Source: Eubacteriaceae bacterium UBA6119 (lineage in GTDB: Bacteria > Bacillota > Clostridia > Eubacteriales > UBA1433). Taken from it: a stretch of DNA of 64,000 nt. The translations under genes and the position numbers were made by a program. Positions 1-64,000 of this stretch are shown here, one piece after another. Under the pieces are notes generated by a model that made no database searches, was not told the DNA's origin, and was given only the letters and a program-made list of their open reading frames with translations. Positions within the stretch are counted from its first letter, which is position 1; the number at the start of each line of letters is the position of its first letter. Where the stretch lies: NCBI GenBank assembly GCA_002423395.1, contig DIVZ01000007.1, positions 132,442 through 196,441 of the forward strand, in the 5' to 3' direction.

Positions 1-114
1 ATATGTACTAAGCGGAGATAATAAAATGATTATTTACCGGAAAATTTTATATATGAGTTTATTTAAAAAATGATAAAATAAATTTAATATTAAATATAGA
101 GTGGAGTAATTATT

Positions 115-678
115 ATGCAGGGATATTTTGCGCTGGCAACAATAATTTTACTTATAATTCTAGTATTGTCCAGAGTCTTTATGATGAAAAAGTTAGGTAT
201 TAAAGCTATGAAATTCGGTGAGATTGATAAAAAAGATTTTTTAATACCACCGTTTGCTTTTTTGTTTTTATATCTTATATTTGCAAGCGCACTAGGATTG
301 CCTAAACCCGGACACGAACTGTTTAATAATGAGATTGCAGCATGGATTGGCGTGATATTATGCATACTCGGTTTGGTATTATTCTTGTCTAGTGTGATTT
401 CTTTTGGGAAAAGCTTCAGAGTCGGCATAGACGAAGACAGCCCGGGCGCATTGATAACTGCCGGCGTTTTTGCAATAAGCCGTAACCCAATCTATACTGC
501 GTTTGGATTAATTCTAATCGGAATATTTTTAATTTTTCCAAATTGGATAATATTAATATATTTAATATTAGGAATATGGCTTTTCAATCGTCAGGCGCTG
601 CTGGAAGAAAAATCTTTAATAAAAATTTACGGGCAAGAGTATATAAACTACTGCAAAAAAGTACGAAGATATATTTAG
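115..678 (+). CDS. Membrane methyltransferase, ICMT/PEMT family
   Basis: 187-aa polytopic ORF. The C-terminal 'ISRNPIYTAFGLILIG ... EEKSLIKIYGQEYINYCKKV' fits the RNPxY / EE..L...G..Y..Y signature of isoprenylcysteine-carboxyl / phospholipid methyltransferases. Confidence 0.7.
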   Translation: MQGYFALATIILLIILVLSRVFMMKKLGIKAMKFGEIDKKDFLIPPFAFLFLYLIFASALGLPKPGHELFNNEIAAWIGVILCILGLVLFLSSVISFGKSFRVGIDEDSPGALITAGVFAISRNPIYTAFGLILIGIFLIFPNWIILIYLILGIWLFNRQALLEEKSLIKIYGQEYINYCKKVRRYI

Positions 679-790
679 ACGCTGTTTAATACATTTTAAA
701 CCATAAAATTACCAATAATAAACAAAATATCTTACAAAAATAATCTTGATTATATTATAAAAATTTGATAATATATTAAATAATTTAAAA

Positions 791-846
791 AGCACAAATG
801 GGGTTCACCACCGAAAGGGTGATACTCGTTTGTGCTTATTTTTTTG
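791..846 (+). promoter_or_regulatory. Terminator-embedded leader hairpin upstream of thiW; candidate HMP-PP (thiS-motif) riboswitch
   Basis: Outer stem AGCACAAA (791-798) / TTTGTGCT (829-836). Inner stem TCACC (805-809) / GGTGA (818-822). Asymmetric internal loop TGGGGT / TACTCG, then TATTTTTTTG (837-846). It sits between a plausible promoter (TTGATT 746-751, 17 nt, TG-n-TAATAT 766-774) and the thiW start at 872. The TPP-riboswitch core (CTGAGA) is absent from 679-871. Confidence 0.4.
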
Positions 847-871
847 CTTGACAATGAAAGGCGGTATTTAA

Positions 872-1378
872 ATGAACCCTAAAAAAATGAACACTAAAAA
901 GCTGGTTTTTGCAGCAATGCTTGTTGCGATAGGCACGCTTACAGCGAATGTAATCTACATACCAGTAGGAGTAGCTAAATGCTTTCCGATGCAGCATACA
1001 ATAAATGTTCTTTCGGCTGTTCTGCTCGGCCCGTGGTACGCGGTTGCCAACGCATTTTTAATCTCACTATTGCGTAATTTCTTGGGAGTAGGCTCGTTGC
1101 TTGCGTTTCCGGGGAGTATAATAGGTGCATTATTGGCGGGACTGCTTTTTGCCAAATTCAAAAAAATTCCTTTTGCTCTGGGCGGAGAAGTGTTTGGAAC
1201 AGGAATATTGGGAGGGCTTTTATCTTTTCCAATCGCAAAATTTATATTAGGCAAGGACGTTGCGGCGTATGCTTTTATAGTTCCTTTTCTGATAAGCACA
1301 ATAGGAGGGAGCTTACTTGCGTACCTTATATTAAAAGTAATAAATTGGAAGAAATATAAGAATGATTTAAACAAATAA
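872..1378 (+). CDS. thiW: ECF-type thiamine-precursor (thiazole) transporter S component ThiW
   Basis: 168 aa with about 5 TM segments. 'FPMQHTINVLSAVLLGPWYAV...LLRNFLGVGSLLAFPGSIIGALLAGLLF...GEVFGTGILGG' matches my recollection of ThiW family sequences. Confidence 0.7.
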   Translation: MNPKKMNTKKLVFAAMLVAIGTLTANVIYIPVGVAKCFPMQHTINVLSAVLLGPWYAVANAFLISLLRNFLGVGSLLAFPGSIIGALLAGLLFAKFKKIPFALGGEVFGTGILGGLLSFPIAKFILGKDVAAYAFIVPFLISTIGGSLLAYLILKVINWKKYKNDLNK

Positions 1379-1560
1379 GAATTTCCAGTATTACTGGCAG
1401 TTTAATATTTAAATATTATGAGTTTGTATTCATCCTAAGATATAATTTAAAATATGCTGATAACTATTTGCAACATTTATTTATTTCTGTATAATAAATT
1501 TAATAGATATTATAGTTTGAGTGTATCATACTAATTTAAAGCAATTATATCAAGGAGGTA

Positions 1561-1872
1561 ATGAAAATGCCCGATTTTGGACAGCCTTTTGCAGGGAACG
1601 CAAAAGAGAAAAAAATAACCCATCAAGAACTTGTAAGATCAATCAGATTTATGATTGCGGCTGAGTATGAGGCTATACAATTGTACATGCAGTTAGCCGA
1701 ATCGACAGATAATGAATTAGCTATTGAAGTTCTTAAGGACATTGCCGATGAAGAAAGAATACATGCGGGAGAATTTTTAAGACTTCTTAAGGAACTTGAG
1801 CCCGATGAAGAAAAGTTTTATGCGCAGGGCGCAGAAGAAGTAGAAGAAGAAATTGAAAAATTAAGTAAATAA
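1561..1872 (+). CDS. Small ferritin-like / rubrerythrin-superfamily protein (EncFtn-like)
   Basis: 103 aa with strong SD (AAGGAGGT). Diiron-type motifs 'AAEYEAIQLYMQLAE' and 'ADEERIHAGEFLRLL' (E..ExxH). Acidic C-terminus. Confidence 0.5.
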   Translation: MKMPDFGQPFAGNAKEKKITHQELVRSIRFMIAAEYEAIQLYMQLAESTDNELAIEVLKDIADEERIHAGEFLRLLKELEPDEEKFYAQGAEEVEEEIEKLSK

Positions 1873-1880
1873 ACAGCTCA

Positions 1881-1910
1881 TTAATTAAGGGGGATGACCC
1901 CCTTAATTAA
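1881..1910. terminator. Bidirectional intrinsic terminator between convergent genes
   Basis: Perfect 13-bp stem TTAATTAAGGGGG / CCCCCTTAATTAA with loop ATGA, AT-rich on both flanks. Confidence 0.7.
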
Positions 1911-1916
1911 TTTTAG

Positions 1917-3020
1917 TTAAATATTTTTATTATCTTTTACAAATACCCATCGCCTCTGAATTTGAAAACTAATAAAAAACAGAACAAAATCTATAATCGC
2001 TTTTATTGCTGTTAGGTTCATACTAAGGTTATTATATACAATAGTAACAAGCAGCCACGATGCAAGCAGTTGAACTGAGCATAATAAATAGTATTTGATA
2101 ATAGAATTTTTCATTTTTGAAGTATTATTAAATACGACGTTTTTATTAACAACGTAATTAAAAAGTGAAGATATAACTCTTGCAAAAAGAGTGCTGAAAA
2201 AAATCGTCATTGATATGGTTGTAAGGTTGTTAAACATAACGGAAGATAAAAAAGCAAATAAACCAATATCAATGAAAAATGACAGCATGCCTGATAAAGA
2301 AAATTTAAAAAAGCAGCTCAGCATCATAAAATATATAAATAAAGAATCTTTAAACGGATTAAAATGAGAGGATTCATTTTTATCAATATAGATTGTTTGT
2401 ATGCTCTCTTCGGCAATATCTACCTGCTCTCTGACAGCTGAAATGAGCATACCCGTTTCATATTCAAAGTGTTCACCTTTAACAAATAAACAGTTATTAA
2501 TGAATTTATAAGGAATTCCGCGCAGCCCCGTTTGCGTGTCGTTTATTTTTTTACAATATAATAACGCAAAAACGGCAGTAGTAATTTTATTTCCCCATCT
2601 GCTTTTAAAAGGCACGTCTGACTGGTTGAAATTTCTTGTGCCTAGTATAATTTTATTATTTTCTTCCATAAGTCTTTTAGCGACATTGACAGTATCTTCA
2701 GCGCTGTGCTGACCGTCAGAATCCGCCGTAACAATACCCGCCATTTCATTATATGAGAATGTATTTATAAAATAATTAAATCCGGTCTTTAAAGCTCTTC
2801 CCTTGCCTTTATTAACATCATGGTGAAGGACAATACCGTCATATTTTTTTTCAATTAAGTTAAAATATTGCTGCGCGTCTTCTTTGCTGCCGTCGTCAAC
2901 GACAATAATTTTTTTAATTCCGGCATTTACTAAATCCTTTATATATGAAATCAATTTTTCCGAAGGATTTAATGAAGGAATTAATACTGCAACATTTATA
3001 TTATCTGTATCTTGTAGCAT
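1917..3020 (-). CDS. Family-2 glycosyltransferase fused to a GtrA-like membrane domain (polyprenyl-phosphate sugar synthase type)
   Basis: N-terminal 'VAVLIPSLNPSEKL...IIVVDDGS...TADSDGQH' (GT2 DxD/DxSDGQH). C-terminal 4-TM region 'RVISSLFNYVVNKNVVF...QRRWVF' typical of GtrA. Confidence 0.8.
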   Translation of the reverse strand: MLQDTDNINVAVLIPSLNPSEKLISYIKDLVNAGIKKIIVVDDGSKEDAQQYFNLIEKKYDGIVLHHDVNKGKGRALKTGFNYFINTFSYNEMAGIVTADSDGQHSAEDTVNVAKRLMEENNKIILGTRNFNQSDVPFKSRWGNKITTAVFALLYCKKINDTQTGLRGIPYKFINNCLFVKGEHFEYETGMLISAVREQVDIAEESIQTIYIDKNESSHFNPFKDSLFIYFMMLSCFFKFSLSGMLSFFIDIGLFAFLSSVMFNNLTTISMTIFFSTLFARVISSLFNYVVNKNVVFNNTSKMKNSIIKYYLLCSVQLLASWLLVTIVYNNLSMNLTAIKAIIDFVLFFISFQIQRRWVFVKDNKNI

Positions 3021-3275
3021 ATAAATTTCCCGCTTTTTGTTTAATGAAGATAAATAATAATATCATTTTAAAATAATTATGTCAATTTTATATTTTGTCT
3101 CAAAAAATAAAAAACATATAGTTTTAATCAATAGTAAAATAAAATATATCATTTTTTTATTGATAGGTATCATTTCATATGATATTATAATACAGATACA
3201 TATAAGGGATGCTTATGTAGTTGAAGTATTAATTGAAACAAAAGATTTTTTAGTTATATAAATGAGGAAAAAGCA

Positions 3276-4436
3276 ATGCCAAAAATTAGCGACAGAACAA
3301 AAACATTTACGGATTCGATCATCCGCAGGATGACAAGAATATCGATGCAATATAATTCGGTAAATTTGTCTCAAGGTTTCCCTGATTTTGATCCGCCAAA
3401 AGAAATATTGGACAGACTTGTAGAAATTGCTCATAAAGGGCCGCACCAGTATTCAATTACATGGGGAGCGCCGAATTTCAGAGCCGCTCTTGCGGAAAAA
3501 CAATCAAAGTACATGGGACGAAAAATAAACCCTGATACACAAATAGTTACGGTATGCGGAAGCACTGAAGCTATGATGACTTCAATAATGACAGTATGCG
3601 ATCCCGGGGATAAAGTAATTGTATTCTCTCCGTTTTACGAAAATTATTCTGCGGACACAATACTCAACGATTGCACGCCTATTTATGTTGAATTAAGACC
3701 GCCGTCATTTGAATTCAGTATTGATGAGCTTGAAGCGGCATTTAAACAAAAGCCGAAAGCATTAGTGTTATGCAATCCGTCAAATCCTTGCGGCAAAGTA
3801 TTCTCTTATGACGAATTGAAAATAATTGCGGATTTTGCGGAGAAATATGATACATTTGTGATTACCGACGAAGTATACGAGCATATAGTATACGCACCGT
3901 ACACACATACATATTTTGCGTCCCTTCCGGGAATGTGGGAAAGAACTATATCGTGCAGTTCTTTATCAAAAACTTACTCAATTACAGGGTGGAGACTAGG
4001 CTATATTATAGCTCCGGATCATATCGTAGACGCCGCAAGAAAAATTCACGACTTTTTAACGGTCGGAGCTGCCGCGCCGCTTCAGGAAGCGGCTTTGGTA
4101 GGACTTAAATTCGGGGACGATTATTACAAAGCGCTTTTAGATAAATACGCGCATAAACGTGAATTATTCTGCAAAGGTCTTGATGATTTAAATCTTACGT
4201 ATTCAAAACCGCAAGGCGCATATTATGTAATGGTTGATATCAGCCAGTTCGGCTATGAAGATGACTATGATTTCGCAGTCAAACTTTGTGAAAAAGTCGG
4301 CGTTGCAGGGGTTCCGGGTTCTGTGTTCTTTAACGAAAAAGTAAACCATCTGATACGTTTCCATTTCGCCAAAGAGGACAGCACGCTTAATGATGCGCTT
4401 AACAGGCTTGAAAATATAAAAGTCATGAAGAAATAA
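3276..4436 (+). CDS. Class I/II PLP-dependent aminotransferase (YbdL/kynurenine-aminotransferase-like)
   Basis: 386 aa. 'NLSQGFPDFDPP', 'NPSNPCGKVF' and the PLP-lysine motif 'SLSKTYSITGWRLGY'. Confidence 0.85.
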   Translation: MPKISDRTKTFTDSIIRRMTRISMQYNSVNLSQGFPDFDPPKEILDRLVEIAHKGPHQYSITWGAPNFRAALAEKQSKYMGRKINPDTQIVTVCGSTEAMMTSIMTVCDPGDKVIVFSPFYENYSADTILNDCTPIYVELRPPSFEFSIDELEAAFKQKPKALVLCNPSNPCGKVFSYDELKIIADFAEKYDTFVITDEVYEHIVYAPYTHTYFASLPGMWERTISCSSLSKTYSITGWRLGYIIAPDHIVDAARKIHDFLTVGAAAPLQEAALVGLKFGDDYYKALLDKYAHKRELFCKGLDDLNLTYSKPQGAYYVMVDISQFGYEDDYDFAVKLCEKVGVAGVPGSVFFNEKVNHLIRFHFAKEDSTLNDALNRLENIKVMKK

Positions 4437-4587
4437 ATATTAAAAGGCCTTCGGGTCTTTTTTAATATGGAATCTATTAACTCAAATGAGATATAGGCGG
4501 CTTATTTAATGATTGACAATCTAAGTATAAAGTGATAATTTATAACAAAATGCCAACCTAAAGAATATTCAGAAAGAGGGAGAAATT

Positions 4588-5952
4588 ATGAAAAGAAATT
4601 ATGCGGAAATAACGCCGCAGCTGAATAGTCTTGCTCAGAAATGTGTTGAGAATAATATTATACAAAAAGATTTGTATTCAAAATACAATGTAAAGCGCGG
4701 CCTGCGGGATGAAAACGGAAAAGGCGTGGTTACAGGTCTTACAAATATCTCCGAAGTAAATTCAAGACAAATTGTCAACGGAGAAGAAGTTGCATGCCCG
4801 GGAGAATTGTTTTACAGGGGTTATAATATAAAGGACTTAGTAAAAGGATTGATTGATGATAAACGATACGGTTTTGAAGAAATAATATATCTTTTACTTT
4901 TTGGCAATTTACCTGATGAAAGCAAACTAAAAGAGTTTAATCAATTGCTTGCGAGTTACAGGTCGCTTCCGACTTCATTTGCGCGAGACGTAATTATGAA
5001 GGCGCCCAGCGAAAATATAATGAATTCTCTTGCGCGCAGCGTTCTTACGCTTTATTCGTACGACAAAAATGCAGAGGACATGAGTATTGAAAATGTTCTC
5101 CGCCAGTCGCTTCAGTTAATTTCAATGTTTCCTATTTTATCCGTTTACGGATACCAGGCGTTTGATTACTATCACAAAGAGAACAAAAGCTTATTCATTC
5201 ATGACCCGCTGCCGGAACTTTCGACAGCGGAAAATATACTTCATATGTTAAGAAAAGACAGTAAGTATACCCAGCTTGAGGCAAGGATACTCGATTTAGC
5301 GCTGATACTTCATGCCGAACACGGCGGCGGCAACAATTCAAGTTTTACAATACATGTTGTTTCATCGTCAGGTACAGATACCTATTCAGCTGTCGCGGCG
5401 GCAATCGGTTCATTAAAAGGACCTAAACATGGCGGAGCTAATATAAAAGTATGCGAAATGTTTGATGACATCAAAGCAAATGTAAGCGATTGGAACGATA
5501 AGGAAGAAATAGAGCGGTATTTATCAAAAATAATTAACAAAGAAGCATTTGATAAATCAGGTCTTGTTTACGGAATCGGACATGCTGTTTATTCATTATC
5601 AGACCCCCGAGCTGAAGTGTTTAAAGAATTTGTAGAAAAACTCTCAAAAGAAAAAGGCATGGAAAAGGAATACGCTCTATACTCGTCCGTTGAAGAGCTT
5701 GCTCCGAAGCTGTTGTCAGCCAGCAGAAATATGATAAAAGGCGTAAGCGCAAATGTGGATTTTTACAGCGGTTTTGTTTATGATATGCTGGGAATTCCGA
5801 AAGAACTGTTTACACCTTTGTTCGCTATTGCAAGAATTGTAGGCTGGAGCGCACACAGAATAGAAGAACTTAATAATTCCAACAAAATTATCAGACCTGC
5901 GTATAAAGAAGTTCAGCCCAGAAGAGATTATATAGAGCTTATTAAAAGATAA
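4588..5952 (+). CDS. Citrate (or 2-methylcitrate) synthase
   Basis: 454 aa. Catalytic-region motifs 'LILHAEHGGGNNSSF', 'GPKHGGAN', 'GIGHAVY' and 'NVDFYSG'. Confidence 0.85.
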   Translation: MKRNYAEITPQLNSLAQKCVENNIIQKDLYSKYNVKRGLRDENGKGVVTGLTNISEVNSRQIVNGEEVACPGELFYRGYNIKDLVKGLIDDKRYGFEEIIYLLLFGNLPDESKLKEFNQLLASYRSLPTSFARDVIMKAPSENIMNSLARSVLTLYSYDKNAEDMSIENVLRQSLQLISMFPILSVYGYQAFDYYHKENKSLFIHDPLPELSTAENILHMLRKDSKYTQLEARILDLALILHAEHGGGNNSSFTIHVVSSSGTDTYSAVAAAIGSLKGPKHGGANIKVCEMFDDIKANVSDWNDKEEIERYLSKIINKEAFDKSGLVYGIGHAVYSLSDPRAEVFKEFVEKLSKEKGMEKEYALYSSVEELAPKLLSASRNMIKGVSANVDFYSGFVYDMLGIPKELFTPLFAIARIVGWSAHRIEELNNSNKIIRPAYKEVQPRRDYIELIKR

Positions 5953-6096
5953 CGCTTATACATCTAACTCAAAATATAGCTGCCGGAAAATTCCGGCAGT
6001 TTTGTATTACGCTTAATTTTTAATACAATTTATGGATGATAATAAATATAAACAATGATATAATAAAACCAATACAGATGATTAAGAGGTGAAAAT

Positions 6097-6420
6097 ATGG
6101 ATTGGAAATATGAAAAAGGACGTATATTTTATAATGACGAAAAAGGTGAATTAATGGCGGAAGCAACTTATGTTGATTTAGGAAATAAAATAATCGACAT
6201 TGACCATGTATATGTAAATCCTGTTTTACGCGGACAGGGAGTTGCTGAAAAAGTAATGAAAGAAGTTGTTTGTTTTTTAAGAAAAGAAGGCATTAAAGCA
6301 AACGCCACTTGTTCGTATGCAAATTCATGGCTAAAAAAGAATAGAGATGAATATGCAGCTATTATGACCGACGATTTTGATTCTTATGATGCGGCATGCA
6401 GAATTGACGGCAAACATTAA
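6097..6420 (+). CDS. Small GNAT-fold N-acetyltransferase (YjdJ-like)
   Basis: 107 aa. 'IDIDHVYVNPVLRGQGVAEKVM...CSYA' fits the short GNAT_acetyltran family pattern. Confidence 0.6.
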   Translation: MDWKYEKGRIFYNDEKGELMAEATYVDLGNKIIDIDHVYVNPVLRGQGVAEKVMKEVVCFLRKEGIKANATCSYANSWLKKNRDEYAAIMTDDFDSYDAACRIDGKH

Positions 6421-6539
6421 TTTTATAATAAAAGGTCCTTACGGGACCTTTTTGTTTATTTAATATTTAAATTTGTTTATTTTATAAATTAACGGCTTTA
6501 TTAATTATACTGTTTATATATTAAAGAGAGGTGTATAAA

Positions 6540-7493
6540 TTGAATAGAAATATAGAGGAATGGAAAATATCAATAATAGGCGCCGGAACTATGGGGCTCT
6601 CGCTTGCATTGTTTTACGCAATGAACGGACATGAGGTTAAACTTTATAACAGAACAGCAGAAAATCTTGAAAAAGCGAAAACGCAGATAATAAGCAGTTA
6701 TTATACTTTGGTCGGTATGGGAGTTATGGAGCTTGAAGACATAGTTAAGGTAACAAGCCGCATATCATATTTTACAGATTTGAAACAAGCGGCAGAAGAC
6801 GCAGATTATGTTATTGAAAGCGTATCGGAAAACAAAGAAATAAAAAAAGGAATATTTGCAAAACTGGATGAGTACTGCACAAATGAATGCATTTTGGCAA
6901 GCAATACATCGACATTTAATATTTATGAGTTCGTAAAAGTCTCAAATCTGAAAAGGCTTGTAATTACGCATTATTTAAATCCTCCGCATATTACTCCTTT
7001 AGTAGAAATAGTAAGAGGTGAAGATACTTCGGATGAATGCGTTGATACGCTTAAAGAATTTTTTACTCATGTCGGAAAATATCCTATTGTACTTAATAAA
7101 TGCGTTGAAGGATTTTTATGGAACAGGCTTCAAATGGCGCTTGGCAGAGAAGCTACATATCTTGTTGATGAAGGACTTGCAACCGTTGAAGATATAGACA
7201 TTGCCATGAAAAAAGGTCTCGCTCCGAGATATTTGTTAAGAGGCATATTTTCCATGTACGATTTTAACGGTATAGATGTATTGAATGCGGTTTTTAACAG
7301 TACATTCCCAACTCTTTGCAATGCCGACAGCGCGCCTTTTTGCATAACCGATAAAGTATCAAAAGGGGAATTGGGCGTAAAAACGAAAAAAGGATTTAAT
7401 GATTATACAGAAAAAGATATATCAGAAGTTATAAGCGACGGAGAAGAAAAACTTATAAGCATTGTTAAGTACGCCAAAAACAATATTTGGTAA
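6540..7493 (+). CDS. 3-hydroxyacyl-CoA dehydrogenase family protein
   Basis: Rossmann motif 'ISIIGAGTMGLSLA' and the 'HYLNPPHITPLVEIV' core. The track start is GTG 6531. TTG 6540 has better spacing to the SD AGAGAGG (6525-6531). Confidence 0.75.
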   Translation: MNRNIEEWKISIIGAGTMGLSLALFYAMNGHEVKLYNRTAENLEKAKTQIISSYYTLVGMGVMELEDIVKVTSRISYFTDLKQAAEDADYVIESVSENKEIKKGIFAKLDEYCTNECILASNTSTFNIYEFVKVSNLKRLVITHYLNPPHITPLVEIVRGEDTSDECVDTLKEFFTHVGKYPIVLNKCVEGFLWNRLQMALGREATYLVDEGLATVEDIDIAMKKGLAPRYLLRGIFSMYDFNGIDVLNAVFNSTFPTLCNADSAPFCITDKVSKGELGVKTKKGFNDYTEKDISEVISDGEEKLISIVKYAKNNIW

Positions 7494-7591
7494 ATTTCCT
7501 TGAAAAATATAGCGTTAAAAATCAATAAACAGATACATAATATTTTATAAATGATTAACAGGTTAACGTGTAGAAAAAATAAGGTGAATAT

Positions 7592-8794
7592 ATGCTTACG
7601 CTGGATAGAATATATAACGCGTCTCTTTTATTAAAGGATATTGCGAGAAAGACAGATCTGCTTTTATCAACAGGACTTGCAGCAGATTTTGATTTATTTC
7701 TCAAAGCGGAAAACCTCCAGACAACAGGGTCTTTTAAAATTAGGGGTTCTTATTATAAAATAGCGCAATTATCAAAAGAAGAAAAAGCAAAAGGAGTAAT
7801 AGCTTGTTCTGCTGGAAACCATGCTCAGGGCGTTGCGCTGGCCGCGCACAAAAATAATATTAAATCAACAATTTTTCTGCCCGGAAACGCTCCGATATCA
7901 AAAGTGGAAGCGACCAGACGATACGGCGCGCAGATAAAACTTGTAGACGGAGTGTTTGACGACGCATATGACGCGGCGGTAAAATACCAAAAAGAAACCG
8001 GCGCGATATTTGTTCATCCTTTTGACGATGAAAACATTATCGCGGGACAGGGAACAATAGGGCTTGAAATTCTTGAACAGCTGCCGGATGTGGACGCTGT
8101 TATAGTTCCTATAGGCGGGGGAGGGCTTATTTCAGGCATTGCTTATGCGGTGAAGAATTTAAAGCCGAACTGCAAGATTTACGGCGTTCAGGCAACAGGA
8201 GCCGCAAGCATGCTGAAATCTATTGATTATCATAAACGCAGCCCGCTTCAAAGCGTATCAACCATAGCTGACGGCATTGCCATAAAATATCCGGGAGAGA
8301 TGACTTATGAGCTTTGTTCAAAATATGTTGATCAATTTGCTTCTGTAAGCGAGGATGAAATTGCCATGGCGATACTTTCGTTGATGGAGAAACAGAAAAT
8401 TGTAGCGGAAGGCGCGGGCGCTGTGTCTGTCGCGGCCGCGATGTTTAACAAATTCCCTTTAAAAGGCAAAAAAGTCTGCGCGGTAATATCTGGCGGCAAC
8501 ATTGACGTTAATATTTTATCGCGTGTAATAAACAGAGCATTGGCCGCATACGGAAGGCTTACAAGCATAACGGTGGAACTTTTGGATAAACCCGGCAGAC
8601 TTAAAGACGTGCTTGCCATAATTGCGAAAAAAGGCGCAAATGTAATAGAAGTTGAGCATAACCGACAAGGCGATTACGCTAATATTATCAGGACATGCAT
8701 AAATATTTCAATGGAGACAAAAAATCACCAGCATCTTGCCGACATAAAAAAAGCCCTTACGGATAAAGGCTATATTCTTTTAGACAACTGTTAA
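7592..8794 (+). CDS. ilvA: Threonine ammonia-lyase (threonine dehydratase) with C-terminal ACT-like domain
   Basis: PLP-lysine motif 'TGSFKIRGSYYK', 'SAGNHAQGVA' and 'GGGGLISG'. About 80-aa regulatory tail. Confidence 0.85.
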   Translation: MLTLDRIYNASLLLKDIARKTDLLLSTGLAADFDLFLKAENLQTTGSFKIRGSYYKIAQLSKEEKAKGVIACSAGNHAQGVALAAHKNNIKSTIFLPGNAPISKVEATRRYGAQIKLVDGVFDDAYDAAVKYQKETGAIFVHPFDDENIIAGQGTIGLEILEQLPDVDAVIVPIGGGGLISGIAYAVKNLKPNCKIYGVQATGAASMLKSIDYHKRSPLQSVSTIADGIAIKYPGEMTYELCSKYVDQFASVSEDEIAMAILSLMEKQKIVAEGAGAVSVAAAMFNKFPLKGKKVCAVISGGNIDVNILSRVINRALAAYGRLTSITVELLDKPGRLKDVLAIIAKKGANVIEVEHNRQGDYANIIRTCINISMETKNHQHLADIKKALTDKGYILLDNC

Positions 8795-8945
8795 TAATAC
8801 TAACATATAGTATAATAAAAAAAGTGTCCGCGGACACTTTTTTTATTATACAAATAATCATAAATTATAAAATTATATACTATATTTATTTGTAAAATGG
8901 TATAATTTACTAAAATTATACGGATAAAATAAGGAGGATATACAT

Positions 8946-9344
8946 ATGGCATTTTTGGATAAAGTTTCAGATTTAGGAAAATCGGCTATGAAAAAAGCCG
9001 GTGAAGGCGTTGAAGCAGGAAAAATTGCACTTAAAATCAATGAGGAAAAAGGCAAAATAAAAGATACGGAAATTGAACTCGGAAAATACATTTACAGCCA
9101 ATATTTAAACGGCGCGGAATTTGACGCAACGGCAAAAGAAATGTGCGTTAAAATGAAAGATATGTATGAGAATATTGAAGAACTTCAAAAACAGCGCGAA
9201 GAAGTAGGAAAAGATGAAGCGGCGCCAACAATGCAGGCATCTTCAGTTGCAGCCGAAGCAGGCAAATTCTGTCCGAATTGCGGAGCTAAACAAAGCGGCG
9301 AGAGCAAATTCTGCGCAAGCTGCGGAGGAAAGTTAGAGGGTTAA
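8946..9344 (+). CDS. Zinc-ribbon domain protein (coiled N-terminus, C-terminal CxxC-x10-CxxC)
   Basis: 132 aa ending 'FCPNCGAKQSGESKFCASCGGKLEG'. SD AAGGAGG upstream. Confidence 0.6.
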   Translation: MAFLDKVSDLGKSAMKKAGEGVEAGKIALKINEEKGKIKDTEIELGKYIYSQYLNGAEFDATAKEMCVKMKDMYENIEELQKQREEVGKDEAAPTMQASSVAAEAGKFCPNCGAKQSGESKFCASCGGKLEG

Positions 9345-9346
9345 CC

Positions 9347-10267
9347 ATGTTTTGTACTAATTGCGGAAAAAATCTTCAGGACGGATCAAAATTCTGCGTA
9401 AGCTGCGGCGCTAAATTGGATGGAGCGAGCGCAGCGCCAAGCGGCGTTATAAGACCGGCGGACAAAATTGAATATATTATTTACGGCGAAGATATGCAGC
9501 TTGTGGAAATTGTTCTTGATCCGGGCGAAAGCGTTGTAGCGGAAGCCGGCGGAATGACATATATGGAAAAAGACATAAAGATGGAAACTATTTTCGGAGA
9601 CGGAAGCGGACAGGATGACGGCAAGGGACTTATGGGCAAGCTTGCAAGCGCAGGCAAAAGGGCGCTTACGGGTGAAAGTTTGTTTATGACGACATTCCAG
9701 AATTCGGGACAGGGAAAATCGCATGTAGCATTTGCGGCGCCGTATCCCGGAAAAATTATACCCGTAGAATTAAATGAATTTGACGGGAATTTGATATGTC
9801 AAAAAGACGCTTTTCTATGCGCGGCAAAAGGAGTGTGCATCGGAATATATTTGCAGAGAAAGCTTGGAGCAGGACTTTTCGGCGGAGAAGGTTTTATTAT
9901 GCAGAAACTCACAGGCGACGGGCTTGTATTTTTGCATGCAGGCGGAACAATCATTAAAAAGGAACTTGCCGAAGGAGAAATGCTCAGACTGGATACCGGA
10001 TGTCTTGTAGCTATAAGCTCGACAGTTGATTATGATGTACAGCTGGCATCAGATATAAAGACAGGATTATTCGGAGGCGAAGGTTTATTTCTTGCCACTT
10101 TAAAAGGACCGGGTCATGTTTGGCTGCAGTCACTGCCCTTAAGCAGACTTGCTAACAGAATAAATCAGGCAAGATTTGACCATTCAGGAGAAAACAGAGG
10201 ACTTAACAATCCTATAGGCGAAATAACCGGAGGACTTGGCGGAGCTCTCGGAGGATTATTTAAATAA
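9347..10267 (+). CDS. AIM24/TIGR00266 (DUF124) family protein with N-terminal zinc ribbon
   Basis: Starts 'MFCTNCGKNLQDGSKFCVSCGAKL'. The body 'GEDMQLVEIVLDPGESVVAEAGGMTYM...GEGFIMQKLTGDGLVFLHAGG...GEGLFLATLKGPGHVWLQS' is typical of AIM24/DUF124. Confidence 0.75.
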   Translation: MFCTNCGKNLQDGSKFCVSCGAKLDGASAAPSGVIRPADKIEYIIYGEDMQLVEIVLDPGESVVAEAGGMTYMEKDIKMETIFGDGSGQDDGKGLMGKLASAGKRALTGESLFMTTFQNSGQGKSHVAFAAPYPGKIIPVELNEFDGNLICQKDAFLCAAKGVCIGIYLQRKLGAGLFGGEGFIMQKLTGDGLVFLHAGGTIIKKELAEGEMLRLDTGCLVAISSTVDYDVQLASDIKTGLFGGEGLFLATLKGPGHVWLQSLPLSRLANRINQARFDHSGENRGLNNPIGEITGGLGGALGGLFK

Positions 10268-10280
10268 CAAATACATAACT

Positions 10281-10313
10281 AAAACTGCTGCGGTTTGCGG
10301 CAGTTTTTTTATT
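10281..10313 (+). terminator. Intrinsic terminator
   Basis: Stem CTGCTGC / GCGGCAG (one G-U pair) followed by a T7 run. Confidence 0.6.
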
Positions 10314-10438
10314 TTTATAAAATTATTATTCAATATCATAAAAAACGCATATATTGTTAATGAAGTAAATTCAAACAACGGCGTTTGATATAAGAATAAT
10401 GGCTTATATGGCTGCGCTTTTTTGTTTTCGGAGGATAT

Positions 10439-12277
10439 ATGTGCGGAATAGCCGGATGGATCGATTTTAACCGCGATTTACAAAATCAATCAAAAATAAT
10501 GAATAAAATGAATGAAAAACTCATACGAAGGGGACCAGATGATGAAGGTATATATTTAAGCGAGCATGCCGCCCTGGCTCAGAGAAGGCTTGTTGTTGTA
10601 GACCCGCAAGGAGGCAGGCAGCCCATGATACGCAAAAGAAACGGAGCGGAATATATAATAATTTACAACGGTGAACTGTATAACACAGAAGATATAAGAA
10701 AAGATCTCATACAAAACGGGTTTAGCTTTGAGGGGTGGTCGGATACGGAAGTGCTGCTTGATGCGTACATTTGCTGGGGCGAGAAGTGCCTTGAAAAGTT
10801 TAACGGCATATACGCTTTTGCTATTTGGGACAGTCAAAAGCAGAACTTGTTTTTGGCAAGAGACAGGATAGGGGTAAAGCCTTTATTTTATTATGAAAAA
10901 AACGGAACGTTTTTGTTCGCATCGGAAATAAAAGCAATACTTGCTCATCCGCTTTCAGATGCAGCAATAAATAAGACGGGACTTGCGGAAATTTTCGCGA
11001 TAGGTCCCGCGCGAACTCCGGGAGAAGGCGTGTTTTTAAATATACATGAATTAAAACCAGCATGCTGTATGAATGTTAATAGCAGCGGTATAAAGACAAA
11101 ACAATACTGGCGTCTTAATAGCCATGATTTTGACGAGAGCTTTATAGATACTGTAGAAAAAGTACGCAACCTTGTATACGACAGTGTGAAAAGACAGCTT
11201 GTATCAGACGTTCCGTTATGCTTTTTACTATCGGGCGGACTTGATTCCAGCGCGATATGCGCTATTGCGAAAGACGTATATAAAGATGAAAAACCAGTAC
11301 TCACATTTTCAATCGATTATACAGATAATGAGCGTTATTTCAAGAAAAGCGATTTTCAGCCCGACGCAGACGCCCCTTGGGTTAAGAGAGTGTCAGAATA
11401 TCTGGGCACACAGCATACCAATTGCGTTATCGATAATTCGGAGTTGGTATTATCGCTGTTTGACGCCGTGCTTGCAAGAGATCTTCCCGGAATGACAGAT
11501 ATAGATTCATCACTTTTTCTTTTTTCAAAGCAAATAAAAACTAAAGCGACTGTAGGGCTTTCGGGAGAGTGCGCGGATGAAGTATTCGGAGGATATCCCT
11601 GGTTTTACAAACAACTTGATACAGAAAAGCCGACTTTTCCGTGGTCTTACAGGCTAAGCGAGCGGTTAAAGCTTTATTCGGATGAGCTTATAAGCCTTAT
11701 AAAACCTGAAGAATACGTAATGGGGCGATATGAGGAAGCGATTTCCGAAGTGCCGCGCTATGAGAAAGATTCACAGGAAGAAGCGAAGAAAAGAGAACTA
11801 TTTTATTTAAATCTTACAAGATGGATGCCTACATTGCTTGACAGAAAAGACAGAATGAGCATGTATACGGGACTTGAACTAAGAGTACCGTATTGTGATC
11901 ACAGGCTTGTTGAATATGTATGGAATATACCTTGGGAGATGAAATATTATAAAGACAGAGAAAAAGGATTATTAAGGCAGGCTCTTACCGGTTATTTGCC
12001 GCAGGATGCGCTGTGGAGGAAGAAAAGCCCATACCCCAAAACGCATAATCCGATGTTTTTGGAGGAAGTGCGCAAGTTGGCCCTTCTAATGCTGAATGAT
12101 GAGACAGAACCGATACAGCCGTTTATTGATAGACATAAGGTCAAAGAATTTGCGCTGTCAATTAACACTGACACTAATATACCATGGTTCGGGCAGCTTA
12201 TGAACGCGCCGCAGATGCTTGCGTATTTATTGCAGATTAATTTCTGGATGAAAGAATACAATATAAGAATTTTGTAA
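10439..12277 (+). CDS. asnB: Asparagine synthase (glutamine-hydrolysing)
   Basis: Ntn-amidotransferase start 'MCGIAGW'. PP-loop 'LLSGGLDSS'. 612 aa. Confidence 0.9.
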   Translation: MCGIAGWIDFNRDLQNQSKIMNKMNEKLIRRGPDDEGIYLSEHAALAQRRLVVVDPQGGRQPMIRKRNGAEYIIIYNGELYNTEDIRKDLIQNGFSFEGWSDTEVLLDAYICWGEKCLEKFNGIYAFAIWDSQKQNLFLARDRIGVKPLFYYEKNGTFLFASEIKAILAHPLSDAAINKTGLAEIFAIGPARTPGEGVFLNIHELKPACCMNVNSSGIKTKQYWRLNSHDFDESFIDTVEKVRNLVYDSVKRQLVSDVPLCFLLSGGLDSSAICAIAKDVYKDEKPVLTFSIDYTDNERYFKKSDFQPDADAPWVKRVSEYLGTQHTNCVIDNSELVLSLFDAVLARDLPGMTDIDSSLFLFSKQIKTKATVGLSGECADEVFGGYPWFYKQLDTEKPTFPWSYRLSERLKLYSDELISLIKPEEYVMGRYEEAISEVPRYEKDSQEEAKKRELFYLNLTRWMPTLLDRKDRMSMYTGLELRVPYCDHRLVEYVWNIPWEMKYYKDREKGLLRQALTGYLPQDALWRKKSPYPKTHNPMFLEEVRKLALLMLNDETEPIQPFIDRHKVKEFALSINTDTNIPWFGQLMNAPQMLAYLLQINFWMKEYNIRIL

Positions 12278-12302
12278 AAATCAATATTATAAAAATAATA
12301 AT

Positions 12303-12328
12303 AAAAAACAGCCGTCGGCTGTTTTTTT
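12303..12328. terminator. Bidirectional intrinsic terminator
   Basis: AAAAAACAGCC-GTC-GGCTGTTTTTTT between convergent asnB and the minus-strand cluster. Confidence 0.7.
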
Positions 12329-12354
12329 AAATGATAAGTATCATTATTTAAATA

Positions 12355-12828
12355 TCAATTATATGTTTTTCTTCTTATCGCGGTTATTATAAGAATAATA
12401 AAACCTACTGCTGCAAATGTGTATCCGATAATAAAGAAATACGTTGAAAAAACGGAATCAGCTCCCGCGACTTCCAATATCCCATTAAATAAATTTCCTG
12501 CCGCCAGAAGCGCTATACCTGAATTATATATGTTATAAAACAGTCTATATCCTTTATATCGATTAATAAGAGGAAATATTAACCTTACTAAAGCATAGAA
12601 TATTACGCCGCCGATTAAAGGATATACAAACATATAAGTCATTGCGGCGGAACGCACTCCATGACCGAAAATCGCGTAGATGTTATCTATCGCAATTGCA
12701 GATACAGATAATATAAAATATACGATTATAGTTTTTTTGATTTGTTTGGTATAAATATTATTGTCAATATCTGATGTGAACAATGTCGCTAACCTCTCTT
12801 TAATAACACTGAGAATATAATAGCCCAA
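12355..12828 (-). CDS. Small polytopic membrane protein of unknown function, last gene of the envelope cluster
   Basis: About 4 predicted TM segments, no motif recognised. The track start is TTG 12828 without an SD. TTG at 12783 is preceded by AAAGAGAGG and may be the real start. Confidence 0.45.
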   Translation of the reverse strand: MGYYILSVIKERLATLFTSDIDNNIYTKQIKKTIIVYFILSVSAIAIDNIYAIFGHGVRSAAMTYMFVYPLIGGVIFYALVRLIFPLINRYKGYRLFYNIYNSGIALLAAGNLFNGILEVAGADSVFSTYFFIIGYTFAAVGFIILIITAIRRKTYN

Positions 12829-12852
12829 CTGAATCTTTTTTTAAAGAACTTT

Positions 12853-13908
12853 TTAATTTTTTGCATATTTTTTTAGTCCGTTAAAAATATATTTCTTCTG
12901 AATAATATAACTTATGAAAAACAGCATTGTATCAACAAAAATTTTAATTAACAATATTGGCATTGAAATTTTTGAAAGCAGGCTTACGAGCGCCCAGCTT
13001 GACAGCATTTGTATGCAAAATAACGCAACATATTTTATAAATTCTTTACCTATGTAGTTTTTGCTTTGAAAAACCCAGTACTTATTAAGCATGAAGTTTA
13101 TATTGCCCGAAGTTACTCTGGCGATAACGGTTGCGAAGAAAATGCCTGTTGTGCTTGTGCCGAAAACTAGGTGTGCAAGCAAAGCAAACAGAGATAAATC
13201 TGCCGCTGCCGATAGAACAGATGAAACGCTGTATTTTATTATATTTAAATAAATTAATACAGAGTCGCGCACCGTATTGAAATGACTTGAAGAGTTGTTG
13301 TCGGTGTATATAACCGAAATCGGAACATTTTTTACATCAATTTTATTGTTTGTTATTTCCATAAGCAGATTCATTTCATATTCATATCTCTTGCCCGGTA
13401 TAGCAAGGCATAAGTTTGTATAAACTGCAGGAATTCCACGAAGACCTGTTTGGGTATCTTCACATCGTTTGCCGGTGCTTAACAAGAATATAATAGATGT
13501 CAGACGGTTGCCGAAACGGGACCTTAGGGGTATATTTTTCTCGCTGAAATTCCTGGTTCCGAGAATAAAGCTCTGGGGGTGATTAATAAGAGCATTAGAT
13601 ATTTTAACAATATCACCTACAGCATGCTGTCCGTCTGCATCCGCTGTAACATAACCCGAGATATCGCGGTAGTTGCCATGAGCATATTTTATTCCTGTTT
13701 TAATAGCAATACCTTTGCCTTGATTATGCTCGTGCGTACAGACGCTGCACTTTAAATCTGTTATTAATTTTTCAAAAATGTGTTTATACTCCTCCGCGCT
13801 GCCGTCGTTTATTACTACTATCTCAAAGCCTTCTTTTTTTAAGTATTCCGCCAAATATATAAGTCTTTCATCGGGATTGAGAGCAGGTATTATAATAATG
13901 GGTTTCAT
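12853..13908 (-). CDS. Family-2 glycosyltransferase fused to a GtrA-like domain (paralog of 1917..3020)
   Basis: 'IIIIPALNPDERL...IVVINDGS...TADADGQH' plus C-terminal 'RVTSGNINFMLNKYWVF...IQKKYIF'. Confidence 0.8.
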   Translation of the reverse strand: MKPIIIIPALNPDERLIYLAEYLKKEGFEIVVINDGSAEEYKHIFEKLITDLKCSVCTHEHNQGKGIAIKTGIKYAHGNYRDISGYVTADADGQHAVGDIVKISNALINHPQSFILGTRNFSEKNIPLRSRFGNRLTSIIFLLSTGKRCEDTQTGLRGIPAVYTNLCLAIPGKRYEYEMNLLMEITNNKIDVKNVPISVIYTDNNSSSHFNTVRDSVLIYLNIIKYSVSSVLSAAADLSLFALLAHLVFGTSTTGIFFATVIARVTSGNINFMLNKYWVFQSKNYIGKEFIKYVALFCIQMLSSWALVSLLSKISMPILLIKIFVDTMLFFISYIIQKKYIFNGLKKYAKN

Positions 13909-13939
13909 ATAGCTATCTCCAAACTCTGTAGTATATTTA

Positions 13940-15610
13940 TTAGTTTCTACCCGGCATATTGTTGTTATTGCCCGGGGTGCGGGTCTGCCCGCCGCTATTA
14001 TTGTTTGTCACTTGTGTACCGTTATCTGAAATTGTGGTAACCACAGAAGATATCGTTATATCTGTAAGTTCTTTATTATTTACTTTTAAAGTATAAGTGC
14101 CGCCTTTTACTAAAGATGCGCTGCTTAACAATATTGATTGATACTTTTTATTAGGTGTATACGAAAGCACAGTACTTCCGTTTTCATCTGTGAGAGTAAC
14201 GGTTGAGCACGCCGTTTGAGCAGACGAGAAAATTACCGTTATTGAGTATTGCGTTGAACTGGTCGATGGCGACTGCGTCATACCGGAGCTTCCCGCTATT
14301 GTTAGAGTGCCGCCCGTTAAATAGCATGTGCCGTTATAATCAACGGGAGCATCCGCGTTGCTTACAGGGCCGCTGATCTTTAATACACCGCCTTTAAAAT
14401 ATATGGAACCGTTAGAATCTATTCCGTCACCGCCAGTATTTAGAGTTATGTCGCCGCCTGTTATTGTTATGGTACAATCGGTGTCGTTGGCAAACTGATC
14501 TTTATTGTTTTTATTGTTGTTATCGGATGAGGAGTCAGCGCCGCCGGCTGAATTGAAACCGTCGTCTTTTGAGGTTAAGTCTATAACGCCGCCGTTAATT
14601 GTAAGCGCCAACGCTTCAAGACCTTCATAACAGTTTTTTACGAATATCGATCCGGCGTTGACTGTTAAAACAGAATTGGCGTGAAGAGCGTCATCACCCG
14701 CGCTTATTATAATGTTTCCGCCTGATATTAAGATATTGCCGTTTGAATGAAGCGCGTCATCAGCAGAAACTATATTAAGCGTACCTAAATTTATCTGAAG
14801 CAAACTTTCAGAGAGAATGCCTTTGCCCGTTGATTTTATATTAAATGTTCCGCCGTCTATTGATATATAGCCTTTCTGCGTATCGTCGGCATTGCTGGCT
14901 TTCAGTCCGCTGCCGCTATTTGCAATTAAAGTAAATGTGCCGCTTTTTACAGCAATGGAATCTTTGCCTTTTATCGCGTCATTTACCGCGGTTACTTTAA
15001 TGTTTCCGCCGGTTATCATCAAGTCGTCTTTTGATGTTATTCCATTTTTATAGTTGCCTGTTATATTAAGAGTACCGCCGCCGTTTATGGATAAATCGGT
15101 TTTGCAGAATATAACGCTGTCAGGCTCATCTTCTCCTGCTTTAAGCACATAAGAATCAGAATCCGAAAGATTGTTTGTAGTGTTGTCTGCAATAGTTATT
15201 ATTACTTTATCCGCGCTAACGCCATAAATTGCTGGGCCGATTAAATTGGTTATGTTTGCATTGTTTAATATAATTCTGACGATGTCATCTTTATCTGCAT
15301 CTACGACTATTGTGCCGTTATTAAGTGTGCCTGACAACACGTATGTCCCTGCTGATGTTATGCTTACCGCGCTGTTGTTTACTTGGGCGCCTGAGCCGTC
15401 AACCGATGCAGACGAGCCGTTTAAAGTAATTTTTGTGACGCTTGATGCATCCCAAGTGCTTGTGGTATCTTCATCTTTGTATTCTACGCTTACTGAAGTA
15501 AGATAAGATGAAGATGTATTCGAAGATTCTTTTGAGCAACCACCAAAAGGTATAACCATCAAAGCAATTATTAAAAATATTAATAAGTTTTTAATTTTTT
15601 CATTTTTCAT
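13940..15610 (-). CDS. Lipoprotein with Cthe_2159-like (DUF4353) beta-helix carbohydrate-binding repeats
   Basis: Lipobox 'VIPFGGC'. At least 9 repeats of the I-(T/S/D/N)-GG-x-(I/L/F)-x-(I/V/L) type (ITGGNIKVTA, IDGGTFNIKS, ISGGNIIISA, INGGVIDLTS, ITGGDITLNT, LTGGTLTIAG and others). C-terminal Ig-like region and N/G/T-rich tail. Confidence 0.7.
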   Translation of the reverse strand: MKNEKIKNLLIFLIIALMVIPFGGCSKESSNTSSSYLTSVSVEYKDEDTTSTWDASSVTKITLNGSSASVDGSGAQVNNSAVSITSAGTYVLSGTLNNGTIVVDADKDDIVRIILNNANITNLIGPAIYGVSADKVIITIADNTTNNLSDSDSYVLKAGEDEPDSVIFCKTDLSINGGGTLNITGNYKNGITSKDDLMITGGNIKVTAVNDAIKGKDSIAVKSGTFTLIANSGSGLKASNADDTQKGYISIDGGTFNIKSTGKGILSESLLQINLGTLNIVSADDALHSNGNILISGGNIIISAGDDALHANSVLTVNAGSIFVKNCYEGLEALALTINGGVIDLTSKDDGFNSAGGADSSSDNNNKNNKDQFANDTDCTITITGGDITLNTGGDGIDSNGSIYFKGGVLKISGPVSNADAPVDYNGTCYLTGGTLTIAGSSGMTQSPSTSSTQYSITVIFSSAQTACSTVTLTDENGSTVLSYTPNKKYQSILLSSASLVKGGTYTLKVNNKELTDITISSVVTTISDNGTQVTNNNSGGQTRTPGNNNNMPGRN

Positions 15611-15648
15611 AAGTCACCATTGTATATTTTATTTCATTTTGTCAGTAA

Positions 15649-16335
15649 TTAAAGTTCTTCTTTTCTGTCGGGGATTTCTCCGCAAATCACATTTAAATTT
15701 CCATTTCTGCATCTTATTTCATCGATAAAGTTTTTTTCTATTTCTTCATTTTTTAAAACGATTTTATATTTTAATTCATATAAAGTGCCCATATTAGTTG
15801 TTTTAACTCTTGCCAATTCGGCATATTTCGTATATTTTTTAAACAAATCATTAAATAAACCGTGATAATTAAGATTTTCAGGAATTGTTATTTTAAGCTG
15901 TTTTGATTCTCGTTTAGGCTCTCCAAAACTAACTTTATTTAGAATCATACTTGACAGTCCTATAATTATCAGGAATATAAAAGCTATTGCAATATAACCC
16001 ATGCCGGTAGCAAGACCTGTTGCCATTGCAAAGAATATGCTGCTTATTTCTCTGGCATTACCGGGAATTGAACGGAAACGAGTTAAACTGAATGCGCCCA
16101 GCACAGCAACCCCGGTGCCGAGATTGCCGTTTACTACCATTATTACAAGCTGTACAATTGCAGGCAGAAGCACTAAAGTTACAATAAAACTTTTTGTATA
16201 TGAGCTGTTTTTATACATATATATAAAAGCCGCGCCGAAGCCCAGCACCAAAGACGCAAAAGTGCATATCAGCAGGTAGCTTATCGTAATTGAAGCAGGT
16301 GACGTTGTTGTTGTGTTGATGATACTGTCGAGCAT
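15649..16335 (-). CDS. DUF4956 membrane protein
   Basis: 'MLDSIINT...' N-terminus, 4-5 TM segments, soluble C-terminal 'LKITIPENLNYHGLFNDLFKKYT...YELKYKIVLK' domain. Always seen next to bacterial VTC-domain genes in my experience. Confidence 0.7.
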   Translation of the reverse strand: MLDSIINTTTTSPASITISYLLICTFASLVLGFGAAFIYMYKNSSYTKSFIVTLVLLPAIVQLVIMVVNGNLGTGVAVLGAFSLTRFRSIPGNAREISSIFFAMATGLATGMGYIAIAFIFLIIIGLSSMILNKVSFGEPKRESKQLKITIPENLNYHGLFNDLFKKYTKYAELARVKTTNMGTLYELKYKIVLKNEEIEKNFIDEIRCRNGNLNVICGEIPDRKEEL

Positions 16336-17039
16336 TTGACGACTCTCTCTTTACTTAAGATAAATTTTTTATAACAGTAGCCGTATTTTGAAAATGAAAC
16401 GGGATATACTTTTAAATCATTTAAAAGCTCGGCAAGCCAAAACGGAATGCTGTCTGAGAATTTTATTTCCATTAAAAACTGTGAAGGATCCATTAACTGG
16501 CGCCCGCAATTTCCGCTTCGTAAATCAATGTCTGTTTGTCTGAATCGGATATTATCATCAAAAGTTATTCTTAAATTTGAGTCGCTTTTTTTATAAAAAG
16601 CAATCCTGTCATATGCTATAAAAATTTTAGGAAAAAGTTTATAGCGATACATAAACCAATCTATTTCGTTAAGTATTTGACCTTTTTTTGGCGGTTTTAG
16701 CTGGTAGTTCAAATAATTTCGCGCATCCGAATATGAAAGTGTTAATCTTCTTTTGTATACAATTCCGTCAAATTTTTTCTTTAGTTCCAAAAAAACTTCT
16801 GTTTCATTAGTCGGTATGCAGTAACTCCTTAGTCTTAGTTTTTCTTTATATACAGGTTTTTCGATAGAAGCTCTTATAAGGTCGTAGCTGTCGGTGTCAT
16901 AATATATGTTTGATATGGTGTTAGGACCGTGTTCGTCTTTTACCATATACCTTGCAGCCTGCGACATTAACTCTTTATATTGAGACTGGGTTATAATATA
17001 TTTTTTTTCATAACGTTTGAACGCTTCCACGGTAGTCAT
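16281..17039 (-). CDS. VTC-domain (polyphosphate polymerase / triphosphate-tunnel fold) protein
   Basis: 'FKRYEKKYIITQSQYKELM', 'IYYDTDSYDLIR...EKLRLRSY', 'LELKKKFDGIVYKRR' and 'MEIKFSDSIPFWL' fit the VTC/CYTH-like family. Its last 55 nt overlap the DUF4956 start. Confidence 0.75.
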   Translation of the reverse strand: MTTVEAFKRYEKKYIITQSQYKELMSQAARYMVKDEHGPNTISNIYYDTDSYDLIRASIEKPVYKEKLRLRSYCIPTNETEVFLELKKKFDGIVYKRRLTLSYSDARNYLNYQLKPPKKGQILNEIDWFMYRYKLFPKIFIAYDRIAFYKKSDSNLRITFDDNIRFRQTDIDLRSGNCGRQLMDPSQFLMEIKFSDSIPFWLAELLNDLKVYPVSFSKYGYCYKKFILSKERVVKCSTVSSTQQQRHLLQLR

Positions 17040-17395
17040 AATATGTCACTCCTTTTTTAATTTTCTTACATTTATAAGATATCCGACAACCTTGACAGCA
17101 CAATGGGGAAAATGTGAAATCATTGTGACTTTTATTATTTTTTTTAAAACCGAAAATTTATAATACGCAAAATATTAATTAAGGAGGTTTATATATTTAT
17201 TATAACTAAATTTCTTTTATAAAATATCATGCAAACCTTACAGGTTTTACGATAAAAGCCTTACGAATTTCTTAATTTATATTTGTCTGCAGAAATACAA
17301 TTTTAGCAGTGAAATGCATAATATGTAATAATACTTTTATAATATAAGGCATAAAAAAACAAACAACCGTTTTTTAAAAGTTGTTTGCTTTAAAA

Positions 17396-18298
17396 CTAAT
17401 ATCCTATATATACAATATCGCTTATTGCTCTCTCGGTTCCGTCTGACGGATGATTTACAACTTTGCCATTAAAATACATTGTTGCAGAACCTCCTCCGTC
17501 TAAGTTATATGCCCATACGCAGCCCTTATCGTAAAGAATTTGCGCAAGTTCTTTTAACGTAAGACCTGTGCTTGTTTTTGTTCTGCCGTCACAGACGGCG
17601 AATATATAATGTAAAAGGGAAATTTGACCGATTGCAGTGCGAGGATTGGTTGTTGTGAATGCTGCTGATTTTGTCATTTTGTTTGCGGTTATTTTACCGT
17701 TTTCTATAAGACCGGGTCCGAATGATATTATTTGACTTAAAGTTCCGCTGTTTAATAAAGATTTGCTTATTTCACTGTCCGCCTCTATTAAGAAATTACC
17801 CGATGTATCGATAATTAGGGCGTCATATCCTGAACCCCTAGAACTCGTTCTATATAGTTTGCCGTTGCGTAATACATAGCCGTGGTCTCTAAAACCGTAA
17901 TAATCTCCGTTAACGGCTAAGATAGCGCTGTGAGAACTTGCCATTTTGGACGTAATATCTTTAATATTGCGTCCGTATGAATTTTTCGCAAATGCCGTTT
18001 TTAAATACGATGCATCTTTAAGCTGTATATCCGCAATATATATAACAGTATTGTACTCTTTAATAGTCTCGATTGTTATTTTGATGTTATCATCTGAATA
18101 GGAAGTTTCTGTAATCACCGGAGCTGAGGGCTGTGAAGGCTGATTTTGAGAATCGGAAGTATCGGTATTCGCGGCGGTTATGGCTTTAGGAATTACAAAT
18201 GTGTCCAGCATTGCGTATGCAAAAAATAATATAAGCAATATAGAAAATACAATTGTCCATCTGTAAGGTTTTGATAAAAAACGTTTTATTTTATTCAT
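17396..18298 (-). CDS. Phosphodiester glycosidase (NAGPA/DUF2233) family protein, membrane-anchored
   Basis: N-terminal TM anchor. 'AVNGDYYGFRDHGYVLRNGKLYR', 'PRTAIGQ' and 'NLDGGGSATMYF' are hallmark motifs. Confidence 0.7.
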   Translation of the reverse strand: MNKIKRFLSKPYRWTIVFSILLILFFAYAMLDTFVIPKAITAANTDTSDSQNQPSQPSAPVITETSYSDDNIKITIETIKEYNTVIYIADIQLKDASYLKTAFAKNSYGRNIKDITSKMASSHSAILAVNGDYYGFRDHGYVLRNGKLYRTSSRGSGYDALIIDTSGNFLIEADSEISKSLLNSGTLSQIISFGPGLIENGKITANKMTKSAAFTTTNPRTAIGQISLLHYIFAVCDGRTKTSTGLTLKELAQILYDKGCVWAYNLDGGGSATMYFNGKVVNHPSDGTERAISDIVYIGY

Positions 18299-18561
18299 AA
18301 GTTATCAGTTATCTTTCTACTCCGCCGTTACATGCATTAATCGTTTTATTTCATTATACTTACCAAAAAATTAAAAACAACAAATTATTTTAAAATCAAA
18401 CAAAATAATAATTATTATAACAATTTTTTATATGATTTTATCTAGAATAAAAGTTATACATAGATGTTTAATAAACTTGTAAACAAAACTGCTTGTTTAT
18501 ATAATATATTTGGCAGAAAATCAACAATTTTATATTTACAAAATAAGAGGTAATTAGCAGT

Positions 18562-19878
18562 ATGGAAAAGGTTAAAAATTTCGCTTATAAATATAGATGG
18601 TACATATTCGGACTTTTCGTACTTATTCATATGTTTGCGTTTTTGAACAGAGTGTCGCTTGCAGCGGTAAAATCAAGCTTGGAGCAGACTTTTGGCATTA
18701 ACGCGTTTCAGTATTCCAATCTTTCAAGCGCATTTTTTTATACATACGCAATAATGCAGATACCGAGCGGAATACTTGCAGATACATTTGGAGCAAGAAA
18801 AACGTGTTTTATCGGCGGGATTGTAATGGCTGCAGGGACGGTGTTTTTTTCATTGTCATCAAGTTACAGTATGCTGTTTGTATCAAGGCTGTTAATAGGG
18901 TTGGGTTCAAGTGTAATATTTTTAGCTATTTTGAAAATTCAGGCGACATGGTTTGAGGAAAGACATTTTAGCAAACTTACGGGACTTACAAACATATTCG
19001 GATATTCGGGCGGCGCACTCGCACAGGGACCACTTGCTATAGTAATTGGAATTTTTACATGGAGAGCGACGTTTTTGGGGCTTGGAATATTAACAGCGGT
19101 TCTTTCAATCGTGTTATTTATTGTTGTACGAAACAGACCCGAGGATAAGGGATATGAGCCTATTGTTATTATAAAACAAGCAGCAGTGACAGAAAAAACA
19201 AGCATTCTTAAAACGCTTGCGGAGATAATAAAATGCAGATATATGTGGCCGCTTATGGTAATAAATTTCTTTATAATAGGCATTAATTTTTCAATGACAG
19301 CATGGGCGCTTCCGTATTTTAAGGATGTTTATAATTTAAGCGTAACACAAGCAGGAATGATAACATTTTTCTATCCTATTACAGCAGCTGTTTTTGGAAT
19401 AGTTTTAGGTTCGCTAAGCGATAAGATAGGACTTAGGAAAATTTTTACAGTATCCATGCTGTGCGTTATGTGCGTACTGTTTGCGATAATAGCGTTTGGC
19501 AGCGGAGGAAAGCCTTCAATAACAACAAGTATAACAGTTATTCTGCTCGTCGGGGGATTTCAGACTTTTACACTTTTACATTTCGGCATTGCAAAAGACT
19601 TAAATAATCCTAAATATTCGGGTATGTCAACATCTATTGCCAATGTATCTATGCATATAGGCAGTGCCATTGTGCCGCTTTTTGCCGGAGCGATTATCAG
19701 CAAGTACATGTCTGTTTTGGGAGCGCAGAGAGCATATCAGAAAGTATTTATTTTATTTTTAGTAATTGCAATAATATGTTTAATATTGAGCACTTTAATT
19801 ATTGAAACAAATTGCAAAAACAGATATTCCCAGATGCGGGAAGGCAAATTCAACAAAAGTGTTTTTAAATTGAAATAA
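18562..19878 (+). CDS. MFS transporter
   Basis: 438 aa, about 12 TM. 'GILADTFGARKT' loop 2-3 motif. Confidence 0.8.
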   Translation: MEKVKNFAYKYRWYIFGLFVLIHMFAFLNRVSLAAVKSSLEQTFGINAFQYSNLSSAFFYTYAIMQIPSGILADTFGARKTCFIGGIVMAAGTVFFSLSSSYSMLFVSRLLIGLGSSVIFLAILKIQATWFEERHFSKLTGLTNIFGYSGGALAQGPLAIVIGIFTWRATFLGLGILTAVLSIVLFIVVRNRPEDKGYEPIVIIKQAAVTEKTSILKTLAEIIKCRYMWPLMVINFFIIGINFSMTAWALPYFKDVYNLSVTQAGMITFFYPITAAVFGIVLGSLSDKIGLRKIFTVSMLCVMCVLFAIIAFGSGGKPSITTSITVILLVGGFQTFTLLHFGIAKDLNNPKYSGMSTSIANVSMHIGSAIVPLFAGAIISKYMSVLGAQRAYQKVFILFLVIAIICLILSTLIIETNCKNRYSQMREGKFNKSVFKLK

Positions 19879-19906
19879 AATTAGAGACGATAGGTATTTT
19901 TATTTT

Positions 19907-20281
19907 ATGGAAATTCAAAAAGTAAGCAGGAATAACATTGATATTGCAATTATTCAAAGTAATGAATTATTATTGTATGATATTGATTCTGCTTTGGATT
20001 TTATGGCTGCGGTAAACTATGAGACTGAGTGCAGAAATATAGCAATTAATAAAGAGTCACTAACAGAGGATTTTTTTAATTTAAGCAGCGGCTTGGCAGG
20101 ACAAATTTTGCAAAAGTTCGTGAATTATCATATAAAATTTGCGATTATTGGCGACTTGTCGAAATATACAAGCAAAGCCTTTAATGACTTCATGTATGAA
20201 TGCAACAACGGGAAAAGCATTTTTTTTGTACCCACAAAGCAAGAAGCGATTAAGAAATTAGCGGAAGCAAATAACACCTAG
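19907..20281 (+). CDS. DUF4180 domain protein
   Basis: 124 aa. The pattern '...ALDFMAAV...IAINKESLTEDFFNLSSGLAGQILQKFVNYHIKFAIIGD' matches my recollection of DUF4180. Confidence 0.55.
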   Translation: MEIQKVSRNNIDIAIIQSNELLLYDIDSALDFMAAVNYETECRNIAINKESLTEDFFNLSSGLAGQILQKFVNYHIKFAIIGDLSKYTSKAFNDFMYECNNGKSIFFVPTKQEAIKKLAEANNT

Positions 20282-21318
20282 TTAAGAAGATGCAAAATTT
20301 TAGGAATAAATATTATTAAACCGGCAGCCGCGGCGGCGATTGCAATAACTAATACGGCTCCTGCGGATATGTCTTTAGCTTTCTTTGCCATAGGGTTTAT
20401 TTGGGGAGTAACCAAATTTACTATTGTTTCCAAAGCGGTATTAATCATTTCCATTGAAATAACAAGACCGAACAATATTATGCAGGTAATCCATTCTTTA
20501 AGGCTTATTTTTAAAAATATTCCGACAAGGATTACAATCATCGCAATTATATAATGAATTATTATATTCCTTCCGCTTTCAAATGATATCTTGATGCCGT
20601 TAAAAGCGCAGCGAAAACTGTTTATCAAACTGCTATTATTTTGTGATTTTCGATTCATTTTTTTGTTATCACCTTTCAGATAAATTGAAGTGAGTTTTGT
20701 AAATCCAATTAAATAGGCAATTGACACCAAAAAGGCTGCCGCTATATCGCTTGTGTAATGAACGCCGAGATAAACTCTGCTTACGCCTATTAAAATTATA
20801 AGAATACTTAAAAATACGGTAGAGGCTATTTTTAATTTTTTCCTTATATCAGTCTGCCAAATAAGATAAATTATAAAACCGTAAAAAGCGGCGGAAGTCA
20901 TTGCGTGACCCGACGGGAAACTGTATCCGCTGACTTCAACTAAATATATATTACTCGGTCTTGGGCGGGCAAAAATTGTTTTTAGCAGCATATTTAATAC
21001 AGTTGTATTTATAAGATTTAAAATTATAAGAAAGCCGTATTTTTTTCCTCTGATAAAAATAAGAAGCAATATACAGAAAAATATAATAACTTCAGTGCTT
21101 GCCAGGCTTGTTATAGATTTAAATAACACAGTATTAGCAGGACTGATTATGTTTTGCATACCGTTATATATAAAACTGTCAAACGCAATTTTTTCCTTTC
21201 CCCACACATTTTCTGCTATTAAAGTAAATAAAACCAGGCACAATAACGCAAACAGCCAATCTTTATTAGCTATGATAAATTTTATCGTTTTATTAATTGG
21301 CTTAATTAAATATCGCAT
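20278..21318 (-). CDS. Fusion protein: PAP2 lipid phosphatase + diacylglycerol/undecaprenol kinase (DgkA) domain
   Basis: PAP2 motifs 'KTIFARPRP', 'PSGH' and 'SRVYLGVHYTSD' in the N-terminal 210 aa. DgkA motifs 'EMINTALETIVNLV' and 'AKDISAGAVLV' in the C-terminal 120 aa. Confidence 0.75.
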   Translation of the reverse strand: MRYLIKPINKTIKFIIANKDWLFALLCLVLFTLIAENVWGKEKIAFDSFIYNGMQNIISPANTVLFKSITSLASTEVIIFFCILLLIFIRGKKYGFLIILNLINTTVLNMLLKTIFARPRPSNIYLVEVSGYSFPSGHAMTSAAFYGFIIYLIWQTDIRKKLKIASTVFLSILIILIGVSRVYLGVHYTSDIAAAFLVSIAYLIGFTKLTSIYLKGDNKKMNRKSQNNSSLINSFRCAFNGIKISFESGRNIIIHYIIAMIVILVGIFLKISLKEWITCIILFGLVISMEMINTALETIVNLVTPQINPMAKKAKDISAGAVLVIAIAAAAAGLIIFIPKILHLLN

Positions 21319-21519
21319 AACAGTTTAATATATACTCTTTTTAGTATTTTTCAATTACTTATTTGTTAATCATTTTAATATTATTAAATATTCAGAGGTT
21401 ATTTATTACTTTATATATCTCATCTATTTTATCTCGGTTTTATTAAAAACGAGATGAGGCAGACGGATATGCGATGTAAACACCGAATATTACAAGGGCT
21501 CTTATGAGAAATTGATGTG

Positions 21520-22602
21520 TCATTTAGAATATTCTATACTCCAGTCTTCAATAATTTTGCTTAATTCAATTTTCTCGGTTTGTTTTTTTATGAGGCGCAT
21601 TTGATTTTTCATAATATTTAATTGATTATCATCATGAAGCAATTGCGCAAGTTCATCATATGTTTTTGAATTATTATTCCATATTACTTTTCCAATGCCG
21701 TTTTGCTCTACAAAACCGGCATTGACTATTTCATGGGCTATAGTCGGTTTTATAATGAATATCGGAAGTTGTAAACTTATCGCTTCAAATAAAGTAATGC
21801 CGCCCGGTTTTGAAATAAGGATATCGGACGAGCTCATAAGCTGAGAGACATTATCCGTATAGCCAAGAATTTTAATATTTTTATATTTGCGCATAAGGCT
21901 TTTATACAGGCTTTTATTATTACCGGTTATTACTGTAACATTTATTCCGCTCATCTTATTTAAGTGAAAAAGAATGTCTTTGCACTTAGGAATTAATCCG
22001 ATTCCTCCGCCCATTATTAATACGTTTTTATTTATCTCTTTAGCGCGGAAAAAATTCTGAGCTTTAAATTCCTGCCTTACAGGTATTCCGCTTATATAGA
22101 TATGTTCACTTTTAAAACCTTTTTTAACAAGAAAATCTTTTATTTCTTTGCATGCGACGAAATAGGCATCCGTGTTATCTGAAATCCACTGACTGTGATA
22201 TGTAATGTCTGTTATCAATGTAAACAAAGGCACGTTATTTAATTTATTTGACTCTTTATATATAGATACATATTTTGATGTAAGAGGCGATACGGAAATA
22301 ATCAAATCGGGAGAATAAATATTTATTAGCTTATCTATTTTTTTATTTGAAAAGTTTTTAAAAGGGTATGCGTTGATTTTATCGCTTATGTTAAACAATA
22401 AATTGAATAGTTTCGGCAGTTTGCATACAACGAAATTAAATGTTTTATAAATAACAGTATTTAAATTCGGCAAAGCAAATTCCAAAAAATCAACAATATC
22501 AATTATAGAATTTGGATAGGAGTCAGTGATTTCCTGCTTTACAGCTTCTGACGCACAAACGTGACCCATTCCAAATTGTCCGTTTAAGATTAAAACACGC
22601 AT
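21520..22602 (-). CDS. MGDG-synthase-like GT28 glycosyltransferase (diacylglycerol glycosyltransferase, UgtP-like)
   Basis: 'MRVLILNGQFGMGHVCASEAV' N-terminal MGDG_synth pattern and C-terminal 'ISKPGGITLFEA' GT-B motif. Confidence 0.75.
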   Translation of the reverse strand: MRVLILNGQFGMGHVCASEAVKQEITDSYPNSIIDIVDFLEFALPNLNTVIYKTFNFVVCKLPKLFNLLFNISDKINAYPFKNFSNKKIDKLINIYSPDLIISVSPLTSKYVSIYKESNKLNNVPLFTLITDITYHSQWISDNTDAYFVACKEIKDFLVKKGFKSEHIYISGIPVRQEFKAQNFFRAKEINKNVLIMGGGIGLIPKCKDILFHLNKMSGINVTVITGNNKSLYKSLMRKYKNIKILGYTDNVSQLMSSSDILISKPGGITLFEAISLQLPIFIIKPTIAHEIVNAGFVEQNGIGKVIWNNNSKTYDELAQLLHDDNQLNIMKNQMRLIKKQTEKIELSKIIEDWSIEYSK

Positions 22603-22810
22603 TGCTGCTCCTTGTAAAATAAATGTTAAATTTATGTGAAATTTATTATACCATTTATAAATTAAATAAGAAATTTATTTTTAGAATAATGAATATCTGA
22701 AATAAATGATTATATTCTGTAAAGGTTTAATTTTTTTTAAACATCAATATTGACATATAGTATAAAAAGATATATTTTAAAATAAAGTCGTTAATTAAAG
22801 GAGAGCAAAT

Positions 22811-23590
22811 ATGGAGATGAATTTCAAAGGAAAAAATGTTGTTATCACAGGCGGAAACGCGGGTATCGGATTAGCGGCGGCAAAGCTGTTTGCAAAATGC
22901 GGAGCTAATGTCGCGGTATGCGCAAGAAGAGAAGACAAGCTTGCAAAAGCTGTTGATGAAATAAAAGAGTTCGGCACAGTAGTATACGGTGAAGTTTGCG
23001 ATGTAGGTAAAAGCGAACAGCTTTTCAGATTTGCCGATAATGTAGAGAAAGCTTTGGGCGTAATTGACGTATGGGTAAGCAACGCAGGGCTTGCAAAAGC
23101 CGCAAAAATTGCTGACACGTCTGAAGAAAGCTGGGACGAACAGTTTAATGTGAATTTGAAATCAGTTTTTATAGGCGCAAAAATAGCAAAAGATAAAATG
23201 AAGAACGGCGGCGTACTTATAAACGCGTCTTCATTCGCCGCCCTTATGCCTTCGGTTAATACCGGAGTTTACGCCGCAACTAAAGCGGCAATAAGCAGCC
23301 TTACCAGAACTCTCGCATCAGAGCTGGCGCCAAATAAAATACGCGTTGTAGGCTATATTCCCGGCGTTATAGATACTGATATTAATGCGCAAAGAATAGA
23401 GAATGAATGCGATAGTCTGCTTGAATCAATTTCGATGAGGCAGTTCGGCACGGCTGAAGATGTAGCTAACGGCATAGTATTTTTAGCGTCTGAATACGCT
23501 TCTTATATAAGCGGTTCATGTCTTGAAATTCACGGAGGAAAATATTCAACTCAAAACCCGATAGCCGCCTGGAACATCAAGAAGGAGTAA
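22811..23590 (+). CDS. SDR-family oxidoreductase
   Basis: 'VVITGGNAGIGLA' (TGxxxGIG), 'NAG' and the catalytic 'YAATKAA'. Confidence 0.85.
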   Translation: MEMNFKGKNVVITGGNAGIGLAAAKLFAKCGANVAVCARREDKLAKAVDEIKEFGTVVYGEVCDVGKSEQLFRFADNVEKALGVIDVWVSNAGLAKAAKIADTSEESWDEQFNVNLKSVFIGAKIAKDKMKNGGVLINASSFAALMPSVNTGVYAATKAAISSLTRTLASELAPNKIRVVGYIPGVIDTDINAQRIENECDSLLESISMRQFGTAEDVANGIVFLASEYASYISGSCLEIHGGKYSTQNPIAAWNIKKE

Positions 23591-23592
23591 TT

Positions 23593-23937
23593 ATGAAAGA
23601 AGACAAACACCTTTATATTTTGTGGACAAACGCGGACGTTCTTACTTCAAAACATATGGTTATGATGTACGCAACTAACGCTATGCTGCGTAAATGGTGG
23701 GATAATGTCACAGTAATTATTTGGGGTGCCACAGCTAAACTTGTCTCTGAGGACGAAGACATACAGTCGAGCATAAAAATGGCGATGCAGGCGGGAGTTG
23801 AATTTACCGCATGCGTTGCTTGCGCGAACAATCTGGAAGTTAAGGAAGACTTGGAAAAGCTGAATATTGAAGTAATGCCTTGGGGGATGGGGCTTACCGA
23901 GATTCTACAAAATAATCAAAAGCTGATTACAATATAA
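23593..23937 (+). CDS. DsrE/DsrF-like family protein
   Basis: 114 aa, starts 2 nt after the SDR stop. Pattern 'LYILWTN...MVMMYATNA...VTVIIWG...LV...ACVACA' resembles the DsrE-fold family. Confidence 0.5.
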   Translation: MKEDKHLYILWTNADVLTSKHMVMMYATNAMLRKWWDNVTVIIWGATAKLVSEDEDIQSSIKMAMQAGVEFTACVACANNLEVKEDLEKLNIEVMPWGMGLTEILQNNQKLITI

Positions 23938-23976
23938 ACTAATAAATAAAAAAAGCACTGTTAAGTGCTTTTTTTA

Positions 23977-24020
23977 TTGACAACATAAGTATATTGTATA
24001 TAATGAATATATACAATATA
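23977..24020 (+). promoter_or_regulatory. Promoter with overlapping 13-bp perfect palindrome (probable YtrA-type GntR operator)
   Basis: TTGACA (23977-82), 16 nt, TATAAT (23999-24004). Inverted repeat TATATTGTATATA (23990-24002) / TATATACAATATA (24008-20). Confidence 0.55.
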
Positions 24021-24031
24021 AGAGGTATTAT

Positions 24032-24406
24032 GTGAATATCATTATAAGCAATTCAAGCAATCAGCCGATTTATGAACAGATAAGCTCACAGATAAAAAAT
24101 AAGATAATATCTGGAGAACTTAAGCAAGGAGACGCGCTGCCTTCAATGCGGCTGCTTGCGAAAGAACTCCGCATAAGCGTTATAACCACGAAACGCGCAT
24201 ACGAAGATTTGGAACGTGATGGGTTTATAACATCAATTACGGGCAAAGGAAGCTATGTAGAAGGGAAAAACCTTGATTTTGTAAAAGAAGAGCATCTTAG
24301 AAATATTGAGTCTTTGATGCAAAAGGTAACGGAATTATCTAATTTATGCGGCATTAGTTTAGATGAACTTATTGAAATGCTTACTTTGATATACGAGGAG
24401 AAATAG
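24032..24406 (+). CDS. GntR-family transcriptional regulator, YtrA subfamily
   Basis: 124 aa, GTG start. 'PIYEQI...I..G.LK.GD.LPSMR.LA..L.IS..T..RAY..LE..G'. Confidence 0.8.
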   Translation: MNIIISNSSNQPIYEQISSQIKNKIISGELKQGDALPSMRLLAKELRISVITTKRAYEDLERDGFITSITGKGSYVEGKNLDFVKEEHLRNIESLMQKVTELSNLCGISLDELIEMLTLIYEEK

Positions 24407-24408
24407 AT

Positions 24409-25251
24409 ATGGAGAACGCACTTGAGATAAAAGGTCTTAAAAAAGCATATGGCAGATTTGTTCTTGACGGCATAAATCTGACATTACCGCAAGGTTGCAT
24501 TATGGGCCTTATAGGCGAAAACGGAGCGGGTAAAAGCACTACAATAAAATTAATATTAGGTCTTATTAAGAAAAGCGGCGGAGAGATAAGAATACTTGGA
24601 AGCACGATTGATAATGATGAGGAGAGTATAAAAGAGCATATAGGCGCAGTAATAGACGAGAGCTGTTTTCCTGATAATGTATGCATAAACGATATTAATA
24701 TGATTTTAAAAAATATATATAGAACATGGGATGAGCAGAAATTTTTATATTATGCCGATAAATTTTCACTGCCGGTAAAAGAAGCCGTTAAAAATTATTC
24801 AAGAGGCATGAAAATGAAACTCTCGATAGCCGTGGCGCTTAGTCATGACAGTAAACTGCTTATACTTGACGAAGCGACAAGCGGACTGGACCCGATTATA
24901 CGCGATGAGATTTTAGACGTATTTTTAGATTTTATACAGGATGAGACGCACAGCATTTTTATGTCATCCCATATAATAAGCGACCTTGAGAAAGTATGCG
25001 ATTATATTACATTCATTCACGAGGGTAAAATTATTTTCTGCGAGGCTAAAGACGAGCTTAAAGAAAAATTCGGCATTTTAAAATGTTCCGAAGATGAATT
25101 TTTAAATATTGATAAAAGCATTATAAAAGGTTACAGAAAAAACAGTTTCGGCGTTGAAGCTCTTGTGTATAAAGATAAGATAAAAAAAGATTACACAATA
25201 GACAATGCATCTATTGAAGATATAATGCTTTATTATATAAAGGAGCAGTAA
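24409..25251 (+). CDS. ABC transporter ATP-binding protein
   Basis: Walker A 'GENGAGKST', signature 'YSRGMKMKL', Walker B 'LLILDEATSGLD'. Confidence 0.85.
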   Translation: MENALEIKGLKKAYGRFVLDGINLTLPQGCIMGLIGENGAGKSTTIKLILGLIKKSGGEIRILGSTIDNDEESIKEHIGAVIDESCFPDNVCINDINMILKNIYRTWDEQKFLYYADKFSLPVKEAVKNYSRGMKMKLSIAVALSHDSKLLILDEATSGLDPIIRDEILDVFLDFIQDETHSIFMSSHIISDLEKVCDYITFIHEGKIIFCEAKDELKEKFGILKCSEDEFLNIDKSIIKGYRKNSFGVEALVYKDKIKKDYTIDNASIEDIMLYYIKEQ

Positions 25252-25252
25252 T

Positions 25253-25861
25253 ATGAAAGGACTTTTATTAAAAGATCTTGTTAACTTAAAACAACAGACA
25301 AAAATATATATTATTGTCATCGCCATATGGCTGGCAATAGCGCTTACGAGCCAAGACGGGTCGTTTTTGGGTGGAATGATTTGCGTTTTATCCGTCATGC
25401 TGCCGATAACCACTCTCTCATATGACGAGAAGGCTAAATGGGATAAGTACGCGCTTTCAATGCCTGTGTCAAGAAAACAGGTTGTAGTAAGCAAATATAT
25501 ACTTGCTTTGGCGCTGTCGTTTACAGGTTGTTTAATTTCGTTTGCGTTTAATTTATTCATAACAAAAGATGCAAACCAAAGTATGCTTATGTCGTTAATG
25601 TTTTGGGCGTTTTCAATAGTCGCTTTTTCCGTGATACTGCCTTTGATTTATAAATTAGGCGTAGAAAAAGGAAGGGCAATGATTTTAGTAGTTTTCTTAG
25701 CTCCTACTGTACTGGTTATACTTTTAAGTAAGCTTAACATACCGCTACCAAGCAAAGAATTTTTATATAATATAAAATTTGTTATTCCTGTGTTTATAAT
25801 TGCAGCGCTAATATTGTCGTGTTATGTTTCAATAAAAATATTTACAAATAAAGATTTGTAG
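25253..25861 (+). CDS. ABC-2 type transporter permease
   Basis: 202 aa, 6 TM, 'MKGLLLKDL' start typical of YtrA-operon ABC-2 permeases. Translationally coupled to the ATPase. Confidence 0.65.
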   Translation: MKGLLLKDLVNLKQQTKIYIIVIAIWLAIALTSQDGSFLGGMICVLSVMLPITTLSYDEKAKWDKYALSMPVSRKQVVVSKYILALALSFTGCLISFAFNLFITKDANQSMLMSLMFWAFSIVAFSVILPLIYKLGVEKGRAMILVVFLAPTVLVILLSKLNIPLPSKEFLYNIKFVIPVFIIAALILSCYVSIKIFTNKDL

Positions 25862-25901
25862 GCAAGAAAAAACAAGAAATTTAAATATTAGTAAAACTAA
25901 A

Positions 25902-25935
25902 ACAGAAGCATATTAAAAATATGCTTCTGTTTTTA
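25902..25935. terminator. Intrinsic terminator between convergent genes
   Basis: ACAGAAGCATAT-TAAAA-ATATGCTTCTGT followed by TTTTT. Confidence 0.7.
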
Positions 25936-25950
25936 TAGTTTTTATTTAAG

Positions 25951-26898
25951 TTAATACTTTTGTTCGTGATTAAACTTATTCTGCATGTCATCGTATCTGC
26001 CGTCAAGGAATGCCTGAAGGTTATTTTTCAAAATTTCATAAGCTTTTACTATGTAGTTGGTATTATGTCCGCTCATGTGAGGCGTTATTATAATGTTATC
26101 CAATTTCCAGAATTTGTGATCCGGCGCCAGCGGCTCGGTATCAAATACGTCTACTATATAGCGTTTAAACATTTTATTCTTTAAAGCTTCATATATGTCA
26201 TCTTCATTAGTGGTGCCGCTTCTTCCCATATTAATCATGCAAGCTGTGGGTTTTAACATTTGCAGATACTTTTTATCAATGATGTGTTTTGTGGATTCGG
26301 TAAGCGCTAGCAGATTTACTATGTAGTCACATGTTTTAAAAATGATTTCCAAATCCTCAAGTCCGTATACCGCGGAAACATTCTCAACGGGTTCTACTGT
26401 TCGTTTTATTCCGATAACTTCCATTCCAAGGGCGGATGCCTTCTTTGCAACTTCTTTGCCAATAGCGCCCAGCCCTAAAATGCCGAGGCGTTTTTTACTT
26501 ATTTGGTCTTGCGGGTATAACTGCCATGTTTGAGTAAGCTGGTTTTGCATAACCTTGTCGATGTTACGCGCATCAATTATCATCATAGCTATTGCATATT
26601 CAGACATATGCTCGGGATGTATGCCTCTTCCGGTTGTGAGAATGACACCGCGTTCTTTAATATCGTTTAAGGGCAGCTTTTCGACTCCCGCCATAAAGCA
26701 GCTGATATATTTAAGCTTTGTACATTGAGCAAACACATCGCTTGTAATGAATCTTCCTGCATAGATGTCTGCGTCAAGCACCTGCGTGTTAAATTCCTGC
26801 TGATTGGCAGGATAGACTACTTCGCATTGAGGGAAGTCTTCTTTGAGGCGATACAGAATATCGGCATTCGGCATTTCGGAATATACGGCTATTTTCAT
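25951..26898 (-). CDS. D-isomer-specific 2-hydroxyacid dehydrogenase
   Basis: NAD site 'LGILGLGAIGKEVAKKA'. 'NMGRSG' and 'ITPHMSG' catalytic His region. Confidence 0.8.
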   Translation of the reverse strand: MKIAVYSEMPNADILYRLKEDFPQCEVVYPANQQEFNTQVLDADIYAGRFITSDVFAQCTKLKYISCFMAGVEKLPLNDIKERGVILTTGRGIHPEHMSEYAIAMMIIDARNIDKVMQNQLTQTWQLYPQDQISKKRLGILGLGAIGKEVAKKASALGMEVIGIKRTVEPVENVSAVYGLEDLEIIFKTCDYIVNLLALTESTKHIIDKKYLQMLKPTACMINMGRSGTTNEDDIYEALKNKMFKRYIVDVFDTEPLAPDHKFWKLDNIIITPHMSGHNTNYIVKAYEILKNNLQAFLDGRYDDMQNKFNHEQKY

Positions 26899-26993
26899 TT
26901 CTTTCCTCCTTTAATGTTATAGATTTATTTAAAATATTTTTGTTGATTGAAGGTATTATATACAAGTACAAACAATAACCTATTTACAGTATA

Positions 26994-27605
26994 TTATAAT
27001 GAGGAAATTATATCAGTATATTTTTTAACTTTATCTTTGTTTAATAGTCCGCTCTGAATGTTTTTATTAAGATAATTATTTATATTTTCAGACGGGCTTA
27101 ATTTGTATATTTGTATTAATATATTAAAAATATCACAAAGCAGCAGTGATTTTTGGGTATCTTTATAGTTGTTAATATCTACAGACATTAAAGCGTCCGC
27201 TGTTTCTTTTGCAAGTTCAGGTTTATACGATATCCAATCAGCAACGCTTTGAATAGTTTGTCGGGAGGTGATGAATTTTTCATCCGAGAAGTGTTTAAAA
27301 TAGTCGTTATAAACAGCGTTAAATAAATTATCTTTATCCCATTTAATATTTCTGGCGATAAGCATAATGCCTATGCTCCGCTGATATGAATTATCATCAC
27401 GTAATTTAGCGATAAAATCATTAAAATACGGATACACATCATCATGAAGTTCACTTCTTATAAGAAGCGTTTTAAAAGCGACATACCGCATATCATCATT
27501 TTTATCTGCCAATACGGATACTAAAAATTCAATATCATTTTCCGATAAGTTTAATGCAAACTCTTCTTCATTGTTTTTATAAGTTAATAAAGTCTGAACA
27601 TCCAT
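26994..27605 (-). CDS. Hypothetical all-helical (HEAT/ARM-like) protein
   Basis: A clean ORF with its own SD (GGAGA). Only a loose HEAT-like repeat impression. Confidence 0.35.
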   Translation of the reverse strand: MDVQTLLTYKNNEEEFALNLSENDIEFLVSVLADKNDDMRYVAFKTLLIRSELHDDVYPYFNDFIAKLRDDNSYQRSIGIMLIARNIKWDKDNLFNAVYNDYFKHFSDEKFITSRQTIQSVADWISYKPELAKETADALMSVDINNYKDTQKSLLLCDIFNILIQIYKLSPSENINNYLNKNIQSGLLNKDKVKKYTDIISSL

Positions 27606-27741
27606 ATCAATAATCTCCTATAATAATAATTATATTATAAGTATTTTTATTTGCAATAATTTTAAAAAAACGTTGTACATACGCATACAAGTGTCTTATA
27701 ATAAACACATGTTAAATTTTTGATAATAGGAAGGTCGTAAA

Positions 27742-28932
27742 ATGAATCCTGTATACATAGCGCAAAGAATAAATCAACTGGAAAACGAATCGGCGTTTGA
27801 AGTGCTTGCTAAAGCGAAAGCATTGGAAGCGCAGGGGCACAGCGTAGTAAGACTGGAAATAGGACAGCCGGACTTTAAAACTCCGGAGAATATTATAAAT
27901 GCGGCTTACAACGCGATGAAGAGCGGTTTTACAGGATACACGCCTACGGTAGGTCTGCCGGAGGCAAGAAAAGCTATTTCTGAATATGTGACAAAATATA
28001 AAAATGTGCCGACAGAAGCCGAGAACGTAATAGTAGTACCCGGCGGCAAACCTATAATGTTTTTCGCAATGCTCGCTTTAATAAACCCGGGGGATGAAGT
28101 AATATACCCTGATCCGGGATTTCCGATATACCGCTCATGCATTAAGTTCGCGGGCGGAGTGCCTGTGCCGATGCCTATTCTTGAAGAAAATGACTTCCGC
28201 GCTGATGTGGAAGGCTTAAAGGCATTAGTTACAGATAAAACAAAAATGATAATAATTAACAATCCCGCAAATCCGACAGGCGGAATATTTACAAAGGAAG
28301 ATATAAAAAACATAGCCGAATTTCTTAAGGACAAAGATATATTTGTTCTTTCCGATGAGGTGTATGACAGGATAGTATTTGACGACGAAATAATATCGAT
28401 AGCCTCAATTCCTTATATGAAAGATAAAACTATAATACTTGACAGCTTTTCAAAAACATACGCAATGCCCGGCTGGAGAATTGGTTACGGCGTTGCGAAC
28501 AAAGACATTATAGCTCAGATAGAGCTGTTAATGGTTAATTCCAATTCCTGCGCGGCGGCGTTTTCGCAGATTGCGGCTATCGAGGCCCTTACCGGTCCGC
28601 AGGACAAAGTTGTCGAAATGGCAGCGGCGTTCAAACAGCGCGCGCTGTATATGGCGGAAGCGTTAAACGGAGTTAAAGGCATATCGGCAAGAAAGCCCAG
28701 AGGCGCGTTTTATGTATTCGCAAATATTAAAGAGACGCGTCTTACAAGCAAGCAATACGCCGAAAGACTGCTTTATGAAGGTCACGTTGCCGCCCTTGCG
28801 GGAACATCATTCGGAGGATACGGTGAAGGTTATATAAGGTTCTCATGCGCGAACTCGCTTGAGAATATAAAAGAAGCAGTAAGGCGAATTGAGAAGTTTA
28901 ACGAGAAGATATTAAAAGAAGCGAATGCATAA
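27742..28932 (+). CDS. Aspartate/aromatic-type class I aminotransferase
   Basis: 'LEIGQPDF', 'NNPANPTGG' and the PLP lysine 'SFSKTYAMPGWRIGY'. Confidence 0.85.
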   Translation: MNPVYIAQRINQLENESAFEVLAKAKALEAQGHSVVRLEIGQPDFKTPENIINAAYNAMKSGFTGYTPTVGLPEARKAISEYVTKYKNVPTEAENVIVVPGGKPIMFFAMLALINPGDEVIYPDPGFPIYRSCIKFAGGVPVPMPILEENDFRADVEGLKALVTDKTKMIIINNPANPTGGIFTKEDIKNIAEFLKDKDIFVLSDEVYDRIVFDDEIISIASIPYMKDKTIILDSFSKTYAMPGWRIGYGVANKDIIAQIELLMVNSNSCAAAFSQIAAIEALTGPQDKVVEMAAAFKQRALYMAEALNGVKGISARKPRGAFYVFANIKETRLTSKQYAERLLYEGHVAALAGTSFGGYGEGYIRFSCANSLENIKEAVRRIEKFNEKILKEANA

Positions 28933-28935
28933 GAT

Positions 28936-28959
28936 AAAGCGCCGAAGGGCGCTTTTTTT
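28936..28959 (+). terminator. Intrinsic terminator
   Basis: AAAGCGCC-GAAG-GGCGCTTT plus a T run. Confidence 0.75.
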
Positions 28960-29041
28960 ATTTTTGATAAAAAGTTATTGATATAATATTTTATAGTGTT
29001 ATTATATATTTATAATTGATATTATGTTGAGGTAAGTATTT

Positions 29042-30892
29042 ATGGAAGAAAATATATTTAAAAAACAAATTGAAGAAGACATTAAATATTTACAAAAAAA
29101 TAACAGCAAATATGATCTTAATCTAGAAAAGGATGAATATGCATTTAATTATTGGGTGTTAACAAAACTATTTAATATTGATGAGGAATGTGCATATGAT
29201 AATATCACAGAATACTCAGATAACGGCGTTGATTGTTTTGTTTATTTTGAGGAATTGAAAGAATTATATATTATTCAAAATAAATATTATAACGATTCTA
29301 CTCCAGTTAATAAAAATTATGTTATTAATGATTTTTTATACAGACCATTAAATACTCTAGCTTTAAATAATTATAAAAGATCTCCAAAGCTACAAGAAAT
29401 ATTTAATAAATGGAAAAACGACTCGGAATTTAAAATATTTTTATATTTTTATGTTACAAATAATATTATAGACATATCACTAATTAATACCTTTAATACC
29501 TTTAAATATTCGAATGATAAGATTGATTGTTATATTGAAGCAAAAATATTTTATCTAAATGATATTAAAGAGCAATATTTTGAAGACAGAAAAAAAGATA
29601 ATAAACAGTTTAAATGCAATTTTTTAAGTATAAATGATGGGACATTTCTAAATATTGATAAAGATAATTATAAATTACCAAATTTGACAGATGCAAAATA
29701 TATTTTAACACCTGTTAAATTAATTTATGATATAGTTAAAGAGGCAAATGATAAAAAATACTTATTATTTGAAGAAAATATCAGAGAATATTTAGGCAAT
29801 AAAGGTGTAAATGCAAAAATAGCCAAAACATTAGAAAGTGATAGTGATAGAGAAAATTTTTTTTATTATAACAATGGCATAACAATTATATGTGATGCAG
29901 TAAAAAAAGAGAGTCATAATCACATTAAGTATAAAAGACAATTTAAGGTAGATAATCCACAAATTGTTAATGGTTGTCAGACTGTTAATACTATATATGA
30001 AGTTTTAAGAAAATGTCGAATTGATGAGTTAGATAAATTTGAGAATACTTTTGTTATGGTTAAGCTTTTAGTTCTTAATAAAGCTGAAGATTCAAAATTA
30101 TACCATGATATTGTAAGATATAATAATAGTCAAACTGCTATAACAGAAAAAAATTTTGCAGCAAATAAAGATTCATTTATGAATATGTAGAAAGAATTTA
30201 AAACTAGAGGTTTATTATTAGCAGTTAAACAGAGCGATAATTATACTTTTAAAATAGAAGAAAAAATTAACCATGAATTATTACAAAATTATGAATACAT
30301 ATTTGGCTTAAAATTTAACACAATTAACGATATTATAATCCCATTAGAAAAACTGCTACAGGTTATATTGGCATTTTCACAAGACGGTTATCAGGCTTTC
30401 ACTAAAAAAAGTCAAATTTTAAAATTAGATACTTCAATATATAATTTTTTAATTGAATATATAAAAAATGGTCCGTTAACATTTGATGATATTATTAAAA
30501 TATATATGATGTTTTTAAAAGCAGAAAACGATAAAAAAAATAGTGAAGATAAGAGAACACCAATACCTTATTATTTATTAAATTTTATCGGAAACGAATT
30601 TAAAAATATAAATGATATTGAACTAAGGGAAAAATTAAATTATATTTTTTCTAATAAAGAAATATTTGATATTATTTATAAATTTTATAAATCAGTGACA
30701 AAAAGATATAAGATAGATTATAAATTTTTAAAAGGCATTGAATATAACCAAATGATTAAGTCAGCTATTGATATGAACATTTTATATAAAACTTTATCTA
30801 ATGAAGTTGAAATGTTAGAAAATAAATACGAAAAGAAAATTATAAATAATTTTAGAAATAATGCATATAAAGAAATAGAACAATTTATTTAG
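29042..30892 (+). pseudogene. AIPR (abortive infection phage resistance) family gene: one 616-codon frame interrupted by one in-frame TAG at 30188-30190
   Basis: The track ORFs 29042..30190 and 30368..30892 are in the same frame. I translated 30191-30367 by hand and found no further stop. N-terminal 'FNYWVL...DNGVDCFVYF...LYIIQNKY' and the core 'FFYYNNGITIICD...IVNGCQT' match the AIPR family. Extremely AT-rich. Confidence 0.7.
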
Positions 30893-30900
30893 ATATTATA

Positions 30901-30929
30901 AAGCAGTCTGGTAAATAGACTGCTTTTTT
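30901..30929 (+). terminator. Intrinsic terminator
   Basis: AAGCAGTCT-GGTAAAT-AGACTGCTT followed by TTTT. Confidence 0.7.
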
Positions 30930-30996
30930 ATTTAAATTTTCGTAATTATATTTCAAGAAGTATATCGTATAACATATCTAATAATTTTGTATTCAA

Positions 30997-31140
30997 TTAA
31001 TGTATGCGGTGATAGGCTGTTCCTGCTTTTAGCGTACAGCCTTTATATTTAGCAAGCTCGCTTACGGTTACAAGCTGGCAGCCCTTGGCTTTGAGCTTCG
31101 CTTCCGCGGCGCGGTATGTGGGCAGGTATATGTTGTGCAT
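30997..31140 (-). pseudogene. Remnant of a polysaccharide deacetylase C-terminus (47 codons)
   Basis: Hand translation MHNIYLPTYRAAEAKLKAKGCQLVTVSELAKYKGCTLKAGTAYHRIH*. '...G(C/Y)x(L/F)VTVSEL...' is the usual C-terminal end of NodB-type deacetylases. A stop lies immediately upstream in frame. It is a GC-rich patch in an AT-rich spacer. Confidence 0.35.
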
Positions 31141-31254
31141 TTAAATAATATCACCGTCTTTTACATTGAAAGTTTGTCATACTTTAGCATCAATATAATA
31201 TTTACAAAATAATATTTACAAAGAAAATAAATAATTCTATTTTATTATTTTAAT

Positions 31255-32175
31255 TTAACCCATCGCCAAAAGAAGACCTATTACGGGCAGGGCGAAAAGC
31301 ATAAACAAAGTTGAGACGGTAACAATAACAGCGCCTTCTTTTTCATCCAAATTGCATTCTTTAGCAAAAGCAGGCAGCAGCGCCGCTACAGGCATCGCAA
31401 ACATTATGACACCGGGAGCTATGTAATAAAAATTATCCGTAAACAATCTTAGTATAAAATACATTGCGGCAGGGAACAGCAGAACTCGGTAGATTGAAAC
31501 CAAAATCACGTTTATGTTTTTAAATACGCTTATGTGCACTTCGCACAGACATAGTCCTACAAACAGCATTGACAATGGAAGAGTCATGCCGCCTACAATA
31601 GATACGGTTCTAAGTATAGGATATGGAAGCGTTATTTTAAACAAATATAATATGAGTGATATAAAAAATACTATAGTAATTATCGGAAGCATTTCTTTTA
31701 GCGTGGGACGGGTTTTTTGACCGCGAAGCAGATAAAAACCGACCGGAAAAAAAGTTAAGTAATATGTTATATTAAAAATTATCGCATAAATAACAGAGGC
31801 TTTGCCCAGAACCATTGCAAGGATAGGGAAACCTAAAAAGCCGACATTTGTGTATAGCATGCTGAATGAATACAGCCCTTTTTTCTTATTGTCCAGTTTT
31901 AATAGTTTTGGCAGATACCAGGCAAGTATAAATCCTATAATATAAGTGCATAAAGAAATTGATATTGTAATTAGAAAATCTTTTGAAGAAAGCCTGTCAG
32001 TTGTAGACATTACAGCGTCGATAAGCATGCAAGGAAGAGCGATGTTTATAAGCATTTTTGAAAGCACTTCTTTATGCTCGCTTTTTATTACTCCTCTTTT
32101 GCCTGCCGCGAATCCTATTGCGGCTATTAAAAACAATATTATAACCTGATTAATTACTACCGAAAAATCTATCAT
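31255..32175 (-). CDS. AEC (auxin efflux carrier) family transporter
   Basis: 306 aa, 10 TM. 'QVIILFLIAAIGF...G' N-terminus and 'INIALPCM' motif. Confidence 0.8.
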   Translation of the reverse strand: MIDFSVVINQVIILFLIAAIGFAAGKRGVIKSEHKEVLSKMLINIALPCMLIDAVMSTTDRLSSKDFLITISISLCTYIIGFILAWYLPKLLKLDNKKKGLYSFSMLYTNVGFLGFPILAMVLGKASVIYAIIFNITYYLTFFPVGFYLLRGQKTRPTLKEMLPIITIVFFISLILYLFKITLPYPILRTVSIVGGMTLPLSMLFVGLCLCEVHISVFKNINVILVSIYRVLLFPAAMYFILRLFTDNFYYIAPGVIMFAMPVAALLPAFAKECNLDEKEGAVIVTVSTLFMLFALPVIGLLLAMG

Positions 32176-32459
32176 TTTATCAATCCTTAAAACAATTTAT
32201 TTATTATTGTATATGATAGACGCGCAAAATCCAATAATTATATTAGTCTAAAACATATTTATCTGTAAGATATATAAAATTTGACTAATCAGATAAAAAC
32301 AGTCCGATTGTTGCTACATATAATATAAGTATAGGTTTTGACAAGCCGTTATGTATTACGAATAACAATTAAACCCGAATTCAGTATTAAAACCGGTAAG
32401 CTATGCGGCACAGAAAACGGTTATAAAAATTATTATAAAGGACATCTCAGAGAATACAA

Positions 32460-32759
32460 ATGCAAATTACTCATAAAAAAGCGAAGGAAATGATTGATAG
32501 CTTTGATGTTGTTATTATTGACGTAAGAACAGAAGAGGAATTTGATAAAGGGCATATAAAAAACGCTGTATTGATACCGCACTATGAACTGCATGAAATA
32601 GTTAATGAAATAGTTTCTGATAAAAACAAAACAATACTCATCTATTGCAAAAACGGTATAAGAAGCAGCGCGGCTGAAAAGCTGTTAATGTATATTGGAT
32701 ATAAAAACGTGTATGACTTCGGCGGCATAAATGACTGGCCGTACGGAATAGATAAATGA
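32460..32759 (+). CDS. Single-domain rhodanese-like sulfurtransferase
   Basis: 'VVIIDVRTEEEFDKGHIKNAVLIP' and active-site loop 'IYCKNGIRS'. Confidence 0.8.
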   Translation: MQITHKKAKEMIDSFDVVIIDVRTEEEFDKGHIKNAVLIPHYELHEIVNEIVSDKNKTILIYCKNGIRSSAAEKLLMYIGYKNVYDFGGINDWPYGIDK

Positions 32760-33002
32760 TATAAATTGCAATAAATATGGAAAAGCCATAATTAGCAGTA
32801 TGCCAATATGGCTTTTAATGTTATAATCGTATTATAATTTGGTAAACCTATTAATAGTTAGATGTATGCATATTTAAAATTTTATCGGCATCTTGTTTAC
32901 AAGGGGCAATAGATTTTGTATGTTACATTTAATTCTCTTAATAAATACATTTAATTGTCTTATATAATTATAAAAAATTATCAGGTTAATTTAAGGAGAA
33001 CA

Positions 33003-33557
33003 ATGAATAAAAATGATTTAGTTTGGTATGTCAGCTACGGTTCGAATATGCTGTACGAAAGATTTATGTGCTATATAAACGGCGGCAAATTTGACGATAA
33101 GGGTAAAAATCATAAGCCATGCAAGGATACAACGCCTCCGCAGGCAAAAATGAATTATATATTACCTTATAATATGTATTACGCTAACAAGTCAAAAGCA
33201 TGGGATAATAAAGGAGTTTCGTTTCTGGATACTTCGATTGATAACGGCATGGCATACGGAGTCGCATATCTAATAACGAAAAAACAGTTTGACCATATTT
33301 TTGAGGAAGAAAACGGCGGAGTGAAGCCAAGTCCTACTTCAACTTGGTATAATAAAAGACATGAAATAGCAACTTTTGAAAATATTCCGGTAATGACAAT
33401 AACAAACAGAAGCGTTATTAAGAAAAACAGTCCGAGTGAAAAATATCTAGATGTTTTATATAAAGGCCTAAAAGAAAACTATTCATCATTAAGCGAGGAA
33501 GAGATAGCAGAATATCTAAATACCAGAAATGATACAGCATATGAGGAAGATTTATAA
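33003..33557 (+). CDS. Hypothetical protein, possibly gamma-glutamylcyclotransferase/AIG2-like fold
   Basis: The N-terminal 'VWYVSYGSNM' resembles the YGSN motif of GGCT-like enzymes. ATG 33003 has the SD AGGAG 5 nt upstream. The track start at 32955 is unlikely. Confidence 0.4.
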   Translation: MNKNDLVWYVSYGSNMLYERFMCYINGGKFDDKGKNHKPCKDTTPPQAKMNYILPYNMYYANKSKAWDNKGVSFLDTSIDNGMAYGVAYLITKKQFDHIFEEENGGVKPSPTSTWYNKRHEIATFENIPVMTITNRSVIKKNSPSEKYLDVLYKGLKENYSSLSEEEIAEYLNTRNDTAYEEDL

Positions 33558-33575
33558 ATTGTAGAGGTAATAAAA

Positions 33576-33815
33576 AAAAGCAGACGGAATTTACGGAGCT
33601 TACATTAAAATGCCGTTTGATGCAAAAGAAGAATTTAAAAAAGGCATAGTGCCTGTATACGCTACATTTGACGGAGAAGCATATTAAGGAAACATAGAAA
33701 AATGGGAACTCCGTGCCATATTATAGGCATCGGAAAAGATATAAGGGCAAAAATTAATAAACAGCCTAAAGACAGCGTAACAGTTACAATAAAAGAACGT
33801 CAAAAGGATATATAA
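33576..33815 (+). pseudogene. Decayed DUF1905-family gene
   Basis: '[35 protein letters not shown]' then TAA. The rest, '[38 protein letters not shown]', continues in another frame after an A-run, so there is a nonsense plus a frameshift. The N-terminus is also missing. Confidence 0.5.
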
Positions 33816-33945
33816 TTATTGGTATTTAAACTCGCGGTTTGGATAAAATAATAAAAATTCAAACCGGGAGGAGCTGAGGATTATTTTTACAAAATATTTA
33901 TTTCCGCCTACTGTTAAAAGAGTCTCGTACAACACAGACCCTGAT

Positions 33946-34341
33946 GTGAACACAGAGATAAGAAATCAAACATTAGAGACTATCAATAAATATAAAGACT
34001 GCACATGCAACGCTTTATCAGACAAGATAGAAAGCTTGAATTCGGAATGGGATGTTGAAAGAATGATTGAAGCTAAAGCGGCTTTAATGATTATAATGAC
34101 GACATATCTGGGGATGAAACACTGTAAAGCATGGTTTTTTTTATCGAGCGTAATTGCAATGTTTTTGCTTTCGCACTCGCTTCAGGGCTGGTGTCCGCCT
34201 GTGCCGCTTATAAGAAAATTAGGAGCAAGGACATCTGAAGAAATTTATAATGAAAAAATCGCGCTTAAAGTTTTAAGGGGAGACTTTGATAATAATAAAA
34301 ACGAGGCGGAAGAAATTTTAAATGCTGCGGAGAAGCAGTAA
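33946..34341 (+). CDS. DUF2892 (YgaP-like) membrane protein
   Basis: Two TM helices ending in 'SLQGWCPPVPLIRKLG', the DUF2892 signature. The start is uncertain (GTG 33946). Confidence 0.55.
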   Translation: MNTEIRNQTLETINKYKDCTCNALSDKIESLNSEWDVERMIEAKAALMIIMTTYLGMKHCKAWFFLSSVIAMFLLSHSLQGWCPPVPLIRKLGARTSEEIYNEKIALKVLRGDFDNNKNEAEEILNAAEKQ

Positions 34342-34455
34342 AATAAATGAAAGTTGCCGTTGATTAAACGGCAATTTATTTTACAAATAAAAGCTGTTAT
34401 TAAAACAATGATTAAATATCATTGTTTTTTGTTGCATATAAAAATATATATTATA

Positions 34456-34501
34456 TTGACAATTATCTATATGCTGCATATAATAACATATAGATAATTG
34501 T
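34456..34501 (+). promoter_or_regulatory. Consensus promoter bracketed by a perfect 14-bp inverted repeat (probable ArsR operator)
   Basis: TTGACA (34456-61), 17 nt, TATAAT (34479-84). ACAATTATCTATAT (34459-72) / ATATAGATAATTGT (34488-501). An extra half-site-like palindrome TCTATG-T-CATAGA lies at 34501-13. Confidence 0.6.
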
Positions 34502-34539
34502 CTATGTCATAGATAAGGTTAAATGTGAGGTATTAAAGT

Positions 34540-34848
34540 ATGGATTATAAGCAATACGCAAATATATTTAAAGCATTATCGGACGAAACGCGTCTTAAAA
34601 TAATTGAGATGCTAATAAAAAGCGGAGAACTATGCGCTTGCGAGTTGCTTGAAAATTTTAAAATAACACAGCCTACGCTTTCATATCATATAAAAATGCT
34701 CAGCGATTGCGGAGTAGTTAAGGCAAGACGTGACGGTGCGTGGATGCGGTATACTTTAAATATTGAAACAATAAAGAGTTTAAGTGCTTATTTTAATGCT
34801 ATTGACATAGAAGAAAACATATCAAAAAACAATAAATGTGACTGTTAA
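34540..34848 (+). CDS. arsR: ArsR/SmtB-family metalloregulator
   Basis: 'FKALSDETRLKIIEML...GELCACELLE...TQPTLSYHIKML' with the ArsR-type CxC in helix 3. The C-terminus ends 'NNKCDC'. Confidence 0.85.
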   Translation: MDYKQYANIFKALSDETRLKIIEMLIKSGELCACELLENFKITQPTLSYHIKMLSDCGVVKARRDGAWMRYTLNIETIKSLSAYFNAIDIEENISKNNKCDC

Positions 34849-34866
34849 GAAAGGAGACATAAATAT

Positions 34867-35871
34867 ATGATTATATTTCAATGGTTAAACGATCAGCTGC
34901 TGAAAATGCAGTGGTTGTCTGATTTAATTAAATCATTAGTTGAAAATGTTTTTAAACTAGATATTAACGGAAGGCTCGGAGGAAGCATACATTTTTTTAT
35001 TTATGATGTAATAAAAATATTTATACTATTGTCCGTGCTTATATTTTGCATATCGTATGTGCAAAGTTATTTCCCGCCTGAGCGAACAAAAAAGATACTC
35101 GGCAGGGTTAAGGGAGTAAGGGCAAATATATTTGGAGCACTGCTAGGCACAGTTACACCGTTTTGCTCGTGTTCTTCCATCCCATTATTTATAGGTTTTA
35201 CAAATGCGGGATTGCCAATAGGAGTAACATTTTCGTTCCTGATATCATCTCCGCTTGTAGATTTGGCTTCGGTGCTGCTGCTTGCAAGCATATTTAATTG
35301 GAAAATTGCTATTGCTTATGTAATCGTAGGGCTTATTCTGGCGGTGGCTGGTGGTACAGTTATAGGCAAATCTAAGCTGGAGAGTTATGTAGAACCTTTT
35401 GTATACAATAATAAAATAGCAGATCTTGAACAGGAAGAGCTTACAAGAAAAGACAGAGCAAATTTTGCTAAAGAACAGGTGTTACAGATTATTAAGAAAG
35501 TTTGGCTGTATATATTAATAGGAGTAGGGATAGGAGCGGCGATACACAACTGGATTCCGCAGGATATAATATCCGCAGTACTGGGTCAGGACAAATGGTA
35601 TTCAGTCTTAATCGCGACAACAGTAGGAGTGCCTATGTATGCAGATATATTCGGAACGCTGCCTATTGCCGAAGCGCTTGTGTTAAAAGGAGTAGGGCTC
35701 GGAACTGCGCTTTCGTTTATGATGGCTGTAACTGCGCTTTCTCTACCTTCTATGATTATGTTAAAAAGAGTTGTAAAAGCAAAATTATTAGGTATATTTA
35801 TCGGGATTGTAACGGTAGGAATACTGATTATTGGATATGTATTCAACGCTTTTGGTCATTTATTAATGTAA
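34867..35871 (+). CDS. PF03773-type permease, ArsP-like (vicinal-cysteine motif)
   Basis: 334 aa, 8-10 TM, internal two-fold repeat. 'GTVTPFCSCSSIPLF' carries the TPFCSC motif I associate with ArsP organoarsenical permeases. Confidence 0.7.
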   Translation: MIIFQWLNDQLLKMQWLSDLIKSLVENVFKLDINGRLGGSIHFFIYDVIKIFILLSVLIFCISYVQSYFPPERTKKILGRVKGVRANIFGALLGTVTPFCSCSSIPLFIGFTNAGLPIGVTFSFLISSPLVDLASVLLLASIFNWKIAIAYVIVGLILAVAGGTVIGKSKLESYVEPFVYNNKIADLEQEELTRKDRANFAKEQVLQIIKKVWLYILIGVGIGAAIHNWIPQDIISAVLGQDKWYSVLIATTVGVPMYADIFGTLPIAEALVLKGVGLGTALSFMMAVTALSLPSMIMLKRVVKAKLLGIFIGIVTVGILIIGYVFNAFGHLLM

Positions 35872-35925
35872 AGGCCTATATAATTTTATTACAAAATAAA
35901 AATTAATGAATAATGAGGTGAAAAA

Positions 35926-36180
35926 ATGTCAAAGAAATGGTATCCGGTTATTGATTATGATAAATGCATAGAATGCGGTTCATGTGTTGATATGTGTCCA
36001 AACAACGTATATGACAAAGCTAAATCTCCATCTCCTGTTGTGATTAACCCTGATGCATGTGCTGAAGGTGGCAAAGGCTGCGGAAGTAAATGCCCGGTCG
36101 GCGCTATCGAATATGCGGGAGATACAGGGGACAATAAATCCAAAGGATGTAATTGCGGCTGTTCCTGCGGGGGATGTTAA
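35926..36180 (+). CDS. Small 4Fe-4S ferredoxin-domain protein with Cys-rich tail
   Basis: 'CIECGSCVDMCP' plus the degenerate second motif 'CAEGGKGCGSKCP'. The C-terminus is 'GCNCGCSCGGC'. Confidence 0.7.
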   Translation: MSKKWYPVIDYDKCIECGSCVDMCPNNVYDKAKSPSPVVINPDACAEGGKGCGSKCPVGAIEYAGDTGDNKSKGCNCGCSCGGC

Positions 36181-36190
36181 GAAAAATTTT

Positions 36191-36709
36191 ATGAGTAAAA
36201 AAATTTTTATTAAGATCATAGTTCCGATCTTTATAATACTTATTGTTCTAGTTATATGGATTATAAAGAATTCACAAGATAATACCAGTGATAATGCTGA
36301 AGATAATCTCGATTTTGCGCTTCATGTTACAGATAAATTGGATTTAGAGAAGCTAAAATCATATGGATTGCCTATAGTTATTGACTTTGGAGCGGACTCG
36401 TGCATACCGTGTAAAGAAATGGCTCCCGTACTTAGTGAATTAAATGAAGAACTTCAAGGAAAGGCAATAATTAAATTTGTTGATGTTTGGGAATATCAGG
36501 AATTAGCAAAAGATTATCCAATTAGTGTTATTCCTACTCAGATATTCATTGATTCGAATGGAAAGCCGTTTAACCCGGAAAACCCGGAAAGATATCAATT
36601 GAATCAATATGTATATAAAGACAGCGGTGAACTTGCATTTACTGTGCACGAAGGCGGACTGACTAAATCGGATTTATTAAAAATACTTAAAGATATGGGA
36701 ATAGATTAA
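36191..36709 (+). CDS. Membrane-anchored thioredoxin-fold protein (TlpA/ResA-like)
   Basis: Start 'MSKKIFIKIIVPIFIILIVLVIWII' (signal anchor) and active site 'FGADSCIPCKEMAP'. The track start at 36053 would overlap the ferredoxin gene and is rejected. Confidence 0.75.
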   Translation: MSKKIFIKIIVPIFIILIVLVIWIIKNSQDNTSDNAEDNLDFALHVTDKLDLEKLKSYGLPIVIDFGADSCIPCKEMAPVLSELNEELQGKAIIKFVDVWEYQELAKDYPISVIPTQIFIDSNGKPFNPENPERYQLNQYVYKDSGELAFTVHEGGLTKSDLLKILKDMGID

Positions 36710-37410
36710 TGCAGGCGCAAATTAATCACTTATTAGAGCAATTATCAATATTAATAACGTCAAATTATTGGCTTGCCCCTATGCTTGCTTTATTAGCCGG
36801 AATATTAACATCCATAACTCCATGCGCGCTTTCCAGCGTACCGCTTGTAATCGGTTATGTGGGCAGTACAGGGAGAAACAACACAAAAAAATCTTTTAAA
36901 CTGTCCATTATATTTGCTTTAGGAAGGTCATTAACATTTACGTCTCTTGGCGTTGCAGCATCGCTGCTCGGTATGATAATGGGCACATCAAGCAAGTGGT
37001 GGTATATAGTTTTAGGAGTATTAATGGTTATGATGGCGTTGCAAACATGGGAGATATATAACTTTATTCCATCCAGCTATTTAATGAGCAAAACAACAAA
37101 AAAAGGTTACATAGGTGCATTTATCGCAGGTATCTTGGGAGGTATATTTTCCTCGCCATGCGCAACTCCTGTTCTGATTGTATTGCTTGGCATAGTAGCA
37201 AGAAATGGAAATATTGTATGGGGAAGCTTACTCTTGCTGCTTTATTCAATAGGTCACAGCATTTTAGTATTGGCTGCGGGAACCTCAATGGGGTTTGTAA
37301 AAAATATAGTATCCGGCGGAAAATACGGAATATTCAGCAAGGTATTAAAATATAGCTTAGGCGGAATAATTTTGCTAATTGCATTTTATATGTTTTATTT
37401 AGGATTTTAA
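36709..37410 (+). CDS. ccdA: CcdA/DsbD-type transmembrane thiol-disulfide electron transporter
   Basis: Two conserved membrane Cys motifs 'SITPCALSSVP' and 'FSSPCATPVL'. The start overlaps the upstream stop (TAATG). Confidence 0.85.
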   Translation: MQAQINHLLEQLSILITSNYWLAPMLALLAGILTSITPCALSSVPLVIGYVGSTGRNNTKKSFKLSIIFALGRSLTFTSLGVAASLLGMIMGTSSKWWYIVLGVLMVMMALQTWEIYNFIPSSYLMSKTTKKGYIGAFIAGILGGIFSSPCATPVLIVLLGIVARNGNIVWGSLLLLLYSIGHSILVLAAGTSMGFVKNIVSGGKYGIFSKVLKYSLGGIILLIAFYMFYLGF

Positions 37411-37424
37411 AGGAGAGTTAAAAA

Positions 37425-37664
37425 ATGAAAATTAAAGTATTAGGCTCAGGATGTAAAAACTGTATAACACTGGAAAAGAACACAGCAGAAGCCGTTAAGG
37501 AAATGGGGATTGAAGCTGTAATTGAAAAAGTCAATGACTTAAATAAAATTATGGAATACGGCATTATGACTACGCCTGCTTTGGTTGTTGACGAAAAAGT
37601 GGTATCTTACGGCAAAGTGTTAAAACCTAAAGACATAGTGAAAATACTTGAAAAAGTGAGGTAA
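37425..37664 (+). CDS. Mini-thioredoxin (redox-active disulfide protein 2 / MTH895-like)
   Basis: 79 aa, 'MKIKVLGSGCKNCITLEKN', a family that commonly partners PF03773 permeases. Confidence 0.75.
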   Translation: MKIKVLGSGCKNCITLEKNTAEAVKEMGIEAVIEKVNDLNKIMEYGIMTTPALVVDEKVVSYGKVLKPKDIVKILEKVR

Positions 37665-37669
37665 TTTAA

Positions 37670-38662
37670 ATGAGTGATCAATCACAATGTTGTTCTTGCG
37701 GCAATGATTGCTGCGGCACTTCAATAGAAAAACGAAAGTTGGTTATAGATTTTTTGTTTCTTGATTTAAGTGTCTGCACACGCTGTCAAGGTACAGAAAA
37801 TAGCTTGGAAGAATCTTTAGATGAGGTAGCAAAAGTATTACAAGCAGCGGACATAGAGGTGCGGCTTAATAAAGTCAATGTCAATACAAAAGAATTGGCT
37901 GAACAATATAAATTCATAAGTTCACCAACTATTAGAATAAACGGAAAAGATATTCAAATGGATGTGAAAGAAAGCCTATGCGAATCATGCGGTGATTTGT
38001 GCGGAGATGAGGTAGACTGCCGTGTCTGGTTATACAATGGGCAAGAATATACCATACCGCCGAAAGCAATGATAATAGAAGCGATATTAAAAAATGTATA
38101 CGGAGCTAATTGTGATGAGAATATCATTGAACAAGATTATGTAATGCCTGAAAATCTTGTACATTTTTATAATGTAACGGCAAACAAAAATAAAAGCAAT
38201 TTAAAAGAGGATATTAAAATGAAAACATTAAAAATTGAATGGAGACACCTTGATATTGAAGGAGAAACATGTGACCGTTGTTATGATACAGGTGAAAATC
38301 TTGAACACGAAGTAAAAAGATTAAACAGAGCTTTAAAACCAAAAGGCATTACTGTTGAGTGGGCTGAAATAAAGCTTGATGACACAAAAATTCCGCAGTC
38401 AAACACAGTCTTTTTTAACGGAGCAGCTATTGAAGATGTATTGGATATTAAAATATCAGAAAACTATTGTCAGTCATGCACCGATCTGCTGGGCAAAAAG
38501 ACATACTGCAGAACAATACTTTTCGAAGGTGAAGAATATGAGGATATTCCGGCAAAAGCAATCCGCAAGGCTGCATATAAAGTATTAGGTATTGATGATG
38601 AAAAATCGGAAAAATCTGAGGATTCTGACTGCGGATGCGGATGCAGCGGCGGTTGCTGTTAA
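37670..38662 (+). CDS. Tandem DUF2703 protein with poly-cysteine N- and C-termini
   Basis: There are two homologous halves. Half 1 (about aa 22-145): 'LVIDFLFLDLSVCTRCQGTE...SPTIRINGKDI...CESCGDLCG..VDCRVWLYNGQEYTIPPKAMI'. Half 2 (about aa 185-310): 'LKIEWRHLDIEGETCDRCYDTGE...SNTVFFNGAAI...CQSCTDLLG..TYCRTILFEGEEYEDIPAKAI'. Termini are 'QCCSCGNDCCG' and 'DCGCGCSGGCC'. Confidence 0.65.
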   Translation: MSDQSQCCSCGNDCCGTSIEKRKLVIDFLFLDLSVCTRCQGTENSLEESLDEVAKVLQAADIEVRLNKVNVNTKELAEQYKFISSPTIRINGKDIQMDVKESLCESCGDLCGDEVDCRVWLYNGQEYTIPPKAMIIEAILKNVYGANCDENIIEQDYVMPENLVHFYNVTANKNKSNLKEDIKMKTLKIEWRHLDIEGETCDRCYDTGENLEHEVKRLNRALKPKGITVEWAEIKLDDTKIPQSNTVFFNGAAIEDVLDIKISENYCQSCTDLLGKKTYCRTILFEGEEYEDIPAKAIRKAAYKVLGIDDEKSEKSEDSDCGCGCSGGCC

Positions 38663-38790
38663 CGACAGATATCCGGATTATAAAAAAATATACTCAAAAT
38701 CCTTTTAAATATACAACGTATTATATGCATATGCAATATCAGTCATATAAGATTTTATTTTAAATATATTTGTATTAAGGAGGGATTTAT

Positions 38791-38988
38791 ATGAGTTTTT
38801 TTAAAAATCTATTTAAAAAGAATAAAGAAGAAGAAATAATTGAAGATGTTTATGATGAAAAAATTGAAGATGTAATAGAAGAGGACGCAATAGAAGAGGC
38901 TGAAGTTATTGAAGATGAAGCTAAAGAAGATATAGCGGATGATGAGCTTGAAGCAGTAGAAGAAACCGAGCTAAAGGATGAACAATAG
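38791..38988 (+). CDS. Hypothetical 65-aa hyper-acidic protein
   Basis: Strong SD (AAGGAGGG). After a basic 'MSFFKNLFKKNK' head the rest is more than 50% Glu/Asp. Followed by a terminator. Confidence 0.35.
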   Translation: MSFFKNLFKKNKEEEIIEDVYDEKIEDVIEEDAIEEAEVIEDEAKEDIADDELEAVEETELKDEQ

Positions 38989-39041
38989 TTTTATTAAGAA
39001 AATACGTAAATCAATGAGTAATCATTTACTTAATTGAAATC

Positions 39042-39071
39042 AAAAACCATTATTCTTAATAATGGTTTTTT
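39042..39071 (+). terminator. Intrinsic terminator
   Basis: AAAAACCATTATT-CTT-AATAATGGTTTTT. Confidence 0.75.
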
Positions 39072-39106
39072 GATATTATAAATAAATTAGCTTTAAGGTG
39101 AAAATA

Positions 39107-39532
39107 ATGGATAATAAAATAAATGCAGCATTTATATGCGTTCACAATTCTTGCCGTTCCCAGATAGCGGAAGCGCTTGGAAGGGTTTTAGCAAGCGATG
39201 TTTTTGAAAGCTATTCGGCGGGCACGGAGATAAAATCAGAAATTAATAAAGACGCTGTTCGCTTGATGAAAAAACTATATAATATAGATATAGAAAAGAC
39301 GCAATATTCAAAGCTGCTTACAGATATTCCGCCTGTAGATATTGTTATTACGATGGGCTGCAATGTTAATTGCCCTTATCTTCCGTGTAAATATCGGCAA
39401 GATTGGGGGCTTGAAGACCCGACAGGTAAGAGTGACGAAGAATTTGAAAAAATTATTAAGCAGATAGAAAATAATATAATAGAATTAAAACGTGATATTT
39501 TAGGCGGTAAAATAGATGCAAGGTGCGAGTAA
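39107..39532 (+). CDS. arsC: Arsenate reductase, thioredoxin-coupled LMW-PTP type
   Basis: P-loop 'CVHNSCRSQIAEA' (CX5R) and the distal Cys pair in 'MGCNVNCPYLPC'. ATG 39107 is 6 nt after the SD AAGGTG. Confidence 0.85.
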   Translation: MDNKINAAFICVHNSCRSQIAEALGRVLASDVFESYSAGTEIKSEINKDAVRLMKKLYNIDIEKTQYSKLLTDIPPVDIVITMGCNVNCPYLPCKYRQDWGLEDPTGKSDEEFEKIIKQIENNIIELKRDILGGKIDARCE

Positions 39533-39819
39533 TGATAATAGGGACAGCGGCAATAAAACTCGATATTCCATTTGCTCATTCTCTTAAAGACAAAAGGATG
39601 GTTGTAAAAAGCATAATATCAAAAGCGCAGAACAAGTTTAACATATCAATCGCAGAGACTGATGAAATGGACACAATAAAGACAGCGATTATAAGTTTTG
39701 CATGCATTGCGGCAAACACCGCGCTTGCGGACAGCATTATGCAAAACGTATTATCTTATATTGAAGCAAATACTGATGCCGAGGTTATACTGTTAAACAA
39801 GGAGAATATTATACAATGA
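39532..39819 (+). CDS. DUF503 (YlxP-like) protein
   Basis: 'MIIGTAAIKLDIPFAHSLKDKRMVVKSI' is the canonical DUF503 N-terminus. The ATG overlaps the arsC stop (TAATG). Confidence 0.7.
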   Translation: MIIGTAAIKLDIPFAHSLKDKRMVVKSIISKAQNKFNISIAETDEMDTIKTAIISFACIAANTALADSIMQNVLSYIEANTDAEVILLNKENIIQ

Positions 39820-40265
39820 TAAATCCATCCAATAAAATAAGAACAATGACGATAGATGATTATGACGGTATATACAAGCTGTGGGCGGAAACCGAAGGGA
39901 TGTGTCTTCGAAACGTTGATGATTCATATGAAGGAATTAATAAATTCATTAAAAGAAACCCCGAGACATGTTTTGTCGCTTTAGATGAGTGGCAGAAAAT
40001 AATCGGCTCGGTACTGTGCGGAAGCGACGGACGCAGAGGATATATTTATCATCTGGCAGTACATAAAAACTACAGGAAAATAGGAATAGGCAGTAATTTG
40101 GTAAATGAGGCTGCTGATGCTTTAAAAGGTTTGGGTATTTCAAAAGCGGCGTTATTAGTTTTAAGAACAAATAAAGAGGGGAATGAATTCTGGGAGAAAA
40201 TGGGATATTATGAAAGAGATGATGTAATCTACCGCGATAAGAGCCTTACCGATAAAAATAATTAA
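39816..40265 (+). CDS. GNAT-family N-acetyltransferase
   Basis: 'IYHLAVHKNYRKIGIGSNLV' acetyl-CoA binding motif (R/Q-x-x-G-x-G/A). ATGA overlap with DUF503. Confidence 0.8.
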   Translation: MINPSNKIRTMTIDDYDGIYKLWAETEGMCLRNVDDSYEGINKFIKRNPETCFVALDEWQKIIGSVLCGSDGRRGYIYHLAVHKNYRKIGIGSNLVNEAADALKGLGISKAALLVLRTNKEGNEFWEKMGYYERDDVIYRDKSLTDKNN

Positions 40266-40440
40266 AGCTTTTATTTATTTTGCATGTTATATCTTAAATC
40301 TTCGAATTTTTTTCTTTGAGTATTATTATTCAATATATAAGAAAGATTTTCGATAATAATTTCGCCAGTTTTAATATTAATCATTTTTAATACTCCAAAA
40401 TAATTTAAGTAAAATATTTACATTAAATATAATAGCACAA

Positions 40441-40466
40441 TAAAAAAGACGATAAAATCGTCTTTT
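40441..40466 (-). terminator. Intrinsic terminator of nadE
   Basis: Minus strand: AGACGAT-TTT-ATCGTCT followed by TTTTTTA. Confidence 0.7.
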
Positions 40467-40474
40467 GTCTTTAA

Positions 40475-42379
40475 TTATATGTTTTCAAGTTCTTTAAGCC
40501 ATATCGTGCTGACGGCATCACTCGGCATTCGCCAGTCGCCTCGGGGTGAAAGCGTAACGCTTCCCACCTTAGGACCGTCGGGCAGAGCAGAGCGTTTGAA
40601 CTGCTGAGAAAAAAATCTTTTATAAAATATCTGCATCCATTTTTTAATGGTTGCTTTGTCGTATACTCCGTCAAAGGCAATGTTGGCAAGTCGGAATATT
40701 TTCGACGGAGAAAATCCCAGGCGAACAACATAGTATAATACAAAATCGTGCAGTTCGTACGGTCCCACAATATCTTCCGTTTTCTGCGAAATTTTACCGT
40801 CTTCGGGCGGAAGCAGTTCGGGGCTGACGGGAGTGTCCAAAACATCAAGCATAATTTCTTTTAGCTCGCCCGGTTCATTATCCGCAACAAACTTGACAAG
40901 ATGACGCACCAGAGATTTCGGAACGGAAGCGTTTACTCCGTACATTGACATATGGTCGCCGTTGTATGTTGCCCAGCCTAACGCAAGCTCAGATAAATCG
41001 CCAGTGCCGACAACAAATCCGCCGTGCTTATTGGCAATATCCATAAGCACCTGAGTTCTCTCTCGCGCTTGTGAATTTTCATACGCTGCTCCTCTATCGG
41101 ACTCGTCAAGCTCTATATCTTTAAAATGCTGAATAACAGCGGCTGAAATGGGTATGTCTAACAAAGTCGCTCCAAGATGCTTCGCCAGAGATTTGGCGTT
41201 TTGATATGTGCGGTCGGTTGTGCCGAAACAGGGCATTGTAACCGCTATTATATCTTTATGTGACAGTTTAAGTTCGTCAAACGCCCTTACTGTTACAAGA
41301 AGTGCAAGAGTTGAGTCAAGACCGCCTGAAAGACCAATGACAGCGCACTTACCTCCGGTATGGGCAAGCCTTTTTTTAAGCCCGGATGCCTGAATAGAGA
41401 ATATTGTGTCGCATCTTTCGGCTAAGAGTAAAGGATTGTTAGGCACAAACGGATGAGGATTAATGTTTCGTATCAATTTTAAAGGCGCTGTATTTGTTTC
41501 AAAATACACGGTATGATATTCTTTATCCGAATTATTCGGATAGCTGTTCATTCTTCTGCGTTCATGCGCAAGGAACTGGATATCAACATCCATAGTAATA
41601 GTCGAATTAGTAAATAATTTACTTTCTGATAATATTACGCCGTTTTCACTTATAATATTCTGCCCCGAATATACCATGTCGGTAGTGGATTCGCCGTTGC
41701 CGGCATTTGAGTATAAATATGCGCATATAAGTTTTGCGCTTTGCATTTTTACAAGATCCCTCCGAAAATCTGCTTTAGCGACCATTTCATCGCTGGCGGA
41801 AGGATTAGCAATAATTATAGCTCCGTTTATAGCATGACTTACGGAAGGAGATAGAGGCGCCCATAAGTCTTCACAGATTTCAATAGCGAAACAAAACTCC
41901 GGCATATTTTTATCCCTGAAAAGAAGTTTTGTGCCTATCGGCACTTCATCATTATTTATACTGATTTTTTCATTATCATTAAAAGACGAAAAATGACGCA
42001 GCTCATAGAATTCCGAATAATTGGGCATATAACTTTTTGTGACTATACCGAGTATTTTGCCGCCTTTTATTACAGCGGCAGCGTTATATAATGCATTGCC
42101 ATATGCAAACGGCAGACCGATTACGGAGGCAATATCTAATGAAGAGGTCTTTTCCGCTATTTCAATAAGCGCATTAAACGCGGCTTTTTGAAGCGTTTTT
42201 TGCAAAAACAAATCTCCGCATGTGTACCCCGTTATGCAAAGTTCGGGAAATACTATAAGTTTTACATTATCTTTGGCTTCTGAATTTATTAATGAAATAA
42301 TATTATTCTTATTATAGTCTACATCGCAGACTTTAATATCGGGGGTAGCGCACGCAACTCTTAAAAATCCATCGTTCAT
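40475..42379 (-). CDS. nadE: Glutamine-dependent NAD+ synthetase
   Basis: 634 aa. N-terminal CN-hydrolase domain ('FPELCITGY', 'EICEDLW') plus the PP-loop 'GLSGGLDST' synthetase domain. Confidence 0.9.
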   Translation of the reverse strand: MNDGFLRVACATPDIKVCDVDYNKNNIISLINSEAKDNVKLIVFPELCITGYTCGDLFLQKTLQKAAFNALIEIAEKTSSLDIASVIGLPFAYGNALYNAAAVIKGGKILGIVTKSYMPNYSEFYELRHFSSFNDNEKISINNDEVPIGTKLLFRDKNMPEFCFAIEICEDLWAPLSPSVSHAINGAIIIANPSASDEMVAKADFRRDLVKMQSAKLICAYLYSNAGNGESTTDMVYSGQNIISENGVILSESKLFTNSTITMDVDIQFLAHERRRMNSYPNNSDKEYHTVYFETNTAPLKLIRNINPHPFVPNNPLLLAERCDTIFSIQASGLKKRLAHTGGKCAVIGLSGGLDSTLALLVTVRAFDELKLSHKDIIAVTMPCFGTTDRTYQNAKSLAKHLGATLLDIPISAAVIQHFKDIELDESDRGAAYENSQARERTQVLMDIANKHGGFVVGTGDLSELALGWATYNGDHMSMYGVNASVPKSLVRHLVKFVADNEPGELKEIMLDVLDTPVSPELLPPEDGKISQKTEDIVGPYELHDFVLYYVVRLGFSPSKIFRLANIAFDGVYDKATIKKWMQIFYKRFFSQQFKRSALPDGPKVGSVTLSPRGDWRMPSDAVSTIWLKELENI

Positions 42380-42532
42380 TTAAATCAACTCAATTCATAG
42401 ATTATTTTATTAATTACATCAACAAATATAGTTACTTAAATATTTTAATATAAATTTCTAATTATTCAAGCTTTTATATTTTCTTATCATTTCTACTAAC
42501 TTAACTTTTATTCAATTATATATCTTTTGCAG

Positions 42533-42585
42533 TTGACAATGTATTAATCAAACAATATAATGAAAATATGAATATATGTTCATAT
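42533..42585 (+). promoter_or_regulatory. Consensus promoter plus SmtB/CadC-type operator
   Basis: TTGACA (42533-38), 17 nt, TATAAT (42556-61). Inverted repeat ATATGAA-TATATG-TTCATAT (42566-85) at the transcript start. Confidence 0.55.
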
Positions 42586-42602
42586 GTTAGGAGTGTAAGT
42601 TA

Positions 42603-42959
42603 ATGGATATTATTGAAAAATGCGATTGTACGACAATTCACGAGGATACAGTAAAAAAAGTTAAAAACAGTATGCCTGATGAAGACTGTTTATACAATTT
42701 AGCAGAGACTTTTAAAATACTATCTGATAATACGAGAATTAAGATACTTTATGCGCTATTAAATTCGGATATGTGTGTATGTGATATTTCCGCGCTTTTG
42801 AATATGACGCAGTCGGCTATATCACACCAATTAAGAGTTCTTAAACAGGCGAGACTGGTAAAATACAGGCGTGAAGGAAAATCGGTTTATTATTCTTTGG
42901 ATGATGAGCACATTAAAAGCATATTTGATCAGGCTCTTATTCATATTAATGAGAAGTAG
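42603..42959 (+). CDS. cadC: ArsR/SmtB-family metal sensor, CadC-like
   Basis: N-terminal 'CDCTTIHE', helix-3 'DMCVCDIS' and 'QSAISHQLRVLK' recognition helix. Confidence 0.8.
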   Translation: MDIIEKCDCTTIHEDTVKKVKNSMPDEDCLYNLAETFKILSDNTRIKILYALLNSDMCVCDISALLNMTQSAISHQLRVLKQARLVKYRREGKSVYYSLDDEHIKSIFDQALIHINEK

Positions 42960-42969
42960 GGAGTATGGT

Positions 42970-45063
42970 ATGAAAAAAGAATTTGTATTATCAGGACTTA
43001 ACTGCGCTCGCTGCGCATCAGAAATTGAACGTGATATAAACTGCTTGGAAGGTGTTGAAGCAGCGGTTAATTTCGCTGCAAAAATACTTAGCGTAAAAAT
43101 TGATACTAATGAAAATACAGATAATACATTTAATAAAATATTTTCAATAATACATAAACATGAGCCTGAAATAGTTATTAAAGAAAGAACTTACAAAAAA
43201 GATAGCAGTGAAAATAATCAGATGAAAGAAATTGTAAGGTTTATTATAGCATCTGCTCTGTTTGCCGCAGGTCTTGCGCTGAAATTATCTGATACTTATA
43301 CATTAATAATATTTGTATTAAGCTATTTGACGGCGGGAGGCCACGTTATATTAAAGGCTTTAAAGAATATATTAAGAGGAAAAGTATTTGATGAGAATTT
43401 TCTTATGAGCATAGCGACATTAGGCGCGTTTGCAGTAGGTCAAGTAACGGAAGGCGCAGCAGTTATGCTGTTTTTTCAGGCTGGTGAAATTCTTCAAACA
43501 CGAGCAGTGAACCGTTCAAGGAAGTCGATTACTGCGCTGATGGATATACGTCCCGATTATGCAAACATTGATGCTGACGGCGAATTGAAAAAGGTAGCGG
43601 TTGAAGATGTTAAAGCAGGTCAGATAATTATTATAAAGCCCGGCGAAAAAGTGCCGTTAGACGGAATAGTAGCAAACGGTTTATCTACGGCTGATACATC
43701 TGCTCTGACAGGAGAATCGCTTCCAAAGGATATAAATACAGGCGATGAAGTATTAAGCGGTTATATTAACATTAACGGATTACTCGCAGTTAAAGTAACA
43801 AAAGCATTTTCTGAATCCACTGTATCTAAAATAATTGATTTGGTAGAAAACGCGGCAAATAGAAAAGCGCATACAGAAAACTTTATTACCAAGTTTGCAA
43901 GAGTTTATACTCCTATAGTTGTACTGGGAGCTGTTTTGACAGCATTAATACCTCCGCTGTTTATAGCCGGAGAGCTGTTTTCTACTTGGATTTACAGAGC
44001 GCTTATATTTTTAGTTATTTCTTGTCCGTGCGCATTGGTTATATCAATACCGTTAGGATTTTTCGGAGGCATAGGCGCCGCGTCTAAAAACGGGATATTA
44101 ATAAAAGGAAGCAATTATTTGGAAGCTTTATGCAATGCGGGCACAGTAGTTTTTGACAAAACGGGCACACTGACAAAAGGGGTTTTTAAAGTTACTTCAA
44201 TTGAAGCTGATGAAGAATTTTTAAAGGAAGACGTTTTAAAATACGCCTCTTACGCGGAGAGTTTTTCCAATCATCCGGTAGCTTTGTCAATTTTGAAAGC
44301 CTACGGAAAAGAAATTGATAAACAGCAAATTCGGTCTTTTGAGGAGATAGCGGGAAAAGGAACAGCGGCAGTTATTGAAGGCAAGCGAATACTTGCAGGC
44401 AACAGTAAATTGCTTAATGACGAAAACATTACTTATAAAAAAAGCGGCAGCGAAGGAACGATTGTTTATGTTGCCGTAGATAACAAATTTGCGGGAGCTA
44501 TCGTAATATCTGATGAAATAAAAGATGATGCCTTTACTTTAATTAAAGACCTTAAATGCTTGGGTATTAAAAAAACCGTGATGCTGACAGGGGATAACAA
44601 ATCAGCAGCCGATAAAGTCGGAAATACTTTAGGTTTAGATGAGGTTTATTCAGAGTTACTACCTGCTCAAAAAGTAGAAATAATGCAAAAACTGATTTCT
44701 CAAAAGAAATCCGATGAAAAAATTATTTTTACGGGCGACGGGATTAATGATGCTCCCGCACTGGCTATAGCTGATATAAGCGTTGCAATGGGAGGGCTTG
44801 GCTCTGACGCGGCAATTGAAGCCGCTGATGTTGTTATTATGACTGATGAACCTTCCAAAATAGTCAAAGCCATAAAAATATCAAAAAGAACAAAAGCTAT
44901 AATATGGCAAAACATTATATTTGCATTGGGTGTAAAGGCAGTCTTCTTAGTTTTGGGGGCATTTGGTATAGCGACTATGTGGGAAGCTGTATTTGCAGAT
45001 GTAGGCGTTACGATAATAGCAATATTAAACTCAATTCGAACATTAAATGTAAAGAATATATAA
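42970..45063 (+). CDS. cadA: P1B-type heavy-metal (Cd/Zn/Co-type) translocating ATPase
   Basis: HMA domain 'GLNCARCASEIE', TM 'SCPCALV', 'DKTGTLT' and 'GDGINDAPAL'. ATG 42970 follows the SD GGGAG. The track start at 42871 overlaps cadC. Confidence 0.9.
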   Translation: MKKEFVLSGLNCARCASEIERDINCLEGVEAAVNFAAKILSVKIDTNENTDNTFNKIFSIIHKHEPEIVIKERTYKKDSSENNQMKEIVRFIIASALFAAGLALKLSDTYTLIIFVLSYLTAGGHVILKALKNILRGKVFDENFLMSIATLGAFAVGQVTEGAAVMLFFQAGEILQTRAVNRSRKSITALMDIRPDYANIDADGELKKVAVEDVKAGQIIIIKPGEKVPLDGIVANGLSTADTSALTGESLPKDINTGDEVLSGYININGLLAVKVTKAFSESTVSKIIDLVENAANRKAHTENFITKFARVYTPIVVLGAVLTALIPPLFIAGELFSTWIYRALIFLVISCPCALVISIPLGFFGGIGAASKNGILIKGSNYLEALCNAGTVVFDKTGTLTKGVFKVTSIEADEEFLKEDVLKYASYAESFSNHPVALSILKAYGKEIDKQQIRSFEEIAGKGTAAVIEGKRILAGNSKLLNDENITYKKSGSEGTIVYVAVDNKFAGAIVISDEIKDDAFTLIKDLKCLGIKKTVMLTGDNKSAADKVGNTLGLDEVYSELLPAQKVEIMQKLISQKKSDEKIIFTGDGINDAPALAIADISVAMGGLGSDAAIEAADVVIMTDEPSKIVKAIKISKRTKAIIWQNIIFALGVKAVFLVLGAFGIATMWEAVFADVGVTIIAILNSIRTLNVKNI

Positions 45064-45182
45064 TTTATATAATTTTATAATTTATTTTTATAAAATTAAA
45101 AAAATATCTGTACAATTATTCATATTTGGTATATTATGTTTAATTGTAATAATTAAAGTCATAATATATTAACGTCTATTGT

Positions 45183-46421
45183 ATGGGAATATTCATGTCA
45201 GGATTTGAAAACAACAAATTAAACGAAGATTATAGAGACTGGAAAAAGAAAACGACAATATTTTTATGCAGTCAGGGTATTTCATTATTTGGTTCTTCTT
45301 TAGTTGCTTATGCTATAATCTGGTACATTACACTTACAACCACATCAGGGTCAATGATGACTATATCTATTATAATGAGTTTTCTGCCTCAGGTTTTAAT
45401 ATCTTTGTTTGCGGGAGTTTGGGCGGACCGATACAACAGAAAACACATTATAATGCTGTCTGACGGGCTGGTAGCAGTATCCACTTTAATTCTCGCGATT
45501 TTTTTCTTTATCGGCTATAGGGAAATATGGCTTATATTTGCGGTTTCCGCAATTCGTTCAATAGGCTCGGGAATTCAGTCTCCCGCAGTCAGCGCAATAC
45601 TTCCGCAGTTTGTACCGAAAGATAAATTAATGAAAGTTAACGGCATAAAAGGCAGCATACATTCATTAATTACGCTTCTTTCTCCGGCGGCAGGCGGAGT
45701 GATTCTTACAATGTTCTCCGTAGAGGCATCATTCTTTGTAGACGTTATAACGGCAGCAATTGCTATTTCAATTATGACAGCGCTTAAAGTGGGAAAACAT
45801 ATCGAATATATTACAAGAAATGAACTTGAAGCAATATCGGAATTAAAAAAAGGCTTTAAATATATTAATAATAATAAATTAATAAAAAATCTGCTAACAT
45901 ATTATGTTTTTTTCTTTTTACTTGTTTCTCCTGCGGCTTTTTTAACGCCTTTAATGGTAGCGCGAAGTTACGGTGCCGAAATATGGCGTCTTACATTGAA
46001 TGAGATTTTATTCAGCGGCGGAGCAGTTTTAGGCGGCATAATAATATCCTCTTGGGGTGGATTTAAAAGCCATATGAAGACTATTGCCATGTCCTGTTTC
46101 GGATTTGGCATTTGCACTGTGCTGCTTGGGTTTTCGCCGAATTTCATATTTTTCTTAACAGCAATGGGGATGGCAGGAATTTTTGTGCCGATATTCAATG
46201 CAGTAGAATCCGTTATGATTCAGGAGAGTGTTGAGCAAGGCATGCAGGGAAGGGTGTTTGGGATAATTGAAATATTTGCAGTCGGGTTAATGCCTGTAGG
46301 GATGCTGTTTTACGGACCGCTTGCGGATGTGATAAAAATTGAAACAATACTTGTAATAACAGGATTTTTAATAGCGGCGCTTGCTTGCTTGATATATAAA
46401 AACAACAAACAAGAAATATAG
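45183..46421 (+). CDS. MFS transporter (drug/siderophore-exporter-like)
   Basis: 412 aa, 12 TM, 'GVWADRYNRK' loop motif. Confidence 0.8.
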   Translation: MGIFMSGFENNKLNEDYRDWKKKTTIFLCSQGISLFGSSLVAYAIIWYITLTTTSGSMMTISIIMSFLPQVLISLFAGVWADRYNRKHIIMLSDGLVAVSTLILAIFFFIGYREIWLIFAVSAIRSIGSGIQSPAVSAILPQFVPKDKLMKVNGIKGSIHSLITLLSPAAGGVILTMFSVEASFFVDVITAAIAISIMTALKVGKHIEYITRNELEAISELKKGFKYINNNKLIKNLLTYYVFFFLLVSPAAFLTPLMVARSYGAEIWRLTLNEILFSGGAVLGGIIISSWGGFKSHMKTIAMSCFGFGICTVLLGFSPNFIFFLTAMGMAGIFVPIFNAVESVMIQESVEQGMQGRVFGIIEIFAVGLMPVGMLFYGPLADVIKIETILVITGFLIAALACLIYKNNKQEI

Positions 46422-46435
46422 CTTTAAAAATCCAA

Positions 46436-46469
46436 AAAAGAAACTTTGAGAAATAAGTTTCTTTTTTTA
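46436..46469 (+). terminator. Intrinsic terminator
   Basis: AGAAACTT-TGAGAAAT-AAGTTTCT followed by a T7 run. Confidence 0.7.
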
Positions 46470-55332: not shown

Positions 55333-56382
55333 ATGACAATATCATTACCGGATTTTATTTCGCAGTTAATATCTAACCCAGCATTATTAATAACCGTATT
55401 ATTAACGCTGGGCGTTATTATGGTAAACGGATGGACTGACGCGCCAAACGCTATTGCGACATGCGTTTCAACGCGTTCAATGAGTCCGCGTTCCGCTATT
55501 TTAATGGCGGCGGTTTTTAATTTCCTCGGCGTATTTGTAATGACAATGGTAAACGCCACAGTTGCTCAGACAATATATAACATGGTAGATTTCGGCGGCA
55601 ATTCGCATGAGGCACTCATTGCGCTTACCGCCGCTTTATTTGCAATAGTTTTATGGGCGACCGCCGCATGGGCGTTTGGCATACCGACAAGCGAATCTCA
55701 TGCTTTAATTGCAGGAATATCGGGAGCCGCTATAGCAATTCACGGCGGTATGTCAGGCATAAACGGCGCGCAGTGGATAAAAGTTATTTACGGACTCGGT
55801 TTGTCTACGGTTTTGGGATTTGTTATGGGATACATTACTGTTAAATTGACTGAGCGCATGTGTCTGAATTCGGACAGGTGCAGGATGCACGGCTTTTTTC
55901 AAAAAGCGCAGATAGGCGGCGCCGCGTTAATGGCGTTTATGCACGGAGCGCAGGATGGGCAAAAGTTTATGGGCGTGTTTATGCTGGGTATATTTTTAGC
56001 TAAAGGCACAAACGCATCAACGTTTGTCATACCAATTTGGCTGATGGTTTTATGTTCGCTGATAATGGGACTCGGAACTTCAATAGGCGGAATGCGCATA
56101 ATAAAATCAGTCGGTATGGACATGGTTAAGCTTGAAAAATACCAAGGGTTTTCGGCGGACCTTGCAGCATCAATATGTTTATTGCTTTCTTCGCTTTCAG
56201 GCATTCCCGTAAGCACTACGCATACAAAAACAACTGCGATAATGGGAGTAGGAAGCGCGAAACGTTTATCAAACGTAAACTGGAGCATAGTAAAAGAAAT
56301 GCTCTCCGCATGGTTTTTAACATTTCCCGGATGCGGGCTTATAGGGTTTTTAATGGCATTATTATTTATAAAAATATTTTAA
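55333..56382 (+). CDS. Inorganic phosphate transporter, PiT family
   Basis: 'NGWTDAPNAIAT' and 'GIPVSTTHT' signature pair. Confidence 0.85.
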   Translation: MTISLPDFISQLISNPALLITVLLTLGVIMVNGWTDAPNAIATCVSTRSMSPRSAILMAAVFNFLGVFVMTMVNATVAQTIYNMVDFGGNSHEALIALTAALFAIVLWATAAWAFGIPTSESHALIAGISGAAIAIHGGMSGINGAQWIKVIYGLGLSTVLGFVMGYITVKLTERMCLNSDRCRMHGFFQKAQIGGAALMAFMHGAQDGQKFMGVFMLGIFLAKGTNASTFVIPIWLMVLCSLIMGLGTSIGGMRIIKSVGMDMVKLEKYQGFSADLAASICLLLSSLSGIPVSTTHTKTTAIMGVGSAKRLSNVNWSIVKEMLSAWFLTFPGCGLIGFLMALLFIKIF

Positions 56383-56406
56383 AATAATATGGAGAAGCTA
56401 ACATAA

Positions 56407-57030
56407 ATGAAAAGAAACAAAGAATTTAATTATTTTGATGAATTTATAAAACTTGCTGATTTCTGCTGTCAATCTGCTCAAATGCTGCATCACGTATTAT
56501 CAAATTATAATCCTCATGAAATTGAAGCTCAGATGCTGAAATTGCATGAAATAGAACACCTGGCAGATCAAAGTATGCATAATGTTATGAACAAACTGAT
56601 GAGAGAGTTTATTACTCCTATCGAACGGGAAGATATTATCAGCCTTGTTCAAAATATAGATGATGTTACGGATGCTATAGAAGACGTAATAATGAGAATG
56701 TATATGTTTAATATACAGAAAATAAAACAGGAAGCGTTGGAATTTACGGAGCTTATAGTAAAATGCACTCAGGCATTAAAGACAGCAACGGAAGATTTCA
56801 GCAATTTCAGAAAATCGAAAACAGTAAAAGATAATATTATACAAGTAAACCATTTGGAAGATATCGGCGATAAAATGTATACCGTTGCGGTGCGGAATTT
56901 GTATATATCGAGTAAAGATGCAATCGAGATACTGTCATGGACTCAAATATTTAATAAACTTGAAAATTGTTTTGACGAATGCGAAGATGTGGCAAATTTG
57001 ATGGAAAGCATAATAATGAAAAATACTTAA
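56407..57030 (+). CDS. DUF47 / PhoU-like putative phosphate-transport regulator
   Basis: 207 aa. 'LHEIEHLADQ...FITPIEREDI' and 'NHLEDIGDKMY' repeat halves. Confidence 0.8.
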   Translation: MKRNKEFNYFDEFIKLADFCCQSAQMLHHVLSNYNPHEIEAQMLKLHEIEHLADQSMHNVMNKLMREFITPIEREDIISLVQNIDDVTDAIEDVIMRMYMFNIQKIKQEALEFTELIVKCTQALKTATEDFSNFRKSKTVKDNIIQVNHLEDIGDKMYTVAVRNLYISSKDAIEILSWTQIFNKLENCFDECEDVANLMESIIMKNT

Positions 57031-57032
57031 TA

Positions 57033-57061
57033 AAAAAATATCCCCAAAGGGATATTTTTTA
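57033..57061. terminator. Bidirectional intrinsic terminator
   Basis: AAAAATATCCC-CAAA-GGGATATTTTTT between convergent genes. Confidence 0.75.
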
Positions 57062-57075
57062 AATGCGTTTTATTT

Positions 57076-57969
57076 TTATTTACCTATAAATTCTTGTGTA
57101 AAATACAAGCTTCCGCCTTTTGATACTATTCCGATACCTATATGAGTAAATTTCGGATTAAGTATATTCGCTCTGTGCCCTTCTGAATTCATAAGAGCTG
57201 TATGAGCTTTTTCAACTGAACTGTTAAGCGCAATATTTTCACCCGCTGTTCTATAGCTTATGCCGAACTTCTTCATCATATCAAACGGACTGCCGTATGT
57301 GGGCGATGTATGGGAGAAATAGTTGTTATCTGCCATATCCTGCGATTTTACGCGAGCCATTTGAGATAATTTTGCATCGACTGCAAGAGGTTGTAATCCT
57401 GCTTTCGCACGCTCGTTATTTACAAGATTAACCATTTGCTGTTCCTGTGCAGATATGCCGCTCTGCGCAGGGGTTGTCGGTGTTGTCGGCTGTGTCGGCG
57501 TTGTAGGTTGTGTTGGTGTTGTTGGTGTTGTAGGCTGTGTTGGTGTTGTCGGTGTTGTAGGTTGTGTTGGTGTTGTAGGCTGTGTCGGTTTTGTCGGCGC
57601 AGCAGGTTGTGTCGGCGCTGACGGGTTTGTTATAACATTATTATTTTGTCTAATGCTGTTTAACAATTTTGTCCAATAGTCGCTAAATGATTTAGAAGCT
57701 GTAGTGCCAGTTGTTACTGTTTGTACATTTGCTTTCTGGCTATTGGCGCAATTTGTCGTTATTACTACGCAATTCTCATCAGTTTGTGACGGACATACTC
57801 CGATTCCACATATTGTATTACTGTTGCATGAAGTAGCATTTGCAATATTACAATTAGAGGCAATAGTTAACGCATTTACCGGCGCCGCAAAAGCAATTGC
57901 AATAAGCATAATTACTAAAACGGCAATTAGTTTGTTTCTCCAATTCTTTTTCATTCTTTCTTCCTCCAT
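57076..57969 (-). CDS. Secreted CAP/SCP (YkwD-like) domain protein with Cys-rich module and Pro/Thr linker
   Basis: Signal peptide. 'SNCNIANATSCNSNTICGIGVCPSQTDENCVVITTNCANS' (7 Cys). PT linker. C-terminal 'NNERAKAGL...SHTSPTYGSPFDM...GENIA...GHRANILN' CAP domain. Confidence 0.8.
   Translation of the reverse strand: MEEERMKKNWRNKLIAVLVIMLIAIAFAAPVNALTIASNCNIANATSCNSNTICGIGVCPSQTDENCVVITTNCANSQKANVQTVTTGTTASKSFSDYWTKLLNSIRQNNNVITNPSAPTQPAAPTKPTQPTTPTQPTTPTTPTQPTTPTTPTQPTTPTQPTTPTTPAQSGISAQEQQMVNLVNNERAKAGLQPLAVDAKLSQMARVKSQDMADNNYFSHTSPTYGSPFDMMKKFGISYRTAGENIALNSSVEKAHTALMNSEGHRANILNPKFTHIGIGIVSKGGSLYFTQEFIGK
57469..57624 (-). repeat. Imperfect in-frame tandem repeat encoding (PTQPTTPTT)n
   Basis: 'PSAPTQPAAPTKPTQPTTPTQPTTPTTPTQPTTPTTPTQPTTPTQPTTPTTP'. 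On the plus strand this appears as GGTGTTGT/GGCTGTGT periodicity, which generates the spurious Cys/Val-rich antisense ORFs. Confidence 0.75.
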
Positions 57970-58237
57970 GTTCCAATTCTTTCGGATAATGTTCCGAACG
58001 TGTCATATCTTACTATAAAACGATTTCTTAATCAAGCAAATTGGGAGAAGCTGGATTGGCAATATATTGTATTAAAAATTTAACAAATATGTAACGAAAA
58101 TGTAACATTGTGTTTAAATGGAAAATTTTTACATTTTATAAACAATCAATAACTCTTTGTTTATTATCTCTTTATTAATAAAATTTATTTTTATTTTACT
58201 TAAATTATATATAAATAAGGATTATTCATATTTTGAG

Positions 58238-58894
58238 TCAATTAAGCCGGAAATGATTTTTTGTAAAATTTATGAGTCCTTCTTTTTGCATTTTTGAAAG
58301 CTCTCTCGATAAAGCGCTTCTGTCCGCATTTAAATATTCCGACAAACCATTTCTGTCAAGCGGCAAAACAAATTCCGCGCTGTTTTGTTCCTTTGATAAT
58401 CTGATAAGATAAGTCATGATTTTGTCGCGCAAAGTTGATTTAATAAGACAGTCGTTGCGATCGTGCAGGACCATTGCTTTTTGCGATAATCCGTCAAAAA
58501 GATTGCGGGTCAGTATTTCATGTCTGACGCAATTTTTTTCACAACGTCTAAAAACATTATCAATTGGGATATATAAAACAATAGTATTATCAGATGCCTG
58601 GACAGAAACCGGACTTTCCCTGTTTTTGCTTGCGGCCAATAAAACACCGACATAACTGCCCTCATTTAAAAGCGTTATTATAGTAGTTTTTCCCGACACA
58701 TCATTTTTTATGGAACGGGCGCAGCCGGAGATTATTATACCTATTTTGTCAACATACTCACTTTCAGATAATATTATTTCATCTTTTTTATATTCTTTTA
58801 TATAAGAACTTAAGCAACTAAGCATTTCATTTACATCTTTTGGCTCGATTCCATAAAATAAAATTGAGTTTTTTAAAACATTTATATAGTGCAT
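58238..58894 (-). CDS. Crp/Fnr-family transcriptional regulator
   Basis: cNMP-like beta-barrel plus C-terminal HTH 'RNGLSEYLNADRSALSRELSKMQKEGLI'. Confidence 0.8.
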   Translation of the reverse strand: MHYINVLKNSILFYGIEPKDVNEMLSCLSSYIKEYKKDEIILSESEYVDKIGIIISGCARSIKNDVSGKTTIITLLNEGSYVGVLLAASKNRESPVSVQASDNTIVLYIPIDNVFRRCEKNCVRHEILTRNLFDGLSQKAMVLHDRNDCLIKSTLRDKIMTYLIRLSKEQNSAEFVLPLDRNGLSEYLNADRSALSRELSKMQKEGLINFTKNHFRLN

Positions 58895-58989
58895 TTATTA
58901 AATTTCGTTGCCCTGGCAACATAACTCCTTGTTGAATTATATTATAATCAAAATAAAAACACAACCTAATAAATAGGGGGAAATAATAT

Positions 58990-59478
58990 ATGAGCAACAT
59001 ATTCTCATATTATCTTTACGGTATTGCCGTTATACTGCTTTCCATTTCTTTTGTTAAAAACAAAAGCAAAACACTTATCGCATTAAAAAAATCTCTAAAA
59101 ATGTTTTTAAATATTTTGCCGCAGTTTATAGCGATACTTTTTCTTCTAGGGCTTTTACTGGCGGCAATTCCTTCAGATGTTATTAAAAATACATTAGGTG
59201 AAAATTCCTCATTCAGTGGGATATTATTATCGGCCGCGCTTGGCTCGGCAACTATAATACCTGTGATAATTGCTTTTCCTATTGCTTCCCAGCTATTGCA
59301 AAGCGGCGCTGGAATAGTTCAGATAGCTGTTTTTATTTCAACACTTACAACTGTGGGTTTAATTACAATGCCTCTTGAGATAAAATATCTTGGTAAAAAA
59401 ACAACATATATGCGAAACATGCTTGCATTTTTATTTTCATTCATAACAGCTTATATAACGGGATGGGCGCTTAGATGA
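58990..59478 (+). CDS. Half-size permease (PF03773-like repeat unit), gene 1 of 2
   Basis: 162 aa, 4 TM. 'GILLSAALGSATIIPVIIAFPIASQLLQSGAG' resembles one repeat of the 34867..35871 permease, but without Cys. Confidence 0.5.
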   Translation: MSNIFSYYLYGIAVILLSISFVKNKSKTLIALKKSLKMFLNILPQFIAILFLLGLLLAAIPSDVIKNTLGENSSFSGILLSAALGSATIIPVIIAFPIASQLLQSGAGIVQIAVFISTLTTVGLITMPLEIKYLGKKTTYMRNMLAFLFSFITAYITGWALR

Positions 59479-60005
59479 GAATTTTTAAAAAGCATCTTTT
59501 TTTAATAGTTGTTTTAAGCGCAAATTTTGCGGCATTAATTTTCCTGCCTCAAACAGGCATTAAGTCAATTGAATTCACTCTTAAGAATTTTATGAATTTT
59601 CTGTTTATGCTCGCTCCTGTTTTTATATGCATAGGGTTAATGGATGTATGGATTGATAGAGAGACAATGGTTAAATTGATGGGCAAAAATTCAAATAGCA
59701 AGGGAATATTAATATCGTTTGCTTTTGGCGTTGTAACGGCAGTGCCTTTATACGCGCTTCTTCCTGTTGCGGGAATGCTCTTAAAAAAAGGCAGTAAAAT
59801 ATCAAACGTTTTAATTTTTATATGTTCTTCGGCAAGCATAAGAATACCTTTATTATTATTTGAGGTTTCATATATGGGATGGAAATTCACGGCAGTAAGA
59901 TTTGTTGTAAATTTATTTATTGTTTTCGCAATCGCAATAATTATTGATAAAAATCTAAATGAAAAAGATAAAAATGAAATATACGACAATGCGTATAGAT
60001 TATAA
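59475..60005 (+). CDS. Half-size permease (PF03773-like repeat unit), gene 2 of 2
   Basis: 176 aa, 4 TM. 'GILISFAFGVVTAVPLYALLPVAGMLLKKGSK'. ATGA overlap with gene 1. Confidence 0.5.
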   Translation: MRIFKKHLFLIVVLSANFAALIFLPQTGIKSIEFTLKNFMNFLFMLAPVFICIGLMDVWIDRETMVKLMGKNSNSKGILISFAFGVVTAVPLYALLPVAGMLLKKGSKISNVLIFICSSASIRIPLLLFEVSYMGWKFTAVRFVVNLFIVFAIAIIIDKNLNEKDKNEIYDNAYRL

Positions 60006-60013
60006 ATAAAAAA

Positions 60014-60035
60014 ACCGTCTCCGTATAGAGACGGT
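60014..60035. terminator. Bidirectional intrinsic terminator
   Basis: ACCGTCTC-CGTATA-GAGACGGT flanked by an A run and a T run. Confidence 0.75.
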
Positions 60036-60046
60036 AAATTTTTATG

Positions 60047-61612
60047 TTAATCAGTCATTGCCTTTACTTCTTCAAATTCATTCTGTATTTCTTTTGACGG
60101 TTCTTTTGTTGCTAGTGATACTATTAATATAAGGATACTAGAGAATATGAAAGCCGGCAAAAGCTCGTATATTCCAAATACTCCTCCCAAAGGTTTGATT
60201 AAAAGTTTCCAGATAAACACCATGCCTGCGCCGCCCAGCATACCTGCAACTGCGCCTGCGCGTGATGTGCGTTTCCAGAACAGTGAGAACAGCATAATCG
60301 GACCGAAAGTCGCTCCGAATCCTGCCCATGCGAAGCTTACAACTTTAAATATTACGCTGTTTTCATCAAGCGCGATTATTATACCTATTAATGCAACAAC
60401 TAATAAGGTAATTCGGCTTATTTTCATAATTTTTTTATCATCTGCCTGTTTTTTTGAAATACTTTGATAAATGTTTCTTGAAAACGCAGAAGACGCTATT
60501 AAAAGGTATGAGTCTGAAGAACTCATTGTCGCGGCAAGAATACCTGCCATCATTATTCCCGCTACAAACGGGTTCATAAGAGTTTGTGAAATTACGATGA
60601 ATATACTTTCGGAAGCCGGTGCGGTTAGCAGAGCATTCGGATATAAAGCTCTTCCGATTATACCAATAAATACTGCGGCTGCAAGTGAAATTACAACCCA
60701 TATCATTGCTATGCGGCGAGATTTGGTGAGCTCTCCGGTAGTTCTGATACCCATAAATCTAAGCAGTACCTGGGGCATGCCAAAGTATCCAAGCCCCCAT
60801 GCCATAGTTGAAATTATGGTAATAAGCCCGTAAGAACCTGCATTCGCTGAAAACAAAGCCGTTCCTGCGGCAGAAAGCTGCTGTACGCCCGAAGCGTTTG
60901 TTACCGGCTTGGCAATTCCAAAAAATTCAAAGAAACCGGGAATGCTTTTTGCGTTCTGAATTACAGTGTCAATTCCTCCGGCTGCTATAGTGCCTGTAAC
61001 TAAAACTGCAATAAGCGCCAGAATCATAACAATACCCTGCACAAAATCGGAAGTGCTTTCTGCCAAAAAACCGCCGAGCAAAGTGTATGAAAGTACTATT
61101 GCCGCACCAATAAGCATCATCAGCCTGTAGTCAAAACCGAAAAGCTGATTAAACAATCTGCCGCAAGTTACGAAACAGCTTGCGGTATATACTGAAAAAA
61201 ATACAAGAATAAATGAAGCGGCTATTGTCATAATAACTTTTTTATTTTCTTTAAAACGATTGCTGAAAAATTCAGGTATTGTTATAGCGTTGCCTGCTTT
61301 TATTGAATACCTTCGAAGTCTTTTTGATACTAGCAGCCAGTTTAGGTATGTACCTATTGCAAGTCCTATAGCTGTCCAAACAGCATCGGAAAGACCGCAC
61401 CAGTATGCGACGCCCGGAAGGCCCATTAAAAGCCATCCGCTCATATCGGAGGCTTCTGCGCTCATTGCGGCTACCCACGGACCAAGCCTTCTGCCGCCGA
61501 TAAAAAAGTTTTCAGAACCTTCATTTGCAACTTTGGCAAAATAAAGTCCGATTACTATCATTGCGATTAAGTATAATACCATTGAAGATAGTGTGATTAG
61601 TGAATTGTTCAT
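60047..61612 (-). CDS. putP: Sodium/proline symporter (SSS family)
   Basis: 'FFIGGRRLGPWVAAMSAEASDMSGWLLMGLPG'. The start at ATG 61612 (MNNSLITL) has the SD AAGGGG 6 nt upstream. The track start at 61690 is unlikely. Confidence 0.85.
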   Translation of the reverse strand: MNNSLITLSSMVLYLIAMIVIGLYFAKVANEGSENFFIGGRRLGPWVAAMSAEASDMSGWLLMGLPGVAYWCGLSDAVWTAIGLAIGTYLNWLLVSKRLRRYSIKAGNAITIPEFFSNRFKENKKVIMTIAASFILVFFSVYTASCFVTCGRLFNQLFGFDYRLMMLIGAAIVLSYTLLGGFLAESTSDFVQGIVMILALIAVLVTGTIAAGGIDTVIQNAKSIPGFFEFFGIAKPVTNASGVQQLSAAGTALFSANAGSYGLITIISTMAWGLGYFGMPQVLLRFMGIRTTGELTKSRRIAMIWVVISLAAAVFIGIIGRALYPNALLTAPASESIFIVISQTLMNPFVAGIMMAGILAATMSSSDSYLLIASSAFSRNIYQSISKKQADDKKIMKISRITLLVVALIGIIIALDENSVIFKVVSFAWAGFGATFGPIMLFSLFWKRTSRAGAVAGMLGGAGMVFIWKLLIKPLGGVFGIYELLPAFIFSSILILIVSLATKEPSKEIQNEFEEVKAMTD

Positions 61613-61803
61613 TATAAACCCCTTAATATATTTATATAAAACCAAATAAAACAAAAAAATTATATCATAAACCAAATTTAAAAAAAACACAATTCTTAAA
61701 AAGTTCTTAACTCAAATATTAATCATGTTTTTTAAAATAAGGGTCAAGAAATACTTTATTAAATCATAAGATATAATAAAGTGAATTTTGAGAGGTTTAT
61801 TAA

Positions 61804-62352
61804 ATGTCTGTTACTGATGAAATAATAAAAAACAAACAAGATATTATTAATACAGCACGAACTTTATGGGCGCAACGTGCAAAATGGACACGTATGCTAA
61901 TTATAAGCAGTATTGAAAATCTGCCTGATTTAAGTTTGGTATCAAAGAGACTTATAAAGAATTCAACTTCTATCGCCGATGAAATAAGAAAATACTACGG
62001 AAAAGAAAAAGCTAAAGTTTTTGAAGAATTATTATTAAGTAATTTATTAACAGGGCAAATGCTTGCTGATAATTTAAAAATTTCAAATGTACAAGCTGCT
62101 GATGAATACAGAAGGCAGTGGTATGAAAACGCAGATGATCTTGCAGAGTTTTTATGTGATATTAATGCGTATTACAACGTGCACGAATGGCGGGCGATGC
62201 TTTATGACCATCTTTACATGACGGAGAATGAGTTAACATACAGGTTAAAAAAAGATTATGAATCGGAAATTTCGGAATATGACAGTATAGATATGCAGGT
62301 ATTAAGGATAGCCGACATGATGAGTGACGGCATTATAAAACAGTTCATATGA
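61804..62352 (+). CDS. Hypothetical helical protein
   Basis: A clean 182-aa ORF. No family recognised. Confidence 0.4.
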   Translation: MSVTDEIIKNKQDIINTARTLWAQRAKWTRMLIISSIENLPDLSLVSKRLIKNSTSIADEIRKYYGKEKAKVFEELLLSNLLTGQMLADNLKISNVQAADEYRRQWYENADDLAEFLCDINAYYNVHEWRAMLYDHLYMTENELTYRLKKDYESEISEYDSIDMQVLRIADMMSDGIIKQFI

Positions 62353-62381
62353 ATTAGATATATGAAATAAAAAAGGTTCTG

Positions 62382-62678
62382 TTATTCAGAACCTTCAAAA
62401 TAGTTATCATACAAATCAGCTACATATTCATTATCACGCTGTTGTATTGAATTTGTTTGTTCATTATACAACGCTTCGTCGCGGATTTCACTTCTCATTC
62501 CTTTTAGAGCATTTTGTCTTCTCTTATTCTTTTCTTCAAGTTCCTTTTTCATTTTACTGTCTGATGTTTTTTCTATCATCTCATCTGCGCGGTGTATGTT
62601 CTGTATTGTCATTGTTATATTATCTTGAATTCTTTCCACATTATCACTGCGGTCGTCAGGTTTGGGTTTGTTATTCAT
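62382..62678 (-). CDS. tlp: Small acid-soluble spore protein Tlp
   Basis: 'NNKPKPDDRSDNVERIQDNI..TIQNI..A.EMI' matches the Tlp N-terminus. ATG 62678 lies 9 nt from AAGGAG. The stop lies inside a terminator hairpin (62373-62395). Confidence 0.65.
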   Translation of the reverse strand: MNNKPKPDDRSDNVERIQDNITMTIQNIHRADEMIEKTSDSKMKKELEEKNKRRQNALKGMRSEIRDEALYNEQTNSIQQRDNEYVADLYDNYFEGSE

Positions 62679-62752
62679 TGATTGCATCTCCTTAAAAATA
62701 CTTTTATTTTAGTATTTATAAATAAAATGCAATTTATAATGGAAAAATTTGT

Positions 62753-63274
62753 TTAGATTATCAAATAACCTTTTTCTTTTAATTTGCTTTCTATTAAATC
62801 AAGAATATCTTCGCTGTCTGCAAAAACCATATGCGAATGAACGCCGTTTGTAAGCTCTTTAAGCGGACGCGTTTGATTTGCTGTAAGTTCCGATATAAAA
62901 TCCTGAACGTCTTTTCTTGATGAGATTGATAAATCCGCGGTAATTGCACCATATATCATATGGTTGACAACAACGTTTGACACTCTGCCGCCAAGGTCGA
63001 CAATTGTGTTTAATTCGTCCTGTATTTGTTTGTTTGTATGATTTACCGTAAAAATGCGGACAGCTTTTTTTGATGCATCAGACTGGATTATATAGCCTTT
63101 ATGTGTGGAAATAATATTAATATTAGACGCTCTCATAAGAGCGATATCTGACACTATTATCTGGCGGCTGACGCCGAGATGTTTTGCCAGAATGCTTGCG
63201 GATACGGGCTTATCGCTTGATTTTATTATATTCAAAATCTCACTGCGTCTTATATCGCCTGACAAAAGTAACAC
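62753..63274 (-). CDS. niaR: Transcription repressor NiaR (NadR/YrxA, HTH + 3H domain)
   Basis: 'RRSEILNIIKSSDKPVSASILAKHLGVSRQIIVSDIALMRA' plus 3H-domain histidines ('VNHT', 'VNHMIYG', 'GVHSH'). The start is uncertain (GTG 63274 or TTG 63265). Confidence 0.8.
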   Translation of the reverse strand: MLLLSGDIRRSEILNIIKSSDKPVSASILAKHLGVSRQIIVSDIALMRASNINIISTHKGYIIQSDASKKAVRIFTVNHTNKQIQDELNTIVDLGGRVSNVVVNHMIYGAITADLSISSRKDVQDFISELTANQTRPLKELTNGVHSHMVFADSEDILDLIESKLKEKGYLII

Positions 63275-63405
63275 CTTCCATTCATATATAGTATTTAGTG
63301 TATATTAAATATTATTATCTGTCAATAATCACATAAATTACTCGGGTTGACAATGCTGCATAGTAATAGTATAGTATAATTAAATCAAGTAATATATGGT
63401 GAAAA

Positions 63406-63798
63406 ATGAAAAAAGTTATAGCGATTATTTTAATAATAGTTTTTTTAATTGTAATTGGAGGAGTTATAGCTTTTAATATTATGAGTAAAAAAAGCGAAAA
63501 CGAACTTGCGGAGGCAGTTATTACTGACGTGGATTTATCAAAAATTCCCGACGGCAGCTACAGCGGAAGCAGCAGTATTTTTCCTGTGAAAGTGCAAGTT
63601 GAAGTGAATGTACAAAACCATAAAATAATTAATATAAAAATTATAAAGCATGATAACGGAAAAGGCGCAAAAGCCGAAGCGCTGACACAAGAAGTCATAA
63701 AAGCGCAATCACTGAACGTGGATGCAATAAGCGGAGCTACTACAAGCAGCAAAGCGATATTGAAAGCTATAGAAAACGCACTTAAAAATGGCAATTAG
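63406..63798 (+). CDS. FMN-binding domain protein, membrane-anchored
   Basis: N-terminal TM and 'VDAISGATTSSKAILKAIENAL' FMN_bind motif. Confidence 0.7.
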   Translation: MKKVIAIILIIVFLIVIGGVIAFNIMSKKSENELAEAVITDVDLSKIPDGSYSGSSSIFPVKVQVEVNVQNHKIINIKIIKHDNGKGAKAEALTQEVIKAQSLNVDAISGATTSSKAILKAIENALKNGN

Positions 63799-63819
63799 TA
63801 TTATTATAGGAGAAAGCAA

Positions 63820-64000
63820 ATGAAAATAGGAATGATTATTTTTTCTCAGACAGGCAACACATTGTCTGCTGCAAAGACGCTTAAAATCAGGCTCAACAAT
63901 GAAGGACAAGATGTAGAAATTCAAAGAATCGAGCAAGCAGATGAAAACAACAGAGACCCGAAAAAAATTGAAATAAAAAACATGCCTCAGCTTAATATTT
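63820..64000 (+). CDS. Flavodoxin-like protein (5' part, runs off the window)
   Basis: 'MKIGMIIFSQTGNTLSAAKTL' flavodoxin phosphate-binding loop. SD AGGAGA 7 nt upstream. Confidence 0.6.
   Translation, partial: MKIGMIIFSQTGNTLSAAKTLKIRLNNEGQDVEIQRIEQADENNRDPKKIEIKNMPQLNI

Follow-up and report, generated by a model that had tools for sequence, protein, structure and literature searches.

The window, by which we mean the whole 64,000-nucleotide stretch analysed here (contig DIVZ01000007.1 of Eubacteriaceae bacterium UBA6119), carries thiW, encoding a predicted thiazole-precursor transporter, with an ORF for a PEMT/ICMT-like membrane methyltransferase upstream of it (Table 1). A Pfam scan of 63 ORFs across the 64 kb revealed no thiamin genes besides thiW (thiD, thiM and thiE included), and the minus strand showed no ORF or other feature that could account for the thiW leader region. 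The leader itself is short, with a predicted promoter-to-ATG distance of approximately 90 nt. Its putative sigma-70-type promoter, TTGATT and TAATAT with a 17-nt spacer and an extended TG, lies exactly where the preliminary description of this sequence had placed it, and the predicted transcription start leaves about 9 nt ahead of a hairpin, in keeping with the roughly 10 nt proposed there. From the end of the -10 hexamer to the base of the hairpin the distance is 14-15 nt. The putative promoter stands between the upstream gene and the hairpin, and a fixed terminator at this place would silence thiW.

Table 1. Features of the thiW locus (positions are those of the window).
Feature	Position	Strand	Remarks
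PEMT/ICMT-like membrane methyltransferase ORF	115-678		PF04191, 1.7e-14
-35 hexamer TTGATT	746..751	+	read from the sequence; putative promoter element
Extended -10 element TGaTAATAT	766..774	+	17-nt spacer after the -35; predicted start ~781-782
Short A/U-only leader AAUUUAAA	782..789	+	without P1 5′ strand and without AGAGUG
Lower terminator stem, 5′ strand AAGCACAAA	790..798	+	pairs with 829-837 (fold)
U + GGGG, invariant thiS-motif G-run	799..803	+	OFF state: weak pairing with 825-828
P2 tip	804..823	+	stem U805-C809 / G818-A822; U804 and U823 unpaired
ACUCG, 3′ partner of the G-run	824..828	+	only variable part of the hairpin
Lower terminator stem, 3′ strand UUUGUGCUU	829..837	+	fold and covariation
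U-tract AUUUUUUU (A + 7 U) of the intrinsic terminator	838..845	+
Shine-Dalgarno-like sequence AAAGGCGG	856..864	+	7 nt 5′ of the thiW ATG; kept in the closest relative (L001)
thiW, predicted thiazole-precursor transporter (ECF S component)	872..1378	+	168 aa; PF09512, 9e-56, 188.6 bits; ATG at 872

The hairpin comprises 48 nt (AAGCACAAAUGGGGUUCACCACCGAAAGGGUGAUACUCGUUUGUGCUU; 790-837) and is located directly 5′ of the U-tract. The region 770-875 folds at -32 kcal/mol, compared to -16.8 +/- 3.2 kcal/mol for 200 shuffled sequences (z = -4.71), none of which folded as well; within 782-845 the hairpin has 18 bp and a folding energy of -28.4 kcal/mol. The presence of the hairpin and of the directly adjoining U-tract is therefore confirmed, and the overall two-tier layout put forward earlier also holds, while two of its details do not: the outer stem has 9 bp in the fold instead of 8, and in the minimum-energy structure most bases of the supposed 6+6 internal loop (UGGGGU/UACUCG) form pairs (U-G, G-C, G-U, G-C), with only a 2x2 loop left. 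The terminal loop, A810-G817 (ACCGAAAG), contains the conserved ACC.

Just past the thiW stop codon, at 1385-1397, the window has a small hairpin (CCAGUAUUACUGG) that is not followed by a U-run. At the same site the closest relative described below (L001) reads CCGGUAUUACCGG, a compensatory A-U to G-C change with respect to the window. A weak terminator and an mRNA stabiliser are candidate roles for this structure.

Further into the window, several gene groups were seen. At 46767-53000, a VWA-domain protein of 781 aa precedes four ORFs of ~200-225 aa without Pfam match and then a sortase, an arrangement resembling a locus for a sortase-assembled pilus or adhesin. Genes for an ArsP-type permease, a protein with a thioredoxin domain, a DsbD-like membrane protein, a tandem DUF2703 protein, an ArsC-like low-molecular-weight phosphatase and a GNAT acetyltransferase are clustered at 34867-40265, possibly as an island for arsenic or redox stress; another ArsP-like ORF pair, a split one, is found at 58990-60005. 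An AIPR (abortive-infection phage-resistance) domain (E = 1e-35) was recognized in an ORF at 29042-30190, which is flanked by ORFs without Pfam match and may represent a small defence island. Finally, the minus strand encodes two paralogues (1917-3020 and 12853-13908) in which a family-2 glycosyltransferase is fused to a GtrA/DPMS transmembrane domain; the second of them adjoins a Cthe_2159 / DUF4956 / VTC-domain gene set.

The thiS-motif core of the thiW leader

The HMP-PP riboswitch (thiS motif) was described by Atilho et al. (2019, eLife 8:e45210; PMC6478431), whose Supplementary file 2 provides 400 aligned members in Stockholm format, together with an aptamer-state structure line. The consensus core of the class, GGGG-nnnACC-ACCn-(ins)-CG-GGUnnn, is embedded in a terminator (PMC6478431). 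In the window the core reads GGGG-UUCACC-ACCG-AA-AG-GGUGAU (800-820 being GGGGUUCACCACCGAAAGGGU), so that all strongly conserved positions (GGGG, ACCACC, GGU) are present; the core positions are invariant in 56 published sequences and in 13 sequences that share the GAAAG loop of the window. The window contains the corresponding pattern (GGGGNNNACCACCN{1,8}GGGT) a single time, compared to 0 of 100 shuffles, and the element has the contiguous strong terminator stem followed by at least six U that characterizes the class. One published row, DHTCA2_contig26225/142-212 (AUCUACUAAUUAAAAAGCAUAAAAUGGGGUUCACCACCGAAAGGGUGAAAUUCAUUUUGUGCUUAUUUUUU), is nearly identical to the window, GAAAG loop included, and this loop occurs in at least two further rows of the part of the published alignment considered here. 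For DHTCA2_contig26225 the published table lists no annotated gene, so that its likely context, thiW, is provided by the window.

To quantify this similarity we used covariance models. A model in the terminator state (R1) was built on 56 published sequences (alignment A1), from which the closest rows, i.e. those with a GAAAG loop, had been left out among the published rows considered. It matched the window at 773-843 with 37.9 bits and E = 2.6e-7 (128 kb searched), whereas the next three matches in the window had E >= 0.49, and the two of them that were displayed are plain terminators matched via outer stem and U-run. A model in the aptamer state that includes the P1 stem (R2) scored the element lower, at 31.0 bits (E = 7e-5); the E-values of both models are rough owing to a shortened calibration.

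The nucleotides proposed to form a pseudoknot in the class, G26 and C35, abolish function when mutated, and a G26C change at the position equivalent to the G-run abolishes switching (PMC6478431). Their equivalents, G802/G803 and C811/C812, are present in the window and invariant in all relatives, and columns as invariant as these yield no covariation signal. The downstream gene fits the class as well: members are associated only with genes by which the thiazole precursor HET-P is made or used, and thiW is listed 12 times in the published gene table (PMC6478431). The preliminary description had proposed an HMP-PP (thiS-motif) riboswitch at this site, and the core, the near-identical published row and the 37.9-bit match bear this proposal out. 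The thiW leader hairpin is thus supported, by sequence and structure, as a further member of the published HMP-PP class. Both the class and its association with thiW are already published; what is new here is another member. Titles and abstracts of the papers found to mention the class showed no structural follow-up.

Relatives of the element and covariation of its stems

Next we compared the leaders of 20 loci encoding ThiW relatives. Only one of them, the closest (L001, from a Eubacteriaceae MAG, ThiW 94% identical), carries the leader element of the window. Its promoter, TTGAAA-17-TATTAT, has the same position and the same 17-nt spacing. In 18 of the 19 more distant loci (L002-L020) a TPP riboswitch was found instead (RF00059, 58-78 bits; coordinates ~1230-1460, or 8-120 in L016-L018 and L020), directly 5′ of thiW in 14 loci and, in four, ahead of an ORF lying further 5′ in the operon; L011 was the only distant locus without a TPP riboswitch in the stretch examined. 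As the other thiW loci carry TPP riboswitches, orthologous leaders cannot supply covariation. Upstream of the thiW promoter, L001 has six tRNA genes (5-599), compared to the methyltransferase-like ORF of the window, and homology between the two sequences starts only ~90 nt before the hairpin, which points to a rearrangement breakpoint just upstream of the promoter.

Further relatives were obtained by scanning metagenomes with the pattern GGGGNNNACCACCGNNAGGGT. Of 120 matches, 108 were rejected as chance occurrences in G+C-rich DNA and 12 had a downstream T-run; nine of these 12 were genuine elements, all with the GAAAG loop. The GAAAG-loop loci (L001, L045, L048, L076, L093, L094, L111, L122, L125 and L139) score 37-59 bits with the terminator-state model. 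The gene directly 3′ of the element is thiS in eight of the ten (recognized by ORF products ending in VGGG), a thiH-like radical-SAM gene in one and thiW in one (L001).

In a model-guided alignment of 11 sequences (A4), which by its construction is biased towards the structure of the model, 96% of the pair cells were standard, compared to 35-57% when the partners were slid. Nine pairs change on both sides, and the observed covariation score was reached by 0 of 500 shuffles. Seven of the 12 pairs of helix 1 (the lower stem) change on both sides, and 97% of the cells of helix 2 (the P2 tip) are paired. Independently of the model, MAFFT with RNAalifold (alignment A3) recovered the P2 tip with two covarying pairs. 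In the MAFFT alignments (A1 and A3) the 3′ strand is out of register because linker lengths vary, the window having one A fewer, and it is for this reason that RNAalifold recovered the P2 tip only. Among the thiW leaders, whose comparison had been suggested earlier as a check, L001 is the only one that shares the element; the stems do covary among the 11 GAAAG-loop sequences.

The hairpins of the window and L001 differ solely in the 3′ partner of the G-run (UACUCG vs AAAACA). Across the 13 GAAAG-loop sequences, which come from different contigs, the stems differ, yet G-run, ACCACC, GAAAG loop and GGU never change. In an ordinary terminator the loop would be the part that varies.

Two of the metagenomic loci showed additional structure. 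In L045, a second terminator-like hairpin (GGGUCAGUUGAACCCUUUUU; ~5282-5330, minus strand) lies immediately 5′ of the HMP-PP element; Rfam revealed no TPP aptamer there, so that this locus has two serial terminators and one recognisable sensor. In L125, an HMP-PP element before thiS (7399-7467, minus strand) and a TPP riboswitch (8183-8279, plus strand) are ~700 nt apart, in two divergently transcribed thiamin operons with different sensors.

The missing P1 stem and other readings of the hairpin

In the published ON state, an upstream strand (AGA-G-UG-AA) pairs with the 5′ half of the terminator base to form P1, which in the published model keeps the terminator from completing (PMC6478431). 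The window lacks this strand: in the alignment to the terminator-state model the consensus AGAGUGaa stands opposite AUAUUAAA, and the conserved 5′ AGAGUG is absent. The best duplex of the window leader with AGCAC, in the 5′ strand of the stem, has +3.1 kcal/mol, compared to a median of -2.4 kcal/mol by the same measure for the 56 published members. In the 60 nt upstream, the best duplex reached 0.0 kcal/mol (p = 0.80 vs shuffles), and inspection of 640-789 by eye found neither GUGC nor UGUG. No competing fold was seen at any nascent-transcript length, the hairpin zipping up as its 3′ strand emerges.

The same arrangement recurs among the relatives. The aptamer-state model flagged non-standard P1 pairs in the displayed alignments of all ten. 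In eight of the 11 GAAAG-loop sequences a promoter of the form TTGAnn-17-TAnnnT lies 12-22 nt before the hairpin base, and in six relatives besides L001 it takes the form TTGACx-17-TAxxAT; the predicted leaders of these eight promoter-abutting copies have 6-16 nt and no P1 complement. GUGC in the promoter spacer of L001 and GCUC in that of L093 were considered as P1 strands and rejected, as they would remain untranscribed and are not conserved, the window lacking them. The published alignment itself includes, without comment, at least one row lacking P1, DHTCA2_contig26225. P1 is therefore part of the consensus and yet, judged by these sequences, evidently neither universal nor required for inclusion in the class. 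With no P1 in the window, the published anti-termination model is inapplicable as written. We tentatively propose, at somewhat below even odds, that the copies with a GAAAG loop and an abutting promoter, found in the window, in L001 and before thiS in six or more metagenomic loci, may form a functional subclass without P1, in which the terminator hairpin (~48 nt) would be the whole switch, transcription would start 6-16 nt upstream, and anti-termination would be achieved by the pseudoknot only.

The same observations can be read differently. The element may be a decayed HMP-PP riboswitch, in which P1 was lost and a fixed terminator or attenuator is left, with thiW expressed only by leak-through. 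The absent P1 strand, the lack of an alternative fold at any transcript length and the high stability of the hairpin (-28.4 kcal/mol) are as expected for such a relic. However, the layout without P1 and with an abutting promoter is not peculiar to one locus, occurring on different contigs, and copies of it precede essential thiazole-branch genes (thiS operons) with all aptamer positions invariant. Moreover, loop and G-run should decay in a relic, whereas the changes between window and L001 are confined to the 3′ partner of the G-run, where they are irrelevant to the ligand. We thus regard decay as unlikely.

Less probable still is that the GAAAG-loop elements sense another thiamin-related compound, e.g. 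HMP-P, HMP or a thiazole derivative. Riboswitch classes with variant ligand specificity are known in general, and the loop of the window is 2 nt longer than the consensus ACCNCG, while P1 and the 5′ AGAGUG are missing. Against a change of ligand, all positions that are >97% conserved or were tested by mutation (the G26 and C35 equivalents) are retained, the gene context (thiS, thiH, thiW) is that of the main class, and the published alignment includes GAAAG-loop rows as well as other loop insertions, e.g. UCAUAG.

We consider it very improbable that the hairpin is an ordinary terminator of the upstream PEMT-like gene, with a misread promoter and a coincidental likeness to the thiS motif. In favour of this reading, no other terminator-like site was found between 678 and 790, and the hairpin has an A-tract on its 5′ side, a common trait of terminators. 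Coincidence is nevertheless hard to reconcile with the absence of the core pattern from all 100 shuffles and with an E-value of ~3e-7 for the terminator-state model. In addition, L001 has the element and the promoter before thiW with a tRNA cluster upstream instead of the methyltransferase-like gene; with different upstream neighbours, the element thus travels with thiW.

An overlooked TPP riboswitch, as carried by 18 of the 19 more distant thiW relatives, can be dismissed for practical purposes, since RF00059 gave no match at the gathering score in the 64-kb window and none at E<=10 in 650-950, and since the ~90 nt from promoter to ATG could not accommodate both the aptamer of 105 positions and an expression platform. 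The same model detected TPP riboswitches at 19 other loci (58-78 bits), which validates the negative result and agrees with the preliminary description, where no TPP aptamer core had been recognized in the leader.

For the HMP-PP class, a negative result in Rfam carries no such weight, although the preliminary description had named a missing thiS-motif match among the refuting outcomes. A cmscan of 650-950 with Rfam 15 at E<=10 returned noise only, e.g. MicC and rli60. No HMP-PP/thiS family was reported by Rfam 15 for the ten loci scoring 37-59 bits with our own model, among them elements of 45-59 bits directly 5′ of thiS, nor, at E<=10, for the region 380-640 of L076, where a 59-bit match lies directly before thiS. 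The Rfam 15 copy used does not detect the HMP-PP class. Because it misses even this control, its negative result is uninformative for HMP-PP and valid for TPP. Leaders of the HMP-PP class would accordingly be annotated as bare terminators with this copy. Across the whole 64-kb window, Rfam found no family at the gathering score, tRNAs and further riboswitches or leaders included.

Putative switching mechanism and control of thiW

Taken together, we consider it probable (roughly 0.8) that the element acts on transcription as an ON riboswitch of the HMP-PP (thiS-motif) class, with thiW as the single gene under its control. Ligand and ON logic are assigned to the window element by analogy, because they are established for the published class, where they rest on genetics and on in vitro transcription of a P1-containing member, as well as on a Clostridium lundense thiW reporter (PMC6478431). 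By default, a transcript starting ~9 nt before the hairpin would zip into the 18-bp hairpin, meet the U-run and stop before thiW. Accumulation of HMP-PP would signal that, of the two halves of thiamin, thiazole is limiting. The precursor would then bind the small aptamer made up of the P2 tip (804-823), the ACC-containing loop and GGGG (800-803), the terminator would be left incomplete, and RNA polymerase would read through, so that the thiazole importer is made. Such a response has been rationalized for the class: excess HMP-PP means that thiazole is limiting, and turning on a thiazole importer answers this need (PMC6478431; Pfam ThiW).

For a copy without P1, we infer that G802/G803 and C811/C812 may form an H-type pseudoknot, with U804 as a one-nucleotide linker across the 5-bp P2 tip. 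Stabilised by the ligand, this pseudoknot would withdraw the G-run from the stem, so that the zipper no longer runs on continuously from the tip downwards, and the remaining weak 9-bp A/U-rich lower helix, with its three G-C pairs, would have to nucleate alone beside the U-run. With the G-run withdrawn, lower stem and tip together still have a computed energy of -17.5 kcal/mol, and the lower stem alone approximately -7.5 kcal/mol. Given the -17.5 kcal/mol that persist without the G-run, read-through would have to be kinetic or steric. In the M3 mutant of the published work, where the corresponding G-U segment is weakened, expression is leaky and still inducible; base identity in the M3 region (the 3′ partner of the G-run) is not critical, the ligand response being kept (PMC6478431). 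Both this behaviour of M3 and the confinement of the differences between window and L001 to the M3-equivalent region fit with withdrawal of the G-run.

Compared to the published HMP-PP class, the window element has the same GGGG/ACCACC/GGU core and P2 tip, an aptamer within an intrinsic terminator followed by a U-run, a thiazole-branch gene downstream and the same expected ON logic. It differs in lacking P1 and the 5′ AGAGUG, in a loop (ACCGAAAG) that is longer by 2 nt, and in a promoter that abuts the hairpin, with ~64 nt from the predicted start to the U-run. The closest known arrangement is the tandem leader of Clostridium lundense, in which thiW is likewise the regulated gene and the HMP-PP core is shared. 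There, a TPP riboswitch comes first, expression needs HMP-PP and the absence of TPP, and the HMP-PP unit has a 5-bp P1 (UUAUG/CAUAA). When the TPP aptamer was mutated, this leader was switched on by added HMP (PMC6478431, Fig. 6). Unlike thiW of C. lundense, thiW of the window would be under HMP-PP control alone, without TPP veto and without P1. The TPP riboswitch (THI element, RF00059) resembles the window element in its place before thiW or at the head of the operon and in its use of a terminator; it differs in its unrelated ~105-nt aptamer and in being an end-product OFF switch, and it is absent from the window.

The interest of this locus lies in a promoter-abutting form without P1, in the replacement of TPP control of thiW, and in an element missed by the Rfam copy used. 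Should the proposed subclass without P1 hold true, its members would be among the smallest complete riboswitches and would achieve anti-termination without strand sequestration. The copies lacking P1 would thereby provide a natural test of whether P1 competition is necessary, or whether the embedded aptamer with its pseudoknot is enough. In this lineage, thiW would be under ON control by the pyrimidine precursor in place of the OFF control by TPP seen in 18 of 19 distant relatives.

Follow-up and report, generated by a model that had tools for sequence, protein, structure and literature searches.

The locus analysed here raises the question of what a VTC-domain protein and a DUF4956 membrane protein do together in a bacterium, and whether the envelope genes around them serve the same pathway. 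In the window, a 64,000-nt stretch of contig DIVZ01000007.1 from Eubacteriaceae bacterium UBA6119, six ORFs on the minus strand encode NAGPA, VTC, DUF4956, Cthe_2159, GT2-GtrA and 4-TM proteins (Table 1). The preliminary description had recognised these ORFs and their Pfam domains, together with a gap of 356 nt and an overlap of 55 nt between VTC and DUF4956. We recovered all of them, and profile searches agreed with each of its domain calls. Its interpretation is partly supported; the parts that took the long overlap as a coupling signal and the glycan genes as core partners need revision. The locus joins two conserved envelope modules, apparently under a single promoter within the gap of 356 nt: module A, in which VTC, DUF4956 and the Cthe_2159 lipoprotein form one unit, and module B, a second conserved trio of GT2-GtrA, NAGPA and the 4-TM protein.

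Table 1. Features of the locus, in window coordinates and in order of transcription
Feature	Position	Strand	Description
NAGPA-1, 300 aa	17396..18298	-	PF09992 1e-38; N-terminal TM segment; NLDGGGS motif
Intrinsic-terminator-like hairpin and U-run after NAGPA-1	17352..17391	-	-12.2 kcal/mol, z = -2.56, then U7
356-nt intergenic region	17040..17395	-	putative VTC-operon promoter and leader
Direct repeat TCACA-N6-TCACA, 11-nt period	17113..17128	-	89 nt upstream of the VTC start
VTC-domain protein, 252 aa	16281..17039	-	predicted soluble Vtc4-like triphosphate-tunnel enzyme, candidate polyphosphate polymerase
55-nt overlap of VTC 3' end and DUF4956 5' end	16281..16335	-	encodes the non-conserved VTC tail KCSTVSSTQQQRHLLQLR
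DUF4956 protein, 228 aa	15649..16335	-	PF16316 2e-14
Cthe_2159-family beta-helix lipoprotein, 556 aa	13940..15610	-	PF14262 4.5e-83; lipobox PFGGC
GT2 and GtrA_DPMS_TM fusion, 351 aa	12853..13908	-	PF00535 and PF04138; polyprenyl-phosphate sugar synthase class
NAGPA remnant, 25 codons	12789..12866	-	MQKIKKFFKKRFSWAIIFSVLLKRG*, read from sequence
4-TM protein, 142 aa from TTG 12783	12355..12783	-	ORF open to 12828
Strong intrinsic terminator ending the operon	12303..12327	-	11-bp stem and T-run; -12.7 kcal/mol, z = -4.9

The VTC protein matches PF09359 over profile positions 1-234 of 235 (4.5e-44, 151 bits). When its AF2 model (pLDDT 87) was searched with Foldseek, Vtc4 structures ranked first (best 3g3r, E 9e-14, TM 0.71), CYTH cyclases and TTM hydrolases following at about 1e-8 or weaker with TM of about 0.5; a CYTH profile gives a marginal match in just 2 of 20 family members. 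In a HMMER alignment, K13, R69, R71, K87, Y143 and R145 correspond to the triphosphate-binding residues K200, R264, R266, K281, Y359 and R361 of Vtc4 (8i6v_E), and all six are invariant across the family. F216-S217-K218-Y219 aligns (MAFFT) with FSKF of fungal Vtc4 fragments (S457, K458), the K458 equivalent being likewise invariant. In Vtc4, triphosphate-binding residues including K458 are needed for polyphosphate (polyP) synthesis, and K458 is the sole residue of the set lost in the inactive Vtc2/3 (bioRxiv 10.1101/2023.01.27.525886). Of the four sites that carry acidic residues in TTM hydrolases (PMC4641920), three are basic in this protein, as in Vtc4 (R9, K96/R98, K193), and one acidic-patch residue typical of the hydrolases, E11, is retained. 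The Mn-binding glutamate motif is also shared, Vtc4 E426 corresponding to E191 by motif matching (LEVKL versus MEIKF) rather than by algorithmic alignment. By residue profile and predicted fold, the protein is Vtc4-like and not CYTH-like, and the tunnel and catalytic residues on which the preliminary description had made its proposal depend are present and invariant.

Vtc4, the eukaryotic VTC complex's catalytic subunit (PDB 3G3Q/3G3R, 8I6V, 7YTJ), and the window protein thus share the PF09359 domain and the closed beta-tunnel fold, and in both cases there is a genetic link between the enzyme and a membrane protein. The bacterial protein differs by its identity of only ~22%, by the extra acidic E11 in strand beta1, and by lacking the SPX domain, the covalently attached DUF202 three-helix TM domain and the Vtc1/2/3 paralogues. 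Its partner in the membrane, a 5-TM MgtC-like protein carrying an ACT/PII-like domain, is separate and unrelated.

In 79 of 81 related loci, the gene immediately downstream of VTC is DUF4956. This synteny is near-universal, so the arrangement is not due to chance. Of these 79 junctions 67 overlap, by exactly 8 nt in 51, and a GGAGG Shine-Dalgarno (SD) sequence lies within the VTC tail in 50 of 53 of them; in the usual family junction the overlap is 8 nt, and the end of VTC contains both the GGAGG SD and a GTG start. Translational coupling of the pair is what this junction architecture shows at the level of sequence. In the window, as had been described, the overlap is long: the VTC stop lies 55 nt beyond the DUF4956 ATG, and AAAGAGAGAG is found 7 nt 5' of this ATG. 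The MLDSI start is supported by homologues at 100% query coverage and by the conserved N-terminal motif (M/V)(L/F)(D/N/E)S(I/L). However, the length itself, previously taken as the coupling signal, is lineage-specific against a family norm of 8 nt. The tail KCSTVSSTQQQRHLLQLR is non-conserved, common to P0001/L124 only and disordered in the AF2 model, and the 55-nt overlap is a derived outlier produced by lineage-specific loss of a nearer stop.

DUF4956 proteins are 60-70% identical between genera. Five TM helices, N-out/C-in, are predicted, followed by a cytoplasmic ferredoxin-like (ACT/PII-like) domain, in an AF2 model of low confidence (pLDDT 62). This architecture is common to MgtC/SapB/YhiD (PF02308), and JGI annotates some homologues as YhiD. 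Matches to MgtC occur in 11 of 25 DUF4956 members (best E 0.011), short of Pfam's gathering threshold (12 against 31 bits), so that the sequences weakly suggest a distant MgtC-like protein. Unlike MgtC, the family has its own signature (VNGNLGxGxAVxGAFSLxRFRS, RCRNGNL), and it is unrelated to DUF202, whose helices make up the channel of eukaryotic VTC. MgtC, the closest relative of the family, is known for a regulatory role rather than as a pore, and it is not known to pair with a tunnel enzyme.

Two other readings draw on this membrane protein. The first is that the VTC protein makes or trims polyP inside the cell for phosphate/ATP homeostasis, with DUF4956 as an MgtC-like anchor or regulator whose ACT/PII-like domain senses metabolites, nothing being exported and the lipoprotein linkage being regulatory or unrelated. 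The cytoplasm is the classical location of polyP in bacteria, the C-terminal domain is similar to nucleotide-binding PII/ACT folds (Foldseek E ~3e-3, non-significant, for this domain only), and the conserved K48, R86 and R88 lie at the cytoplasmic interface of the low-confidence model, although the positive-inside rule alone could explain them. The likeness to MgtC has also been stated from AF2 (PMC12345266). We consider homeostasis rather unlikely, as the yeast coupling of a Vtc4-type polymerase to a membrane protein serves translocation and the conserved partners described below are extracytoplasmic. The second reading, which seems to us very improbable, is a signalling pair with second-messenger or defence-like logic, in which the tunnel enzyme would be a nucleotide cyclase or triphosphatase making or removing a small signal molecule and the ferredoxin-like domain of DUF4956 would read the signal and gate a membrane function. 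Class IV adenylate cyclases (CYTH/TTM) are among the VTC fold matches, E11 is retained, the C-terminal domain is most similar, non-significantly, to the cAMP/c-di-AMP-binding PII-like SbtB, and 7 of 25 DUF4956 members give weak prok_STING matches. The Vtc4-like residue profile and fold and the invariant K458 equivalent nevertheless argue against signalling, as do the lack of PADLOC matches and, unlike defence islands, the high conservation and steady lipoprotein/two-component synteny in hundreds of Clostridia.

The Cthe_2159 lipoprotein is the core third partner of VTC-DUF4956, being linked to the pair in 50 of 81 loci and in 38 of the 50 whose flanks are long enough to tell. A lipobox is present in at least 38 of 51 such partners. 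The family assignment and the at least nine xGGx rungs of the preliminary description hold, about 11 being counted by eye. A near-identical metagenome contig (L082, 92-97% identity to the window) lacks exactly VTC, DUF4956 and Cthe_2159 (window 13938-17037), and the cassette is dispensable in nature, as seen there. Cytoplasmic homeostasis is disfavoured by the fact that the third partner with the highest conservation is a lipoprotein of the cell surface, lost together with the pair. The founding Cthe_2159 of Clostridium thermocellum was described as a binder of cellulose and polygalacturonic acid (PMC6712302). The window protein is of the same beta-helix family and differs in being a lipoprotein with an extra C-terminal domain, genetically tied to VTC-DUF4956 and not to plant-polysaccharide genes.

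Other recurrent partners of the pair, namely CotH, NAGPA, a glycoside hydrolase with DUF4832 and pel, are all extracytoplasmic, which again disfavours homeostasis. A two-component system is a frequent neighbour elsewhere and had not been foreseen. The link to CotH named in the preliminary description exists in the literature: Gram-positive pel operons carry cotH, polyP-polymerase, DUF4956 and DUF4832 as accessory genes (Whitfield 2020, PMC7112168), Streptococcus intermedius SIR_1591-1594 places VTC and DUF4956 homologues within the pel exopolysaccharide operon (PMC12345266), and VTC pairs with CotH in Clostridium perfringens NELoc-2 (PMC2879425). It is rare here, in 6 of 81 VTC loci; phmmer found no CotH in the whole window, and Pfam no DUF4832 hydrolase or pel genes within ~10 kb of the VTC gene. 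The pel-operon sets and the window share the pair, its order and an envelope/exopolymer context, but the window has the Cthe_2159 lipoprotein, GT2-GtrA, NAGPA and 4-TM genes instead of CotH/DUF4832/pel. The mBio paper reports no case of the three-gene set that includes CotH away from pel loci; the VTC-DUF4956 pair alone is widespread elsewhere, as the loci compared here show. The module had been called uncharacterised: we found no biochemical test or functional characterisation of the gene set in the literature consulted, although it was already described as an accessory set of pel operons.

The glycan genes form a separate trio. The order GT2GtrA, NAGPA, TM4, with GT2-GtrA first, recurs in most of 42 TM4-centred metagenome loci, NAGPA then TM4 being adjacent or overlapping in ~36; the 4-TM protein, which has no Pfam family match, is an obligate downstream partner of NAGPA. 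Its start, previously placed at 12828, is most likely TTG 12783 with the SD AAAGAGAGG, as indicated by alignment of the L028 and L029 homologues and by the 142-aa JGI gene call. The GT2-GtrA fusion combines a GT2 catalytic domain with a GtrA-type TM domain, as in Gtr-type three-component, CsbB and PpgS systems. Its best NCBIfam matches (PpgS, AglJ, dolichyl-P hexose transferase) are all under the equivalog cut-offs, and unlike those systems it has no GT-C transferase, its downstream partners being a NAGPA-family ectoenzyme and the novel 4-TM protein. NAGPA-1 is predicted to be a membrane-anchored extracytoplasmic phosphodiester glycosidase-family protein; its orthologue in L124 is the upstream copy there (88% aa), and it is 59% identical to the canonical in-operon copy. 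The window's own in-operon copy is deleted, leaving the 25-codon remnant where L124 has an intact 301-aa NAGPA (~811 nt missing).

An alternative raised in the preliminary description is a glycan that contains phosphate or is linked by phosphodiesters. As a single integrated pathway, this would have VTC/DUF4956 supply phosphate or polyP for attachment to sugars from GT2-GtrA, with NAGPA as the processing enzyme and the beta-helix protein as a scaffold or acceptor. We regard this as unlikely. The six genes do occur together in three gene orders (window/L124, L028/L029, L089), Cthe_2159 accompanies either module (L090, L092, L097, L107), and the adjacent two-component system is often common to both. 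However, of the 81 VTC-centred loci just 3 carry NAGPA and TM4, with the trio next to VTC-DUF4956, and the same holds for roughly one third of informative trio-centred loci. The two modules are joined in L089, L099-L102, L109 and L121, and in L028, L029 and L124. Most trio loci whose flanks are long enough have no VTC. Module B often, not obligatorily, neighbours module A and that lipoprotein family, and in many relatives an OmpR-type two-component system. Its presence next to module A in a minority of loci means that a single shared pathway is not required. Moreover, GT2-GtrA and TM4 persist in L082, where the cassette is missing, and the in-operon NAGPA is gone from the window, so each module can function, or be lost, on its own.

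The terminator described after NAGPA was confirmed by RNA folding as a hairpin with a U-run, although a simple terminator scan missed it. The 356-nt region, which has no Rfam match, shares conserved blocks with L124 and is 96.7% identical in L082, there directly 5' of GT2-GtrA. The TCACA-N6-TCACA repeat is kept in L124 at -85, with TTACA versions in L061 and L065, such repeats occurring in 4 of 73 upstream regions against ~0.1 in shuffles; as a lead only, it is a candidate OmpR-family response-regulator site.

Altogether, we tentatively favour, at somewhat less than even confidence, module A as a split, membrane-docked polyP polymerase whose product reaches the cell surface, a bacterial counterpart of eukaryotic VTC. 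The tunnel enzyme, carrying the Vtc4 residue set, would polymerise the ATP gamma-phosphate into polyP; made in fixed proportion with DUF4956, it would dock on the latter's cytoplasmic face, and the nascent polyanion would be passed outward through or alongside a DUF4956 oligomer. We infer this outward passage by comparison with VTC and from the extracytoplasmic nature of all other conserved partners. The membrane-anchored beta-helix lipoprotein, as a putative polyanion- and Ca-binding protein, would hold the chain at the surface. Several points tell against this reading: the poor DUF4956 model, with non-significant fold matches confined to the C-terminal domain, the absence of kinship between DUF4956 and DUF202, the regulatory role known for MgtC, the retained E11 and the loss of the cassette in L082. 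The synthase/translocon role of the pair is a proposal by analogy. In S. intermedius, deletion of the DUF4956 homologue or of CotH alters Pel level and aggregation while no aggregation phenotype is reported for the VTC homologue SIR_1593 (PMC12345266), which argues against strictly joint action. We read module B as an independent lipid-linked-sugar pathway, in which GT2-GtrA would make a polyprenyl-P-sugar on the inner face and, on the outer face, the NAGPA-type enzyme with its 4-TM partner would act on the sugar-phosphate bond, cleaving or transferring the sugar. The VTC-DUF4956-lipoprotein gene set is widespread, and it may make polyphosphate at the bacterial membrane or export it across.

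The locus described here appears to encode VTC polymerase in a split, bacterial form. While its VTC-DUF4956 gene pair is itself already known from pel loci, what is new is the previously undescribed partner set in which the pair lies: a Cthe_2159 lipoprotein, a two-component system and a trio of GT2-GtrA, NAGPA and 4-TM genes. The observation of the preliminary description stands, and its interpretation in part. Its six minus-strand ORFs were all recovered at the positions given, with the Pfam families proposed, and so was the 356-nt gap between NAGPA and VTC. RNA folding also bore out the terminator placed 3′ of NAGPA, with a hairpin of -12.2 kcal/mol next to a U-run. The sequence of the window recurs unchanged within a 170-kb contig of JGI metagenome 3300002498; its GC content of about 35% and its relatives indicate Clostridia. 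A reading of the locus as a defence system finds no support: all six proteins matched 0 PADLOC families.

Features of the VTC operon and of the wider window, with window positions and supporting matches
Feature	Position	Strand	Evidence
NAGPA (NAGPA-1)	17396-18298	minus	PF09992, 1e-38, 133.7 bits vs cut-off 25
TCACA-N6-TCACA direct repeat	17113-17128	minus	11-nt period, 89 nt 5′ of VTC start
VTC	16281-17039	minus	PF09359, 4.5e-44, 151.2 bits vs cut-off 23, match over 1-234 of the 235 profile positions
DUF4956	15649-16335	minus	PF16316, 2e-14, 54.1 bits vs gathering score 30.6
Cthe_2159	13940-15610	minus	PF14262, 4.5e-83, 279 bits in 3 stretches
GT2 + GtrA_DPMS_TM	12853-13908	minus	both Pfam domains matched
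NAGPA2 remnant	12789-12866	minus	25 codons
Small 4-TM protein (TM4)	12355-12783	minus	without family
Strong terminator at operon end	12303-12327	minus	
Second GT2 + GtrA_DPMS_TM paralogue, 367 aa	1917-3020	minus	phmmer 5e-79 to operon copy
PAP2 + DAGK_prokar fusion, MGDG_synth/GT28 glycolipid synthase	20278-22602	minus	
Sortase-linked cluster	46767-53000	plus	
PiT-family phosphate transporter, then PhoU_div/DUF47 protein	55333-57030	plus	PF01384 (transporter)

Searched against Rfam, the 356-nt gap gave neither a riboswitch nor a leader, and the sub-threshold sRNA matches obtained lie over the operon-end terminator. The direct repeat 5′ of VTC is kept in L124, the closest relative (at -85), and has TTACA forms in L061 and L065; repeats of this type are present in 4 of 73 upstream regions. 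From its similarity to OmpR/PhoP-type boxes it may be a candidate site, and we mention it as a lead; the window holds no two-component genes. The second GT2-GtrA paralogue is encoded about 10 kb from the operon. At 2-4 kb from NAGPA lie the PAP2-DAGK_prokar fusion, whose two domains both relate to polyprenyl-phosphate recycling, and the MGDG_synth/GT28 synthase; these genes have the same order in L124, so that the wider region is envelope-lipid themed. The PiT and PhoU_div/DUF47 genes, some 39 kb away from VTC and its cassette, are a phosphate-uptake pair. Finally, the sortase-linked cluster resembles loci for a pilus or an adhesin, with a 781-aa VWA-domain protein, several signal-peptide proteins of about 200 aa (two were scanned and gave no Pfam match) and a sortase.

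First, we showed that the VTC protein possesses, as far as its sequence can tell, a Vtc4-type active site. The VTC domain was matched in 20/20 aligned homologues and CYTH, marginally, in 2/20. In a Foldseek search with the AF2 model (pLDDT 87, pTM 0.81), ranks 1-13 were all Vtc4, Vtc3 or Vtc2 (E 9e-14 to 6e-11, TM 0.62-0.71), with Vtc4 crystal structures as top matches (E 9e-14, TM 0.71) and CYTH cyclases and TTM hydrolases well behind. Cryo-EM of VTC identified K200, R264, R266, K281, R361, K458, S457 and Y359 of yeast Vtc4 as triphosphate ligands needed for polyphosphate (polyP) synthesis, E426 as Mn2+ ligand and K458 as the sole triphosphate ligand replaced in the inactive Vtc2 and Vtc3 (bioRxiv 10.1101/2023.01.27.525886). 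When a profile of the 20 homologues was aligned with HMMER to yeast Vtc4 (8i6v_E), K200, R264, R266 and K281 fell on K13, R69, R71 and K87, and K294, Y359, R361 and R373 on K96, Y143, R145 and R157, all eight being invariant across the aligned bacterial family. The C-terminal strands lay beyond the reach of the local alignments (HMMER, and hhalign, which aligned only residues 41-166 with a fungal Vtc4 fragment), and searches of PDB chains with a C-terminal fragment and a C-terminal profile gave nothing useful. In a global MAFFT alignment, FSKF of two fungal Vtc4 fragments (P0296 and P0328) is matched to F216-S217-K218-Y219, in which S217 and K218, the equivalents of S457-K458, are invariant in the bacterial alignment. 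E191 (for E426) and K193 are assigned by motif only (LEVKL vs MEIKF), MAFFT having offset this strand by 3 columns. The preliminary description had named a lack of the tunnel-fold catalytic residues on alignment as a ground for refuting its proposal; these residues are present, in a model with a closed beta-tunnel fold closest to Vtc4. TTM hydrolases have an acidic patch (E2, E4, E90 and E171 in AtTTM3) in place of the basic residues with which Vtc4 guides the growing chain (Martinez et al., PMC4641920); the corresponding positions of the bacterial family are R9, E11, K96/R98 and K193, three basic and one acidic. Altogether, the conserved residues suggest that the VTC protein would synthesise polyP.

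The bacterial protein nonetheless differs from the eukaryotic VTC complex: it has a single VTC domain, without SPX and without a covalent DUF202 TM region, and the membrane protein adjoining it is DUF4956 and not DUF202. Its architecture thus falls outside that of the eukaryotic complex. Vtc4-like enzymes of this kind occur in at least several hundred species-representative genomes, mostly clostridial (at least 593 VTC relatives were counted in such genomes). This runs counter to two recent reviews in which VTC is eukaryotic and PPK prokaryotic (PMC12526157, PMC10657179), a division of polyP synthases between kingdoms that our hypothesis would break. The module had been thought uncharacterised; this stands for its biochemistry, as the literature searched contained no biochemical characterisation of any bacterial VTC protein, but not for the gene pair, which had already been noticed in pel loci.

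We also established that VTC is paired in an obligate, translationally coupled manner with a conserved polytopic membrane protein. Each of the two families gave more than 7700 matches (clusters at 90% identity) among at most 8000 candidates; for DUF4956, 25/25 aligned homologues match PF16316 and 4926 clusters were obtained at 50% identity (E <= 1e-3). In a VTC-centred set of 81 loci (80 retrieved loci and the window), DUF4956 lies directly 3′ of VTC in 79; the exceptions are L039, whose contig stops about 500 nt past VTC, and L064, without DUF4956. The two genes overlap at 67 of the 79 junctions, by exactly 8 nt at 51. In the 8-nt class of the retrieved loci (L002-L081), the last 30 nt or so of VTC hold a GGAGG SD inside the last codons (typically ...K-G-G-x-x-C-A-stop), an 8-nt spacer, the DUF4956 start and the overlapping TGA or TAA stop, which lies across DUF4956 codons 2-3 (SD arrangement in 50/53, GTG as start in 42/53). 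As this tail codes for the SD and the start of DUF4956, its conservation largely reflects a translational-coupling signal.

In the window, VTC does run 55 nt past the DUF4956 ATG, with AAAGAGAGAG 5′ of this ATG, and coupled translation had been proposed from the unusual length of the overlap. While coupling is well founded, since it is family-wide with a norm of 8 nt, the length is not its sign. Indeed, the junction in the window is of a rarer phase, in a class whose other members overlap by 19 nt, K-C-x-x-V-S-stop being read over M-F-T-S-I-L; here DUF4956 residue 6 is Ile (ATC) and not Leu (TTA), so that the nearer VTC stop is missing and the frame continues for 55 nt. The resulting 18-residue tail, common only to the closest relative (P0001/L124), is disordered in the AF2 model, and the overlap is the third longest among the 79 junctions. 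We therefore rejected a special coupling device and read the long overlap as derived, the nearer stop having been lost. Its 55 nt are a by-product, and the biologically meaningful feature is the coupling of the whole family. A physical VTC-DUF4956 complex would be in keeping with this pairing. No clean fusion of the two proteins was found, the sole long representative being P0440 (337 aa), in which VTC residues 31-183 are joined directly to DUF4956 residues 51-219. It was rejected as evidence of a complex, being a truncated chimera without the catalytic C-terminal strands, probably a deletion-derived chimera or pseudogene and not a functional fusion.

DUF4956 is better conserved than VTC, with 60-70% identity across genera and the invariant motifs VNGNLGxGxAVxGAFSLxRFRS and RCRNGNL. 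Its AF2 model, built with 25 close homologues, is poor (pLDDT 62); in it, 5 TM helices are followed at the C-terminus by a beta-alpha-beta-beta-alpha-beta domain. The loop charges are consistent with an N-out/C-in topology. K48, R86 and R88, like the C-terminal domain, would then face the cytoplasm, on the same side as VTC. The S. intermedius homologue was described as an MgtC-TM region followed by ACT (PMC12345266). The helices and C-terminal domain of our model, at its pLDDT of 62, might correspond to a 5-TM core of MgtC/SapB type with an ACT-like cytoplasmic domain, and our own weak MgtC and ACT matches agree with that description: the window protein scores below the gathering score of MgtC/SapB (PF02308, 12.3 vs 31.4 bits), 11/25 members give sub-threshold MgtC matches (best E 0.011), and PII-like/ACT matches in the PDB by Foldseek are weak (E >= 2.5e-3, none at E < 1e-3). 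DUF4956 would thus be a distant relative of MgtC at most. Residues ~139-181 give weak Pfam matches to prok_STING in 7/25 members (best E 0.007), and the cytoplasmic domain is similar by Foldseek to the cAMP/c-di-AMP-binding PII-like protein SbtB. These are hints that this modelled domain may bind nucleotide, and they are what a reading of VTC and DUF4956 as a signalling pair could draw on; set beside the conserved Vtc4-type active site, such a pair appears very unlikely to us.

Among the 81 loci, the most frequent further partner of VTC is Cthe_2159, present beside it in 50 (38/50 of those with adequate flanks), either 3′ of VTC on its strand or 5′ of it in divergent orientation. By lipobox pattern, at least 38 of 51 VTC-linked Cthe_2159 proteins are lipoproteins. 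An OmpR-type response regulator with a histidine kinase follows (35/81, and 26/50 with adequate flanks). NCBIfam gave these systems only RppA-, PhoB- and WalK-like scores, all below cut-off, so that they are not assigned to PhoPR.

Natural variants of the operon show that the lipoprotein is a third partner, co-inherited and co-deleted with the VTC-DUF4956 pair. L124, collinear with the window at 82% nt identity, has the order NAGPA1 | VTC-DUF4956-Cthe_2159-GT2GtrA-NAGPA2-TM4. The window lacks about 811 nt that hold NAGPA2, intact in L124, and retains a remnant ORF, MQKIKKFFKKRFSWAIIFSVLLKRG and its stop, which overlaps the GT2-GtrA stop and encodes a product (MQKIKKFFKKRFSWAIIFSVLL...) similar to the N-terminus of NAGPA1. 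The listed TTG start of the 4-TM ORF at 12828 falls inside this scar, and the gene most likely starts at TTG 12783. L082 (Ga0228535_1016737), which shares the NAGPA2 loss, matches window 17664-17038 at 96.7% identity and resumes at 13937-12455 (92.3%). It is thus without exactly VTC, DUF4956 and Cthe_2159 (window 13938-17037): the missing stretch begins at the VTC ATG and ends some 14 nt beyond the stop of Cthe_2159. A short AT-rich microhomology marks the join between the VTC 5′ leader and the GT2-GtrA SD. As the VTC SD is kept and the cassette is present in the outgroup L124, derivation by deletion is the simplest account of L082. These variants show that the three genes go together as a single unit, that this cassette is dispensable in nature, and that the 356-nt region very likely carries a promoter also serving GT2-GtrA and TM4.

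The remaining genes of the operon form a separate lipid-linked-sugar trio, frequently but not necessarily adjacent to the cassette. In a TM4-centred metagenome scan (42 loci), NAGPA is immediately 5′ of TM4, usually overlapping it, in about 36, and with GT2-GtrA often 5′ of NAGPA the three constitute a conserved trio. It adjoins VTC-DUF4956(-Cthe_2159) in L089, L099-L102, L109 and L121, and Cthe_2159 alone in several other loci; it also often adjoins a two-component system. The near-constant position of TM4 directly 3′ of NAGPA suggests a NAGPA/4-TM membrane complex. The 4-TM family (L082-L123) has no Pfam model and is marked by the motifs YAIFGHGVRSAAMT and YNxxNSGIAxL. GT2-GtrA, whose best NCBIfam match is PpgS (69 bits vs cut-off 370), is by its two Pfam domains a candidate polyprenyl-phosphate glycosyltransferase of the GtrB/CsbB/PpgS class, an assignment at class level only. 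The proposed link of VTC-DUF4956 with glycan genes thus holds in part, in that the cassette often adjoins the trio, but the trio is a module of its own: NAGPA and TM4 lie beside VTC in 3/81 loci and GT2-GtrA in 2/81. A single integrated phosphoglycan pathway, which this adjacency might recommend, is accordingly judged distinctly unlikely.

Relatives of the pair have been met before in other surroundings. In C. perfringens, NELoc-2 carries VTC-domain genes beside CotH, each followed by a cytoplasmic-membrane protein of about 225 aa (Lepp et al. 2010, PMC2879425), and the pel operons of streptococci, clostridia and bifidobacteria were described as having cotH, a polyP-polymerase gene, DUF4956 and DUF4832 for accessory genes (Whitfield et al. 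2020, PMC7112168). Our locus differs from this set: over about 10 kb around VTC, the Pfam matches include no CotH kinase, DUF4832 hydrolase or pelDEADAFG. The absence of CotH noted earlier was indeed confirmed by phmmer, with no window match to the CotH seed, and CotH lies beside VTC in only 6/81 loci. In a 2025 study of S. intermedius each gene was deleted and the mechanism left open: loss of SIR_1592 (DUF4956 homologue) or SIR_1594 (CotH) lowered aggregation in artificial sputum by more than 50% and changed Pel levels, and no phenotype was reported for SIR_1593 (VTC homologue) (PMC12345266). Expression papers on B. thetaiotaomicron and S. mutans list DUF4956 in bare table entries and are uninformative.

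We tentatively propose, as a whole on the doubtful side, that VTC-DUF4956 may be a minimal bacterial polyP synthase-exporter, which would deliver polyP across the membrane to its outer side. The pair would be the prokaryotic counterpart of the eukaryotic VTC complex and might even be related to the ancestor of that complex. The polymer would be transferred outwards and then captured by the beta-helix protein, polyP serving as a surface polyanion on these lipoproteins. Outside the cell, secreted CotH kinases lack a supply of ATP; in CotH/pel loci polyP might also cross-link cationic Pel, or be an extracytoplasmic phosphoryl or energy donor for these kinases. Export is suggested by the analogy with VTC and by the location of all other recurrent partners (lipoprotein, NAGPA, CotH, DUF4832 hydrolase and Pel), which are extracytoplasmic. 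Against the proposal as a whole weigh above all a membrane partner that is unrelated to its eukaryotic counterpart, a DUF4956 model of poor quality and the discordance of the phenotypes in S. intermedius. A device for cytoplasmic polyP or phosphate homeostasis would retain the enzyme and dispense with export, leaving the extracytoplasmic partners to one side; we hold it to be a rather doubtful possibility.

If polyP is made, VTC would be a third, unrecognised polyP synthase in bacteria and, if it is exported as in the synthase-exporter proposal, the pair would be the first dedicated bacterial route of polyP secretion. The system is small, with a 252-aa soluble enzyme and a 228-aa membrane protein, and relatives without the cassette occur naturally. 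Export, if true, would bear on the anionic surface layers of gut and anaerobic Firmicutes, on the role of the unexplained accessory genes in Gram-positive pel biofilm operons, and on the origin of the eukaryotic VTC machine.
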